This document shows, piece by piece, positions 1-64,000 of a stretch of 64,000 nucleotides of DNA; the first letter of the stretch is position 1; the number at the start of each line of letters is the position of its first letter. The translations under genes and the position numbers were made by a program. The stretch is from Hyaloraphidium curvatum SAG 235-1 (taxonomy: Eukaryota > Fungi > Monoblepharomycota): the NCBI GenBank assembly GCA_025558095.1, contig JAIVFI010000003.1, positions 124,001-188,000 of the forward strand, in the 5' to 3' direction. The notes beneath the pieces are model-generated. The model did no database searches and was not told the origin of the DNA. It was given only the letters and a program-made list of their open reading frames with translations.

Positions 1-2087
1 AACTGGACATCGGAGGCGCCGCACGGAGCATTTCCATCTCGGGCACCCGTGGGCTGGCGCTGCTCGAGAACGGGACGGCTGTTGCTTTCGGGGAGGGCGA
101 GCCTCTGGGAGCCCCGCCCGCCGTTCCGCTCCGGCACGCGGCTGCGGGTTTCAACCACGCCGTGGGCCTTACCCGGGACGGCAAAGTCGTTGCCTGGGGT
201 CCCAATGCCTCGGTGCCGCTGGACGTTGCCTCCGAGAAGGTCGTCTCGGTCTCGGCCGGCGACGGGTTCTCGACGGCGGTGACGGAGGACGGCCGGCTGC
301 TCGTCTTTGGCAGCAACGCGGTGGTTGTGAACATCGCGCCGGCGGATTTGCGCAATAACCGACCCGGGCCCGTGGCACATTGCGATGGCGGCTACAGCCA
401 CGTGGTGTGCCTGCTCCGAAACGGCACCGTCGTTGCCTTCGGGGACAATGCCTTCGGCCAGTCGAGTGTTCCCAACAACGGGCAGCTGTTCGGCAATTTC
501 ACCACCTTCCCCGACCCCAACCCTCCAAAGCCGACTGGCGACGAGGCAATGAAGCCCCCTTCGGCCACGAGGACGACCGAACTTATCCTGGCGACCGGCA
601 GCGTCGTGAGCCCCACGACGGCTCCGCCCGAACCCACCCCTCTCCCGCCACCGACGCCCGTCGATCCCAACGTCCCGATTTACCGCTTCGGCGTGCGCAG
701 GGTGGTTGCGGGGCCCCGCTGGAGCTTCGCCGTGATGGACGACGGCACGGTGCGCTCCTGGGGCCGCTACGCTGGCAATGCGACCTCGTGGATCCGCATC
801 AAGGACCTTGCCTCGTCGGACCGCGGGGCTACTTATGCGCTGACGACCGACAACACCATCCGCGCGGACTCGCCGCAAGGCGGTCTCCTGGGGGAGTTCG
901 CGTACCCCGCGATGCTCGAGGTCGAGGACGACAACGTGTTCGTGCAGCAGATCGCGGCGGGCGGTTCCTTTGCCATTGCCGTCACCTTCGACGGCCGCCT
1001 CTTTGCGTGGGGCGACTACACCGACGACCCGAAGGCGGTGCTGCCCGTGTCGGGCGTCCGCTCCGTCTCGGCGGGGCTGAACCACGCCCTGGTGCTCCTC
1101 CGCAACGGCACCGTGCGCGCCTTCGGGTTCAGGAGCAGGGTGTCGATCGACGTGCCCCCCGGCCTGAACGCGACCGCCGTCGCCGCGGGCACCTCGCACT
1201 CCCTCGCGGTGCTTGCTGACGGTCGGGTCGAGGCCTGGGGCAGCAACACATTCGGCGAGCGCGAGGTTCCCGCGGAGCTGAGGAACGGCACCGCGCGCGC
1301 AAGGTCGGTGCATGCCGGGACGGGCTACTCGCTCGCGCTGCTGGACGACGGGCGGCTGCTCGGGTGGGGCGCGCAGGGGATGGGGCCCCGGCTACCGCCG
1401 GCGGAGCTGCAGGAGGAAGGAAACGTGCGCTACGTGTCGGCAGGACAGGTGCACGCGCTCGCGCTGCTGCAGAACGGCACCGTCGTGGCGTTCGGATCCG
1501 ACGAGTATGGCGCCGTGAGGGTGCCTTCGTCTCTTGGCGGCCAGCCTGACCCGGCGCCATCTTCCGGACTTTCTGGCGGCGCCATCGCGGGCATCGTGAT
1601 CGGCTGCGTGGCCGGCCTCGCCCTGCTGGCGGGCCTGGCGATGTTCCTCGCGCGTCGGCGGAGGCGCGCCGGCGCCGACCCGTCCAAGAGCATCGCCTCC
1701 TCCCCCGCCTCGACCCTGCACCCGGAGATGGAATCCGCCCCCGTGCTCCGCTCCAAATCTTCGGGCTCGGGCGCAGGCTCCTCCTCCTCCGCCGCGGACT
1801 GCGACACCTCGACGCTCTCCCTGGCCCCCGAATCCCCCCTCAGCCCCGCCCCGCCGAGCGTCAACCCCGGCGACCTGCTGGTGGCGCTGATGCCGTTCGC
1901 GCCGCAGAACGTGGACGAGGTGATCGTCAACCGCGGGGACTACCTGCTCGTGCACGAGGTGTTTGCCGACGGGTGGGCGAGCGGGGAGAACGGGACGACC
2001 AAGGCCAAGGGGCTGTTCCCGCTGGCGGTGGCGATGAAGGCCGAGGACACGTGGACGGTGGAGGGGGCGGAGAGGTTGTCGCCGTGA
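1..2087 (+). CDS. RCC1/BLIP-II repeat ectodomain + Pro-rich linker + single TM + C-terminal SH3 protein (5' partial)
   Basis: Frame is open from the window edge. Repeated AGxxHxLxLLxNGTVxAFG units with many N-x-T sequons; TM GAIAGIVIGCVAGLALLAGLAMFL followed by RRRRR; SH3-like ALMPF..DEV..GD..DGWASG...GLFP. Confidence 0.85.
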   Translation, partial: LDIGGAARSISISGTRGLALLENGTAVAFGEGEPLGAPPAVPLRHAAAGFNHAVGLTRDGKVVAWGPNASVPLDVASEKVVSVSAGDGFSTAVTEDGRLLVFGSNAVVVNIAPADLRNNRPGPVAHCDGGYSHVVCLLRNGTVVAFGDNAFGQSSVPNNGQLFGNFTTFPDPNPPKPTGDEAMKPPSATRTTELILATGSVVSPTTAPPEPTPLPPPTPVDPNVPIYRFGVRRVVAGPRWSFAVMDDGTVRSWGRYAGNATSWIRIKDLASSDRGATYALTTDNTIRADSPQGGLLGEFAYPAMLEVEDDNVFVQQIAAGGSFAIAVTFDGRLFAWGDYTDDPKAVLPVSGVRSVSAGLNHALVLLRNGTVRAFGFRSRVSIDVPPGLNATAVAAGTSHSLAVLADGRVEAWGSNTFGEREVPAELRNGTARARSVHAGTGYSLALLDDGRLLGWGAQGMGPRLPPAELQEEGNVRYVSAGQVHALALLQNGTVVAFGSDEYGAVRVPSSLGGQPDPAPSSGLSGGAIAGIVIGCVAGLALLAGLAMFLARRRRRAGADPSKSIASSPASTLHPEMESAPVLRSKSSGSGAGSSSSAADCDTSTLSLAPESPLSPAPPSVNPGDLLVALMPFAPQNVDEVIVNRGDYLLVHEVFADGWASGENGTTKAKGLFPLAVAMKAEDTWTVEGAERLSP

Positions 2088-2185
2088 TGTTGCAACGGGG
2101 GGAGGATTGTGCTGTGCAGCCCTCGGTATCGTTATGTATTGCTGTCTGTTTGCTTTGGGAATGAATATCTGAATTGAAAGTGACT

Positions 2186-3379
2186 CTATTCGGCATTCAC
2201 TCCCTCGTTGTCTCGCGCAGCGAGCGCCTCTAGCTCTTCGAGCCCCTCGATCTCGGCCCCGTCCAGCGCACCAAGCCCCCTCCAAAACTCGACGACCTTG
2301 AGGGTTTTGCGCGCGTCCTTGGCCTTGTGACCCTCGCGTGGCCGGCAGTACATGCGTCTGGCCTCCACCATGATCGGCGGGTCTCGCACCAAGCTCCGGC
2401 GCAAGGGGCCGAAATCGGTTCCTCGGGGAAGGAGAGTGAGCAAGAGCCGCTTGATCTCCAGGCGCCTGAGAGCAGGGGGGAATCTGGCGCCCTTGAAGCA
2501 CCTGGGGTTGAAGTTGTTGTCCTCGATGACCAGCTCCTCTACACTGGGGATGTTTGGCAGGGCACGCCAGAGGGGCCTGTAACACTGTTCGTCCTCCCTG
2601 TCGGTTCTGATGCAGTCAACACGAATTATCCTGGGCCTGAACTCTTGCTGCCGGGCGAGGCTTTCCAAATGATCGGGGCCTGCGTCGACGTGCCATGACA
2701 CCGTCTTGGCAAGCAAAGACTTCGGGAACCGCTCTGCATCTCGGAGCTCGAGGAGGTTAACCTTCATGTGAGCTTCCTCGAGCGCGGGAAACGCGGTTTC
2801 CAACTGTTCGAAGATGTGGGAATCGTATCCCGCGACCAGTGATAGCTTCCTCACCCGCGGGAACTTTGGGACCAGAAACTCCGTCCGCCCAAACCACAAC
2901 GTGCCCATCAGAATCACATTCATGCTCAGTTTCTCGAGGCAGGGGAAATAGGCGTCCGAGAACACCCAGAAATCTTCGAGCTGGTAAACGTCTATCTCCA
3001 AGCTGGTCAGGCGCGAGCAGCATTCGCGCAAGAGCGTCTCCATGACATGCTCCATTTGCAAAGGATATGCAGTCGTGAGATCCAGCTCCTTCACGTGTTT
3101 CCAGATGCCGCCGTCGGGGAACGCGTTCACGATGGCATGTGCCCAGACTCGGTTACCTCGCAGCCACGCGACGCAGAAGCGCGACATGTGGTGCGGAAGC
3201 AGCAGCTCGTGGAGCGTCCGACAGCCAAGCATCATGTTCAGAAGGGTACGAGATCCAGGCGCGAGGTACGAGCCAACGTTCAGGAGCAGCTCGGGCGGAA
3301 GGAGCGGCGCGTCGTCCGCGGCCTCCGCGTCCGGGGACGCGCTTTCCGACTCCGCCGAACGCTGGGCCGCGGAAGCCAT
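2186..3379 (-). CDS. F-box-like + LRR/RNI-like protein, intronless
   Basis: N-terminal LPPELLLNVGSYL motif followed by LxxLxL repeats (VKELDL, LTSLEI, LEKLSM, VRKLSL, LRRLEI). Confidence 0.7.
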   Translation of the reverse strand: MASAAQRSAESESASPDAEAADDAPLLPPELLLNVGSYLAPGSRTLLNMMLGCRTLHELLLPHHMSRFCVAWLRGNRVWAHAIVNAFPDGGIWKHVKELDLTTAYPLQMEHVMETLLRECCSRLTSLEIDVYQLEDFWVFSDAYFPCLEKLSMNVILMGTLWFGRTEFLVPKFPRVRKLSLVAGYDSHIFEQLETAFPALEEAHMKVNLLELRDAERFPKSLLAKTVSWHVDAGPDHLESLARQQEFRPRIIRVDCIRTDREDEQCYRPLWRALPNIPSVEELVIEDNNFNPRCFKGARFPPALRRLEIKRLLLTLLPRGTDFGPLRRSLVRDPPIMVEARRMYCRPREGHKAKDARKTLKVVEFWRGLGALDGAEIEGLEELEALAARDNEGVNAE

Positions 3380-3459
3380 ATCTTGCTCTTCCGCAAGACG
3401 CGTTCGGGATCGGGTTTGACGCGGCTAAGGCGTGGGAGTTTGACAGCGAAACGCGTCGA

Positions 3460-4891
3460 GCTTGGTCCCTTTGCTCGACGTCTTGACAACGCGCTTTTCA
3501 CCACCTTCTTGCGCTTGCTGGGAGATCGGGCCGAGGATCTGGATCCGCTGTCGGTGGAGGGTCGGACTGTGCGGGAGCAGGTATTCTTGGGTCTGCACTA
3601 CTCGGGGATGGGGCTTCTGTCATCGGAGAAGGTGGCCTCGGCGGCTTACCTGTCTTCACTCAACCTCACGGCGGGCCCCTTGGACGCCATGCTTGGTCTT
3701 CCAACCTCGGCCCGGGGTGTGGGCGTGGAGCACGTGCGGGAACTGGTTCCCGTCATCGAGGCCCTCCGCCCCGCCTTTGAGCGTGTCGAGGATGACACGG
3801 CCGCAGCGTACGCCGAGGCTGCGCGTGCTGGGCAACCGGTGGGCGCCGCGCCCGCCCGCCGTACGCTCCCTGCGGACGCCAGTTTCTTCGCCCAGCCGGT
3901 CTGGCACGGCCTGCAGAGCGACCTTACGCGTCTCGAGGACCAGCGCCGCCTCGCGGCTCTGATTGCCTTGCAACCCGCCACTTCCGCTGGTCTGGAGCGC
4001 CGCAAGCGGCTCGTCCAGGCGCAGGACGGCCTGTCGGCTTTCCTGACTGCCTCTCCCGCGCTGCTTGCCAACCACATTCGCAACAACTTTTTCCGCTTAC
4101 TTGTACGCTTCCGGCTTTGCCTCCCGCTCCTGCACGAGGCCGACTACCCTGGTCTTTCCTTGCCCTGCCGGCGGGGCTGCAAGCGATCGGCCATGTCGCT
4201 GACGGGGGAGCACGCGTTCTCGGGCTGCTATGGCCGGGATCTCTTCAGTCCTGGTCACGACGACATTTGCGCGGCCATCCGCGCGGCGCTTCGCTCCATC
4301 CCGCTCCTCCGCATGCACCCCATGCCGCCAAACCTCCTTGCGCATGGCTACGAGACTGTCACCCCGCCCACGCCTGCGGATGCTGGCCGCCTTGGCGACG
4401 TTCTCATCACGCACCGCGAAACCCGGAAACGGTGGTTGCTCGAGATCAAGACCCTCACCTCTATGGCCCATTTGCACACGGGCCTGGTCTTCTCGGTCCC
4501 GGGCCACGCAGTCGGACGGCGGGTCGAGGCCGCCAGGAAGGACTACTCCCGTTTCGTCTTCAACGCCAACTTCTACCCTCTGATCGTGCTTGCTTTTGAT
4601 TCGTACAGCGCTGTCTCTGCCACTTTCTCGCGCTTCTCCTCGGAGATGGGGCGCATCCAGTCTCCCGGGATCGTCGGCCGCGATGGGCAGCCCGTGGACC
4701 TCGATGGCCTTTACTCTCGTTTTGTGCGGCGCTTCCGCGAACGGATCGCGGTGGCCTGGGCTCTTGGCGTCGCGGCCCAACTCCAACACTGGCTTCAGCT
4801 GTGCACCGAAGCCGCCGCTGTCAACGCTCCGGCCCCCGCGCCGGTCGCATTTGGTTTGAATGTAGATGAGGAGCTGATTCTTGGGGCGTAG
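3460..4891 (+). mobile_element. 5'-truncated non-LTR retrotransposon with restriction-like endonuclease (CRE/NeSL-type); RT core absent
   Basis: ORF carries post-RT LHYSGMGL (GGLG-like), FRLLVRFRLCLP, zinc knuckle CxxxC...H...C plus HD, and PD-(D/E)xK-like GDVLI...LLEIK with KDY and AFDSY. More T-ending codons than flanking genes. 5' boundary is approximate; no TSD or poly(A) seen. Confidence 0.7.
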
Positions 4892-5586
4892 GGGGATTTC
4901 TAAGTGTACGGTGGGATTGCTAGCTCCTCATTACACGCATCAAAGCGTCGAGCCCTTTGGACCTGCACCCTCTGGGCAAACTTCGGCCCAGATGGTTTTC
5001 TGAGCAGAATGTTTTCGCTGCTCCTCGGGAGGCTCTCCGGCCCAGCTGCGGCTCAGCGAATCTGCGACTTTTCCCGCACTCCGAGCTTCCTCGAGAATCG
5101 GGCGTGACGATGAGTTTCTCTAACAACCAGTGCACCGGCAACTCGGCGTCGGACCAGGGCGGCACGGGACGGATAACGACGAGATCTACTCGTTCGATTC
5201 GCTCCCGGGCACCTTCTGCACAGTGTAGATCATAGATCGTAGACATAGTAGGTTTTATTGTTCGAAAGCAAAAGCAAAAGGCGACGGAAACCACCCAGGT
5301 GGCGATTCCCGCCGGACCCTGTCCTTGCCGCATCGCCGCTCCTTCGAGAGGCCCCCTCGCCCTCCCCAAAACCTGCCGGGAGTTTTGCAGATCAATATTG
5401 GTTCCACTTCCGCCAGCTCCATGCACAGCCGCTGCCGTGCGGTGCACAGCATGCCGTCCGCCTGGAGGCGGAAATCGAGCGGAGGTGGCGAATGGCAGCA
5501 GGGGAGTCGCCGCTCGGGCGGGGTCCGCTTCAGGCCCGAAGAACGTACGCCTGCCTGTTCCGGGCAGATACCAGCGGTGGGCCGCC

Positions 5587-5967
5587 ATGGCCGCGGCGGC
5601 GTGCGCGACGCCTGCCGCGCCGCTGTCCCCCGCGCCGCGGCACCCCTCGCGCGCGCCGTCGCTCCTCCTCGTCCCCTCGGCCGCGCTCCCCCGCTTCCTC
5701 GCGGCGCACGGACTTCCCTCGCCGGAATCCCGGGATCCGATTCCCGCGGACGCCTCCGCGATCCCGCGGCCGTCCGACGCGCCGCGGAAGCGCGTGCGGT
5801 TCTTCGAGCACGTCCTCGTGCGGCAGACGTGGCACCCCGAGGATTACGACCGCACACCCGGGGAGGACTCGGTGGGGGCATGGATGGCGTGGAAGGCGGG
5901 TTTCGGCGGGGCAGTTTGGCAGGACCCGCAGCGGGAGGCGGCACCCGAACTGGTCGCGCAGAGCTGA
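5587..5967 (+). CDS. Small (126 aa) putative PP1-binding protein
   Basis: GCCGCCATGG start context; motif RKRVRFFEHVLVRQTWHPEDYDR resembles the RVxF + DYDR PP1-docking module of neurabin/spinophilin and Bni4. Confidence 0.6.
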   Translation: MAAAACATPAAPLSPAPRHPSRAPSLLLVPSAALPRFLAAHGLPSPESRDPIPADASAIPRPSDAPRKRVRFFEHVLVRQTWHPEDYDRTPGEDSVGAWMAWKAGFGGAVWQDPQREAAPELVAQS

Positions 5968-6258
5968 ACGGCGTCGTGGGAAACTCGGACGAGGAGGGCA
6001 CAAAATAGGACAGAGGAGCAGTACGGGCAAGGAAACCATGGCAACGATTTTGACGTTATGTTGTGTACAACTGATACCAAGCAACACGGCAACTGTAGGG
6101 GCTTCGCGTCGAGGGCTGAAGGGCAGCGGCGGCCGCCAGTTGACCATTTCGAAGTCACGAAGGGGAGGATAGGGGAGGTCATCAGGTGGAGGAGATTGAT
6201 GGTTGAGAACGTCGCTCTTTGAACCTGATTCTGGAGCGCCGCGGGTTCCTGAGGGAAG

Positions 6259-6474
6259 CCTGGACAAGCATCTGGCGCGCACCAGCAGCAAGGTCACCAT
6301 CACCGAGGCCGCCGACTGCTGCGACCGGTGCGGGAAGCAGCAGGGCGAGGTGAAGCTCCGCCGCTGCGGGCGGTGCGGGATCGCGAGGTACTGCGCACCG
6401 AGTGCCAGCGCGCGGCGTGGAAGGAGCACAGGAAGGACTGCATCCCCAGGAGCTCGGGGAGGAAAGCGTTGTAG
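6259..6474 (+). pseudogene. MYND zinc-finger fragment with a frameshift
   Basis: CDRC...LRRCGRCGIARYC, then a 1-nt shift at ~6395 gives ECQRAAWKEHRKDC. No upstream start or exon identified. Confidence 0.65.
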
Positions 6475-6549
6475 GGCAAGCAAGATGAGCGCCGTCTCGG
6501 GAGGCACGGCCTTGATCGACACACGCAGTACGTGCTACGTCCGGGAGGC

Positions 6550-7392
6550 CTAGCTGCCGTCTCCCAGCATCCCCCCGGCCCCGCCCGACAAAGAACCATC
6601 TGCCCAACACCCATCCACCAGCCTGCCCGCATACCGAAACACATGGCTGTACGCGTGCGTCCAAGCGACCACGTACTGCCTTGCGCTGTCCGATACCCTC
6701 CCCTTCATCAGGTCCTCCGCCGTCTCGGTGCCCGCGCACGAATCATGCCGCCGCAGGTGGAACAGCGTCGTGTCCCGGCCGCCGAAAACGCCCGCCGCGC
6801 TGTCGAGGTACCGCGAGCGGGCCGACATGTCGAAGACGTGGCCGAGGACGGCCGTCAGTTCCGGGTTGGATTCCAGCTCCGCGCAGGTGAACTCCTTGCC
6901 TCCTTCCGGGGGCACAAAGGGCGGCGGGTCCGGGTCGGGAAGGCAGGGTTGCCGCCGCAAAGCGTCCAGGTAGGCGTCCGAGAGCCCCGCCGCCTCGGCC
7001 CCCTTCAGCAGGAGCGACAGATAGCGCCGCGAAGGCACCATCGAATCGTCCTTGCCGTAATCGGTCCCGGCATAGACGTGCGCCTCCACGGGCCCCTCGT
7101 CCGTCTCCACCACGACCTCGGTCCGCAGGTAGCCGGTCCCGTTGGCCTCGAGGAAGTCCAGCTTCTCGACCGCCCCGTCCCCGCAAAAGTGCACCACGCC
7201 CTCCACCGCGTCCTCCGCGGCGCCGGGGCGCACGGTGGCCATCCCGCCGTCGATCTCGGGGAACCACGAGACGAGGTCGAACCGCAGCCGCCACCCGCGG
7301 AGCGTGCCGCGGACGGAGCGGAGGGGGACGATGCCCTTGGCCTGGAGCGCCGGGAGGAAGACGTTGGAGCCGTAGGCGAAGTAGACGAACAT
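6550..7392 (-). CDS. Gamma-glutamylcyclotransferase (AIG2-like) fused to a cytochrome-b5-like heme/steroid-binding domain
   Basis: YFAYGSN, VEGV, LDFLE and PSRRYL (GGCT fold); C-terminal FTxAEL...AVLGHVFDMS...FGGRDTT (b5/MAPR-like). Confidence 0.8.
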   Translation of the reverse strand: MFVYFAYGSNVFLPALQAKGIVPLRSVRGTLRGWRLRFDLVSWFPEIDGGMATVRPGAAEDAVEGVVHFCGDGAVEKLDFLEANGTGYLRTEVVVETDEGPVEAHVYAGTDYGKDDSMVPSRRYLSLLLKGAEAAGLSDAYLDALRRQPCLPDPDPPPFVPPEGGKEFTCAELESNPELTAVLGHVFDMSARSRYLDSAAGVFGGRDTTLFHLRRHDSCAGTETAEDLMKGRVSDSARQYVVAWTHAYSHVFRYAGRLVDGCWADGSLSGGAGGMLGDGS

Positions 7393-7930
7393 GGCGCGGC
7401 GGGTTGCGGCCCGCGATGGGCCAGAGCACGCGAGGACGCGCCTGTCGACGCGGGTCGTCCCCCGGTCCCCACTGCCGTCCCTTGCCACCGTCAGCTCCAC
7501 TCCCCACAGCCGATTCGATCCCATCTTGAAAGGGCGTCACAGCCACGTATAGAGAAGCAAGGAAATATCTCTAGAAAGCTGGATGGCCGCGATGCTCTGT
7601 CGAGAAGGGCTCAGAGACATCACTAAGATTAGGCGTAAAGTGGCGCCCAGTACGAGCTGACTATAGGGTGGCAAGGGCCGCCTATTGCCTCCAGCGGAAT
7701 AATCAAGCTTCAAGGAATGCCGGATGTCTTCAATCAAGGCTGCCTCCTTGATGAAACGTGAGCCCGAGTCCGAATGCCGGTTTAGCCTCAAAGGGCTAAG
7801 CAGGTGCTCTTCCGACTGTCGGCTCAATCTCGATCCCGCTCTGACCTCCGCCGGACCTGCCGATAGCTATCGGGCGGACGCGTTTCCGCCGCCTGTGGGC
7901 GGATATCCCTTTCTTGAACCGCTTTCCGCG

Positions 7931-9747
7931 ATGGCAACGCGGTCGGGCGACCCGCCGGCACCGTCTCCCGCGGCGGCCGTGCTCGATGGATCGGCCCCGC
8001 CCGATTCCGCCCCGCCGCCGAACGACCCGCCGACGCCGTCTCCCACGGCGGCTGCGCTGGAAACATCGGTTCCCCCCAATTCTGCCCTGGTGCCGGACGA
8101 CCCGGCGACCTCACCCGCCAACGGGACCGCCGATCCTGAGGGCGCCTACGCCGAGGACGTGCTGCCGCACGACGACGTGCCGGAGCTGCCCGCAAAGGAC
8201 AAGGCGGAACGGAAGGCGGAACTGGGCGACGATTCGGTTGTCAAGTGGGAGCCGGGCGAGCCGAGCAACCCGCACAACTGGGGCAAGAGGCGGAACTGGA
8301 TCCTGACGGTGTCCAACGTGGGTGTTCTTCCCGATTCGACGGTTCCCAACGTGCCGACACATTTCCACGCCAGTCTATCCTCGTGCTCAACGCGACTCTG
8401 GCGTCGTCGGCCCCCTCGGGTGTCGTACGGCCGATCCTCGCGGAGCTGGGAGGGACGGTGCTGCAGGGCACCATGCTGATCGCACTCTTCGTTCTCGGCT
8501 ACGTCGTCGGCCCCCTTTTCTGGGCGCCGGCGTCCGAGGTGCTCGGCCGCCGCCCCGTCAACGTCGTGTCGGGCGTGGGCTTCTTCTTCTTCAACCTCGG
8601 CTGCGCGCTGGTCCACAGCATGGGCGGCATGCTCGCCCTCCGCTTCCTGGCCGGCACCTTTGCCGCCGCCGCCCTGACCAACGCCGGCGGCATCATCGCC
8701 GACGTCTGGATGCCGCAGGACCGCGCGATGCCCATGTCGGTCTTTTCCATGATGCCCTTCCTCGGCCCAGTGCTCGGCCCCGTCATCTCTGGGTACATGG
8801 GCCTCTCCTACGGGTGGCGCAGCGTCTTCTACTTCCTCGTCACCTTCTCGGGGCTCTGCGCCGTGGCCACCTTCTTCATGCCCGAGACCTACCACCCCGT
8901 GCTGCTCACCGCCAAAGCGCGCGCGATCCGCAAGGCCACCGGCAATACCGTGGCCGAGTGCGCGAGCCCGGTCGAAAAGGCCGGCCGCAGCGTGCGGCAG
9001 CTTCTGCTGCTCTCCCTCACACGGCCGCTCATGTTCCTCTTCACCGAGCCCATCGTGCTGCTGACCTCGGTCTACGCTGCCATCTGCTACGGCGTGCTGT
9101 ACCTCCTCTTCACCGCCTTCCCCATCATCTTCCAGGGGGTCTACGGGTTCAGCTCGGGCGAGGTTGGCCTCGTCTTCCTCGGCATCTGGCTGGGCTCCGT
9201 GATTGGCCTTTTCGGCATCATGCCGTGGGCAAACAAGAAGTACGTTGCCAAAAAGGACAGCAACGGCAAGTTCGTCCCCGAGGAGCGGCTGTGGCCGGCG
9301 TTTGTCGGCGGCCCCTTGTTCGTGATCGGCATGTTCTGGCTCGGGTGGACGTCCTACCCCAGCATCCACTGGATCGTGCCCGCGCTCGCCGGGCTGCCGA
9401 TCGGTGCCGGGATCATGGTCATATTCATGAGCACGGGATCCTATGTCGTCGACGCCTACTTCATCTACGCCGCCTCGGCGCTGGCCGCGCAGACCGTCTC
9501 GCGGTCGCTGCTGGGCTTCGTATTCCCGCTCTTCTCAGTGAGCATGTTCCAGGCCATGGGGATCCACTGGGCCTGCACGCTGCTGGCGTGCCTGGCGCTG
9601 CTCATGGTGCCGGTGCCGTTCGTGTTCTACAGGCGGGTCTCGCGGATCGGACGGAAGGTCGGACGGCGCTGACTGGTTCGCTCATCCTGCAGGTACGGGA
9701 CCAACATCCGGCTCAAGTCCGAGTACGCGCGCATCAGTGTGGGATGA
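7931..9747 (+). CDS. MFS drug:H+ antiporter (DHA1-like); introns 8318-8373 and 9633-9692 (GC-AG)
   Basis: NPHNW, SEVLGRRP, GPVLGP, PETYHP and PEERL motifs. Splicing restores the C-terminus FYRYGTNIRLKSEYA. Confidence 0.92.
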
Positions 9748-9870
9748 GCATCGCCGTCCGTGTACTTCGGTCGACGCAGTCGAACACGGGGACCTCTTAT
9801 CGACCGCATCGAATCTAGTCGGCGAACCTGGTCGGCGCAGGATTCGGCACGGGACCGCTCTGGTGTTGCG

Positions 9871-12800
9871 TCATGCCTCCTCAACATAGTTGGCAGGCAG
9901 CAATCCTTCCCGCGTCGTGCCCTCCTTGAAGCCCTGCCACCACCCGTCCTCTGCGAACCAGAGTCAGGTCTACACCCGGAGCCCAACAACAGATGCCACC
10001 CACCGAGCTTCTTGGTGACAAAGATGATGTCGTCCGCCGCAAAGGTCAGCTCGTCCGCCTCCTGCGCCTGGTAGTCGTACAGCGCGCGGACCTTGATCCC
10101 CTTCTTCTTTGGCGGGGGCGGCGGCGGCGCCTTTTTCTTGGCCGCGATGGCGGCTAGGTCCGAGGCGGGGAGGGCGGCGGCGGGGATCGGCGCCGGGGCC
10201 GGAGGAGGGGCGGCGACCGGCGGCGGGGGAACGTACGGCTGCGGGGGCGCAAAGGAGGAGGGAGCTGCGGGAGGTGGGGAGAAGGACGGCGGGGCTGGTT
10301 GCCGCGGCCCGGCAGGGCCGCCTGGCCTCGCGACGGGACGCAGGTTCGCCGCAGCTGCAGCCACTCCGGCGGCGGCCATCGGAGGCGCCGATGGTGCAGA
10401 AGGTGGCGGCGGGGGCGGGGGCGGTCCAGAGGGCGCCCCGTTGTAGGGCGGGAAACCCCCTGGGGGCGGCGGCGGGGGAGGCGGCACGCCCGCAGGGAAG
10501 CCCGGGGGCTGAGGCGGCCGCGGGGGGGCAAAGTCCGGGTTGATCGGGGGCGGAGGCACCCCCGGAGCGTCCACCGGCGGCCGGAACATGGACGGCGGCG
10601 CCGGGTAACCACCATTCGCCGCCGGAGAGTAGACGTCCTGGGGCGCCGGAGCGTAGACGTCCTGGGGCGCCGGCGGTGCGGTCGGCCTCGCGGCGCCGTG
10701 CCGCTGCTGAACGGCCAGGTCCTTTGCGCCCAATACCGCGGTCTCCCACGTCACAGTCCTGGGGCGCGAGTCCGGCGGCAGGCCGGGGGCGATGCGGACC
10801 TCCGCCTTGTCCCCCGGCTTGATGATGGCCTTGACGGCCGCGGGATCGGGAATGAAGATGATGTTTTGCGACCCCGCGCGTGACCAGAAGGTCTTCTTGA
10901 CCGCGTAACTGATCTGGTCCGAGAAGTTTAGCATCAGATTGCGGCCCGTCATCTTGCGGTACTGGTCCGAGAGCACTGCGCGGGGTCGGGAATCAGCACC
11001 GACTCCAGGCAAGTTCGCAGCCTCGTACCGGTAACAAACTCGGTCTTCAACGGCGTGCTCACGACCGTGTCGTACTCGGGCGCGTGGAGCACCACAAAGT
11101 CGTCCGCACGCGTGCTCAGCGAGACGCCGGAGACGGCATTGAGCGGGATCTTGCGCTTGATGACCTTGACCATCTTGCCCTTGAGCGGGCCGTCCTTGGC
11201 CTTGTCCACGCCCATGATCATGACGCTCTTGTCCGAAACCAGGAGCTCGCGCTCCTCGGTCTTGTAACGCCGGTCGTACTTGACCACGCGGTCGGCGTAG
11301 ATGACGCGCTCCTGCTTGCCCACCAGGTTCCGCAGCACGCCGTCGTCCATGTAGCCGATGTAGTCCCCCACGAACTCGCGCGAGAGGGAGAAGCGCCGGC
11401 GCTCCTTCTTGCCGTACACGATGGCCACGGCCTGCTCGCGCAGCTCCACGAACTGCTTGCGGGACTTCCAGCGGCGGTAGGCGCGCTGGATGACGCGGGC
11501 TGCGGACCGAAGTCGGCAGCCGAACATCAAAGGAACGCGCGGGGAAACCCACCGTACTGGTCGTACTTGCGCTCGCGGGCCTCCTCGCACATGAACAGGC
11601 TCTCGGGCGCCTTGATGAACACCTTGGTCCGGCCCATCTGGTACTGGTCCGGCGCCATCTGCACCGTCTGCATGATGATCTGGATGCCCTGCCGCGGGTC
11701 GCCGGTCCACTGCGGGTAGGTCTGCTTGGAGATGATGCCGTAGCGCCGGAGGAACTTGTCGAAGGGGTAGCGCGCGCAGAAGCCGGCGCGCCGGATCTTG
11801 ATGTTCTCCTTGAGGTTGAGGTAGACGACCTGGTGGTTGACGATCATCTGGTCGAACTCCTTGGGCTTCTTGTGCTCGTTGGGCTTGATGCCTGGCGAGC
11901 GGGTCAGTCCGTGCGCGACGAAACGGGCGGAGCGACCCACATCGGACGTAGCTCGGCACGCATTTCATAAGCGTGTCCACGAGCGCCTGGCTCTGCCCGC
12001 GGATCTTGATGCTGGCGGTCGGCGGCCTCTTCTTGTCGCTCTCGGCCACGTTCTCCGGGAACAGCCCCGTGACAAAGGGCCGCGTGCTGGTCTGCATGAT
12101 CATGACCAGGTCCTTGGTCAGCGTGTCCTTGTTGGACTCGACGAAGCCGTCGCAGGTGTAGGTCACGGCCCCGGCGTAGTGCTGGATGACGAACTGCCGC
12201 CCGCGGCCCTCGTAGTGCTTGTTGCCCGAGACGGTCATGTCAAGCCGCTGGACAAAGGTCTCGTCCGCGCCGTCCGAGACGGCGTGCATGGTCGCGCAGA
12301 CGTCGTCAAGGACGGACATGACGCCCGGCGGGCGCTTGGCCTCGATGAGCTCAACGACGACCTTGTTGTTGAAAAAGTCGATGGGTGTCCACTTGATGCC
12401 CTCGTCCTGGTACTCCTGCTGCTCATTCTGGAGCGTGAGGGAGATGAAGATCTGCTGCAGGCGTTCTGTGGGTGGGACATGGAGTGCATTTGATTGGCCG
12501 GCGATCCAATCCGAACTCAATCCCGCCCACCGTTGATGTAGTTGATGCACAGCTGCTCGAACCCGTTCTTCTCAAAGATCTCGAACCCGTAGATGTCCAG
12601 CACGCCCAGCTGCAGCTCCTTGCCGCCGCTCTGGGCCTTGACCGACTCGGGCGGCTTCATGGCGTCGTTGACGCGCTCGACGATGAAGTCGAACATGCGC
12701 GAGTAGAGCGCCTTGGCGAGGGCGTCGCGGGTGCCGCGGGCCTGCTCGTTGTTGAGGGGGACCGCGTACTCTTCGCGGCGGCCGTAGCCGGCTGATGTCT

Positions 12801-14107
12801 CCATGTAGCGGGACGTGAGCTGTGGGAGCACATGTTCGACCCACGTCAGCTTCATGAAAGCGACGAGCGGTCCGTCGGCGCCCACCTTTTCGGCCAACGC
12901 CCCCTCCTCCACGCCCAGCAAGCTCGCCGCCCACTGCAAACTCGGCCTCGCGGCCGCCTGCACCGACGCCTGGTTGTTCTCCTCGTCGAACGCCACATTC
13001 CCCAGGTGCAGCACCGCCGCCAGCATCCTCATCAGGTCCATCTGCATCCCATCCGGCATCCCGCACACCCCCATCGCCCTCCGCATCTCGGCGAACCCGC
13101 GCGCGTCGTCCTGCCCCACGGCCTCGAAGGTGCCGCTCGACGCGAGGTAGGCGAACTGCTTCGGCCCCGCGCCCGGGACCAGCCCGAGCTCCGCCTGTTC
13201 GCGCTGCGGAGCGGCGGTGCAGAGCTGGTAGAAGGCGTGGAAGTTGCGCTCGCCGCGGCCTGGGGCCACCACGCGGGAGGCCTCGAGGAGGAAGTTGGTG
13301 ATGGTGCCGCCGACGGGCTGGGCGCCGCGGGTGAAGTTGATCTCGAAATCTGTCGTCGGCGGGCCGGGAACGGGATCAGGGGGGCGGGAAAGGGCCGGGA
13401 TCGTGACCCACATTTGCCGAACCGCGACGAGTTCTCGTTCCGCAGCGTCTTGGCGTTCCCGAACGCCTCCAGCAGCGGGTTCGAGTCCAGGATGATCCGC
13501 TTGACGTTCTCCACGACGTCGCTCCCCTTTCCCGACGCCGCGGCGATGTACCCCATGATGAGCTTTGCCGACTCGGTCTTGCCCGCCCCGGACTCGCCCG
13601 AGATGATGACGGCCTGGGACTCCTCGTCCGTGATGAGGTTCTGGAACATCTCTTCGGCCACGGCGAAGATGTGCGGCGGGTTGGCGATCTGCTGGCCCTG
13701 GCCGCGGTACTGCTGCATCTTGTCGGGGGTGTAGAGCGCGGGGAGCTTCTGGTACGGGTTGATGGCGACCAGCGTGGAGCCGACTGAAAGGAGGCGGGCG
13801 CAAAGACCCGAGATGAGCTCGAGAAAGGGAGAGAAGCGGCCGGAGACACGCACTGTAGGTGTAGATTTGGTCCGCCGCGTAGCGCTTCTGCAGGTTGGTC
13901 GTGATCGCGTCGTCCGTGACCTTTGGCAGCAGCACCATGTCGTCGACCCCCTGGACGCGATGAGAGACGGGTTAGAAGGGCCGAGGGGGTGTGAAGGCGC
14001 GTCTGCTGGGTGCCGGTCGGTGCCAACTCCGTCCGGCCCTGTCCGCGCGTCCCCGCCGTCCAGAGACTGACCTGGGTCGACGACCCGCGCGAAGACCAGA
14101 ACGCCAT
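9871..14107 (-). CDS. MYO1: Long-tailed class I myosin (motor-IQ-TH1-Pro-rich-SH3), 9 introns
   Basis: MAFWSSRGSSTQ|GVDDMVLL, GESGAGKT P-loop, LEAFGNAKT..NSSRFGK, DIYGFE, IQRAYR, TH1, polyproline and SH3 ALYDY...WW...PANYV. Confidence 0.95.
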
Positions 14108-14429
14108 CTCCGATAGGATTTAAGTCCTCAATGCGCCGAATAAAATGGGTATCGGGGGAACGCAGAGTGGTCGGTGCTTCGCCGCAGCCGAGCGGGGTAG
14201 CGCCGTTCCCCCGCGGCGACACGGCAGCCGGCCGGCTGTCCGTTCAGCACGGGTAGCCCAATAGATGTCCTGACTGGAGCGGTGCGAAGCCGCCTCCGAC
14301 AGCGCCCCGCGCCCTCCGAGCCCGGCAAGGGTGCACTGCTATGCGAACGCTCAGCAAGGGATTGGGCGGCCAGACCTGATCGACCACAATAGTCCGTCGT
14401 CCAGGTCTAGAACGCCTCGTTCGTGAGAA

Positions 14430-15719
14430 ATGCCGAAATTGGGAGGCTCCGGCGCCGACGCGCTCGCGGTGCACGCGTCGGGCGGCACCGGCGCGGCGTC
14501 GGGGAAGCAGGTCAAGTCGCTGCTGGGCGACATCGTCGCGGCGCAGTTCGGCCAGTTCGCGCCGGAAAAGATCGCGGAGCTGCCGGCCGTGCGGAGCAGG
14601 AAGACCGTGCTGCCGCCGCAGCCGCCCAAGCCGCCGCGGAAGAAGAAGGAGAAGGCGGCGGGCGGAGCTGCCGGACCCGAGGCGCCCGAGGGAGCCTCTG
14701 CAGGCGCCTCCTCGGCCCAGGCCTCGCCAGAACGGCAGCCTGGCGATGCTATCGTCATTGACCTCGAGGAAGGCGAGGCGTCGGCGGTGACCGGGCCTGC
14801 TGGAGACGTTGGACAACCTTCGCCGTCGCCGACCTCGCCCGCCAAGCGGTCCGCCGAGGAAGCCGAGCTGGAAGCACCTGGAGACCACGCTGAGACACTT
14901 CAGGAGGATTCTACCACTTCCGAAGCAGTGGAACCGAAGAAGGCCATCCCGCCGTCGTCTTCGAAAAAGGGAAAGGGCAAGCAGCGTGCACCTGCCGGCC
15001 CGAGCCCCGCCAAGAAGGCCAAGACGGAAGTGCCTGCTGCTCCCGAGGAGCCGACACCCGATGAGCCGATGGACACCACCGAACCCACGGTCCTCGACGG
15101 AACGCCGACCGAGAACGCTCAGCCCCAGCCTGACGAGGGCCCGCTCGACCCCTCCCTCCTCCTCCCCACCTCGGACCTCCCCTTCGACCGGCCCCCGCTT
15201 CCCTACACCGACAACCCCATGTCATCCGCCACCGCGCAGCTCGTCTCCCGCCTCCTCCCCACCCCCTCGTCGATCCCCTACGGCCACCAGGACGCCGCCA
15301 CGCTGCACACCCTCGCCCTGGACCTCAAACGGATCGGCCCCCGCGCCGTCCTCTCGCAGGAGAAGCACTACCTCCGCCTCCTCTTCGCCCTGCGCAACGC
15401 CGCGGACCGGATCGCGCGGAGCCTGCGGCGGGCGCGGGAGGGCTTCCTGGGCGCGTACGTGGACGAGCTGGTCATGGGCCCCGACGGCAAGGCGACGCTG
15501 TTCGACGACGCGGAGGCGGTGGCGGCCGTGTTTGACGGGAAGCGCAAGGAAGAGGGGGGGTTCAGGGCGTGGGAGGACGAGAACGACCTGTGCGTGGATC
15601 TGAGGGCGGCGCTGGCGGCGATCGAGGAGATGGCGGCGGGGGCGGGGAGCGACGAGGATGGGGAGGAGAAGGAAGGATGGGGGGAGGAAATCGGGGCCGG
15701 GGCGGGCGGGAGCTCGTGA
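14430..15719 (+). CDS. Hypothetical protein, disordered centre with basic NLS-like patches
   Basis: 429-aa ORF with strong GC3 codon bias; divergent from myosin I; no recognisable domain. Confidence 0.65.
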   Translation: MPKLGGSGADALAVHASGGTGAASGKQVKSLLGDIVAAQFGQFAPEKIAELPAVRSRKTVLPPQPPKPPRKKKEKAAGGAAGPEAPEGASAGASSAQASPERQPGDAIVIDLEEGEASAVTGPAGDVGQPSPSPTSPAKRSAEEAELEAPGDHAETLQEDSTTSEAVEPKKAIPPSSSKKGKGKQRAPAGPSPAKKAKTEVPAAPEEPTPDEPMDTTEPTVLDGTPTENAQPQPDEGPLDPSLLLPTSDLPFDRPPLPYTDNPMSSATAQLVSRLLPTPSSIPYGHQDAATLHTLALDLKRIGPRAVLSQEKHYLRLLFALRNAADRIARSLRRAREGFLGAYVDELVMGPDGKATLFDDAEAVAAVFDGKRKEEGGFRAWEDENDLCVDLRAALAAIEEMAAGAGSDEDGEEKEGWGEEIGAGAGGSS

Positions 15720-15772
15720 GCAGACTCTTAAAGCACTGCAGTCTTCTCATATCGCAAACATCCTCTTTCGTC

Positions 15773-17492
15773 TCAGCCCTTGAAGTGTAGCCCGCCCTGC
15801 ACCGACGCCTCCCTCATCCACGCCTCATCCACATTCCACCCCAGCGCCTCCACCACCCCTCTCGCCTCCCTCATCCCCGCATTGAACGCCCCGTGCACGG
15901 AGCTCCTCGCGTCCGGCGACGTGTGCTCCCCCGCGAAGCGCACCCGGCCCACCGGCGCCGCCAGCGCCTCCGTGTGCCGCAGCACGTCCAGCGGGCCGCC
16001 GGCGCCGACGGGGACATGCGAGTACGATCCGCACGAGAAGGGGTCAGAGGTCCAGCCCCCCGACAGGCTGTGCTCGCAGTCCGGCGGGGGGTCCAGGCCG
16101 AACATGTGCCCCAGCTGGCGGCAGAGCAGATCCACGACTGCCGCCTGCCCCGCGCGCTCGAAGAGCTCCGTCGTTTTACCGTAGTGGAAGCACACGAGCA
16201 CGGGGACGTCGCGCCCGGAGTGCATGGCCTGGAGGTTGATGAAAGCGAGAACGTGCAGGGATCGGGGATCCAAGGGTGTGGATGCGGGGATCGGACCCGG
16301 GGAGGGGAGGAGGGCACCGTCCGCGGCGGGGGGGAGGAAAGCGAGGAACCAGTCCACGTCCCTGGGCCCTGCAAGCAGCAGTTTGAGCCTTAAATATCCC
16401 GATGCTGATGCAGGAGACCCACAGAAACAGTTCGCGAACCTCAGGTAGAGCTTGTCCACCGAGCCCATCCGGAACTTGCCCAGCGCCTCCACCTTGGCCG
16501 GCGGCAGGGAGGGCGAGAACATGCCCTCGTGTTGCCTCTGCAGGACGCCCAGCGGGAACGTGATCACCGCTGCCTCGGCCTCGTAGCTCCCCCGCGTCGT
16601 GGTCACCCTGACTGTCTCGCCGCCGTGCTCGATCCTCAGCACCTGCTCGGCCAGCTTGATGGACGTGCCGACCTCGAGCCCGCCCAGCCTAACAAGGTTC
16701 TCGAGGATGGATCGGTGGCCCTCCACGAGGTACCAGTCGGGCGTCTCGGATTCGTAAATTGGGTTCCAGTCGGCGTCGACGCACGAGAGGGAGCCCCAGT
16801 CCGCGGCCATCTCGATCGCGAGGACTGGAGGCGAGGAATCAGCTTCCTATCCATCGGGACAGGCCGGCGACCCACTCTCGGGCGCGATGCGGAGCATTTC
16901 CATCCCGCGCTCGTCGTCGACCCCCGCCGCCTCCTTCATCGATTCGATGCGGGCTTCCCATACCCCCCTTCGCGGCACGTCGAGGTCCCCGCCCTCGCCG
17001 TCCTCCCCTTTGCCCCGGTCCAGTTTGATCCTCTGGCACTTCGCCGCCAGCTCCTCGTACGGCAAGTAAACCGCCTTCCTGATCGCCCGGCTCAGGTCCT
17101 CCGGCATCGCCCCCCCACGAGGGTGGTGCATGACGATCCGCTCCGTCTCGTGGGTGCGGCCGGCATACAGCCCGCGCGCGATCAGCTCGGGGTTGTTCGT
17201 CCCGTGGGCCCACGAGCCGCCGAGGTCGACGGCGACCGAGGTGCCGTCGGCGAGCGGGAAGTCGGCCGTGTGCGTGCGCCCGCCGATGCGGTCGCGGGCC
17301 TCGAGGACCGTCACGCGGAGGCCCGCGCGGGCGAGCTGCGAGGCTGCGGGCCGACGGGGCGCCGAAATACGTGCAAGTGAGGTCAAGGAATAGACGGGAG
17401 GCACGCCGATGTCCCCCACCGCACGCGAGCCCAGATATTCCTGCGCCGAGCACAAGCACCCGCGGGGGTTCGGCGCCTCCGCTGCTCCCCAT
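15773..17492 (-). CDS. Flavin-containing amine oxidase (polyamine oxidase-like), 3 introns
   Basis: GAGISGLA, LEARDRIGGRTHT, DLGGSWAHG, WTSDPFSCGSYS and FAGEHT...SVHGA. Confidence 0.92.
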
Positions 17493-17688
17493 CGCAAGAG
17501 CCCTTCCGGGGTGGCCAGCGCTCGCCGTTTGGTGGTGCGCAAGGTCGCCATCAAGCGGACCGAATTTCAGCGCCGTTGCTCCGCTCCGCACTGGCTGAAT
17601 GCAAGGCTTCCAAAGAAGAGAAGGCGCTAATTCGGCATCCGTGAGCCAAAGGCAGATCCTCTATCTACGTGAGCAAGGGTTCAACAGT

Positions 17689-20099
17689 CTACTTGAAGTA
17701 GTTCCTCGCGCCCAACGACTCGTACAGCGGCTTCAGATCCCAGCTCGCCAGGTGCACCGGCAGCGGCTCCGCCAGGCGCTCCAGCGCCCCGACCACGGGC
17801 TCCACGTCCCTGCCGTCCCTCGGCGCTGTGGGCCCGTCCAAGGTCGTCCCAGAGAGCTTGCCGTCGGCCACGCCAAGGATCTTGGCCTTGCCGTGCTTGG
17901 CCAGGATGTCGGAGAGGAAAGAGATCTCGTTCGCCGGGTCGGGGTACTGTAGGCAGGCGCGGAAGCCGAACTTGACGAGCCCGTTGAAGAAGGCGTCGTG
18001 CTTCTCGTCCAGGGCGTCCTCAAAGTCCGCCGCGCTGATCCCGCCGGGGACGCGGGCCAGCACCTTGAACGGGTCGAGGCAGCTGCCGCGCTTGCACAGT
18101 CCGAGGATCGAGAGCAGCGCGTCGGCGCGGCTGGCGACGCGGACAAGGGGGGCGGGCAGGTCGGCGATGCCGGTGCCAGGGGGCAGCAGGTTGTTGATCT
18201 CGTAGGGGTCCGCCTTGAGGTCGTACAGCTCGCGGTCGCCGGAGCAGCGGACGGCGTACTTGAAGCTGCGCGACGGGGTGGTGATCTTGACGGCCTTCCA
18301 AGTGTTGTTTTGGAAGAATCTCCCCGTGAGCTCGTCAAGGCCGTCCTCCCTGTCGCGGGCGCGTGGATGTCAGCGGAGATCGCTTCTCAGCCGTCTGTGG
18401 TCCCACCAGAACTCGATCGGGAAGATGTCGCGGCGGGGTTTGCGGGCGGCGACGTCGTCCAGGTCCGAAAGTGGCTTCACCTCGTCCGAGGCGGCTGCCA
18501 GCCCGCTCTGGCGGCGGATGTCCTCCTCGAAGCCCTTCCACAGCGGGAGCGGCTTGCCGTCCGAGATGCGCGGCAGTCCCTGGCCCGCGAGGGCAGTGAA
18601 GGTCGTGGCGAGGTCCACGTGGAGGGTGAGGTCGGGGACCTTGGTGTTCTTCTCGACGCCCGGGCCGCGCACGACCTGGTCGGAGATGTCAATTTATCGG
18701 CTTCGGTAGATGTGCCCCCAGGGATCCTACCAGCGGGACCCGGATGTCCTCCTCGTACGGGAACTCCTTGCCCATGCCGAGCCGGTGCGCGCCGAGGTGG
18801 TACCCGTTGTCGGTGGTGTAGAAGATGTACGTGTTGTCCAGCTCGCCCGCGTCGTCGAGGATGGTGACAATCTTCTCCACCAGCTCGTCGACACCCTGCA
18901 GGGACCGCAGGCGCTGGCGATAGGCCTCGTCCAGGCGCACGATCTCGTCGTCCTTGAGCTGCGGAATTAGGTCCTGCATCCACAGCGGCTTCTTCGAAAA
19001 GTCGGGCTCTGTCGAAGGAACGGTCAACGAGGCGTTGCGGGACCGACCGAGCGGCCGTACCGTTGAAGTTGGGAGTCCGCGGCACAGTCACGTTGGGGAA
19101 CAGGTGGGCGTGGCGAGGGAGAGGAATGGGCGGGGCAATCTTGAGCCCGCTCGGGTCGCTGACGTTGAGGCTGCTGACCTTGATGGTCGTGTGGCAAGCT
19201 GGAGGCGGTCTTCGTCAGCACAACAAGCCAGGAAGCCCGCCGGCGGCGGCGCTACGAACCGGAGGGCGCGGTATAGAGGAAGAAGGGTTGGTCCTTCTTG
19301 AGCGCCGTCTTCAGGAACGACTCGGTCTTCTCGATGACCACGTCGGTCTGGTGGGCGCCCCAGTAGATCTTGGGCCAGCCGCCGTCCCGGGCAAAGACGG
19401 GGAACTCGTAGTCGAACGTCCAGGGCCACACGAGCCCGTCAAAGATGTCCCAGCCCGCGGGGTGCTTCTTGTAGTTGAGCAGCGAGTACTCGACCACGAA
19501 CTTGCCCGTGAAGTAGGTCTGGTAGCCGGCCTGCTTGAGCCAGAGCGGCAGGTAGTCGTCGTCGAGGTTGTCCTCGCGGAACTTTGTGTATCCGCCATAC
19601 GGCGGGAAAACAGAAGACAGGTTGTGGTTGTGGACGAACTGGGACCGCAGCACGCTAGTCCGCGAGGGGCAGCAGACGGGAGTGGTAACGTGATCTGCTC
19701 GGCGCGTAAGGATCCCCATCACGGCAACTCTACAATCTCACTCACGGTTGACAAAGTTCGCTCCCTGCTTGATGAGATGTTTCTGGAGGCTGGGCATGTA
19801 CTCGAGCGAATCGTATGTGGCGTCCTGGCGGCAAGCCCGTCAGAACCCAGCACGGCACTGCGGCGACGTTCCAAACTGACCTGATCATCGGTAATGATGA
19901 AGATGATATTCGGGAGCTTGTCTTTTGCCGACGCAGGCGCGTCCACGGACGCGTCGGAGAACCAGAGGTGGCGCAGGTGGAGCGACGCCCAGGCCAGAAG
20001 GCCAAGCGCAATCGCAACGTGTGCGAAGCGGTGCTTCGAGCCTGTGCGAGGCTGCTGCTCCGCCGGCGCAGTCGCGATGGGCTGCTTGCTGTCCGACAT
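17689..20099 (-). CDS. Arylsulfatase / GlcNAc-6-sulfatase-like type II membrane protein, multi-exon
   Basis: N-terminal TM, PNIIFIITDDQ|D, formylglycine motif CCPSR, DNGYHLG, KEFPYEEDIRVP and RELYDL. Confidence 0.9.
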
Positions 20100-20263
20100 G
20101 TTCGCGTGTTTTGTTATCCTCGGATTCCACCCGGTTGTTTGTTGGGCGGGCGGGGTCGCGCATGGCTGTGTGGTGCCATCGCGCCATTCCACCATCGGGA
20201 TTGTGCCACCGGCCACCCCCGAAAATCACCGGGGCAGCCGAACGGAGTGCTCAAAACGCCGCC

Positions 20264-22201
20264 ATGGCCAACGAAGAAGAGTCTCCGAACGTTTCCGATG
20301 GAGCCCGTGAAGCGCTCGCCCAGGATGGCGACGACTCGGACTCTACAGCCGGCCGCTCCAGCCAGTCCGGAGCAACAGATGCAGAAACGGAGAATGCCAA
20401 GGGCGCGGATGCACCCAAAGCATTGCTGGAAGACACGGACGAAGACTACGGGGAGCCGCTGCCCACGCAGCCCCTCCTTGGGCCGCCGGGTGACCCCGAG
20501 CCGACCAAAGTGTCTATCTCGAGCTGCATCTTCTTCTTCGTCGCTTGTGCGCTCGTTGCCATGAACCTGGCCTACCTGCAACCCTTATTGGATCTTTTGG
20601 GGAAACTTTTCGACGTTGGGGTCTCGGAAGCGGGCTTCATTGCGACGGCGTCGTCTGTCGGCTACATGTTTGGCTTAATCAACGTCTCTCCGCTTGGCGA
20701 CGTTCTTGAGAAGAAGTGGGTCCGATCGTGAGCTTGTTCTTTTCCTTGCATTGACTCGGGGCATGTTCCAGGGTCGTAGTGGTCGCGGTCCTCCTGCTGG
20801 TCGGGATTAACATCGCCTTGGGGTTGGTGCGCAACTACGCTGCCTTCGTTGGCGTCACCTTCGGCATGGGCGTGCTCGCTGGGACCGTGAGTCAATTTCA
20901 GCTTCAGTGATGTTCGTGTCCTCTGACATTCGGCCCGATCAGCTGAACATCATGTTCTCCATGGGCGTCGAGATCGCCCCGCCCGCGCACCGGGGGGCCG
21001 TCCTCGGCTCGATGGTCTCGGGCAACATGTTTGGGGCCCTCGCCGCCCGGCTTGTCGCCGGCGCCGTGACGGACCGCTTCGGCTACCAATGGGTCTTCTT
21101 CCTGGCCGCGACGGAGATGTTCCTGCTCTCCATCGCGCTGCACTTCTTCCTTCCTACCCCGAAGCCCGCCCCGCCGCAGGCGAAAAGAGAAACCGAGGGC
21201 GAACCTACGAGCGGTTTCCGCAGGTTTGCTGCCTCGTATTGGGAGGTATTTTCATCCATGGGCACGCTGCTGGTGCAACATCCCCTCCTATTGAAAGGCA
21301 AGTTCTGGGCACCCAACCGACTTCGCTTCTGAACGGTCACCGCGAGCAGTGTGCACGATGGCCTTCCTGACCTTCACCGCCTTCTCCACCTTCTGGGTGA
21401 CCTCGACCTTTCTCCTTGCCGGGCCCCCGTACTTCCTCACCCCGCAGGGGATCGGCATGCTCGGCCTCGCGGGCATCGCCGGCATCCTTGTCACTCCAGT
21501 GCTGGGTTACCTCGCGGACAGGGTCCGCTACTACTTCGTGAGCTCCCCGCACGGGGTCGTCCCCGCCTCGTTTAGAAGCTGACCCCTTCCGGCAAAGCTG
21601 AACGCGATTGGCACGACCTTCAGCGTGCTCATATGGACCAGCCTATTCTTGTTTGGGAGCCGGTCGCTCGCCGTGGTCTTCCTCGGCGCCTTCTTCCTGG
21701 ACGTCGCCACCTTCTCCGTCACCCTGGTCAACCGTACCGTGGCGCTGAAGCACCTGCCGCACGCCCTGGCCCGCGTGAACGCAATCTGTGGGTGCATGCA
21801 CGGAACCGCCGGCGAGGATCCCGTTGACCCGCCCCCGTCCCGCAGACAGCGTCTCCTTCTGCATCGGCAACTCGCTGGGATCCGCGCTCGGCCCATGGCT
21901 CTGGGCGTCGTACGGATGGCTCGGCACCGCCGCGGTGGGGATCGGGTGCGCCGTCGCGGTGCAGATCCTCGGGCTGTGGCGGGTCGCGGAGGAGCGGGCA
22001 CCGCTGCAGCCGAAGGCCGACGTCGAGACCGGATCGGAATCGCGGTACGGGGCGACCGACGTGGCCGTCCGAAGACCGTCGGGGGCGGGCGAGGTACCGG
22101 AGGTCGCGCAGGTTGCAAACGGGAAGAACCCGGGGAGAGTCGACAGCGACACCAGCGTGGAGAGCGATAGCGGTGTCTGTGACATTGGAAACGCAGCATA
22201 G
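20264..22201 (+). CDS. MFS transporter (YnfM-like), 5 introns including GC-AG 21298-21349
   Basis: YLQPLL, PLGDVLEK, RGAVLGSMVSG..LAARLVAG, GYLADR and ARVNA motifs across exons. Confidence 0.85.
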
Positions 22202-22302
22202 AGCTGATAGACTGGCTCACATTCAACGCACGAAAACACACGTGCAACGACCGTTCGTAGGCTTACTGCTTTGCCCACTCTCCACAAGCACCGGCATCCA
22301 AA

Positions 22303-23230
22303 TCAGAGCCTGGCCTCGGCGCCCCTCGCCTTCTCCTCCTGCCTCGCCATGTGCATCCCCACCCACTTGTCCATCACCGCAGCGCACCCGGCGTCGTCCC
22401 TGTACGCGCCACCGTGCATCGTCGCCAGCATGCGCGGCTCCTTGCCCCGCAGCGCATCGAAGTACGAGCGCACGCGGGGGTCAGAGAAGTCGAAGTCGAA
22501 CTGCGAGTCCGGGGCGAGGAGCTGCTGCGCGGTGATGAGCGGGGAGGGGAAGGCGCCGGTGTGGGAGAAGAGGTCGCCGCAGAAGAGGGTGCGGGAGGAG
22601 CGCTCGAAGAGGAAGCCACACTGCGGGAGCGGAGGGATGAGATACCGTTGAATACGGACTAACGGAAGGGAAGCGTACCTCGGGGGCTCCGTTGAAGTGG
22701 TTCGGGCAGTCGATCCAGTCGAGGACCTTGCCGCCGCCGAGGTCCAGGGTCTCGCCGTTCTTCAAGGACTGTAACGGACCGATTCAGGTCAGGGCAGATC
22801 AGACGAACGGCCAGCAACGCCCCACCTTGACCCTCTTGATCCCCTTCGGCCCGGTCCGCGTCTCCACCATCTTCTCGGAGCAGACGACCTCGAGCTGCGG
22901 GCACTCCTCGAGCCACAGCCTCAGCGCGCCCATCTGGTCGCGCGCCCACAGGGTAACCGCGAGGTAGCGCAGCTTCCGCGGGTCGACCACGGTGGCCACG
23001 GCATCGCGCAGCGCGGCCCAGCCGCCCTTGAACCCCGTCAGGTACAGCAGCGGGGACGGCGCCTCGATCAGGTACGCGTTGTTGGAGAACGGGTTGGCGG
23101 GCTTGACGTCGATGACGGGCGAGCGCACGTCGGCGCCCACGGGCTGCGAGATGCGGTGAAGGCCGGGCGCGACTTCGGCGATGGTTGTGCCCGTGGCGGC
23201 GTCGACCAGGCGGGGGGTCGGGGCGGCCAT
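22303..23230 (-). CDS. FprA/ODP-like metallo-beta-lactamase-fold protein with a degenerate metal site; ends in ARL; 2 introns
   Basis: NAYLI, DPRKLRYL, GETLDLGG, TLFCGDLF and MLATMHG. The usual H-x-E-x-D region reads TLWARDQ. Confidence 0.8.
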
Positions 23231-23527
23231 TGTGCGCGAAACAGAGGAGGAAAGGGCGGCAAGAAAGTGGATATCGGAGGCCGGCTGCCTCGGGACAAAA
23301 GGGGAAAGGGTGGCGAGAGATTGGATCTGGGAGACAGGCGGCCGCGTGCGGGAGAAAGGGTTGATCCAGCGCAAGGCCCCTATGCGCTCAAGTGATCTGC
23401 ATCAAAATGGCATTCGTTCATCATTGAAATGTTCCTCCGATGTGGAGCAACATCCGAGCGAGGCTGCACGGCCACCACTTGGGCGGTCCGAATGTCCTCG
23501 AGCCACCATGGCCTCCCACCGGCGCAC

Positions 23528-24488
23528 CTAGTGCCTTCCGATGCCGTAGAGCCCTGACCTCAGCCCGTTCACCGCCAGCAGCCCTCCGTCGGCCACGATC
23601 CCCGCTCCCGTGACGTAAGACGATTCGTCGCTGGCGAGGAAGGTGACGACCCGCGCCATCTCGTCGGGGTCCGCCATGCGGCCAATGGGCTCCATCCCGG
23701 CGACGGCGTCCATGGCGGCCTTGTTCTGGCTGAGGTTCAAACCGTCGAAGATGTCTAGCGGGGGCCGGGGGAACGGACGATCAGCAGCCATCCGCCTCCC
23801 CGAATCCAAGCCACCCACTGGTATCGATGGCACCGGGCTGGAGCGCATTGACACGGATGTTGCGCGTCGACAGGTCGATCGCGGCCCACTTGACAAGCCC
23901 CATGCACGCGTGCTTGCTCATCGTGTAGGCGAAGGGTCCGAGGGTGCCGCTGGCTCCGGCGACCGACGCGGTGACGATGATGCTCGCCGTCTCCTTGATG
24001 CGCTTGTCCCGCTTGGCCATGCTCCGCACGACGGCTTTCATCCCGTAGTAGACGCCCGTCACGTTGACGGCCATGATCCTTTCGTAGACGTCGGTCGGGT
24101 GGTTTTCCATTGCCACCTCCCACTGCGGCTCCGAACCGATGCCGGCGTTCAGGAAAGCAACGTCCAGGGGGCCGAACTCCTTCTCCGCCGCCGCCACCGC
24201 GTCGCCCCACTGCGCCTCCCGGGTCACATCCAGCGGCACGAACACCGCCTTGGCGCCGGAGCCGTTGGCCTTGCTCTCCGCTTCGATCTTGGAGACGAGC
24301 TCCCGCCCGAGCCTTTCGTTGGCCGGGACGTCCGTGACGACCACGTTGGCGCCTTCCTGCGCGAGCCGGAGCGCGGTGGCGCGGCCCATGCCCTTGGGCG
24401 ACGCGGCGCCCGAGATGAGCGCCGTGCGCGGGAGGCCGACGCTGTGGTTGAACAGGCGCGGCGCGCGGCTGAGCATCTTGCTGGCCAT
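23528..24488 (-). CDS. Short-chain dehydrogenase/reductase, possible mitochondrial presequence, 1 intron
   Basis: [19 protein letters not shown] (YxxxK), IRVNALQPG and SSYVTG...DGG. Confidence 0.92.
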
Positions 24489-24766
24489 TGCAGGCGGTCG
24501 ATAATTCCGCGGCAAATTCGCTCGTTGGTGTACAGGAGTTGGGATTCGGCAGTGGGAGACGGTCGTTGCCACGCGCCACCACAGCCCCACCCGGCACGAC
24601 CAGCGTCATCCTGTGTGGAGTCGTGAATGAATACCAAAGTCGCTCCCATTGCAAGCATCACATCATCCGGTTATCGCCTCCTAAATCCGATTGTACGGCA
24701 CGAAAAGGCATTAACGCAATCGAGTGCGGGGACGAGCGTCCCCTGTCAAGTTCTTCGACCGCAAAG

Positions 24767-26044
24767 ATGTCCTTCCGCCACACTTTCCACGCTGCCGCCC
24801 GAGCTCCTGCGCCAGATCACGGCCCGGCTCTCGCTATGCGACCTGTACCGGCTCCGGGGGCTCTGTCGCGGCCTGTGCCGCGCCGCATCGGAGCTCTTCC
24901 TCAAGCGCGTCGCGTCGCGCGACTGGGCCGCTTTCGAAGGGGAGCTGCTGCTCGAAGAGCGCGGGTCGTTCAGGGTGACGCCGGCCAAGACCGCGTGCCA
25001 CCTCGATTTCGGACCGCTGCGCCCGTTTTCGGTCGGCAGGCTGCTCCGCAGGGCCGGCTTCGCGCCGCAATCGCAGAGGGCGGACGAGGCCATCAGCTGG
25101 TTCATGGAGGAGTCGGCCGCCGCCGCCGGACGCGTCGCAATCGGACTCGGCATGACGGAAGACGAAGTCGCTGAAGAGGCCGTTCGGCGCTTCTTCGTAC
25201 TGCAGGAGTGCGACGACCAAAAGGACATCGCCAGGCTCTCGGACCTGGCCCAAAAGATGAGGATCTTTGTGCGCCACGCCGGTTTCCCGGATGGAGACGC
25301 CCTGGTCTGGAAAATGGTGGAAGCTGCGTGGACAACGGCCGAGACGTACGACCACTTCGGCTCTGGTTACGCCCTGACGGTCCTCCTCCACGGAAGCGAT
25401 CTCCTGTCCTGGTGCCGCGAGGAGCTCGCCTCGGGTGCACGTCGCTTCTACAAGTGGGCCGGCATTTGTGGCAGCGAAGCTCTCACGGGCTTCACCAGAT
25501 CACTCATGTGGATGGCCTACGCGGTCGACGGGATCGAGTACCGTGACATCGGGCGTTTCCTTGCTCTTACCGAGGATCTTCAGCTGGCGGATAAGGTCCG
25601 TGTTCTGGACCTCATCCGCGGAGACTGGACCGACACCCGAATGTCGCCGTCGAGGTCCTGCAGGGAGCCCTGGCCGAAGCGAACGAGGATGCCGCCCGTG
25701 CTCTCTTCGACGCCATCGCGTCGGAACCGCTGCTGCTGTGCCATGCCGTCGTGCACGTGCTGCTTCGCAACCCCTCGCTCCCCGGCATCGACCTGCAATC
25801 CCCCTTGGGCCCCCTGGGAAGCGCCGAGAAACCCATTGCCGAGGACATCGTGTTTGCCGAACGGTTCGCAGCCCTCACCCTGCAGTCGGATCCTCCCCGG
25901 GAGAACGTCGAGGCGTTCGTGGCTGCGAACGGGCTCCGCGGTGCGCCGGTGTGGAAGGAGGTGGCCGCCGCCGTCGCGGAACGGGCCCGTCGGCGGGGCA
26001 TCGAGGCGGCGGGCACGTGGAAGCTGGAAGAGCTGCTAAGCTGA
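24767..26044 (+). pseudogene. F-box family X paralog 1 (frameshifted)
   Basis: LSTLPPELLRQI F-box; collinear with 38808-40103. Shifts needed just after the ATG at 24767 (or an upstream ATG at 24627 is used) and at ~25634. Confidence 0.75.
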
Positions 26045-26314
26045 TGCGGATCCGCGAAGCTTTGGGAGGCGGCCGGCCGGGGCGAGCCTGCTGTTGCGAT
26101 GCCGCCACCGTCTCGAAGCGTGTCTGACCGAGGGCGGTTGAAGAGAATATCTGTAGCGTGGGATGGGCTTGATCGATGATACCAAGAGCCACCTTTCTGC
26201 AGTCAAATCCAGCTCCGCCGCCTCGGCTGCTGTGCAGCGGGGGCACCGGCGGAAAATCCGTCGCGCCCGACAAGAACCCCGAATCGTCCTCCCTGCCGCG
26301 CCTCCTCCACCGCC

Positions 26315-27805
26315 ATGCCGCCCAGACGGAGGCGCGTAGCAGGCGACAATGCCGCTGCGGACGACGTTCCCGGCCCGGCACCGGCGGAACCCACCGGCGA
26401 GGCGGTCCTTTGCGAGCTCCGCCGTTCCGGCCCCTCGCGCAGCAACGCCCTCCTCCAGGCCGCGCTATTCCTGTGCCTCGTCGGCTTCACGTGGCTTCTG
26501 GCCGTTGCTCCGCCCGCGGCACATGGCCTTGCCCGCACAGCGCGGCTCCCGCAGCCGCTGACGGCCATCGGCGTCTCCCACTGGACCCGCGCCGCGCCGC
26601 TGCACGCCGCAAACAGGACGCACGCGTGGCAGCTGGGCGAGATCGAGGGACGGCTGGCCGCGGCCATCGAGAACGCGGGCAAGGGTCCCGTCCTGGACGC
26701 AATTTTGGGCAGGGTGAGGGAGCTGGCCGGGCAGACCGTCGACGGAGACGCAGAAGCGGTGCTGGCCGCGCTCAGGGCGGCCAGGGCGACGACCGCGGAC
26801 CTGGACAGGGGCAGAGGCTCCCTGTCGTTCCTCAAGCGCGTGTTCAACCTCGTCAACGCCATGTGGGCCGTCGGCATCATCGGCGTCACCATCTCTCTCG
26901 CGCCGGTCCTGGCCGCGTTCCTGCCCACGATCATCGGCGCCTTGATCGGCATCCTGCGGAGCCTGTGGAGCGTGTTCGGCCCCATCATCATTCTACTCTT
27001 TGTTTACGGTTGGCGGCCTGCACTCTACCTGCTCGCGGCCTCGTCCTTTGGTTCCGTCGACGACCAAGACATCTCGGTGGACGTTCGGATCTACTCGGCC
27101 ATGCTCGTGGCCCTCCTTTCGTCGAGCGCCGCGTCGTGGACCATGGCAGAGCTGTATTCCGTCGCGGTGCTGGAACGGGAGCCGGCCAACGCCTTGGCGA
27201 TGCTCGCCCCGGGCGCGCTGCTCGCGCCGCTGGCCCACATCACCGGCTCCCGCCTCCTCGGCTTCCTCACAGTCGTCTCCATATTCTCCGCCCTCGGTGC
27301 CGGCATGCAGGCCTTCCCCGGCGGATACGTTGTCGGCTTCGGCTCCAAGAGCGCGCTTAACCGCAGCCTGGCCGCCGCCTGCATGCTCACCGTCGCCACG
27401 GCCGCGATCCAGGCCCTCGGCACCGACGCCCACCGCGCCCTCCTCGCCCCCTTCTCCCCGGGCCTGCAGACGTTCGGCGCCTCGGTGTACTACCTCGCCC
27501 TCCTCATCCGCTCCTCCTCGGTCTACATGGGCTTCCAACCTCAATTCGCGGGCGGCATGCTGGCCTCCCTCGTCCTGGGCGCGCTCGCCGGCACCGTGGG
27601 CACCGGCCTGTCGTACCTGCAGAACACCGCGTTCGTGTTCGCCTACCTGTTCGCGCTGGACGCGGCCATGTGGCTCGGGTCGGGGGTGAGCTTCTGGCTG
27701 GGGGTGCTGGTGGCCAGCTGCGGGATGGTGGGGGCCGCGTACGCCGCGCATAGGTATCCGGCGGTGCTCGAGGCGTTGTACGGCATGGTGCCGGGGTCGG
27801 GATAG
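26315..27805 (+). CDS. Hypothetical multi-pass membrane protein, intronless
   Basis: 496-aa ORF with ~11-13 hydrophobic segments and a helical loop; strong codon bias. Confidence 0.75.
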   Translation: MPPRRRRVAGDNAAADDVPGPAPAEPTGEAVLCELRRSGPSRSNALLQAALFLCLVGFTWLLAVAPPAAHGLARTARLPQPLTAIGVSHWTRAAPLHAANRTHAWQLGEIEGRLAAAIENAGKGPVLDAILGRVRELAGQTVDGDAEAVLAALRAARATTADLDRGRGSLSFLKRVFNLVNAMWAVGIIGVTISLAPVLAAFLPTIIGALIGILRSLWSVFGPIIILLFVYGWRPALYLLAASSFGSVDDQDISVDVRIYSAMLVALLSSSAASWTMAELYSVAVLEREPANALAMLAPGALLAPLAHITGSRLLGFLTVVSIFSALGAGMQAFPGGYVVGFGSKSALNRSLAAACMLTVATAAIQALGTDAHRALLAPFSPGLQTFGASVYYLALLIRSSSVYMGFQPQFAGGMLASLVLGALAGTVGTGLSYLQNTAFVFAYLFALDAAMWLGSGVSFWLGVLVASCGMVGAAYAAHRYPAVLEALYGMVPGSG

Positions 27806-28089
27806 GGGGACCGAGCGTATCGACTCTGCTGTTGTGGTCGGGCGAGGATGAACGAGGCCACTCCAGGTCAAAGCCCTGTCTCTCTGCACCCCTGACTGGC
27901 ATGATGCGGGATCAGGATAGGGAAAGCTGAGGTATACGATCACGGTTGTGGCTGGCGAGGCGAGGCTGCACCGATCCGAGCCCGATCGGTGCCCTGTCTC
28001 CCCGCACCCCGTCCAACCTTCCAAACGCGAGAAACGCCGAGTTCGACCCCGCCTGCGCGCGCGACGGCACTTCTCCGCACCCCGCCGCC

Positions 28090-29648
28090 ATGTTCACGGA
28101 ACGGGAATGGCTGGTCATGTTCCCTCGGGAGCCTGCCCCCTTCGCGGGGCCGTCCCTCGTCGACCGCCCCGCCGACCCCGCCAAAGCCCTCCGTGAAAGC
28201 GACCCGCTGACCCGCCGCAATTTCCTCGCTGCACTGGCGCCCTGGCCGCTCGTGCGGAACCTTGTGCGGGTGCAGCTCGCGCTGACGCCGTACGTCTCGC
28301 GCGTCGCCCTGCGGTTCGGCCCCTCGGCCCTGTTCACGGGCACCGTGCTGGCGGGTACGGTGGTCCTCAACGCGGGGACCTTCCGTGCGTTCCATACGGC
28401 GCAGCTCGCCGTCGGCATCGCGTCGGTGAGCCTCTTCTTCCTCACCACCCTGGTGATTGCCTTGTATTCGCGCGGGTTCCAGAGCCTGATCACGCTGCCG
28501 ACCTTTCGGGGGACCAGAGGGACCTCCGGGACTTCCGGATCGGCATCGGCGGAATACGGGTGGCATCCGTTTGCCACCATGGCCCGTTATCAGCAGTTGC
28601 TCTCGGACGGCTCGAAAGGACCCGTCGACAGCGATCCGGAAGCAAAAGAAAGCTCGCTCATAAATGAATCCGGAGCGTCTCTTCTCTTCCAGCACGATTC
28701 CGACGACTCCCATTGCCCTTGCTCGGATTGTACGCGAGCGCTGACGGATCGTGCCGGTCCGTTCCAGCTTCTTGAAATCAGCCTTCGGGTCTTGACCCTC
28801 GACGTCTTGGTTATGTTTGCGGTTTGGACGCCGTTTGTTTCTTTTGGGGCCGAATACTGGAGAATTTGGTGGTGTGCCCTGTTCGGCGCGTTCTTTGTTC
28901 TGAACGTGCTCGACCTGAACACCCTGAACGCTCTTGTTCGCTTCACGGACAACGTCGCCGTCATCCTTCTGAAGCAGCGGGTGCGACGCAGGGCCGTCGT
29001 CCTGGCACTGCGCGACTTCTACCGCCGGCTGAGGGCCTCGCTCGACGGAGAGGAGTCTGAGCTCGCCGATCCGGCCTCCGAACCCCATGTGGTGCTCCAC
29101 GCATTCCTGGCGGACGCTTGGCAGCGCGGATTCGTGACTTTCTCGTCGGGCGGGCTGTCGACCATAGTGATCTACTGCGTCGCGCCGACCGTTGGCGCCA
29201 TGGCCAACCTGGTGGGTGGATCGCGGACCCCGGCCCTCCGTTTCCGACCCCGTTCCAGATCGCAGGCAACTGCATCCCGGTTTGGATTCCACTCGCCTGG
29301 CTCCGATACCTCCTCCTCCTCGCCATCGACCTCGTCAACCACTCCGTGGCCAACAACGAGCTCGACGTCGTCCGCAGCATGTACGTCGACGCCCGCGCAT
29401 CCCTCCGTCTCGCGATACCGCGGGCCAAGGGCGACCTCCGTTCCCTCATGGAGGACCACGACCGCATCCTGGCCTCGCTGGAGCGCAACGAGCGCTACAG
29501 GGCGCGGTTCCTCGGGTTCGCGGTGGACTTTGCGGTTGCGAGGACGGTCGCGCTGACGCTGTTCACGGTGGGGATCGGGCTGTGGAGCGTGCTGCGGTCG
29601 TCGGGGGTGTACCTGACGGTGGAGATGGCGTGTTCATCCGATCGGTGA
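28090..29648 (+). CDS. 7TM protein, gustatory-receptor-like/DUF3537-like candidate, paralog A; intron 29212-29258
   Basis: Seven TM segments, HDSDDSHCPCSDC loop and C-terminal RARFLGFAVDFAVARTVALTLFTVGIGLW. Confidence 0.75.
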
Positions 29649-29696
29649 GCGGGAACAATAGAAGGTATTTACAGTATTGAGCGGGCAATCTGGGCT

Positions 29697-30963
29697 TTAC
29701 ACGGCAATGCTGGCTGCCAGGACAAAGACGGCGAGGGCGAGGGGAGCGGAGAAGGTTCCGGCTCCCCGGCGCCCGCTGCTCGGCACACTGCTTGCGGATG
29801 CCGACGCCGTAGCAGACGCGGTCGAAGCAGCCGCAGCAGAAGAAGAAGCCGTCGTCGACGCCGCCACGATCGTGGTCTCCGTCCCCTCCACCGCCGCGAA
29901 CGCGTTCACGTCCGCCACGGCGTACCCCAGCTTCCCCGTCAGCGTCGCCCAGAACGCCGCGTCCGTCCCCGGCTGCACGCAGACCTTGCCCCCGCACCCT
30001 TTGGTGCACTGCAGCGTCGCGTCGGTGTTCACATCGGCGCACTGCCCGTTCGCCGGCCCCGTGCAGCCCAGGTAGTACGGGGCCGCCTTGCGCGCGTGGT
30101 AGTGGTACACGATCCGGCCCTCCGTTTCGCCGAGGTTTGGGTTGCCGGCGGGGACGGGGCCCCAGTGGCCGCCGCATTCGTCGACGACGGGGGTGCTGCC
30201 GTTGATGTCGAAGTAGCCGTAGATCCCGTGGCCGTCAGAGGCGTAGCCGATGAGGGGGGAGTGGGTGGTCGAGGTGATGTTCGGGAAGTAGCAGTCGGCG
30301 GCCTGCGGCAAGGCGTCAGTGGGAGAGAACCGGGCTGCGGCGTGGCGGAATCACCTTGTGGTAGTGCTGCACGGAGTCAATGAACCCCGGGGTGACGTGG
30401 CCGCCGCACGTGAACGGGAACCCCGTATCGTCGACATCGACCCCTCCGGCGTCCGTAGGTCCGTAGATGGGCGTCCCGGCAACGAGGTACCCCAAGTCCC
30501 CGGCCTTTCCCACGGGCACGTGGTCCGCGCCGCCCGTCTCGGGGGCGATGGGCACGGAAAACGTCGCGGTCTTGGGCGACGGGCAGTCGCCGGGGTAGGC
30601 GCACAGGCACGAGCTCCACCCGAGCTTGGAGCACTCGGAGTCGGTCACGCAGTACGACTCGTTGTAGCCTTTGGGACAATAAGGATATACGGCGTAGTCC
30701 GGCAGGCTGTTTGTCGTCAGCGTCCTGTGCGTCGCGTTGGTCGACCAGACGGCCACGCGCGCGGGGAGGTCGCAGGGGTCCGTGTGCAGCCCGGACTTGG
30801 GGAGGTACGCGCGGCCGGCCCAGCTCGACACGTTGGCGGAGCACGAGGCGCCGCCCGCGCCGCCCATGCCGCCGGGGCCGCCGGGTGGCGGACCGACGGG
30901 TTGGGCGGCGGCGGCGGCGGCGAGGGCGAGGACGAGGACGCCGGCGAGTTTGAACGAAGCCAT
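29697..30963 (-). CDS. Secreted, probably GPI-anchored Cys-rich YHYH-domain protein; intron 30303-30354
   Basis: Signal peptide; CGGH..QHYH and DECGGH..VYHYH; IGYASDGHGIYG; Ser/Ala-rich stalk and hydrophobic tail. Confidence 0.8.
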
Positions 30964-31213
30964 GGCGGTTCGGAAGGCGTTGCGGACCTGCGCCGGTCGT
31001 TCGAGCCCCGCCTTTTTGAGCCGGGACGTTGCTGATGCTTCGGGTCCAGCGATTGTTCCCGGCTGGACTCAGCGTCCGTGCACAGCACCCGTCACCGCGC
31101 TCCCCCGAGGGTTTCCGCGCCGTCCCCCACACGTCATGCACTCAGCGACCTCTCCTCCGAAGCTATTGGGTTTTTGACGTGGCGGGCGTCGCAGGACCTG
31201 GAATGGGAGTTGA

Positions 31214-31659
31214 CTGCTCGCTTTTATATCTGTGGGATGTGGCTGTGCGCTCCCCTCGGGGAGTCCCCAGGGAGTCCCCAGGGAGTCGCCAGGGAGTCCC
31301 CAGGGAGTCGCCAGGGAGTCCCCAGGGAGTCGCCAGGGAGTCGCCAGGGAGTCTCCGGGGAGTCGCTTACGAAGCAAGCAATAATCACGCGCGTGGGCGA
31401 GGGCGTCGATCCCCAACAGGAGGCGACGGAGGCGACGGAGGCGAGTGATGGAGGCGATGGAAACGACGGGCGGATTGTTGGGGATCAGACGCCCTCGCCC
31501 ACGCGGGCTCTCGTTTTGGGATCGCCGGGGCTAGTGTGGAGGAACTGCGCAGTCGTTTGCTGCGCAGTCGGCTAAAGCAGTCGCGACGGCGTCGCAACGG
31601 CGTCGCAACGGCGTCGCGACGGCGCACAGCCACATCCCACACATATATAAAGCGCGCAG
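31214..31659. mobile_element. MITE-like element with terminal inverted repeats, an inner inverted repeat and minisatellites
   Basis: TGTGGGATGTGGCTGTGCGC (31231-31250) is the exact reverse complement of 31622-31641, extending imperfectly to ~37 bp. Inner IR at 31390-31418 / 31476-31505. Confidence 0.75.
31259..31366 (+). repeat. 11-bp minisatellite GGGAGTC(C/G)CCA x10
   Basis: GGAGTC recurs every 11 nt from 31260 to 31359. Confidence 0.95.
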
Positions 31660-31989
31660 CTGCGCACGTAGAATCTTTACCGAAGTCACTCATCTCTGAG
31701 CCCGCCGTGCGAAAGGCCGCAGCCGTCACTCCGAACCCTTGAGCTACACGTCGCCAAGCGCGGTCCCGCGCTGTCACGGATACCAGCCCGCGCCCGGACC
31801 ATAAAGGGCCGCCAGCTTGTAGAGGCGAAATCACCGTAGTCAGAGAGGCTGCCCTCACTCTTGCTGTGACCGACGATCGGCGAGGCCGTGGCGACGCTGT
31901 GGCCGAGGACGGGTTCCAGTTGAGACGGTCCGCCAAATCGTCACTCCATAAGACCCCCATTCCGGCCTTCCCGGCCCGCGGGCCCGGCA

Positions 31990-34122
31990 ATGGACGGCTC
32001 CTCGCCTTGGGGCTCGCCCAGCGGCGCGGGCGGGGCGGGCGGCGGGCGGCCGCCGGGGTCGCCGGGCGGGCGCGGAGGGCGACGTGCCCCGCCGCGGCCG
32101 CCATCGAGGGATCACCCGCTCGACCGGTTCTACAACGCGGCCCGCCCGCATGTTCCGAGCCCGTTAAATACCCCGGCAAGTGGCGGAGCGGCATTCGTAG
32201 GAACCGGCGGCGGGAGCGGGGCCGATGGGTCGCCCCCCCCGCGCCCCCAGAACCCGGCGCCGCAGACGGCAGCGGGCCCCTCGAACGCCCCGCGACCGTC
32301 AATTTTTGGTCTGCAAGGACGGACCGCGGCCGCTCCCGCGCGCATGGGGCTGCAGCCGGACCTGGGGCCGGCGGAAGGGGCAGACGGCCCGCCGGCAAAG
32401 CGCCGCAAGGCAAGCGGCGGGCTGCGCGTGGATATCGACCTCTCCGACGATGACTTCGACGCGGGAGCGGCACAGCCACTATCGGCCCCGGTGACCGGGC
32501 CCGCTCCGCCGGCGGGCCCTCTTCCGTTGGCCCGGAGCGCGACGACCGGCGCCCTCCCCAGGCCCTCCATCGCCACGCGGACATCCAGCGCCCCGGTCAT
32601 TACCTCGTCGGGCGCGGTGCTTAACTTGCAGCGGGGTTACGGCGGCAGGGACGGCCTCCTGGTCGCGATCCGGAGCGGGAGCCTGTTGGCGGCCGAGCAG
32701 ATCATGCTGCTGCTGCGAGAGCACTGCCCGGAGGCGGACCCGGCGCTGCTCCAGGAAGCCGAGGCCGCGTACGCGTCGCAGATCGTTCCCACCAACCCCG
32801 CGGGATCCCCCACCGCCCGCCCACCAGCCACCAAGAGGTCGGCGTCCCTCAACCTTCTCGGCAATCTCGGCAAGAGGGATACCGCGGCCCTTTCGGCAAG
32901 CGCCGCCCGGGCAGGGCTCGTTGTCCAGCCTGCGCCGGTGGTTCCGGCGCCAAACGGCGCTGCCGTTCCCAACGCGCGTACCCTCGGTACTTTGCCGGCG
33001 TTCTTTGTTTCCCCACTGGGACGGCAGCTCGCTGCGATGAGCACGGCAACCCCCCCTGCCGGCGCCGGTCGGAAGGATCCCGCGCCTCCTTCAGCCGCCT
33101 TTGCTCCGGCCGGGCTCTTCAACCGGCAGGCTGCGCAGGCCGTTCCCGCGCCGGCCGCCGATGCCCCGCACCTAGCTCTGGCTCTGGCGGGCGGCGGCGC
33201 GGCGCGGCACGTTGCCCCCGCGGTGGACCTGAGCTCTTTGCGGCAGGCCCGTGCGGGGAACGCGGCGGCAGGCGGCGCGGTTGCTTCGCCGGCAAAGCAG
33301 GGTGCCGCGGCGGGCGGTTCCGCGAACGCCGACCCGCAGCGCGCCGTGCCTTTCGACATCGACTCTTACATGTCGCAGGTTCGCGCGGCTCGATCCGCGG
33401 GCCGCAACGCGGCGGCTGGCGGAGCACAGCCGGCGGCGGCAAACCAGGGGACCGTGGCGCCCGCAGCCTTGCAGCTTGGCCCCCCCGCTCAGGTCCAGGG
33501 CAAGGCGCCCGCGCAGCAGCAGCTTCCGAGGAGTGCCCAGCTGCAGCACCTGCAGACGCAGCTGAGCCCGTTTCAGGTGGAGGTAGCTGCGCAGGCGTCG
33601 CAGCATGCGCGCCTGGCGCAGCGGCAGGGTACCGCCAAGGGAGGCACCGCGGGGCATGCTACGGCACCTGCCGCTCGCCCCGCCGCCCCCGCCGCCCCCA
33701 ACCCCGCTCCCGGCCCATCCGACCCGCACCGCGAGCTCCGCCACCTCCTGGACGAATCGCACCAGCCGCACGCCGAAGCCATCGCGAGCCTCCGCTCCAT
33801 GGGCTTCCCCCTCGTCCGCATCCTCGCGGTGCTGGACTCCATCCTCGCCCGCGGGGCGCACCCGGGCCTGGAGGCGGTGCTGGACGGCCTCACCGAGCCG
33901 GCACCGGCGGAACAGGAGGCCCCCGCCCCTCCCCCGCCGGAACCGGCAAAGGAAGCGCGGAACGAGTGCGTGATCTGCCTCTCGGCGCCGTGCACCCGCG
34001 CGGTGATCCCGTGCGGACACCAGTCGCTGTGCGAGGACTGCGTGGGGATGGCGGCGGGGATGGGGGAGTGCCCCGTGTGCAGGGGGGAGTGGAAGGGGAC
34101 GCTGAGGATATTCCAGGCATGA
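31990..34122 (+). CDS. Low-complexity protein with C-terminal UBA-like and RING (zf-C3HC4_3) domains; putative E3 ligase
   Basis: LRSMGFP (UBA); ECVICL...PCGHQSLCEDC...CPVCR. Confidence 0.8.
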   Translation: MDGSSPWGSPSGAGGAGGGRPPGSPGGRGGRRAPPRPPSRDHPLDRFYNAARPHVPSPLNTPASGGAAFVGTGGGSGADGSPPPRPQNPAPQTAAGPSNAPRPSIFGLQGRTAAAPARMGLQPDLGPAEGADGPPAKRRKASGGLRVDIDLSDDDFDAGAAQPLSAPVTGPAPPAGPLPLARSATTGALPRPSIATRTSSAPVITSSGAVLNLQRGYGGRDGLLVAIRSGSLLAAEQIMLLLREHCPEADPALLQEAEAAYASQIVPTNPAGSPTARPPATKRSASLNLLGNLGKRDTAALSASAARAGLVVQPAPVVPAPNGAAVPNARTLGTLPAFFVSPLGRQLAAMSTATPPAGAGRKDPAPPSAAFAPAGLFNRQAAQAVPAPAADAPHLALALAGGGAARHVAPAVDLSSLRQARAGNAAAGGAVASPAKQGAAAGGSANADPQRAVPFDIDSYMSQVRAARSAGRNAAAGGAQPAAANQGTVAPAALQLGPPAQVQGKAPAQQQLPRSAQLQHLQTQLSPFQVEVAAQASQHARLAQRQGTAKGGTAGHATAPAARPAAPAAPNPAPGPSDPHRELRHLLDESHQPHAEAIASLRSMGFPLVRILAVLDSILARGAHPGLEAVLDGLTEPAPAEQEAPAPPPPEPAKEARNECVICLSAPCTRAVIPCGHQSLCEDCVGMAAGMGECPVCRGEWKGTLRIFQA

Positions 34123-34198
34123 TGGCCGGGGGCGGGAGTCTATTCGGTGTGCGGTTGCGGGAATGGGAACACGCGCTGTGCCTTTCGTCCGTTTTGGG

Positions 34199-35463
34199 TC
34201 AACGGAACAGGCCCTCCAGGAACCGGTTTCCCGCACCGTGGCGCGCTGCCGCGTCCTGCCAGACGGGGCTTCTGCGCAGGCCGTTGGCCGTGGCGAAGGC
34301 TTCCACCTTGGCTTTCGGCGCGTTCGCCCGTATCACCGCGTCGGTAAAGTGGTGGGCGGAGCGGGCGCTCTGCGCCACCGGAACAGGGTCGTTGCGAGGT
34401 CCGACGGGGCCGAGCGGGGCCAGAGGGTCGACGAGGGGGATCGGTCCCTTGCGGAACAGGAGGAAGACTATGACGTAGCTCAGGAGAAAGGGCCGCTGCC
34501 TGAAGGCGTCGTAAAGGGTCCGCGCCGCCGATGCGCCGGCCCTGTAGAGGGCGCCGTGGAACAGTTCCAAGGCATCCTTGGGGGAGTCGGCGTACGCGCG
34601 GATATCGTCCAGCACGAGGACCTTGTCGTCCAGCGAAAGCACGCCGGAAAGTGCCAGGGAGCGGCCGACCTCCTGGGCATCACCGAGGGGGTGTTGGATC
34701 ATCCACTCGAGGGCCAGGGCGAGGAAGCGGATGCGCGTCCAGCCGTCGGTTGTCGAACCGCCCGCCCAGGCGTGGATGGTGGCAAGCCCGGACGCGAGCT
34801 CGTCCCTGCGAAACTGGTTCACGTCCCCGCGGTGCAGGTGGGCGGCGACGTCGAGGCCCACGTGGAGGTGTGAGGGGGCGTTCCAACTGCTCCACAGGGC
34901 CGCGCGAGCCACTGTCTCGACCAGGACATCCCCGGAGAGGCCAGATCGGCGCATGAGCACCCGAAGCTTGCCCGCCAGTGCCGACGGCAGGGTTCGGCCG
35001 ATGGCATCCGGTGCCTGCCCTGCAAACACGACCCGGGCTGCCGCACCGGCGAGCTCCTCCTCGTCCATCGCCATCCCGGCCACCAGCCGCGATGCTGCCG
35101 CAATCGACTCGTCCGGGAAAAAAGCCAGAGCGGCGTCGGCCTTTTCCGAGCCCGGCGGGACGCCCGCCGCGCGGAGCAGCCTTCCGAGCGAAAACGGCCG
35201 CACCGGGCCGAGGTCCAGGTGCACACGGCGCCGGGGGGCTCCACGCGGAACGCGCCGCGCTCGCCGCGCAGCAGGTCGAGCAGCTCGGCGGGGGAGGGGA
35301 GCGATTTGACGTGTTCAATAAAGAGGTCCGAAGCGGCGGGGCCGACGGCGCGGCAGAGGGAACGCAGGCGGTACAGCGCGCGTAGGGACAAACGGGATGC
35401 AATCTGACGGAAAATCTCGGGCGGGAGTGACGCGAGGGTAGTCGATTCCTCGACGGCGGCCAT
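34199..35463 (-). pseudogene. F-box family X paralog 2 (one frameshift)
   Basis: LASLPPEIFRQI. TGCACCTG at ~35222 lacks one C relative to the CHLD of paralog 1; otherwise collinear. Confidence 0.75.
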
Positions 35464-35855
35464 CGCTGCAGCTTCGGATGGGAGAACGCGTCGGGGACGG
35501 TTGTCCCATTGTTCAGACGGCCCACGAAAGGAAGTGATGCGATGAGATTCGATGGCACTTGCCCTCGGCGTCTCCATCAGAATGGCTTGATGACTCGAGC
35601 ACCATGAATGGGCTGATGAGCCGATCGATTCTCGGCGCCCCAGGAGGGTCGAGCCGGAACAATCCATGATCAGCTTCCCTCGGGACCTTCTTCCCATCCA
35701 TCACCCTAGAATTCGTACGTCATGAGATCAACAGGAAGGCGAACTAGCAGGCTCGAAGATGATGAAGGGGGAAACGTGGGCACATCTCCGATCCGTGCGC
35801 AATCCCTACTAGAGGATCAGCCATCATTCGTCCCCACCCGTGCCCGCCGCTCGCC

Positions 35856-37470
35856 ATGGCCTCCGAAACAACCGACCCATTGTGGCCCGCGGACTTTACA
35901 CCTTCCGTCTGGGCCGCCCTGTTCCCCGCGTACCCGTCCCCCCCGCCGCCGCCCGACATGCCCGCTGAGCTCGCGCGCGTCGCGTCGCCCGCGGTTGCCG
36001 CGCAGGCCCGCGCCGAACGGCCCATGACGCTCGAGCAGCTGCTGGCTGGGATCCCGGACGCGCCGTTGCAGCGGGCCGTGGTGCGGCTGCAGCTCGCGGT
36101 CGTGGGCAGCTCCGGCGGGGACTCGGGGTTCTTCTTCGCCACGGTGGTCTACGTGGCGCTGCACGTGGGGCTCATGCCCGCCCTGGCTTGGGTGGGCAAC
36201 TGGTATTATGGGCTGTTCGGCACGAGGCAGCTGGTGGCAATGACGGTGGGGTACGTCGTGCAGGACGCGCTCTGGGAGGTCGCGCTCCTGCGCGGCCGCG
36301 CCTTTGCGAGGAAGGAGGAAAAGGTCCTCGTGGGCACCCTCCAAGAGCGGTTAGCGCTGGACAACCATCTCCTGGCCGGCGTCGCGAGGTACCGCCTCCT
36401 GCTTGAGGATTCCTCGGACCCCGAAGCCGCCTCGGGCGAACTTGCCCGCTCGCTCTTGCGGCACGAGCCGGGCGACCCGCTGTGTTCCTGTCCGAAAGCC
36501 GGGTGCGCGGGCTGGCATCTGCATGCGGCGCCGGCGCTTAGCCTGGCCACCTTCGTCGGGGTCCAGTGCGGCAAGCTGCTCGCCTACGTGGTCATCTCCT
36601 TCTGGACCGTTCTGGTGACGTTCCAGGGATTCACGTGGAGCTCTCCCTGGGCTGCCGCTCTCGCGGCGTGCTCGGTCGCCTACTGCGCCCTCTACGTGTT
36701 CTCCGTCGGGGTAGCCTTCAACGGCGCCATGTCCAACGTGGCGGTCTTCGGGCTGGAGATGCGGCTCCGGCGCCGCGCGATGAAGCGCTGCCTGGACGGG
36801 CTAATCGCGCGGATGGAAGCCCAGGCGGCGGGTTCCGAACCGCCGGGCAAGCAGGTTGTCGAATCCGAGCCGTACGTCGTGCTCCACGCGGCTCTCGCGG
36901 CGGCGTGGAGCTCGAGGCTCTCGGTATCGGAAAGCAACCGCTTCGTCGTCACCATGGGATTCCTGGGGGACTTTGTCGCCATTGCCATCGTGATGGTCGG
37001 TCGCGTTCCATCTCTGCTTGTCTTCCGCCCCGCCGGCCCAGCCAACTGACCCCTTCACTCCGGCGCCCATCCAGTTTGCTTCTTCCTGCATCACCGCCCC
37101 CTTCCTCGCCTCCTTCCTCCTCAACGCGGCCCTAATCTTCGTTTTCGACCTCGCCAACCTCGCCGCGGCCTACTCCGAGACCTCCCGCATCGCGGCGCTC
37201 TACTCCTCCGCGGCCTACAGCCTGCGCTCCCTCGCCCTGCGCGCCGGCCCGGGGTCGGCGCTGGCGGCCGCGGCCGGGCTGCACGAACGGATCCTGCGCG
37301 GGTTCGCGGACGTCGACGCGTACAGGGCGACGTTCTTCGGGGTGCCGGTGACGCCGGGGCTGGTGCGGACGGCGGCGGTGACGGCGTTCACGATCGGGGT
37401 GGGCATGTGGAGCGTGCTCAGGGGGGCGGGGATCGGGGTCACGATCGAGATGGCGTGCCCGGGTGTGTAG
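35856..37470 (+). CDS. 7TM protein, gustatory-receptor-like/DUF3537-like candidate, paralog B; intron 36996-37074
   Basis: HEPGDPLCSCPKAGC loop, EPYVVLH and C-terminal YRATFFGVPVTPGLVRTAAVTAFTIGVGMWSVLR...EMAC. Intron position and phase match paralog A. Confidence 0.75.
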
Positions 37471-37651
37471 GCTGGGAAAGTGGAATGAGAAATTGAACAC
37501 CGTTTTGCAGTGTAGGAGGGGGGTGGCACTCGACGGGTCACCGATCAACACGGGTCACAACCGAACGATTCACACTTCCCCACGACCGGGGGCCCGCCCT
37601 TCTCTCTTCTTGCTCTCTCGAAGCGCGCCTTCGCTCATTCCAGACGCCAAG

Positions 37652-38719
37652 ATGTCCGCCCAGACCGAGCTCGTCGCGTCTGCAGCCGACGGTTCGCGTC
37701 CGCCACCAACCCGCCCTTTCCCGCGGCCCCTGACCGCCCCTCGCCGCAGTCCTCGGTGGAAACTCCCCGATCTGGACGCTCTCCGTCGCGCGCTCCGCCG
37801 ACGCCCGCGTGCTCGCCTCGGGCCTCCGCGGCACCCCCGCGCTGCTCTCCCCGTCCCTCGCCCCCGAGCCCTCAGCCCCCGCGGCGCACCGCCTCGGCGT
37901 CACTTCCGCGTCGTTCTCCCCCGAGGGCTTCTACCTCGCCACCCTCTCCTTCGACCGCAAATTGAAGTTCTCCTCCGCGGTCCCCGGGCTCCCGCCCGCG
38001 CCGATCGTCGCGCTGGAGGTGCCGCGGGGGGAGCGCGGTCTGGCGTTCGATCCCGGGTTCGGGGGGGATGGAAGGAGACTGGCAAGCGTGGGGATGGAGG
38101 GGGTGAGGGTGTGGAACCTGGACACGGGGGAGGGGGAAGTGGGGAAGTTCGGGGGGGAGGGAGGGGCGGGGATCGGGATGGCGTGCGATTGGGTGGGTCG
38201 ATCAGACACCGGATCATCTGCGGCTACTGGTTGAATGCTCTGCTGATGCGTTCCGACGTGCAGTCGCCGTTCGCATCCACGATCGCCGCCGCCCACGCCA
38301 CCGGCCACGTCACCCTCTTCCCCCTCCCCGCCCTCTCCCCTCCCTCGACCGTCCGCCCGCACCGCGGCCAGATCCGCGCGCTGCAGTTCCTCTCCCCCAC
38401 CCTGCTCGCCTGCGCGGGCGACGACCGCCTCCTAACCCTCGTCGACACGCGCGCCCCCGGCGTCCAGGCGTCGCTCGCGGGCCACGCGGACTGGGTCACC
38501 TCCGTCCGCGGGCGGCCCGGGGATCAGAACTGCGTGGCGACGGGGTCGGCGGACGGGACGGTGAGGGTGTGGGACCTGCATGCGGGGGCGGCGAGGGCGA
38601 CGATCGCGGCGGGGGAGGGGGTGGGAGGGGTGTGGGCGTGCGATTGGGACAGCGAGGGGGGGAGGCTGTTTGTTGGGGGTGAGAAGGGCGGGGTCGAGGT
38701 GTACGCTGTCGAAAAGTGA
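37652..38719 (+). CDS. SKI8: WD40 repeat protein, Ski8/WDR61-like, 2 introns
   Basis: AHRLGVTS..SFDRK, HRGQIRAL..GDD and GHADWV..SADGTVRVWD occur in the order seen in WDR61. Confidence 0.7.
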   Translation: MSAQTELVASAADGSRPPPTRPFPRPLTAPRRSPRWKLPDLDALRRALRRRPRARLGPPRHPRAALPVPRPRALSPRGAPPRRHFRVVLPRGLLPRHPLLRPQIEVLLRGPRAPARADRRAGGAAGGARSGVRSRVRGGWKETGKRGDGGGEGVEPGHGGGGSGEVRGGGRGGDRDGVRLGGSIRHRIICGYWLNALLMRSDVQSPFASTIAAAHATGHVTLFPLPALSPPSTVRPHRGQIRALQFLSPTLLACAGDDRLLTLVDTRAPGVQASLAGHADWVTSVRGRPGDQNCVATGSADGTVRVWDLHAGAARATIAAGEGVGGVWACDWDSEGGRLFVGGEKGGVEVYAVEK

Positions 38720-38807
38720 CGTGATCGGGTGCGCGTGCCCGGAGACGGGAACGTGACAACGGTCCCCGCCAACAACATCAATTTCGTGCGAATCCAGAGC
38801 CCCTCCA

Positions 38808-40103
38808 ATGGCCTCCCGCACCGCCGCCGCCGGCCTCGCGTCGCTCCCGTACGAGCTCCTGCGGCTCGTCGCGCGCGGGCTGTCCCTGCGCGACCTGTTC
38901 CGCCTGCGGGGCCTCTGCCGCTCCGTCGGCCCCGCCTTCTCGCACCTCTTTGTCGAGCGCCTCAAAATGCAAGCCGCCCCCAAGGAGCTCGTCGATCTGC
39001 TGCGGAGCGAGCGCGGGGCACTCCGAGTCGTGTCGGGCGGCACGTCGTGGCACCTGCACTGCGGCCCGCTGCGCCCCGTCTCGGCCGGCCGGCTGCTCCG
39101 CGCCGCGGGGTTCGGACCGCACTCGGAAACGGCGCGCGCCGTGCTCGGCTGGTTCATGGACGAGTCGGTCGCCGCGGCATCGCTCGTCGCCGACGGGATG
39201 GGCATGCAAAGGGGCGACTCGCAGCTGGCGGGCGCGCGTGCGCTGTTCCCCGCGCAGCTTCCCGCCCCGGGCGCCGACCTCGCCGAGATCTCGGACACGG
39301 CCGCCCGTTTGCGCACGCTCATGCGCCGCGCCGGCTTCCCGGAGGCGGACGCGCCGGTCGGACAGCTAGTCGAGGCGGCGCTCGCCAACGCGGACGCGCG
39401 CGTCGGCGCCGGCGCGATCCTCGATGCCCTCGGCGTCAAGGGCCGCGATGCAGCCAAATGGTGCCGCGAGGAGCTGGCCTCGGGCGCGGTCCGGATCTTC
39501 GCCTGGGCCGGGCTGGCCGGCCCCGCGCGCTGCAAGACCGCCGCCGAGGTGCTCATGTGGATGGTCGAGCGCAACGGGGCCTTCCCGCACGAGGTCGGCC
39601 GCTGCGTCGCTCGCTCGAACGAGCTGACGGCGGAGGACAAAGCCCGCGTGCTGGCGGCCGTGCTGGCGGGGTGGAAGCACTACGCCGTCGGGGCCATCCG
39701 GGAGTCCCTCGACCAGGCCGGCACCCGCGACGCCGCGCGCGCCATTTACAACGCCATGCGATCGGAACCCGCCTTGCTCTCCTACGCCATCATCCACGTG
39801 CTCCTCCACCGCCCCGACGGCTCCGTCAACGGCATCGACCTGCGCCGCCCCCTCGGCCCGGTCGGTGAACCGCCCGGCCGTGTGCCCGCCGCCGCTCACG
39901 CCGCCTTTGCCGAGAGCTTCGCGAGCTTCCTCCTGCACGCCAAGAACAAGCCCTGCGGCTTCCGCATCCGGGAGTTCCTGCGGGCGAACGGGCTATGCGG
40001 CGCGCCGGTCTGGATCGCGGCCGCCGCCGCCGCCAGGGTGAAGGCGCGCGGGGAGGGGATCAAGGTGCCGGAGGAGTCGGAGCTGGAGGTGCTGCTGCGC
40101 TGA
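38808..40103 (+). CDS. F-box family X paralog 3 (intact, intronless)
   Basis: LASLPYELLRLV; shared blocks GPLRPxSxGRLLR, REELASG, DLxxPLGP and ANGLxGAPVW. Confidence 0.85.
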   Translation: MASRTAAAGLASLPYELLRLVARGLSLRDLFRLRGLCRSVGPAFSHLFVERLKMQAAPKELVDLLRSERGALRVVSGGTSWHLHCGPLRPVSAGRLLRAAGFGPHSETARAVLGWFMDESVAAASLVADGMGMQRGDSQLAGARALFPAQLPAPGADLAEISDTAARLRTLMRRAGFPEADAPVGQLVEAALANADARVGAGAILDALGVKGRDAAKWCREELASGAVRIFAWAGLAGPARCKTAAEVLMWMVERNGAFPHEVGRCVARSNELTAEDKARVLAAVLAGWKHYAVGAIRESLDQAGTRDAARAIYNAMRSEPALLSYAIIHVLLHRPDGSVNGIDLRRPLGPVGEPPGRVPAAAHAAFAESFASFLLHAKNKPCGFRIREFLRANGLCGAPVWIAAAAAARVKARGEGIKVPEESELEVLLR

Positions 40104-40398
40104 GGAGAGACGTCGCGCGAGACGCTGATCGGCTCGAAAGGCCCGAGGTTCCTGGCTGGCAAGGGAGCCGGTGCGATGCAGGGTCGGGTGAAATACTCTC
40201 GATCTACTTTGTGACGCTCTCAATGTCGGCACGCTGCTAATTTACCTCGTATCGGGAACAAGAACACGGTCCGAGTCCGAAAAGCCACAGTTTTCAGTCA
40301 GTCAGTCAACGAGCTCAGCCACACGTCCCAAAGCCAATTTTGAGCCGACTCCCTGCTGGACCGGGCGCGACGCAGAGGCCGCGTTTCCGGGCTGAACA

Positions 40399-43300
40399 AT
40401 GGGCGGCCCTCCAAAGGGCGGCCGCTGGACCGCGTCCGGGCGGGGACCGGTGTTCTGCGGGCGGCTGGGTATTGTTTCGAGCTTCCTGTTCCTGCTCATA
40501 CCCTTCTGCTGCCGGGGACCTGTGGACGGAGCAGTTGTGCAAATTGCAGCAGGATATACCCATACTTTGGCACTTCTGGACGATGGGACAGTCCGGGTTT
40601 GGGGCGGCAATGGGGACGCTCCCGCCGGCCTTTCCAATGTGCGCAGCGTTGCAACTAAGGGATGGCACAACCTCGCGCTGCTCCAGGATGGCACCGTTCG
40701 AGCTTGGGGCTCCAACACGAATGGACAGACGGACGTTCCCGCGGGGCTGTCGAATGTAAAGCAGGTTGCTACAGGAAGTGACCATTCTTTGGCTTTGTTG
40801 CAAGACGGCACGATCCGCGCTTGGGGATTTGAAGGCTACGGACAAATCAATGTACCGGTGGACCTTGGCAAGGTGGCCAAAGTGGCTGCAGGAAAGCTGC
40901 ACTCAGTTGCTTTACTGGAGGACGGCACGGTTCGTGCATGGGGCATTAGCCCTGGATATGGACAGATCAATGTTCCTCAAGGACTGAACGACGTCAGAGA
41001 CATTGTTTCCGGATGGGACTTCACTGTGGCTATTCTGCGAAACGGTAGCTTGCGGGCTTGGGGCGACGACCGTTTCCGACAGGTTCGTGATCTTCCCAAA
41101 GGTTTCGTTGATCCCATCTCCCTCGATGGCTGCGAAGATATCAATCTGGCCGTTTTACCCAATGGCACTACTGTAGGATGGGGGGATGACAGTGCTGTAC
41201 CAAAGGGTCTTGCCAGGGCGAAACAGGTTGCCACCGGCGTAGGTCACGCTGTTGTGCTGCTGCAGGATGGGACAATACGCGTATGGGGAAGCAACTATAC
41301 TGGACAACTCGCCGTACCGAGCTACCTTGGATCCGTCATCTCGAGCACCACGACGAGTACGATCAAGCCCGGATACGGCACTTCTCAAGCCAACAGCAGC
41401 TCCACCCCGGCCGGTGCAATCATTGGCGGGATACTCGGAGGTGTCTTGGCTCTCATGCTCATCATTGGGGGCACGATCTATTACCGGCGGCGCAAAGGGT
41501 CAGCTGCAGCACCGTCTGAAGACTCGGTGTCCGAGGAGGACGGCATCCACGCCGAAAGGGAAGCAAAGCAGCGAAAGGCGGCCGCGGACGCTGCTGATGA
41601 GGAGCGACGGCAACAAGAGGCCAAAAGCGAACGCCGGAAGCAGGAGGCAGCAGCAGCTGCAGCAGAAGCAGAAAGTCGGCGGAAAGAGGCTGCGCAGGCC
41701 GCGGAGGCGGAACGTCGTCGGCAGGAGGCGCTCCACGCCGCGGAGGCTGAACATCGACGCCGGGAGGCGGCTGCTGCCGCGGAAGCCGAACGTCTGCGAA
41801 AGGAGGCCGCCCAGGCGACAGAAGCAGAACGCCGCAGGCAAGAGGCGGTCAAGGCCGCGGATGCCGAACGCCGACGTCGGGAGGCGGCCGAACTTGCGGC
41901 AGCAGAGGCAGAGCGCAAGCTGCGGGAGGCCGCCAGGATCGCCGAGATCGAGCGTCGCCAGCGTGAGGAAGCCGAAGCCGAGCGTCAACGTCGGGCAGCT
42001 GAACAGGCTGAAGCTGAGCGCCAACGTCATGCGGCTGCCGCGGAATCCGAACGCCGACGCCGGGAGGCGGCCGAACTTGCAGCAGCGGAGGCAGTGCGTA
42101 AGCTGCAGGAGGCCGCCAGGATCGCCGAGATCGAGCGTCGCCAGCGGGAACAAGCCGAAGCCGACCATCAACGTCGTGCAGCTGAGCAGGCTGAAGCGGA
42201 ACGTCAACGGCTCGCGGCCGCGGCGGACGCCGAACGCCGGCGTCGGGAGGCCGCCGAGATCGCGGTTGCAGAGGCGGAACGCAAGTTGCAAGACGCTGCC
42301 AGAAATGCGGACCTCGAACGCCGCCACAGGGAAGAAGAAGATATGCGGCGGCTGGAGGAGGAACAGCGCCGTGCGGACCAGCAGCGCCAGGAAGAGGAAG
42401 CCCGCCGCGCCCAGCAGGCCCTGCGCGAGCGCGAGGCGGCCTTCCTCTCCAAGCTGCGTATCACAAAGGAAGAGCTCAGCTACTCGGAGGACGCGGTCCT
42501 CGGCCAGGGCACTTTTGGGACCGTTTACAAGGGCGTGCTGCGCGGGGCTACACCTGTCGCAGTCAAAACGATCAGGGGCAGTGTGACGCCACGGACGGTC
42601 AAGATGTTCCTGGACGAGATCCGGGTGTGGGACGGGCTGACCCAGCGCAACAGTGGGGCCGCTTGGACGCCATGGCAAATGGTATCGTGCTGACAGCTGC
42701 CGCTTGCAGTCCTCCCCCTACTGGCATTCTGCGAGGACCCACCTCTCATGATTTCGGAGCTCGTCGACGGCAGCATGCGCGACGTGCTCGACAAACGCCG
42801 GTGGGATCAGGTGCTCGGACTAAAGTACCTCCGCGGGGTGGCAGCGGGCATGGCCTACCTCCACTCGTATAGGGTGCTTCACGGGGACCTCAAGTGCGCC
42901 AACATCATGATCGGTGGGCTCGCGTGGCCCGTGGGCCCGGTAGGCATGCACATCTCACCCCGGGCCACGTCAGACCACGACATCCCCAAGATCGCCGACT
43001 TTGGCCTCGCCAAGGTCCGCACGCACCTCTCTCTGGGCACCACCAGCGGCGATGGCGATGCCGGGGGCTCCGCAAGCGGCACCCCGCCCTTCATGGCCCC
43101 GGAGCTGTGGCGCGGAGGCAAGCTCCGCCCGCCTGTGGACGTGTACGCATTCGCCATGGTGTGCTACGAGGTCGTCGACGAAGGTGGGTACCCCTTTCAA
43201 GGGCTGGGTGCACTGCTGGTGGGTGGCTTGCGCCGTCTGGGTCCGGCCGGGTCTTCACTGATCTCGGCAGATCCGGGAGGCTGTCAAGCAAGGAGATCGG

Positions 43301-43420
43301 CCCGAGCGCCCCGATGCCGTCGACGACAGGATGTGGACTCTCATGCAGCGCATGTGGGCGCAAAACCAGGCGGAAAGGCCGACCTTTGTCGAGGTGTGCG
43401 CGGAAATGGAGGGGTGGTAG
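40399..43420 (+). CDS. Receptor-like kinase: signal/anchor + RCC1 repeats + TM + E/R/A-rich helix + TKL-type kinase; introns 42653-42709, 42914-42973, 43219-43270
   Basis: About seven ALLxDGTVRAWG repeats; TM AIIGGILGGVLALMLIIGGTIYY-RRRK; GQGTFG, VAVK, HGDLKCAN, DFG, GTPPFMAPE and DVYAF. Confidence 0.9.
41863..42330 (+). repeat. 183-bp (61-aa) tandem repeat, ~2.5 copies, within the kinase juxtamembrane helix
   Basis: GAGGC(G/C)GCCGA blocks at 41881, 42064 and 42247. Confidence 0.85.
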
Positions 43421-43687
43421 CCATGGGCCGTCCTGGAACCGAGCGCGATTCCTGCCAGGGCCGGAAACCGCGATGCTCCGAAGGGACGCGGCGCGGAGAA
43501 GGGGGGGCGTCGAGAGGTATCTATAGACACCTTGGCCGGCTTCTGCGCCGCGATACAGAATGCAAATTTTCGTTCTCCTCAAGATCCCTCCGCGCTGGGT
43601 CTTGCTGGCCCTCGAACGCGCACGCCCGGATCTACCACGACGGCTGCACCCTGACCCCGGCCCCCTCGACGATCCTGCGGATTTGCC

Positions 43688-43723
43688 GGGGGGGGGGGGG
43701 GGGGGGGGCGGGGGGGGGGGGGG
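43688..43723 (+). repeat. Poly-G tract (G21 C G14)
   Basis: Read directly; lies between convergent gene 3' ends. Confidence 0.9.
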
Positions 43724-43756
43724 TAGGGGAAAAAGGAGGGGAGAAAGCAGGGGAGG

Positions 43757-45376
43757 CTAGTTCTGCGCTTCCCCGTCCTTCCGGGCCTCGTTCTCTTCCC
43801 TCGCGAGCTCCCGGTGCACCATCACCGCACACCCCGCGTACGCGAGGAACGCCGCAGCGTTGAAGACCATCAGCGCCGCCCACCACCCCTCGCTCCCCTG
43901 CCACGGCTCCGTAGGCCTCGTCATCCGCGCCGCGATGCTCATCGGCACGAATCCCAGCAGGCAGTTTGCCGCCTTGTACGTCGCGAAGAGCGTCGACGCC
44001 TTGGGCGCCGGGAAACCCCCTGGGCGGGGGCGGCGCCGGGAGGACAGCAGCATGAGGAGGATGTTGAGGGCATTGTTGAGGGTGGCGTCGAACAGGCCGC
44101 CAAAGACGCCGGCAAAGGCGAGCGCGGCGACGCGGGAGGGGGAACCGCCGGGGCCCAGGAGGCCTGAGGTGAGGGAGCCCACGAGGGCGTATTCGCCGGC
44201 CAGGAAGACGGCGAGGAAGGGGAGAGCGACGGCCCAGCCGATGGGCCAGCCGAGCATGCGCGCCGAGAAGGGCGCCGAGACGGTCGAGGCGGCCGAGTAG
44301 CAGAGGAAGACGATGCTGAGCGTCCGGGGCCCGCCATCGCCGGGGGCCAGCGCGTAAGGGAGCACGCCAAAGTTGAAAACCTGCGTGCAGGATTGGAGGA
44401 TAAAGAGGGGGAGGAGGAGCGCGATCAGGCGGGTGAAGATGAGGCGGCGGAGGGCGGCCATGTCCCGCTGGAGGTCCGCAATGGCCTGTGCCGCGCGGCC
44501 GGGCTGCTTGCCGTCTGTCGCGGCAGCTGAGAGCCGCGCGTCCTCCCGGTACGCCGGATCCGCGAGGAAGAGAAGGACGAGCGCGACGACGCTGATCCCG
44601 ACAAAGGTCCACACCATGACGTCGGTCGACGAGCCGCTGCCGAGGATGGCTAGCCCGATCGAGTTGCCCAGGATTCCCGAGACGTTGAACAGCGCCCAAA
44701 AGGTGCCGTTGGCCGTCGACACGGCCTTTTGGATGGCCTGGTCGGCGCTGTCCGCCTCACCGTCCTGTACGCCGGCGTTCTTCCTCGCGACCGAGCCCAA
44801 GAACACGCCCTGGTTCACCCATAGGAGCGCTGCGCCGATGCCCATGGTCGCGCTCGAGGCCAGCAGGAACGCCGAGTTCTTGACGCCGACGCTAACCATG
44901 AACAGCACATACAAGGACGCCCCCACGACCATGGCCAGCCTCGAGTCGCCGCCCAGAGGCGGTAGCGAGCTCAGCGTCGGCGCAAGCAATGACGCGACAC
45001 CGAAGAACCCGTAAATCAAGGCCAGTGAGAAGAAGCCGTCATCGGGGAACAGCGTCGTGAGGAAGGCCTGCACGATCCCATATGCCAGGAAAAGCAGGCA
45101 GAACGCCGCACCGAGGTGGGCAGAGTCAAAAATCAACGGCCGCACGCCGCATTTTGTCCGCAAGCAGGTTCGCCGTTTCTCCGGTGGCGGTGGGGCGGGC
45201 AGCTCGGTGGCGAAGCTCTCGGATTTCCTCCGGCCGTCATTTGCGTCGTCCACGCCGACCAGCGCACGGCTGTCTTCCGAGTCCCGCCGCGATCCCGGCC
45301 GGCTCGAACGGGGCGAGACGGCGCCGAGGGCCTCGGTGAGCGAGGGAATGAGGATTGAGGATGGTCGCCGCTCCAT
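43757..45376 (-). CDS. UNC-93-like MFS membrane protein
   Basis: SLALIYG, GIGAALLWVNQG and GTFWALF..GILGN. Confidence 0.85.
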   Translation of the reverse strand: MERRPSSILIPSLTEALGAVSPRSSRPGSRRDSEDSRALVGVDDANDGRRKSESFATELPAPPPPEKRRTCLRTKCGVRPLIFDSAHLGAAFCLLFLAYGIVQAFLTTLFPDDGFFSLALIYGFFGVASLLAPTLSSLPPLGGDSRLAMVVGASLYVLFMVSVGVKNSAFLLASSATMGIGAALLWVNQGVFLGSVARKNAGVQDGEADSADQAIQKAVSTANGTFWALFNVSGILGNSIGLAILGSGSSTDVMVWTFVGISVVALVLLFLADPAYREDARLSAAATDGKQPGRAAQAIADLQRDMAALRRLIFTRLIALLLPLFILQSCTQVFNFGVLPYALAPGDGGPRTLSIVFLCYSAASTVSAPFSARMLGWPIGWAVALPFLAVFLAGEYALVGSLTSGLLGPGGSPSRVAALAFAGVFGGLFDATLNNALNILLMLLSSRRRPRPGGFPAPKASTLFATYKAANCLLGFVPMSIAARMTRPTEPWQGSEGWWAALMVFNAAAFLAYAGCAVMVHRELAREENEARKDGEAQN

Positions 45377-45544
45377 GGCGGAAACCGGCTCCTCCCCGGC
45401 GGACCGCCCGGCCGACGAATCGGAGAGGTTCGAAACGAGATAAAAGCAGCCCTAGAGCATCAAGCAGGCCCTGCGCCGTACACAGGAGTGGTCCACGAAG
45501 CGTCCCAGAAAGTCCCTTTCAAATTCCCAGCTCCGCTTCCGCTG

Positions 45545-46931
45545 ATGCGGAGACCGCGGTGGACGCGTCCCCGCCACGGCGTCCTCCGCATGCTTTTGGC
45601 ATTCTTCACGCGGCTGCTGAGCCTGCGGAGGTGGCCGCCGCTGGCGCTCTTTCGGCGGATAGCCGCGCTGCTGAACCTGCTGCCCGAACGGAGGCGACAC
45701 CGCGAAGGCCTGCTTTCAAAGGACAAACACGACGATCAAGACGACGATGAGAGCACATTCTCGCTGTCGCTCATGTCTTTTGCGTGGCTTGCCGGACTGC
45801 TCTTTGCCTTTTTCGCGATCCGCGGATGGCTGTCTCCCGCGTTGCCGCCGATCCTCCCCGGCGACGCGGCCTGGGCCGAGAAGCTCTTCCCCGCCGGCGT
45901 GCCGAACATGGTGATCGTCACCCCGGTGCTCTTCCCCAAGGGCGCCCCGGAGCACGTGGAACGGACGCTCGCAAACCACGAGGCCTACGCGCAAAGGCAC
46001 GGCTACGGCCGCGTGGTGCTGTCGGAGGACATGGTGCCGCATTTCGCGCACGCGGACGAGATGGTCGCGCGGCCGAGGCACCCCGTGTGGTACAAGATCA
46101 CCGGGGCCATGTTCGTCCTGCGTGCGCTGCGGGCCGCAGAGGGCCGGGACCCGGCCAAGCGGACGTGGCTCTGGCTCCTGGACTCGGACACGGTCTTCAC
46201 CAACATGTCCATGTCTTTCTTTGACGCGCTGCCGGAGCTAAAGGAGCGTCCACGGCGGTGGGAGACGGTCCTGAGCAAGGACATGAACGGGCTGAACGCG
46301 GGGAGCTGGATCGTGGCGGCGGACGGGTGGAGCGAGCTGCTGCTGGACAGGGTGTGGAAGAACGAGGTCACGGGGAGTCTGTTCCGGGGTGGGCTGCCCG
46401 CTGTGCGCGCTGGCGGGGACCGGGCTCCTGACAGCGTACACGCGAGCAGAGCAGGAGGCGCTGAAGCAGATCTACGCCAACGATGCCAACGTCGGGTACA
46501 GGTTTCTGATCGTCGCGCAGCACCGCATCAACGCCTGTAGGCACACGAGGCTGCTCTTGTCGGGGACCTTCTTGCCTAGCGGCGCCCAAACCCCCCAGAT
46601 CCGGCAGACTACTGGAACATGATCGACTCGCGCAACTCCCGTCCTTGGAAGCCCGGAGACTACAGTGGGCTCCCGGATTCCCCCTTTCCCCGCCCATTGT
46701 CTCACGCGCTTCCCAGTCGTCCACTTCCCCAACTGCGACGGCCAACCCCCTCCCCGCCCCAACTGCACCGAGCGCACGCGGTACTACCTCCTCTCGGACG
46801 CCGAGCGGGTTGCGGACGACCAGAAGACGGGGAGGGCTGACAGGTGGGAGATGCAGAAGGCGGCGGCGGCGATGGTGGCCAAGGGTTTCAACCTGGAGGG
46901 GTTGTTGCCGAACAAGATCCCATTCAACTGA
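45545..46931 (+). CDS. GT34 glycosyltransferase (Mnn10/Gma12-like), 3 introns; start uncertain
   Basis: TM, YAQRHGY, WYKI, WLLDSD, DMNGLNAGSW, spliced EQEAL, INAY and GDYIVHFPNC. Confidence 0.88.
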
Positions 46932-47033
46932 TGCGTCGTTGCGGTGCGGGGGACCGTTGTCGTTCCATAATCCAAGGACAAGGCTAGGGCCCCATCTCTA
47001 GCTCTAAATCGGCCCCTCCGAATGCGTCGGCCA

Positions 47034-48752
47034 CTATACCTTGGCCTCCGACGAGGGGACTGCTCCTAGCTTCTCCGCTTTCTCACCGTAGAGCGCCTCG
47101 TAGCGCATCTCGAGCTCCGCTGCCTCTTCGTGCGACACGAGCCGCTGCGGCCCGCGGAACCACTTGCGGCCTGACGCGAACCAGCCGAGCACCGAAAGCA
47201 GCGTGATGGCGCCGATCATGACCGGAGCGACTGCGGGCGGTTAGCTGCCGGCTCGCGGCGGCATGCCAGAACGTCACTTACAGTTGAAGTTGGCCGGCGT
47301 GACGGGCCAGTACTGGGGCAAGCACAGCACGACGAACAGCACCGAGATCCAAAGGCACACGAACCACCCCAGCGGCTCGGATAGCTTGCCCAGGTTCCAC
47401 TCGCCCGGCTTGAACGCTGCACGTCCGACGGTGAGCTTGCCGAGCACGGGAATGATGTAGGAGGTGTCGACGGCGATCGTCGCGGCCGACGCGAGGGCGT
47501 AGAAGGCGATCGGCGAGCCCAGCACTGGCAGAAGGAGGAGGATGGAGAGCGCCGCGCACAGCCACTGAGCGCGGACGGGGAGCTTGGCGGCCGACATTTT
47601 GTGCCAGTAGTCGGAGAAGGGCAAGATCCGGTCCCGCGAGACGGCGTAGGTGATGCGGGAGATACTCATGGCGCAGGCCACGGTGCACATCCACGAGACC
47701 AGGAAGAGGAAGCACATGAAGGCCGCGGCGCCCTGCTGCCCCACGGTCTGAACAAAGAGCGTCGCGATGGGCTGGGGGTACTGGTAGGCGATGATCTCGT
47801 CCATGTCCTGGATGGAAAAGAGGAGCACGAGCAGCAGGGAAAAGGAGCCGATGAAGGCCATCCCTACGGCGGTGTACATGCCGCGGGAAGCCGTCTTGGC
47901 GGCGCCCTCGGTCTCTTCAGCGACGTGGGCCGAGGCGTCGTAGCCGTAGCTGGGCGAACGCGGTGATCAGCGGCTCCGTCATTGTGTGCGGCGGAGTTCG
48001 AGCACTTACAAGGTCCAGGCGGGGAACAGGAGGGCGATCAGCCACACGTAGGCCTTCCCGTTGGCCTCGCCGAACTGCTCCGTCGCCCCCGTGTAGTCCT
48101 GAAACTGCAGCATGATGGAGGCCGGCTGCCACTGGGGCACCTTGGCGGGCAGCCAGGTCATGAGCAGCACGAAGACGAGGATGTTCAATCCGGAGGAAAT
48201 GCGATAGAACCAGACCAGGAACTCCTCCGAAATCACGTTCATCAGGGTGGTCGTTACGCACCACACGCAGTCCAGGAGGAACTGCTTCCACAGAGCGTTG
48301 TCGTAGTCCGGGTTCAGGATCATGATGGCCGAGACGAGAAAGGTCGTGGCATTGTGGCACATGGCCGGGAAGGTGACGAGCCAGCCGCACCAGGACCACC
48401 AGGCGGTGAGCCACGAGAGGAAGGGGCCCCAGCGGTCGCCGCCGAGGCGCGCCGACCAGAAGTAAATTCCGCCGGCGGTGGGCATGGAGGAGCAGATTTC
48501 CGCGAGCACGAGGGCCGTGCACATCGCGCAGCAGCCGATGAGGATCCAGTTGATCCAGGCGGCCATGGGGCCGCCGGCAACCATGGCAAAGCCGAACATG
48601 GCCGGCAGGCCGTTGACAAAGGCGATAGTGGAGAAGGACGCGGCGAAGTTTTCGAAGACGCCGAGTTTGCGCTCGAATTCCTGCCGGTAGCCCAGTTTCG
48701 CGAGCTGCAGGGCGTCCTTGTCGACGTGCGCCGGCGTGTCGACGGGCTCCAT
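47034..48752 (-). CDS. APC-family amino acid/polyamine/GABA permease, 2 introns
   Basis: LGYRQEFER, AEICSSMPTAGG, YGYDASAHVAEET and YAVSRD. Confidence 0.92.
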
Positions 48753-49381
48753 GTCTTCAGGCCGCGTTCGCTGTTCCGGGAACGCTTCGAGAGTTGGGGT
48801 CGCGTGCGCTTGCGTGCGCGAACTGTATACGTCCGCACGGCCGCTGGGTGTTCCGGCGGGCGGAGAGGCGATTCAGCTCCACGTGCGCCGGTGCGTTCGC
48901 GCGCTGCAATGTGTTTGTGGTGTTCCCGGTGGCGTTCGGGGGATTGGGGATTCGGGGCCGACAGAAAACCGTGGACGGCTCCCGGATTTTTCCGACTGAC
49001 TTTGACTCGCAAAATTGCAGCACTTGACCTCCAACACCACACTTATTCAACTCTCAATGCTCTCACGACCTCAAGTAATGTTTTCCGCTTGCCGCCGAAG
49101 CGGCTTGTGCGGGATCTGGGCCTTCTGATTGGATTGAGTCAAGTGCCGAAGTTGTTGGGGGCAAAGCCAAATCACAAGCGAACTTGAAGGCACGGAGGTT
49201 AACATCGGAGGCAGTGGATGGATGCAACGCACATGAGAAGCCGGATGCTTCGGCTGGCAGCCTGTTCCGTACTTCGAAGCTAGAAGTCTGGGCTGTCGCG
49301 GCCGGATTGTTTGTTCTTTGTTTACAAGGCACCGTCTCCCTCAACAACTCCCTGTCCTTCTTCCAGCCCCCGGCAAAAGCG

Positions 49382-50698
49382 ATGGAGGCCAAGTCTCATG
49401 CCGCCGACATCATGTCCTCGGTTCCTGCGGGCTCACCCTGGGCGCGCTTCGACGTGGAGCGGTTCCTGGGCGACGTGAAGACCGTTGACCGCAAGGCTCG
49501 GAAGCTCGCGGACAAGGTCGTCGGCGCTTCGCCGGCGATCAAGCCGGCCCGCGACGTACTCATTGCCTCTGCGACGCTCGCCGAAGATCTCCGCGGGCTC
49601 GAGCTGCTGTGTGCCGCGTTCACGGGCCGGGTGAAGGACACGCCGCGTGCCGCGGTGGCCCACTGCTTCGCAGGGGCGGTGCCGAACGGCCCTGCGCCGC
49701 CCGAGCTGCAGAGCCGTGTGCTGCTCGCCGCATACCGCATCGTGGGGGGCACGGCGATCCGGCTCCTGTGCGCATACACAGACCCTGTGCTGCGCAAGCA
49801 TTGGGGCCTGGACGACCTTCGGGCTTGGTCCTACAAGGGCACCGACCAGGCCGCCGCAACCGCCAATTTTGACGTGGCTCGCCGCTCCTACAGCAAGGCG
49901 AGGTTGGACCGCGAGAACGCCTTTTTCGGCTGCTTCCGCAACCCCGCCCTGTTCTCCGCGCACCTGCTGCTCCAGCTCACCTGGTCGCCAGCTGTCAAGC
50001 AGCGGCTAGCAGAAAGCCCTGGACTGTTGGATCGCCTCGCGCTGGCTCCGCTCGCGGACCCTTCCTACTACGAGGTGACGATCCTCGCGGACCCGACCCT
50101 GAGCCAGCCATCGCTCGGTCCGGGGGGCATCATGCGCATCCCGGCCCGCGCCATCTGGGAAATGAGCGTTGGAACGGTGCAGCAAAACTCGCAGGTGTTC
50201 CTGGCCTTCTTTACGGATTTGGTGCGGCGAAAGGGCAAATCTTACCGGGCCCACCACGCCTCCCTGGTGCAGCGGGGCCTCACCCCGGCAGGAACCCTCG
50301 CCGCAGCCGTGCTGATGCGCTTTGCCTCGGCGGTGACCGAGTCCGGCCTCAAAGGCCACGACCTCCCCGTGGCGGGCATAACCGCCCAGTTTACCGCGGT
50401 CAGCATACTGCAGGCCCTCGCAGACGAGGGCGCCAGTGTGGACGCCAAAGCGGCTGACATGTTCGCGGGAGCGGCTCGGATGATCAAGCAGAACGACAGG
50501 GATGAGAACGGGGAGGCGATGGCGATGGACTGGTGCGACGCGTGCGGTGCAGGGGGGAAAGACGAGGAGCTCAAGCGCTGCGTGAGGTGCAAGGTCGCGC
50601 GATACTGCTCGCCGGCGTGCCAGAAGGCGGATTGGATCAAGGGGCACAGGGACGAGTGCGCGGACGCGATGTTGCCGGAACCGGCGCTGGGTTCTTGA
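49382..50698 (+). CDS. C-terminal MYND zinc-finger protein, intronless
   Basis: CDAC...LKRCVRCKVARYCSPACQKADW..HRDEC. Confidence 0.85.
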   Translation: MEAKSHAADIMSSVPAGSPWARFDVERFLGDVKTVDRKARKLADKVVGASPAIKPARDVLIASATLAEDLRGLELLCAAFTGRVKDTPRAAVAHCFAGAVPNGPAPPELQSRVLLAAYRIVGGTAIRLLCAYTDPVLRKHWGLDDLRAWSYKGTDQAAATANFDVARRSYSKARLDRENAFFGCFRNPALFSAHLLLQLTWSPAVKQRLAESPGLLDRLALAPLADPSYYEVTILADPTLSQPSLGPGGIMRIPARAIWEMSVGTVQQNSQVFLAFFTDLVRRKGKSYRAHHASLVQRGLTPAGTLAAAVLMRFASAVTESGLKGHDLPVAGITAQFTAVSILQALADEGASVDAKAADMFAGAARMIKQNDRDENGEAMAMDWCDACGAGGKDEELKRCVRCKVARYCSPACQKADWIKGHRDECADAMLPEPALGS

Positions 50699-50914
50699 GG
50701 ACATCATATTGAGGAATCACATCGATGTGGAGTTGAATTTTGTTGATCATTGTTGCATCTCATTGTCGAGCCAAATCGTTTCGTTGGTGTCGGACTCCCT
50801 GAGCGCCCCGAGGTCTCCGAGTGATGAGTTGACACGGCCAGCTTGTCGGAGTCCCCGCCCACAAACACGAGCAGGACATGAGCTTCTGTCAGCTTCAACT
50901 CGGCTGACACGGAC

Positions 50915-52281
50915 ATGCTCTCCTCGGTGCCCACAAACTCACCTTGGGCGCGTTTCGACGTGGCGCTGTCCCTCCGCGACGTCCGGGGACCGACCGGCGC
51001 GTCCGCTCCCAGCTCGAAACTCTCCTGGGCGCCCTGCCTGCCATGGACTTTCCGATGGCGGTCCCTCCCCATGCACGCACAGCCTCTGATGACATTGCGA
51101 GGGAGATGGACTACCTGTCGGGCCTCGTCGCGGCGGTGTTCGGGGGCCTTTCCGGAGACGCCTCCCGGCTTCCTGTCGCGCACTGCTTCCCCGACGGCGT
51201 TGCGCCGGACGATCCCGCACCGCCCTCGTTGCTCAGCCGTCTGCTTCTGGCCGCGTTCCGCATCGTCGGCTTAGTCGCCATCAGGGTGTTTTGCGCCTGG
51301 ACCGATCCGGATCTTCGGAGCAAGTGGGGGTGCGAGGACCTCCGCATCTGGAGCCTGCACGGCGCCGAACGCGACATCATCGCTTCTAACCTCGAGGCCA
51401 AGCGCAAGTCCTACGACGGGTCCCAGTGGGGACCCATGATGCGCTTCACGGGTGCTACAAGCTCCCGCCCGCCACCCACTCGTGCAGCCTGCTGGCGCAG
51501 CTCGCCCATTCGCCAGCAGTGAAGCAGAGGCTCGCGGAGAACACGGGCCTGATGGACCGTCTCATCCTCGCGCCGCTTGGCGACGTGAACTTCGTGACCG
51601 TCACCCTGCTTGCCGATCCCAGCTACGACGGCCCTCACAGCACTAATTCGGACGTGCGGGTCCCCGCGCGCGCCACCTGAGCCTCGCAGAAGGACCTGGA
51701 CGCGGTCTCTGGACCGCCAACTCCTTCATCACCCCCTTCCGCGACCTCCTGCTCCGCAAGGGCAAGACCTACAGGGCGCACTGCTGTGCGAAGGTGGCGC
51801 GGGGCCAGACGCCGGCCGCATACATCACCCCCTCGGCGCTCATGCGGTTCGGTGCGGCGGCCATGGTCATTTCCACGGAGGATGACGACGACGAACCCGT
51901 CCTAATGGATGCAGTGCCGCTGCGGCTCCTTGCCGTTGGGCTTCTGCAGTACCTGGGGGACGAATCGCAGTCCGATCGGGATCCCGCGAAGGAGTTCACC
52001 CGCTATGATCCCGACCACGACCTCGTGAAGGATTTCGTCGACGTGGATCTCGACATGCGCGAGGAGGAGAGGGCGGCTGGTGCGACGCGTGTGACGTGGG
52101 GGAGAGGGCTGAGAAGCTCAAGCGATGCGCGAGATGCAAGGTCGCGCGATACTGCTCGGCGGCCTGTCAGAAGGCGGACTGGGGGAAGAGGCACAAGGTG
52201 GAGTGCGTGGATGCCACGTTGCCGGATCCGGTCGAAGATTGGGGTGCGGCCGACGCCGCCCGCTGGGAGTTTCCGCAGTAG
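50915..52281 (+). pseudogene. Tandem MYND paralog with several frameshifts and a premature stop
   Basis: MLSSVPTNSPWARFDV vs MSSVPAGSPWARFDV; PVAHCF; LLLAAFRIVG; TGA where the paralog has Trp at ~51678; MYND lies in a shifted frame. Confidence 0.85.
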
Positions 52282-53023
52282 AGCCCTCTTGAAAATCCGA
52301 AGCGTACTTTCTGTCAGCAGTCAATAATGATAGCAGATTTGATTTGCCGGACCAAGACGCAGCTAGATACAAGAAGATTGATCAACTCCACTGCACTGTC
52401 CATCCGATCGGCAATTCCTCCAATCGGGCTCGATCCACTTGGTCGCCCGCCTTATTCAAGACGATGTGGCAGGACCCTTCGACAATGCTGGAGGATGAGC
52501 GCCTGCCCCCCCGGACTCGGATATGGGTAGCGTCCTTCGTGGCTTCGGCCTTGAAGGTGCGCGAGAAGAAGACCGATCCGGAGCTCTGAAACGCCAAGCG
52601 GCGATGGCGAAATGGATTTGACGGAAAGGAAATGACGGCGGAAACAGCGCTTTGGCGCGATAACCTAGTGGCATCGATCTACCTCGTGTATTGCGACGCC
52701 GACGGAAAATACCAGACCAGACCAGACCAGATCCACGGCAGCGGCACCAGATCGCGCTCGCAATATGTGGCGTTGACGTTCGATTTCCCGGCAGCGTCTG
52801 GCGCCCAGCAGAAGGCCGGCTGCAGGCTGGGTGGGGAAGCAGGGGTATTCAAGTTATTATGTATAGCGACCGAAAAGACCGATGATCGGGCTTCGCACCA
52901 GCTTTCAGTTCGCCGCACTCACGCTTTCAACCCTCTCTACTTGGCTCTAGCCTGCACAGATTTCTGATTCGTAGGACGCCGTGCAAATCGGAAAGGGGAA
53001 ATGGGTGACGTCAACCTTCACTT

Positions 53024-54027
53024 CTACTCTCCTGGGGCTACAGACCTCATCCAGAAACCATCACGACTTTCTACTCGTGAGACAACATCTTCGAGACAAA
53101 CTCGTCGACGGCGTCGAAAAAGCTCGGCCCACGCAGCTCGTCCTCCTCCTGGAGCAATCAAGCGCATCAGATCATGGTGAAGCCCCTTCAGCGCCGATCC
53201 CACCTCGATCCCGGCGAGGTCGGGCTTGACGTCGACGGGCTCCCCGACGTCGCGCACTGGGCCGAGCAGCTCGGGGAAGCAAGGCACGATGCGCGAGGAC
53301 CATTCCTCGAACTCGGCAGGGTAGAGGATCGAGGTGGCAGCCCTGTCGCCCAGATCGACGTCCGAACCCCTGAAGACGGAGGCGGTCGGCATTGGAGAGA
53401 GCACGGCGCGGGAGCAGATCGCATTACCTGGTCTCCATGACGAACTTGATCGTCAGCCTCACGATATCCCCGAGGTGATCGGACCCCAGCAGCTTCTCCC
53501 CGACCACCAGCTTCCTCTCCCGCGAGCCGGCGCCGTACACGCGGCGGTTGACGAGCAGCTCCACGGCTTTGGTGATCGGGATGGGCCGCGAGCGGAGGTG
53601 CACGGACGAGGGGGCCGGGAGGGGGAGGTCGTGTGGCTCGAGGGGGTCGATCGCGCGGCGGCGGGGCCGGGCGGGCTGGGGCGCGTGGCCCATCGTCGGC
53701 GTCTCGGCTGCGTGATTGGATGCCGTCACCGCGGCGGAGCTCCTTGTCGAGCGGCGGATGGGCGGCGCCGCGTTGCCGGCCAGGGCGGATGCCACCGCCG
53801 CTGCCCTCCTCGGCCGGCCGCGGTTCCCCTTTGCCGTCTGCTTCTCCTCCACCTCCGTACCCTGTGTCGCCGCGCCGACAAACGCTCCAGGCGAGCTTCC
53901 GTACAGGAGCAGTCCCGCCGCCAGCGCCTTGTCGGCCTCCGGGACGGGCTTGCCGGCCTGGACCAGCCGGTGCAGCTTTTCGAGCTGGTTGCTGAGCAGG
54001 GCGGCGACGTGGTCTTGCGGAGACATG
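53024..54027 (-). CDS. Hypothetical protein (two consecutive ORFs, possibly spliced or degraded)
   Basis: Coding-like codon usage in 53424-54027 and 53024-53404; junction unresolved; no domain recognised. Confidence 0.35.
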
Positions 54028-54484
54028 GACAGCCTCGGATGCGCTTCGGAGGTGGAAGGTGGGGCGGGTGGCGTGATGGGGGACAGTCGGAACGTCGAGC
54101 CGATACACTGGGGATGCCACGTCATCCTCACTTTGAAGGCTCGACGGTCGGACTCTCGCCTTGAATAATCAATCTGGCAAAGATTCGCAAGGACATATCT
54201 TAGTGCAAAGGCGTCCGGCTGGCGGCGACAATTCTGGCGGCCGGATGGATGGCCTCGCCGCACCCCCAGCGAGCGACAGGGGGAAGAACCGGATTTGCCT
54301 CGCACAAGGCCGGCGGAGGTACGTCCCACTAGGATTCCGTGTCCAGCTCATTCATCCGTATCAATGCGGAGTCCAATCCAGACTGCGCTCAGTAAAATTG
54401 TGCCGTGCTCTGCTGGTGGTCGTCGGAGTCCTTCCGCAGTTGTTCCGCGGTCGGCCACCACGGTGTCCCCCACATCGTTCCAAC

Positions 54485-55127
54485 ATGGAGTCCCTCGTCG
54501 ACCGCTACGAGAGCGCACTCGCGTCGCACGACTTCCTCGTCGTGACGTTCTACCGCGGGCGCTGGTGACCCTGGTGCATCGTGCGCTCTCCGGGTTGCCC
54601 TTCCCCCCACGCCGCTGACCGCACCGCCGCAGATGTTCCTCCGGCTGCTGGACCGCGAACGCGCGGCCATCGAGGCGGTCGGCGGGCACATCTTTGCCGC
54701 CGTGTCGTCCGAGCCTCTGGCGCGCGTCGAGCGGGCCCGCGGGGAGTTCGCTGTCGGCTTCCCGCTCGAGTCGGACCCGGCGCACGCGCTGGCCGCGCAC
54801 CTCCGCGCCAAGGGCGTGATCGACCTCGTTATTTCCCCGCCGCCCGCCGTGCTCTCGGAGAAAATCAGGGCGGAATACGAGCACGGGATGGTGCAGCCCG
54901 GGATCGCCTTTGTGGCGCGGGACGGCACCGTGATCCTGGCCGAGGCCATAGTGCCCGCCTCGGAGAACAGGGGCGGTGCATCGCACCGTCCGCTGCCCGC
55001 GGACCTGTGGAAGGCCGCGAAGGAGGCGATCGAGGCGTACAGGGCCGACCCCGTGGGGTTCAAGGCCGCGCCGCTGCGCGAGGTGAGGAGGATCGAGGTG
55101 CTGGACAAAGCTCTGAGTCGGCTGTGA
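54485..55127 (+). CDS. Selenoprotein: AhpC/TSA peroxiredoxin-like with UxxC; exons 54485-54580 and 54633-55127; Sec TGA at 54566-54568; C-terminal SRL
   Basis: VVTFYRGRW-TGA-PWC matches FYRGxWCPxC. Phase-0 intron GTGCGC..GCTGAC..CAG. Downstream AVSSEP, FPLESDP and QPG are family-typical. SECIS lies downstream. Confidence 0.9.
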
Positions 55128-55195
55128 TCGGATCGCCTGGCTCGGTGGGATGATAAGACGGGCCGCGTGCATGTCGTGGTTCCCGTGTCGAGCGG

Positions 55196-55261
55196 ACTGC
55201 AGGCTTATGATCGCCGTTCCGGAGACCTACTAGGACGGGGCGCGCGGGATGGAAAAGCAGT
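55196..55261 (+). promoter_or_regulatory. SECIS element (form 2-like)
   Basis: Helix I ACTGC/GCAGT; core ATGAT (55207-55211) / GGAT (55247-55250); 10-bp helix II CGCCGTTCCG / CGGGGCG(C)GCG; apical GAGA bulge plus mini-stem CCT-act-AGG. Confidence 0.8.
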
Positions 55262-55563
55262 GCGGCCGTGCTCCGGGAAACACGATGGCATGCAGGTCAT
55301 GTGCGCACACAGCTGTTTTTTTGGCTTTAGGGGCGAGAAAATCGCTCGAGCGGAGTTGGAAAACGAGACGAGCGGAGTCACCAGGCGTCCCCGCTCTCCC
55401 AATCCGTTCCTGCCCACCCCATCAAACGGACACGGTCGGGCCGGCGGGAGCAGCGACGCCGTCTCCGCCATCACCCGTCATTGGACGTCGCGCCCGCGGC
55501 ACGCGCTCTCCGCCGCGGCCGCCGCCTGTCGGACTTTTCGAGGTTGCACGGGTCCGAACCGCG

Positions 55564-57242
55564 ATGTCTCCCGGCGGCCCAAACCCGCAGGCCACGGCCG
55601 GCCCGCTGCGGAACGTCGGCGTCGCCTTCATCGACGTCAATTTTCCGCGGGAGGAGCTTTTGGAGCTGCGGAAGAAGGTCGTCGAGGGAGGCGAGTAACT
55701 CTGCGGAGCGGCGTTCGGACACGTCACTGACCACCAAAACCAGGCGGTCAGCTCAAGCCGGCCGGCGAAGCCGACGTCCTCGTCACCGCGCTCAAGTCTC
55801 CCTCGCGCATTGGCCGGCACATCCCCGCCGAGGCACCCAGCGTACCCGTCGTCCAGCCAAAGTGGATCTCCGAAACCATCGACGCCGGCTTCACCCTGCC
55901 GTTCGGGGAATACTCAATCGAGATCCCCGACGATCTGCGCCCGCGCAAGCGCCCTCGGATTGCGCCTCCTCCCCACCCTGCCCCCGCCATCGCGAGCCCG
56001 CCGGCCCGATCGGACGACGAGTCGGAGCGCAACACCACGGACGACGAGAGGCGCCTTCCCCCCGGCGCCGGCAACCTCGACCCCCGCTTCCGCAACACCA
56101 AGTACGCCTGCCAGCGGCACACGCCCCTGGAGCACCGCAACCGCGCGCTGATCGCCGAGCTCGAGGTCGTCGCGCGCCAGCGCGAGCTGGCCTCGGAGGA
56201 CGAGCGCGCGCTGGCGTACCGCAAGGCCGCCGCCGCGCTGAGGGCCTACCCGCGCGACATCCTCACCGCGATCGAGGCGGGTAAGATCCGCTGCATCGGG
56301 CCAAAGATCGGAGCGGCGATCAGGGAGTTCCTCCGCAGGGGCCACGTGCCCGAAGCCAAGGAGCTGCGCGCGGATCCCGAGTTCCGGGCCGCGGAGCTGT
56401 TCCTCGGCGTCTACGGCGCCGGGCCTGCGGCGGTCAGGGCGTGGATTGCCAAGGGGTACCGCTCGCTGGACGAGCTCAAGGAAGGGGAAGGGTACGACTC
56501 CGAGGAGGAGGAGGCCGGGCAGAGCAAGCGCAAGAAGGGGCACGACGGACATGATCGGCACTACCGTGGCCTCACCGAGAAGCAGAAGAAGGGCCTCAAG
56601 TGGTACGATGCCCTCCGCGAGACCATGTCGGGCGCGGACGCCGAGGAGATCCACGACCTGGTAGCCGCCGAGGTCGAACGGATCGTCCCGGGCTCGATCG
56701 TGGAGCACCTCGACAAGTACCGTCGCGGCAAGCGCGAGGGCATCAAGAACGTGGACCTGCTCGTCACGCCGCCGTCGATCGAGCGCTTCGACCGCCTGCT
56801 CTCCAAGCTGCTCTCCGTCCTCGACAAGAAGGGCCTCATCCTCGACGTGTTCATGCTCAAGGATGACGACGAGGATGACGCCCCCAGGACGCTCCCCGGC
56901 AGCGCCATCCTCGCGCGCCTCAAGACCCTGCCCCCCGAAGCCGACCCCACGCGCCGCGCAAGCCTGATCCTCCGGCAGCCCTCGTCGGGCAGGCCCCGCG
57001 CGGTGCACATCGTCGTCTGCCCCACCCCCTGCCGGCCATACGCCCTCGCCTGCCTGACCGGATCGACGATCTTCGTCCGGTCGATGCGCGAGTACCTTGA
57101 CAAGGAGAAGGGGTACAAGATCAGCAACCACGGCCTGTTCGACCTCGTGACGGGGGCCAGGGTCGCGGAGTGCGAGACCGAGAGGGACGTGTTCGACAAG
57201 ATGGGGCTGCCGTGGATCGAGCCCGAAGGGAGGAACTGCTGA
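55564..57242 (+). CDS. X-family DNA polymerase (BRCT + Pol mu/TdT-like) with substituted catalytic residues; GC-AG intron 55691-55743
   Basis: BRCT-like N-terminus, YACQRHTPL, IGPKIG, YRRGK, TGS and TERDVF..MGLPWIEPEGRNC. Confidence 0.88.
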
Positions 57243-57313
57243 TCCGCGTGATGACACCGGGGAGGCGATCGCGCCGATATTCATGTCTTCGCTCAGTCTT
57301 GCTTTGTTCGATC

Positions 57314-57877
57314 ATGGTTTGGGGACGAAAAGATGACCAGTTCGCCGTCGTCACCGTGCCGCCGCGGGCGGTGCTGGACGTGCTGGCCACCGCCGAGTTC
57401 CCCACCACCGTGGCGGGGCTGATGCTGCTCGCCGGCCGCGTCTGCGCCCGCGACGCGGAGCTGCCGCTGCCGCCGGTCCCCGTCGCGCTGGCACACGCGC
57501 TGAAGGAGCTCAACGGCATCGCGAACGCCGCCGCGTCTCCGGCGACTCCGGCGGGGAGCGCGGGTGCCCGGGACGAGGTTGTCGAAGGTGCGGTGGAGCC
57601 CATGAACAGGGCGCTCCGCCACTGGACCCCCAGGTCCAGGGCCGGACGCGCGCGGATCCCCGCCGGTGCAAGTGGTGGGGCAGGAAAGGACGCGTGCGCC
57701 CCGACTCAGGGCGCGCGAGTGTCTCGCTTGGTCGGGCCGGAGCCGGAAGGCTCTGGTGGCCCTCGCGATCCCCGCGATTGGAACGATAGTCAGCATCGTG
57801 ATGGCTTTCCGCCGCACCGGTGGCTGATTGACCTCCTTCGGAGCTGGTTGCCCGGAGGGCATGACAAGGCGGACTGA
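57314..57877 (+). CDS. Possible short hypothetical gene or gene fragment
   Basis: Coding-like GC3 bias over ~57330-57630; no domain recognised. Confidence 0.25.
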   Translation: MVWGRKDDQFAVVTVPPRAVLDVLATAEFPTTVAGLMLLAGRVCARDAELPLPPVPVALAHALKELNGIANAAASPATPAGSAGARDEVVEGAVEPMNRALRHWTPRSRAGRARIPAGASGGAGKDACAPTQGARVSRLVGPEPEGSGGPRDPRDWNDSQHRDGFPPHRWLIDLLRSWLPGGHDKAD

Positions 57878-59190
57878 CGCGGCCCGCGGCAAGGCGAACG
57901 ATGGGGCACGGCGGCTCGGCTCGGACACGGACCAGCTCGGCATGGTTGTGGTTTCACTGAAGCGTTTTGTGGAGAATTGTACATGGTGGAGCGTCATTTC
58001 AATGCGTGGGCCCGGCGTTCGGTGGCTGTTCCTGGGTGCAGCGAGAGGGTCAGCTCGAGCGAGGCGTGCCGATCACTTTTGCATTCCAATTCGTCCGGCT
58101 TCGAATGAACTGGAGAAAATGAGAGGAACCTTTAAAGGGTATAGATCTTTTGCGAGTTTTGGCGATTCGGATACAGGAGGAAGGACTTTTAGCGAGATCA
58201 GCGACAGGTGTGAAGTCCACTCATAGCTCGACAACGTCGCACCGCTCCCGCAGTGACCGCTCCGCCCCTCCCGGACCGGGACCGCACAGGCGTCGGCCCA
58301 TTTCTCGCTCTGATGCCGTACCGTACAGTGGGACGGCGTCGAACAGAGTGAGAGCCCGCGCCGGCGCGGCTTCTTCCACCCCCGGCCGAGCACCCCGCCT
58401 TCCCGAGCGCAAACCGTCGCATCAACCCAGCCCGACGCGGGAAAGGACGGCACTATGGGTTCCGGGAGGGGCCGACAATGCAAGCGGGGCGTTAGGGACC
58501 GCCGATGGGTGGACGCGCGGTGTGCAGTGCCTGGCGGCCGGCGCAGCCATCGACGGGTTGTGCGGGGACGAGCTTCCGCGCGTTTCCTCGGAACTCAGCG
58601 GCCGCTTGACTCGTACGGTCTCTCGGCACCGACATGCCTATCTCCGATCGCGTGTCTAATGGCTGACTCATCCGGACGTCCGTTCGGCCGGGGACGAAAG
58701 GGCACCGCACGGACGAGAGACACGCGGAGCGGATGGGCTCGGCGGTGCAGATTCGGAGGCGCAGCGACTGAAGCTCGCTATCCGCTTCGCGTGATTCTGG
58801 CCGTGGTTCGCCATGGGGCCGGACGGCTTTGATCGACCGGACGGACCGCACGGCCGACTGCATGGCCCCTCTTTTCGAGCTTTAACCGAAAAAGCTGGAT
58901 GTTGGATCTTTCGTTGGCTTCTGATCGTGCACGGATGCCTGACTTTGCAAGGGCAGCACCCGGGAAGGTGGCGTCTTCCGAGACACACGACTGCGGGCTA
59001 CCGGAAACTGGCGGATTTCCACCATCTGCATGGATCGAACCGCGGGCAGCGTTTTTCTGGAGTCGATCAAGCTTATCCTGGGGCCTCGTGGGCGGATTGG
59101 GGGATGCGGCCGGAACGATCAGAACCGCACGGCCCGGCGGCGTGCCGCAGCGCACCACCACTCACCTCCGGCGATGGACGGCGCGCGGCA

Positions 59191-62100
59191 ATGAAGTCGT
59201 TCCTTTCGCGGCTCGCGCGGCCGCGCGACGCGGAGGACGATGCGCCGGCGCGGCGGCCCGACGGGTTCTTCCTCGAGCCGACGGCGCCGCCCGACTACTC
59301 GCCGTCGCTGAGCGCCGCGCCGAGCCCGTCGCCGACGCCGTCGCCGCGCGGCCGCTCGGTGTCGCCGTCGGAGCTGCCGCCGACGCCGTCGCGCGTGACG
59401 TCGGGTAGTTTGGCGCCGCCGGCCGCGCGGGGCAGCCGCTACTCGGACGTCGGCAGCGACCTGTCGGGCTCCGTCGGCTCGTCGCTGCCGCGGCCGGCCA
59501 GCGAGGACGTGCCCGGCAAGAAGAAGATCAAGGGCTACGCGTTCCCCGGCGCCGTCGACCCGCAGGCCGCCGCCGCAAAGGCAATGGCGAAGAACAGCAG
59601 GGCCGCCGTGAAGCAGGCCGCCGCCGCCCCGCCACCAGGCAAACCGCCCGCCGGCAGGACCGCTACCGCGCCTTTGCCCCCGCCCAGTGCCTCCGCGGCC
59701 TCTTCGGTGCCCAAGGGCGCCTCCGCGGCACCCCCGGCCGCCAAGGGCCCGCCAAAAATCAACACCAAGGCCAGCACCTCCATCACCGGCGCCCTCACGG
59801 ACTCGTTCATCCCCGCCTCGATCATCGAGGCCGCGACGAGGAACGCGCAGTCGCCCACGAGCCCCACGGGGTCCAAACCGCCGTCGGGCCCCTTGGGGCC
59901 CAAGCAGCCATCGGGCACGTTGGGCCCCAAGCCGCCCTCGGGCTCCTTTAATGCCACGGGAGGAATGACCTCGGTTCCGCCGAGGAAATCGCTGCCGGAC
60001 TTCAAGGCCGCGGCGACGGCGGCACGGCTGGCCATGGTTGGCTTTGGCAAGCGGGATCCCAAGGGCGCCGGGCCGCCCGCAGCGGAGGCGGACGCTCCGA
60101 TGCCCGCGCCGGCGTCGGGCAAGGTTACGGTGTTTGCCGACGATTCCGACGAGGAGCTGGAGGAAGAGCCCGTCGAAGTCAAGGCAGGGAGCAAGGGCTC
60201 CTCGACTCTGCCGGTTCCGGTTCGTGTCGATTGCTTCTGCGGCGTTGATCCGTTGGTCACTCACTCCTTCCCTCTCAGGTTACGAACGGCACGGCAGTGT
60301 CCGGCACCCCGTCGTCGCGCTCCCTGGCCGTCGTCAACGCCCCGACCGGCCCCTCGTACCTCGTCGCGCCCATTTTTGGCGCCCCTCCCGCATCCCCACT
60401 CACCCCCCCGCGCGCCGTGGACATCGATCCCTCTGCCGCCGTCAAGGCCGGCGCGCTGGGCACCGTCACGATCGCCAACGCCCCCGCGTCGCGCTCGGGC
60501 CTGTACCCCCCGAACCAGCTCGCCGGCCGCGCCTCGCCCACGCGGAGCGAGATCTCCTACGTCTCGGACGTCTCGGGCCTGGGCGCGCTGCCGCGGGAGC
60601 TCCGCGAGCTCTACGCATCCGTCGCGTGGGACATGTCCCCCGGCAAGGCGCCCGGGAAGGAGCCCGACCTGGCCTCGCTGGCCGAGTCGGTCGAGCCCGA
60701 GGAGGAGCTCATGGACGCAATCCTGCTCCTCGAATCCGCCAAGAACAAGCTCTCCCCCGTCCCCTCGGCCGTCGCCATGGACACCCCACCGCCGGAGCTC
60801 CCGACCGAGTTCCCCGCCCCGGACCTGTCGACCCCCTACGACCCCGCACCGACCGCGCAGTCCTCCGCCCGCGGGGCAACGGCGCACGCCCCCCCTCCCC
60901 TCCGCGAATCCCGCACCGCGCCCGCGATCCTGGGCCGCTTTCTCTCGCTCAACCGCGGCTCGGCCGGGCGCAGCCGCCCGCCCGCCGTCGCCCCCGCGCG
61001 CACCGAGCCCGGCGTGGAGACGCTGTTCGACGACGCCGAGGTCGACGGGGAGGGGGAGCAGCGCCCCAAATGGAAGATGCTGCTGCCGCCCTTCCAGAAG
61101 GGCCAGATGGTCCGCGACATCGGCTACTTCTGGTCCATGGCGCAGATGGTCATCATCACGGCGCTCGAGATCTCGCTCATGGTGATGCTCGTCGACATCA
61201 AGCGCAACTACCTGTACATCCTCGGGCCCAGCTCGCAGGGCGTCATCAACGCCGACAGCCTGCTGGTGTACCAGGCCATCTACATCTTTGGCCTCATCTT
61301 CCAGTTCATCCTCTACATCGATGCCGTGGGTTGCATGGCTGCAGCGCGCAAAAGGACCCCATGGCTCACCCCGTGCCCCCGAAACAGGACTTTTCCAAAT
61401 CCTCGATCCAGCTCCTCTCCTTCCTCGTCTTCGAGATCCTCCTCTGGGGCAACGCCCTCGTGCAGTTCTTCCAGGGCCAGACCCTCCTCACCCCGCAGGA
61501 ATCCGCCATCATCTCGCAGACCTTCCCCTCTCTCAACACCCGCCCCGCGCGCGGCGTCGAGGCGTCCATCCTGGCGCTCAACACGGTGTTCTTTGCGGGG
61601 TGGCCGTACCTGGTGTGGAAGCTGTACCAGGCGTACGGCTGGGAGATTTACAAGCAGTTCGGGGCGGACCTGGCGCTGAGGAAGCGGGTGATACTGCAGC
61701 ACATCTTCCTGACCCTGCTCAAGCTGGACGTGTTCTTCTACCTCGGCTTCGGTGGGTTGCGGCTCTGCTCGGGGGCCTTGTGCGAGTCGCACTGACCGCC
61801 CCGGCCCCACCAGACGTCCAGATCATCGCCCTTGTCTCGGGCAACACCCGCCCCCCGCAGACCGCCGACATCCTCCAGAACGCGCTCATCACCATCCCCC
61901 TGACGGTGCTGATCATCGTCTTTGGGTACTACGGCGCCGTGCGCAACTCGATCTGGATGACGTGCGTGTTCCTCGCGGGGACGGTGGCGGCCATCATCTA
62001 CGCCGTCCTGAAGCTGGTGGACGTGTACCGGAACCCGGGCAACTACGTGGGGGTGCAGAGGAGCTTGACGCTGTTCAGTGGGTTCCGTCGCGTCGCCCGA

Positions 62101-62281
62101 TGCGAGCCTCTGCTGACGCCCAGTGGCAGTCTGCATCACCATCGTCCTGGGCATCGCCACCTGGGTGGTCTCGGTGCTGAACCTCCTGCAGTACAAGGAG
62201 GGCAAGCTCAAGGACCTGGTGGAGCGCAACAAGGCCAACCTCGAGATGGCGAGGCAGCGCAAGTGGAGCATCGAGGACTAA
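59191..62281 (+). CDS. Pro/Ser-rich N-terminus + UPF0658-like multi-pass membrane domain, 4 introns
   Basis: YGWEIYKQFGADL and LTLLKLDVFF motifs; the spliced model ends at TAA 62279-62281. Confidence 0.8.
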
Positions 62282-62485
62282 AGGGGGGAAGGGGCTGCAG
62301 CACGGTGATGGGGCGGTGGAACGGAGGCAGGGGAAGTTGCTTGAGTTGCGCATGCGTATTTGCCTGTTATTTGAAGATTATTCCGGGGCTCGTGGGCTGC
62401 GAAGGCTAGCTAAGCAGGCGCTCTGCCAACTGGTTCGACCGACGTGCGCTCCGCACGGTTCCCCGCCCACGTCAACCCCACTGCG

Positions 62486-62953
62486 ATGGCGCCCGTGCTC
62501 CCGGCGGTGGCGGCCGCGCTGGCGCCGAGCGCTTCTGAGGCGCGACGGAAGGCGCTGCGGCTGTACCGGCAGTACCTCAAATCGGTGGGTGGCGGCGGCC
62601 GCTCCGAGTGGACGCGCCCTGACCGCTCCTGTCCCACGGCTGAATCCCGCCTGAATCCCCATTATCTGCCCTTTAAATAGGCGCCGGACATCGTGCAGTT
62701 CCAGTTCCTCGACATCACCCCCGCGCAGCTGCGCGCGCGCGTGCGGCTCGAGTTCGAGCGCAACGCGGGCGCAACGGACCTCGGCGCCGCCAACAGGCTC
62801 ATCTTCCGCGGCGAGAAGGATTTGGAGGAGATGATGAACCAGTGGATGCAGAAGACGCACGTGATGCGGTTCTTCGAGAACGACTTCAGGGCCAAGGACG
62901 AGCAGGCCGCCGCCAAGCCGTTCCTGCAAAAGTTCTACGAGGGGAGGGACTAG
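62486..62953 (+). CDS. NDUFA6: Complex I LYR subunit B14 (NDUFA6); intron 62585-62680
   Basis: LRLYRQYLKS|AP, VRLEFERN, WMQKTHVMRFF and FLQKFYEGR. Confidence 0.92.
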
Positions 62954-63220
62954 GAACTCCCAGGCGAAAGGGACACTTGCTATCGCGTCGGGGACCCGCC
63001 CTGGATGATCGGGGCCGAGCGGGAGGGATCGGGAGGCAGGATGGGACGGAAGGCTGCTGGACGGACCATGCCGCGGACTGAAGCCCTTTGGCGGGAAGCT
63101 AGACACTGCAGCGACCAAGAAACGGGTCTGAGCACTTGCTTTCTTCGCAAAGACGGCAGGAGTGGGGCCAGGGGTGTCCATCTATTGGCAAGGCCCGATG
63201 GACTCCCTGTCCGGTCCCAT

Positions 63221-64000
63221 CTAGTCAACCGTGGCAAGCCACGCCTCGAACATGATCTCCTGGGCCACTTCGGGCGGCAGCCCCCCGATCGCTCCGCTCC
63301 CGATCCAGCGCTTCCACGCAGCCACCTCGAGCACGTCGTCCATCAGCCCGCGGTACCTGTCCGCGCCCGCATCGGCGAGCACCTTGGTGAGGAGGTGATT
63401 CGGGCCGCCGGCGCCGTAGAAGAGCAGGAGGAGGACGAAGCTCCGCCTGCCGTGGAGGGGCGAGCCGGGCCGCTGCACTTCGTTAAGGAGCGCAGCAAGC
63501 TCGCACGGGCCTGCGCCGGCACCGCCGGTGCTGCCGGCGAGCCTAGCAAGGATGAGGCGGACGGAGAGGAACATGTCGCGGAGGCCCGAAAAAGGGACGT
63601 CTTCGAGGTACTTGGTCGCGGCCTTGTTCACGTTGAGGCAGGATGAGAGCAGTTTGGCATCGCAGCGCAGGACTCCGAGCTCGATGAACTTAGCGTAGAC
63701 TCCCGGGTGCCTCCACCTCGGCAGAGCTCGGTTGCGGACCCAGCATGCGATTTCGCGCTGCATTGCGGGTGCGTCGCGGAAAAACTCGTCGAGCAGGTCC
63801 AGGAAGCGCCGGGCCTGGAACGCCGGCTTATCCCATGAGTTCAGAAAGGTCCTGAAATAGGGCTTCCAGTTGGCTTCTGTCGGACCGTGCCCGTACTCCT
63901 TCAAGGCAGCAGTGGTCACGGGGCCGTAAACTCCAAGGATCGCCACCGCTTCGTGCTCCGTTCGGCCGGGCCTCCTAATGCAGTCCTGGGGTGAAGGATA
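63221..64000 (-). CDS. Hypothetical protein (5' partial) with a C-terminal LPPEVAQEI motif
   Basis: Open frame extends toward the window end; no other domain recognised. Confidence 0.55.
   Translation of the reverse strand, partial: YPSPQDCIRRPGRTEHEAVAILGVYGPVTTAALKEYGHGPTEANWKPYFRTFLNSWDKPAFQARRFLDLLDEFFRDAPAMQREIACWVRNRALPRWRHPGVYAKFIELGVLRCDAKLLSSCLNVNKAATKYLEDVPFSGLRDMFLSVRLILARLAGSTGGAGAGPCELAALLNEVQRPGSPLHGRRSFVLLLLFYGAGGPNHLLTKVLADAGADRYRGLMDDVLEVAAWKRWIGSGAIGGLPPEVAQEIMFEAWLATVD

What the first reader, a model, noticed from the sequence alone, without database searches (positions are those of the whole stretch)
28090..37470. Two divergent paralogs of a gustatory-receptor/DUF3537-like 7TM channel family with a His/Cys loop motif
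Seen: genes 28090-29648 and 35856-37470 share seven TM segments, a long basic helical TM4-TM5 loop (RRRA..L...EPxVVLH), an HxxxDxxCxCxx(xx)C motif between TM2 and TM3, an identical phase-0 intron, and the tail YRAxFxGxxVxxxxxRTxAxTxFTxGxGxWSVLR...EMAC. Known: insect GR/OR-type 7TM ion channels and plant DUF3537 end in a split TM7 preceded by a similar F-G-x-x-V/D segment, and such homologs are reported in some chytrids. Inference: an expanded, uncharacterised chemosensory channel family with an added cytoplasmic metal- or redox-sensing site.
Basis: partly seen in the sequence, partly recalled or inferred. Interest (0 to 1): 0.8.

Follow-up and report, generated by a model that had tools for sequence, protein, structure and literature searches.

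The report
Fungal insect-receptor-like channel gene pair
The two genes are intact members of a family of roughly 450 very diverse membrane proteins in the early-diverging aquatic fungus Hyaloraphidium curvatum whose predicted shape is that of insect smell and taste receptor ion channels, with an extra invariant His/Cys (probably zinc) site that insect receptors lack; no repertoire of this size has been described outside animals.

Summary
Genes 28090-29648 and 35856-37470 are paralogs (30% and 38% identity in the two exons). They share the seven hydrophobic segments, the His/Cys motif, the basic helix, the tail and a phase-0 intron at the same site. An RNA-derived contig proves the 79-nt intron of gene 2.

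The genome is Hyaloraphidium curvatum (Monoblepharomycota). The family has about 400-500 copies: 517 raw candidates in the genome, and 472 profile hits among 1.84 billion representative proteins. All are annotated "hypothetical" and none has a Pfam or PDB sequence match. At least one other fungus (GC 54.5%) and one metagenome scaffold also carry members.

H193/C200/C202/C207 in intracellular loop 1, and the C379/C506 pair on the outer face, are about 100% conserved. TM7b is the most conserved segment and TM1-6 the most variable.

Channel activity, tetramer formation and ligand sensing remain inference.

This scan found the same family before on other windows of this genome. The His/Cys site and the Cys pair did not turn up in my three word look-ups of those notes.

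The parts
28090..29211 (+). Gene 1, exon 1 (374 aa): cytoplasmic N-terminus, TM1-TM5, intracellular loop 1 with the His/Cys motif, TM4/TM5 cytoplasmic extensions
   Evidence: ORF and start codon; family profile positions 6-369, E 4e-100; paralogy with gene 2
28693..28731 (+). Gene 1 His/Cys motif HDSDDSHCPCSDC (H-x3-D-x2-C-x-C-x2-C), between TM2 and TM3
   Evidence: Coordinates. The H and the three C are 99-100% conserved in 147 family members. The loop is K/R-rich, hence cytoplasmic.
29212..29258 (+). Gene 1 intron, 47 nt, GT..AG, phase 0, in extracellular loop 3 just before the invariant Cys
   Evidence: Sequence. The reading frame changes between the two profile matches. It is the same site as the RNA-proven intron of gene 2. 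Not itself checked with reads.
29259..29648 (+). Gene 1, exon 2 (129 aa + stop): EL3 Cys, TM6 with its extension, TM7a, hairpin, TM7b, C-terminal Cys
   Evidence: Profile positions 362-493, E 2e-54; 38% identical to gene 2 exon 2; finds at least 150 copies in the genome
35856..36995 (+). Gene 2, exon 1 (380 aa): N-terminus to TM5
   Evidence: ORF; profile positions 1-362, E 3e-88; RNA-derived contig covers 36052-36994
36462..36506 (+). Gene 2 His/Cys motif HEPGDPLCSCPKAGC (H-x3-D-x2-C-x-C-x4-C)
36996..37074 (+). Gene 2 intron, 79 nt, GT..AG, phase 0
   Evidence: A contig of run X1 joins 36994 to 37074, skipping 79 nt with GT..AG ends (cut +1). This rules out the alternative acceptor at 37041.
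37075..37470 (+). Gene 2, exon 2 (131 aa + stop): EL3 Cys, TM6, TM7a, hairpin, TM7b, C-terminal Cys. It carries Tyr at the otherwise invariant Asn406 position.
   Evidence: Profile positions 363-494, E 4e-49; residue table; contig covers 37074-37231

Best explanation
Both genes encode intact members of a lineage-restricted, anciently diversified family of about 450 genes in Hyaloraphidium curvatum. The family is also present in at least one other chytrid-grade fungus.

Shown here: the proteins have the fold of the 7TM ion-channel (7TMIC) superfamily, whose founders are insect odorant and gustatory receptors. They have seven TM helices and an N-in/C-out topology. TM4, TM5 and TM6 extend far into the cytoplasm as an 'anchor' bundle, and TM7 is split into a cytoplasmic 7a and a membrane 7b by a beta-hairpin.

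Inferred: subunits assemble through the anchor bundle into tetramers whose central pore is lined by TM7b. TM7b is the most conserved segment. It carries a Thr/Thr/Thr/Gly/Ser stripe on one helical face and has Arg at both ends. The highly variable membrane parts of TM1-TM6 would form paralog-specific ligand pockets, so the repertoire would act as an array of ligand-gated channels sensing many extracellular chemicals.

Two family-specific additions are also inferred. The first is a cytoplasmic H-x6-C-x-C-x(2-4)-C site in a roughly 80-residue intracellular loop 1, most likely a structural Zn site and possibly a metal or redox sensor. The second is an extracellular disulfide between the invariant Cys of loop TM5-TM6 and the invariant C-terminal Cys, which would tie the outer end of the pore helix to its own subunit.
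For: Paralogy and gene models. Gene 2 is transcribed and spliced.

Family size: 517 candidates, of which 150 were scored and all had E < 3e-17. There are 472 profile hits, 307 of them at E <= 1e-30, in 1.84e9 representatives. Of the 30 hits I looked up, 26 are 'hypothetical protein [Hyaloraphidium curvatum]'.

Anchor bundle and split TM7: helices 281-311, 333-377, 382-431, 437-456, a hairpin, then 473-497, read against the hydropathy profile.

Topology.

Conservation: H193, C200, C202, C207, C379, N406, T485 and C506 are 98-100% conserved. TM7b entropy is 1.70 against about 3.0 for TM1-6. Median pairwise identity is 28%. The His/Cys stretch is modelled at pLDDT 96-97 although it is coil. Strand 379-381 is paired with strand 499-501.
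Against: No sequence method links the family to any known 7TMIC. Pfam, the PDB profile search and the ESM features are all blank or weak. The genome scans with the two Pfam models were also blank, but their own controls did not ring, so they show nothing.

The animal TM7 motif (T/S)Yhhhhh(Q/K/E)(F/L/M) is not present beyond the Thr.

The fold was predicted for a paralog (L011, 25-40% identical to the window's exons), not for the window's spliced proteins.

The tetramer test gave no verdict.

I had no model coordinates, so neither the geometry of the His/Cys site nor the Cys-Cys distance was measured.

The organism is non-motile (my own knowledge), so what it would do with 450 chemoreceptors is unclear. 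Conserved Arg at both ends of TM7b is not what cation-selective insect receptors show.
Confidence: 0.6

Rival explanations
1. The proteins have the 7TMIC fold but do a different job. They are not ligand-gated chemosensory channels. Instead they act, for example, as intracellular-membrane proteins like PHTF, as light, temperature or oxidant sensors like LITE-1 or Gr28b, or as a diversified recognition/defence repertoire. On this reading the His/Cys site would be the real sensor (metal or redox) and the variable helices would not be ligand pockets.
For: The authors of the 7TMIC concept themselves say that channel function is unknown for most members (PMC9998090). The organism is non-motile (my own knowledge). 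The invariant cytoplasmic H/C3 site and the long intracellular loop 1 are unique to this family. No oligomer support was obtained.
Against: The conservation pattern mirrors that of insect receptors: the pore helix and anchor are conserved while TM1-6 are hypervariable. There are 450 paralogs at a median 28% identity, which fits many different ligands better than one physical stimulus.
Confidence: 0.25
2. The resemblance is convergent. This is an unrelated lineage-specific seven-helix family that happens to pack like OR/GR proteins, so nothing about 7TMIC mechanism carries over.
Against: The alignments are colinear and cover 85-93% of 15 different OR/GR chains, whereas every unrelated hit covers only the long-helix bundle. 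The rare features all coincide: N-in topology, three long cytoplasmic extensions, and a split TM7 with a hairpin. The AF2 weights used predate, to my knowledge, any solved 7TMIC structure, so the fold was not copied.
Confidence: 0.1
3. The family is a GPCR-like, N-out seven-helix receptor family.
For: There are seven TM segments and the family is large.
Against: Charge bias gives N-in. No GPCR appears among the listed rows of the Foldseek, VIA-align or Atlas searches. All the long loops lie on the N-terminal side.
Confidence: 0.02
4. The genes are repeat- or transposon-borne or decaying ORFs rather than functional genes.
For: Copy number is very high. A few copies carry in-frame stops (6 of 150). 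Some hits are duplicated between contigs (C17/C47, C30/C48).
Against: Copies are 24-33% identical yet keep about 30 near-invariant residues. Both window genes keep all of them but one. Gene 2 is transcribed and correctly spliced. The neighbours of ten copies are ordinary, unrelated genes.
Confidence: 0.03

Closest known systems
Insect odorant and gustatory receptors (e.g. AaegOR10 8V00, AgamOR28 8V3C, MhOR5 7LIC, BmGr9 8VC1, DmGr43a 8JM9)
   Different: There is no detectable sequence similarity (7-13% identity in the structural alignments). The TM7 motif TYhhhhhQF is absent. Intracellular loop 1 is about 80 residues long and carries an invariant H/C3 site. There is an invariant Cys pair in EL3 and the C-terminus, and a conserved N-terminal cytoplasmic motif. 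The host is a unicellular fungus rather than animal neurons.
Gustatory-receptor-like proteins of unicellular eukaryotes (SpunGRL1 and SpalGRL1 of the chytrid Spizellomyces, TtraGRL1-6, Vitrella GRLs; Benton et al. 2020, PMC7746228)
   Same: They come from early-diverging fungi and protists and have 7TMIC secondary-structure features. The TM7 motif is largely degenerate (one of four positions in the chytrid proteins).
   Different: Those organisms have one to six copies per genome, and the proteins were found by sequence profiles. Here there are about 450 copies and no profile link. Orthology with SpunGRL1 was not testable, because no reference sequence was available to the tools.
Plant DUF3537 (PF12056)
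   Same: It is a 7TMIC-fold family with long intracellular loops and an unrecognisable TM7 motif.
   Different: The PF12056 profile matches neither the proteins nor the genome, though that genome scan's control was uninformative. Plant families have 4-12 members.
PHTF (Class-B 7TMIC)
   Different: PHTF is a deeply conserved family of low copy number with long insertions. This family is lineage-restricted and hyper-expanded. Which 7TMIC class it belongs to was not tested.

Membership tests
7TMIC superfamily (criteria of Benton & Himmel 2023, PMC9998090) | Seven transmembrane helices | tested here: met
   The family-averaged hydropathy profile and the DSSP of the AF2 model give TM1 80-98, TM2 110-130, TM3 222-243, TM4 255-272, TM5 356-377, TM6 382-399 and TM7b 472-497 in L011 numbering.
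7TMIC superfamily (criteria of Benton & Himmel 2023, PMC9998090) | Intracellular N-terminus, with intracellular loops longer than extracellular ones | tested here: met
   Mean K+R per region in 43 paralogs is 11.1 / 8.9 / 10.0 / 8.3 for the N-terminus, IL1, IL2 and IL3, against 1.0 / 0.5 / 0.0 / 0.5 for EL1, EL2, EL3 and the C-terminus. Loop lengths are 69-105 against 4-12 residues. This rests on the positive-inside rule only, not on a dedicated predictor or an experiment.
7TMIC superfamily (criteria of Benton & Himmel 2023, PMC9998090) | Long TM4, TM5 and TM6 projecting below the bundle (anchor domain) | tested here: met
   Helices 255-275 plus 281-311, 333-377 (45 residues) and 382-431 (50 residues). 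Only about 18-22 residues of each are hydrophobic. I had no coordinates, so the packing itself was not inspected.
7TMIC superfamily (criteria of Benton & Himmel 2023, PMC9998090) | TM7 split into a cytoplasmic 7a and a membrane 7b | tested here: met
   Helix 437-456, short paired strands at 465-470, then helix 473-497.
7TMIC superfamily (criteria of Benton & Himmel 2023, PMC9998090) | Homotetramer or heterotetramer with a TM7b-lined pore; ligand-gated cation conductance | not testable with these tools
   The four-copy prediction of residues 261-509 gave no verdict because the partner's fold was uncertain.
Animal GR/GRL family | TM7 motif (T/S)Yhhhhh(Q/K/E)(F/L/M) | tested here: not met
   The family consensus in the C-terminal half of TM7b is T485-V-x-V-G-L-W-S-V/I. 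Only the Thr (98%) fits, and there is no Tyr and no Q/K/E. The paper calls the motif diagnostic but not definitive.
Pfam 7tm_7 (PF08395), 7tm_6 (PF02949), DUF3537 (PF12056) | Match to the family profile above the gathering score | tested here: not met
   No hit at E up to 10 for the four window exons, or up to 1 for the 47 alignment members. Nothing was found in the six-frame genome scans with PF08395 or PF12056, but their controls did not ring, so those two are uninformative.
Structural zinc site (His + 3 Cys) | Four invariant ligands closely spaced, in a reducing compartment, in a well-ordered local structure | tested here: inconclusive
   H193 is 100% conserved, C200 100%, C202 99% and C207 99% in 147 members. 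The loop is cytoplasmic by charge bias, and pLDDT is 96-97 across the motif. Ligand geometry and metal binding were not testable.

The most novel reading that the evidence does not exclude
Hyaloraphidium and its kin evolved, independently of animals, an animal-scale repertoire of about 450 OR/GR-fold ligand-gated channels that serves as the chemical-sensing system of a non-motile unicellular fungus. Each subunit carries a cytoplasmic zinc or redox module that couples channel gating to the cell's metal or redox state.
Probability: 0.3. Interest if true: 0.9.

Novelty: new variant of a known kind. Interest (0 to 1): 0.8.

Why it matters
Insect odorant and gustatory receptors were long thought to be an animal invention. 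Homologs outside animals have so far been reported in small numbers per genome: one in Spizellomyces, six in Thecamonas, and 4-12 DUF3537 genes in plants (PMC7746228).

A family of about 450 genes with this fold takes up about 2% of a 32-Mb fungal genome. It would be the largest such repertoire outside animals. It would also give a genetically simple, unicellular system for asking what these channels did before nervous systems existed.

The invariant cytoplasmic His/Cys site and the extracellular Cys pair are concrete, mutable handles that insect receptors lack. No paper in the searchable library mentions Hyaloraphidium together with chemosensory receptors or ion channels.

Tried and rejected
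Searches and tests that led nowhere:
- Word-indexed protein search with exon 1 found only the window's own ORF. With the alignment it found only five Hyaloraphidium proteins. It is blind to 25-30% identical paralogs.
- Pfam, and a PDB sequence-profile search: nothing.
- ESM-Atlas feature search: best score 0.85 to unnamed bacterial and archaeal clusters, below the level the tool treats as meaningful.
- Six-frame genome scans with PF08395 and PF12056: nothing, and the tool's own controls did not ring, so this is uninformative.
- Tetramer test (four copies of residues 261-509): no verdict. The alignment was not used and the fold was uncertain, so it counts neither for nor against.
With the gene 1 C-terminal exon it found no metagenome relative.

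Hypotheses considered and rejected:
- Constant pairing of these genes with F-box genes. The F-box gene next to gene 2 is real, but the neighbours at nine other loci are unrelated: three are identifiable ordinary enzymes and six have no Pfam match.
- GPCR-type topology.
- Alternative acceptor at 37041 for the gene 2 intron, rejected by the RNA contig.
- Recent tandem duplication of the two window genes. Gene 2 ranks only about 120th of 150 hits to the gene 1 C-terminal exon.
Full report
OBSERVATION

The window is high-GC eukaryotic DNA (62-75% GC in 2-kb windows).

- Gene 1 runs from the ATG at 28090 to 29211, skips a 47-nt GT..AG intron (29212-29258, phase 0), and resumes at 29259, ending at the stop at 29646-29648 (503 aa).
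- Gene 2 runs from 35856 to 36995, skips 36996-37074 (79 nt, GT..AG, phase 0), and ends at 37470 (511 aa).
- The first exons are 30% identical (E 1e-15) and the second exons 38% identical (E 3e-26).
- A six-frame scan of the whole window with the family profile finds only these two copies.

EXPRESSION AND SPLICING

One public run (X1) holds the locus. Its contigs carry Illumina adapter ends and cover gene bodies only. One contig lies on 36052-36994 and continues at 37074-37231, skipping 79 nt with GT..AG ends. Gene 2 is therefore transcribed and spliced at the predicted site, and the alternative acceptor at 37041 is excluded.

The gene 1 intron is inferred from three things: the reading-frame change, homology, and the same break at profile position 362/363. 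Reads could be laid only once, on 5,901 letters, and I chose the gene 2 side.

Among the 30 best-matching loci elsewhere in the genome:
- at least 13 further copies have their reading frame broken at the same profile position;
- 11 are broken at a second site (about position 254-256);
- 8 are uninterrupted single exons.

The shared intron is thus a family feature, not a peculiarity of this pair. These breaks are read as introns, but only the one in gene 2 was verified with RNA.

WHOSE GENOME, AND HOW BIG IS THE FAMILY

The gene 1 C-terminal exon finds 517 first-look candidates in the window's own 31.9-Mb assembly. The 150 that were scored all have E < 3e-17 and lie on nearly every contig.

A profile of 43 full-length single-exon paralogs plus the four window exons (alignment A1) was searched against 1.84 billion representative proteins. 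It finds 472 proteins at E <= 1e-3, 422 at E <= 1e-10 and 307 at E <= 1e-30.

I looked up 30 of these:
- 26 are NCBI records named 'hypothetical protein DFJ74DRAFT_... [Hyaloraphidium curvatum]', all singleton clusters. Many are letter-for-letter the ORFs I had cut from the assembly.
- The organism is therefore Hyaloraphidium curvatum (Monoblepharomycota).

The family has roughly 400-500 members, or about 0.7 Mb of coding sequence, which is about 2% of the genome. A few hits are duplicated between contigs (C17/C47, C30/C48) and 6 of 150 carry an in-frame stop, so the count of intact distinct genes is somewhat lower.

The two window genes are not each other's nearest relatives. Gene 2 ranks about 120th among the hits to gene 1's second exon.

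NOT QUITE RESTRICTED TO ONE SPECIES

I picked library hits with atypical amino-acid composition. Four of them turned out not to be NCBI H. curvatum records.

- Three mutually divergent paralogs (P0085, P0051, P0069) lie on 15-74-kb contigs of the Logan assembly of SRR26194948.
- One cluster (P0129, P0152) lies on an ENA metagenome scaffold (ERZ28593542), with copies in JGI and Logan.

Those contigs have 54.5% GC against about 67% here. They carry fungal-type neighbours, including a YVC1/TRPY1 channel. A neighbouring PLP enzyme has Gonapodya, another monoblepharid, as its best named relative at 49% identity.

All four keep the His/Cys motif. All but the 3'-cut P0129 also keep the tail, which its cluster-mate P0152 shows. 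One contig holds a tandem pair, whose second copy is broken at the 254/256 site.

The family therefore predates H. curvatum and exists in at least one other chytrid-grade fungus. Whether Gonapodya itself has it could not be seen, because only the best 150 profile hits are listed.

FOLD

No sequence method names the family: Pfam on the exons and on all alignment members, and a PDB sequence profile, were all blank.

AlphaFold2 with alignment A1 folded the single-exon paralog L011:376-1902 (509 aa, which is P0005). It is 28% and 40% identical to the gene 1 exons and 25% and 33% identical to the gene 2 exons. The model has mean pLDDT 90.6 and pTM 0.90.

Three structure searches agree:
- Foldseek against the PDB puts BmGr9, DmGr43a and AgamOR28 first. 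E-values are weak (0.02-0.05) and TM-scores low (0.24-0.35), but the probability is 0.96-0.99.

The ESM-Atlas shape search adds unnamed cnidarian and echinoderm clusters at TM 0.54/0.66 and 0.55/0.64. These are probably animal GRLs, but that is my inference.

To my knowledge the AF2 weights used were trained before any OR/GR structure was released, so the fold was not recalled from a template.

ARCHITECTURE AND TOPOLOGY

Family-averaged hydropathy laid on the model's secondary structure gives seven membrane segments: 80-98, 110-130, 222-243, 255-272, 356-377, 382-399 and 472-497.

- TM4 continues as helix 281-311. TM5 is the end of a 45-residue helix (333-377). TM6 is the start of a 50-residue helix (382-431).
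- Helix 437-456 is followed by short paired strands and then by the last membrane helix, 473-497.
- These are the anchor-domain extensions and the TM7a/hairpin/TM7b split, which the literature lists as the hallmarks of the fold.
- In 43 paralogs the N-terminus and the loops after TM2, TM4 and TM6 are 69-105 residues long and carry 8-11 Lys+Arg each. The other loops and the C-terminus are 4-12 residues long and carry 0-1.

The topology is therefore N-in, C-out, the reverse of GPCRs.

WHAT IS CONSERVED

In 147 near-full-length members the median pairwise identity is 28% (5th-95th percentile 24-33%). This is an old diversification, not a recent burst.

- The membrane parts of TM1-TM6 are the most variable (column entropy 2.9-3.2 bits). 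TM7b is the most conserved (1.70 bits).
- TM7b carries a small/polar stripe on one face: T478, T482, T485 (98%), G489 and S492, spaced i, +4, +7, +11, +14. It is bracketed by R477 (93%) and R495 (92%).
- This is the pattern of insect receptors: a conserved pore helix and anchor, with a variable ligand-pocket region.
- Near-invariant residues also include H193 (100%), D197 (94%), C200 (100%), C202 (99%) and C207 (99%) in intracellular loop 1, C379 (100%) in the four-residue TM5-TM6 loop, N406 (100%), G468 (97%) in the hairpin, and C506 (99%) near the C-terminus.
- Both window genes keep these, with one exception: gene 2 has Tyr at the Asn406 position.

THE HIS/CYS MOTIF

The motif lies in a family-specific loop of about 80 residues on the K/R-rich, hence cytoplasmic, side. 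It ends three residues before the helix that contains TM3 begins. Although it is coil, it is modelled at pLDDT 96-97.

One His and three Cys within 15 residues, invariant across about 150 sequences at 28% identity, in a reducing compartment, is most simply a tetrahedral Zn site. My estimate is about 60% for a structural site. A regulatory metal or redox role is possible but unsupported.

C379 and C506 are both on the outer face. The model pairs strand 379-381 with strand 499-501. A disulfide tying the C-terminal tail, and so the outer end of TM7b, to the TM5-TM6 loop is likely.

MECHANISM

What is shown:
- the fold;
- the topology (by charge bias);
- the conservation pattern;
- the size and age of the family;
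- transcription and splicing of gene 2.

What is inferred by analogy with solved OR/GR tetramers:
- assembly through the anchor bundle;
- a central pore lined by TM7b;
- ligand pockets in the variable TM1-6 bundle;
- hence a large array of ligand-gated channels.

The tetramer test (four copies of residues 261-509) returned no verdict and is not evidence either way. The conserved Arg residues at both ends of TM7b differ from cation-selective insect receptors, so selectivity should not be assumed.

COMPARISON AND NOVELTY

Published non-animal members of this superfamily come in small numbers per genome: one in each Spizellomyces species, six in Thecamonas and in Vitrella, and 4-12 DUF3537 genes in plants (PMC7746228). 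Later structure-based surveys extend the superfamily to PHTF, kinetoplastids and prokaryotes.

None of the 7TMIC papers mentions Hyaloraphidium. No paper in the library combines that name with 'chemosensory' or 'ion channel'.

I therefore file the family as a new, hyper-expanded, sequence-orphan variant of a known fold superfamily. It is not a member of the GR/GRL or DUF3537 sequence families, whose defining profiles and TM7 motif it fails.

EARLIER NOTES OF THIS SCAN

The same family has already been reported by this scan from many other windows of this genome, with the same reading and similar counts. One note mentioned an uncultured organism, which I confirmed independently.

The His/Cys site and the Cys pair did not turn up in my three word look-ups of those notes; two of those look-ups included 'zinc' and returned nothing that held all the words. 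Another note described F-box genes interleaved with the 7TM genes here. The F-box gene at 34199-35697 is real, but the neighbours at nine other paralog loci are unrelated, so there is no constant partner.

LIMITS

All database and structure work used single exons by reference, or single-exon paralogs.

Inside local scripts I concatenated the two exon translations read from window.fa. This was only to compute hydropathy and motif coordinates and to rank ORFs already fetched.

The fold is that of a paralog. It transfers to genes 1 and 2 through their full-length match to the family profile (E 4e-100 and 2e-54 for gene 1; 3e-88 and 4e-49 for gene 2).

Noticed in passing
window 28090-29556: The only database protein for gene 1 (P0001, 488 aa) is the unspliced ORF. 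Its last 114 residues are read-through of the intron in the wrong frame, so that model lacks TM6, TM7 and the conserved tail.
   Followed up: partly
window 37150-37152 region (gene 2, residue aligned to Asn406 of L011): Gene 2 has Tyr where all 147 other family members examined have Asn, in the cytoplasmic extension of TM6. The gene is nevertheless transcribed and spliced.
   Followed up: partly
L071, L073, L074 (Logan SRR26194948) and L072 (ENA ERZ28593542): Family members with the same His/Cys motif occur in another organism with 54.5% GC and fungal neighbours (YVC1/TRPY1). A neighbouring enzyme has Gonapodya as its best named relative. L074 carries a tandem pair whose second copy is broken at the family's 254/256 site.
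   Followed up: partly
window 31990-34122 (+): A 710-aa Ala/Pro-rich ORF ends in a Cys/His-rich stretch that looks like a RING finger (read by eye, not scanned). RNA-derived contigs cover 32104-33099 and 33299-34108, so it is expressed.
   Followed up: no
window 34199-35697 (-): This gene has an F-box-like match just under Pfam's cut-off (PF12937, E 5e-5) between the two 7TM genes. Only a 152-nt RNA contig lies on it. Neighbours at nine other loci of the 7TM family are unrelated genes, so the pairing is local.
   Followed up: partly
window 26315-27805 (+): A 496-aa intronless polytopic membrane ORF lies directly upstream of gene 1. It is not a member of the 7TM family: the profile scan does not hit it.
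   Followed up: no
G000 C17:659818-660189 = C47:105289-105660; C17:638895 = C47:84364; C30:61805 = C48:17354: Pairs of hits have identical scores on different contigs (L019 and L020 give identical profile matches). This suggests duplicated or haplotype contigs in the assembly, which slightly inflates copy counts.
   Followed up: no
Family N-terminus (L011 residues 11-50; gene 1 at about 28093-28230): There is a conserved cytoplasmic N-terminal motif (F..EWLA.FP ... P.DPA..R...PL; P21 is 97% conserved), modelled at pLDDT 94 for residues 11-20. It has no known counterpart in insect receptors and its function is unknown.
   Followed up: no
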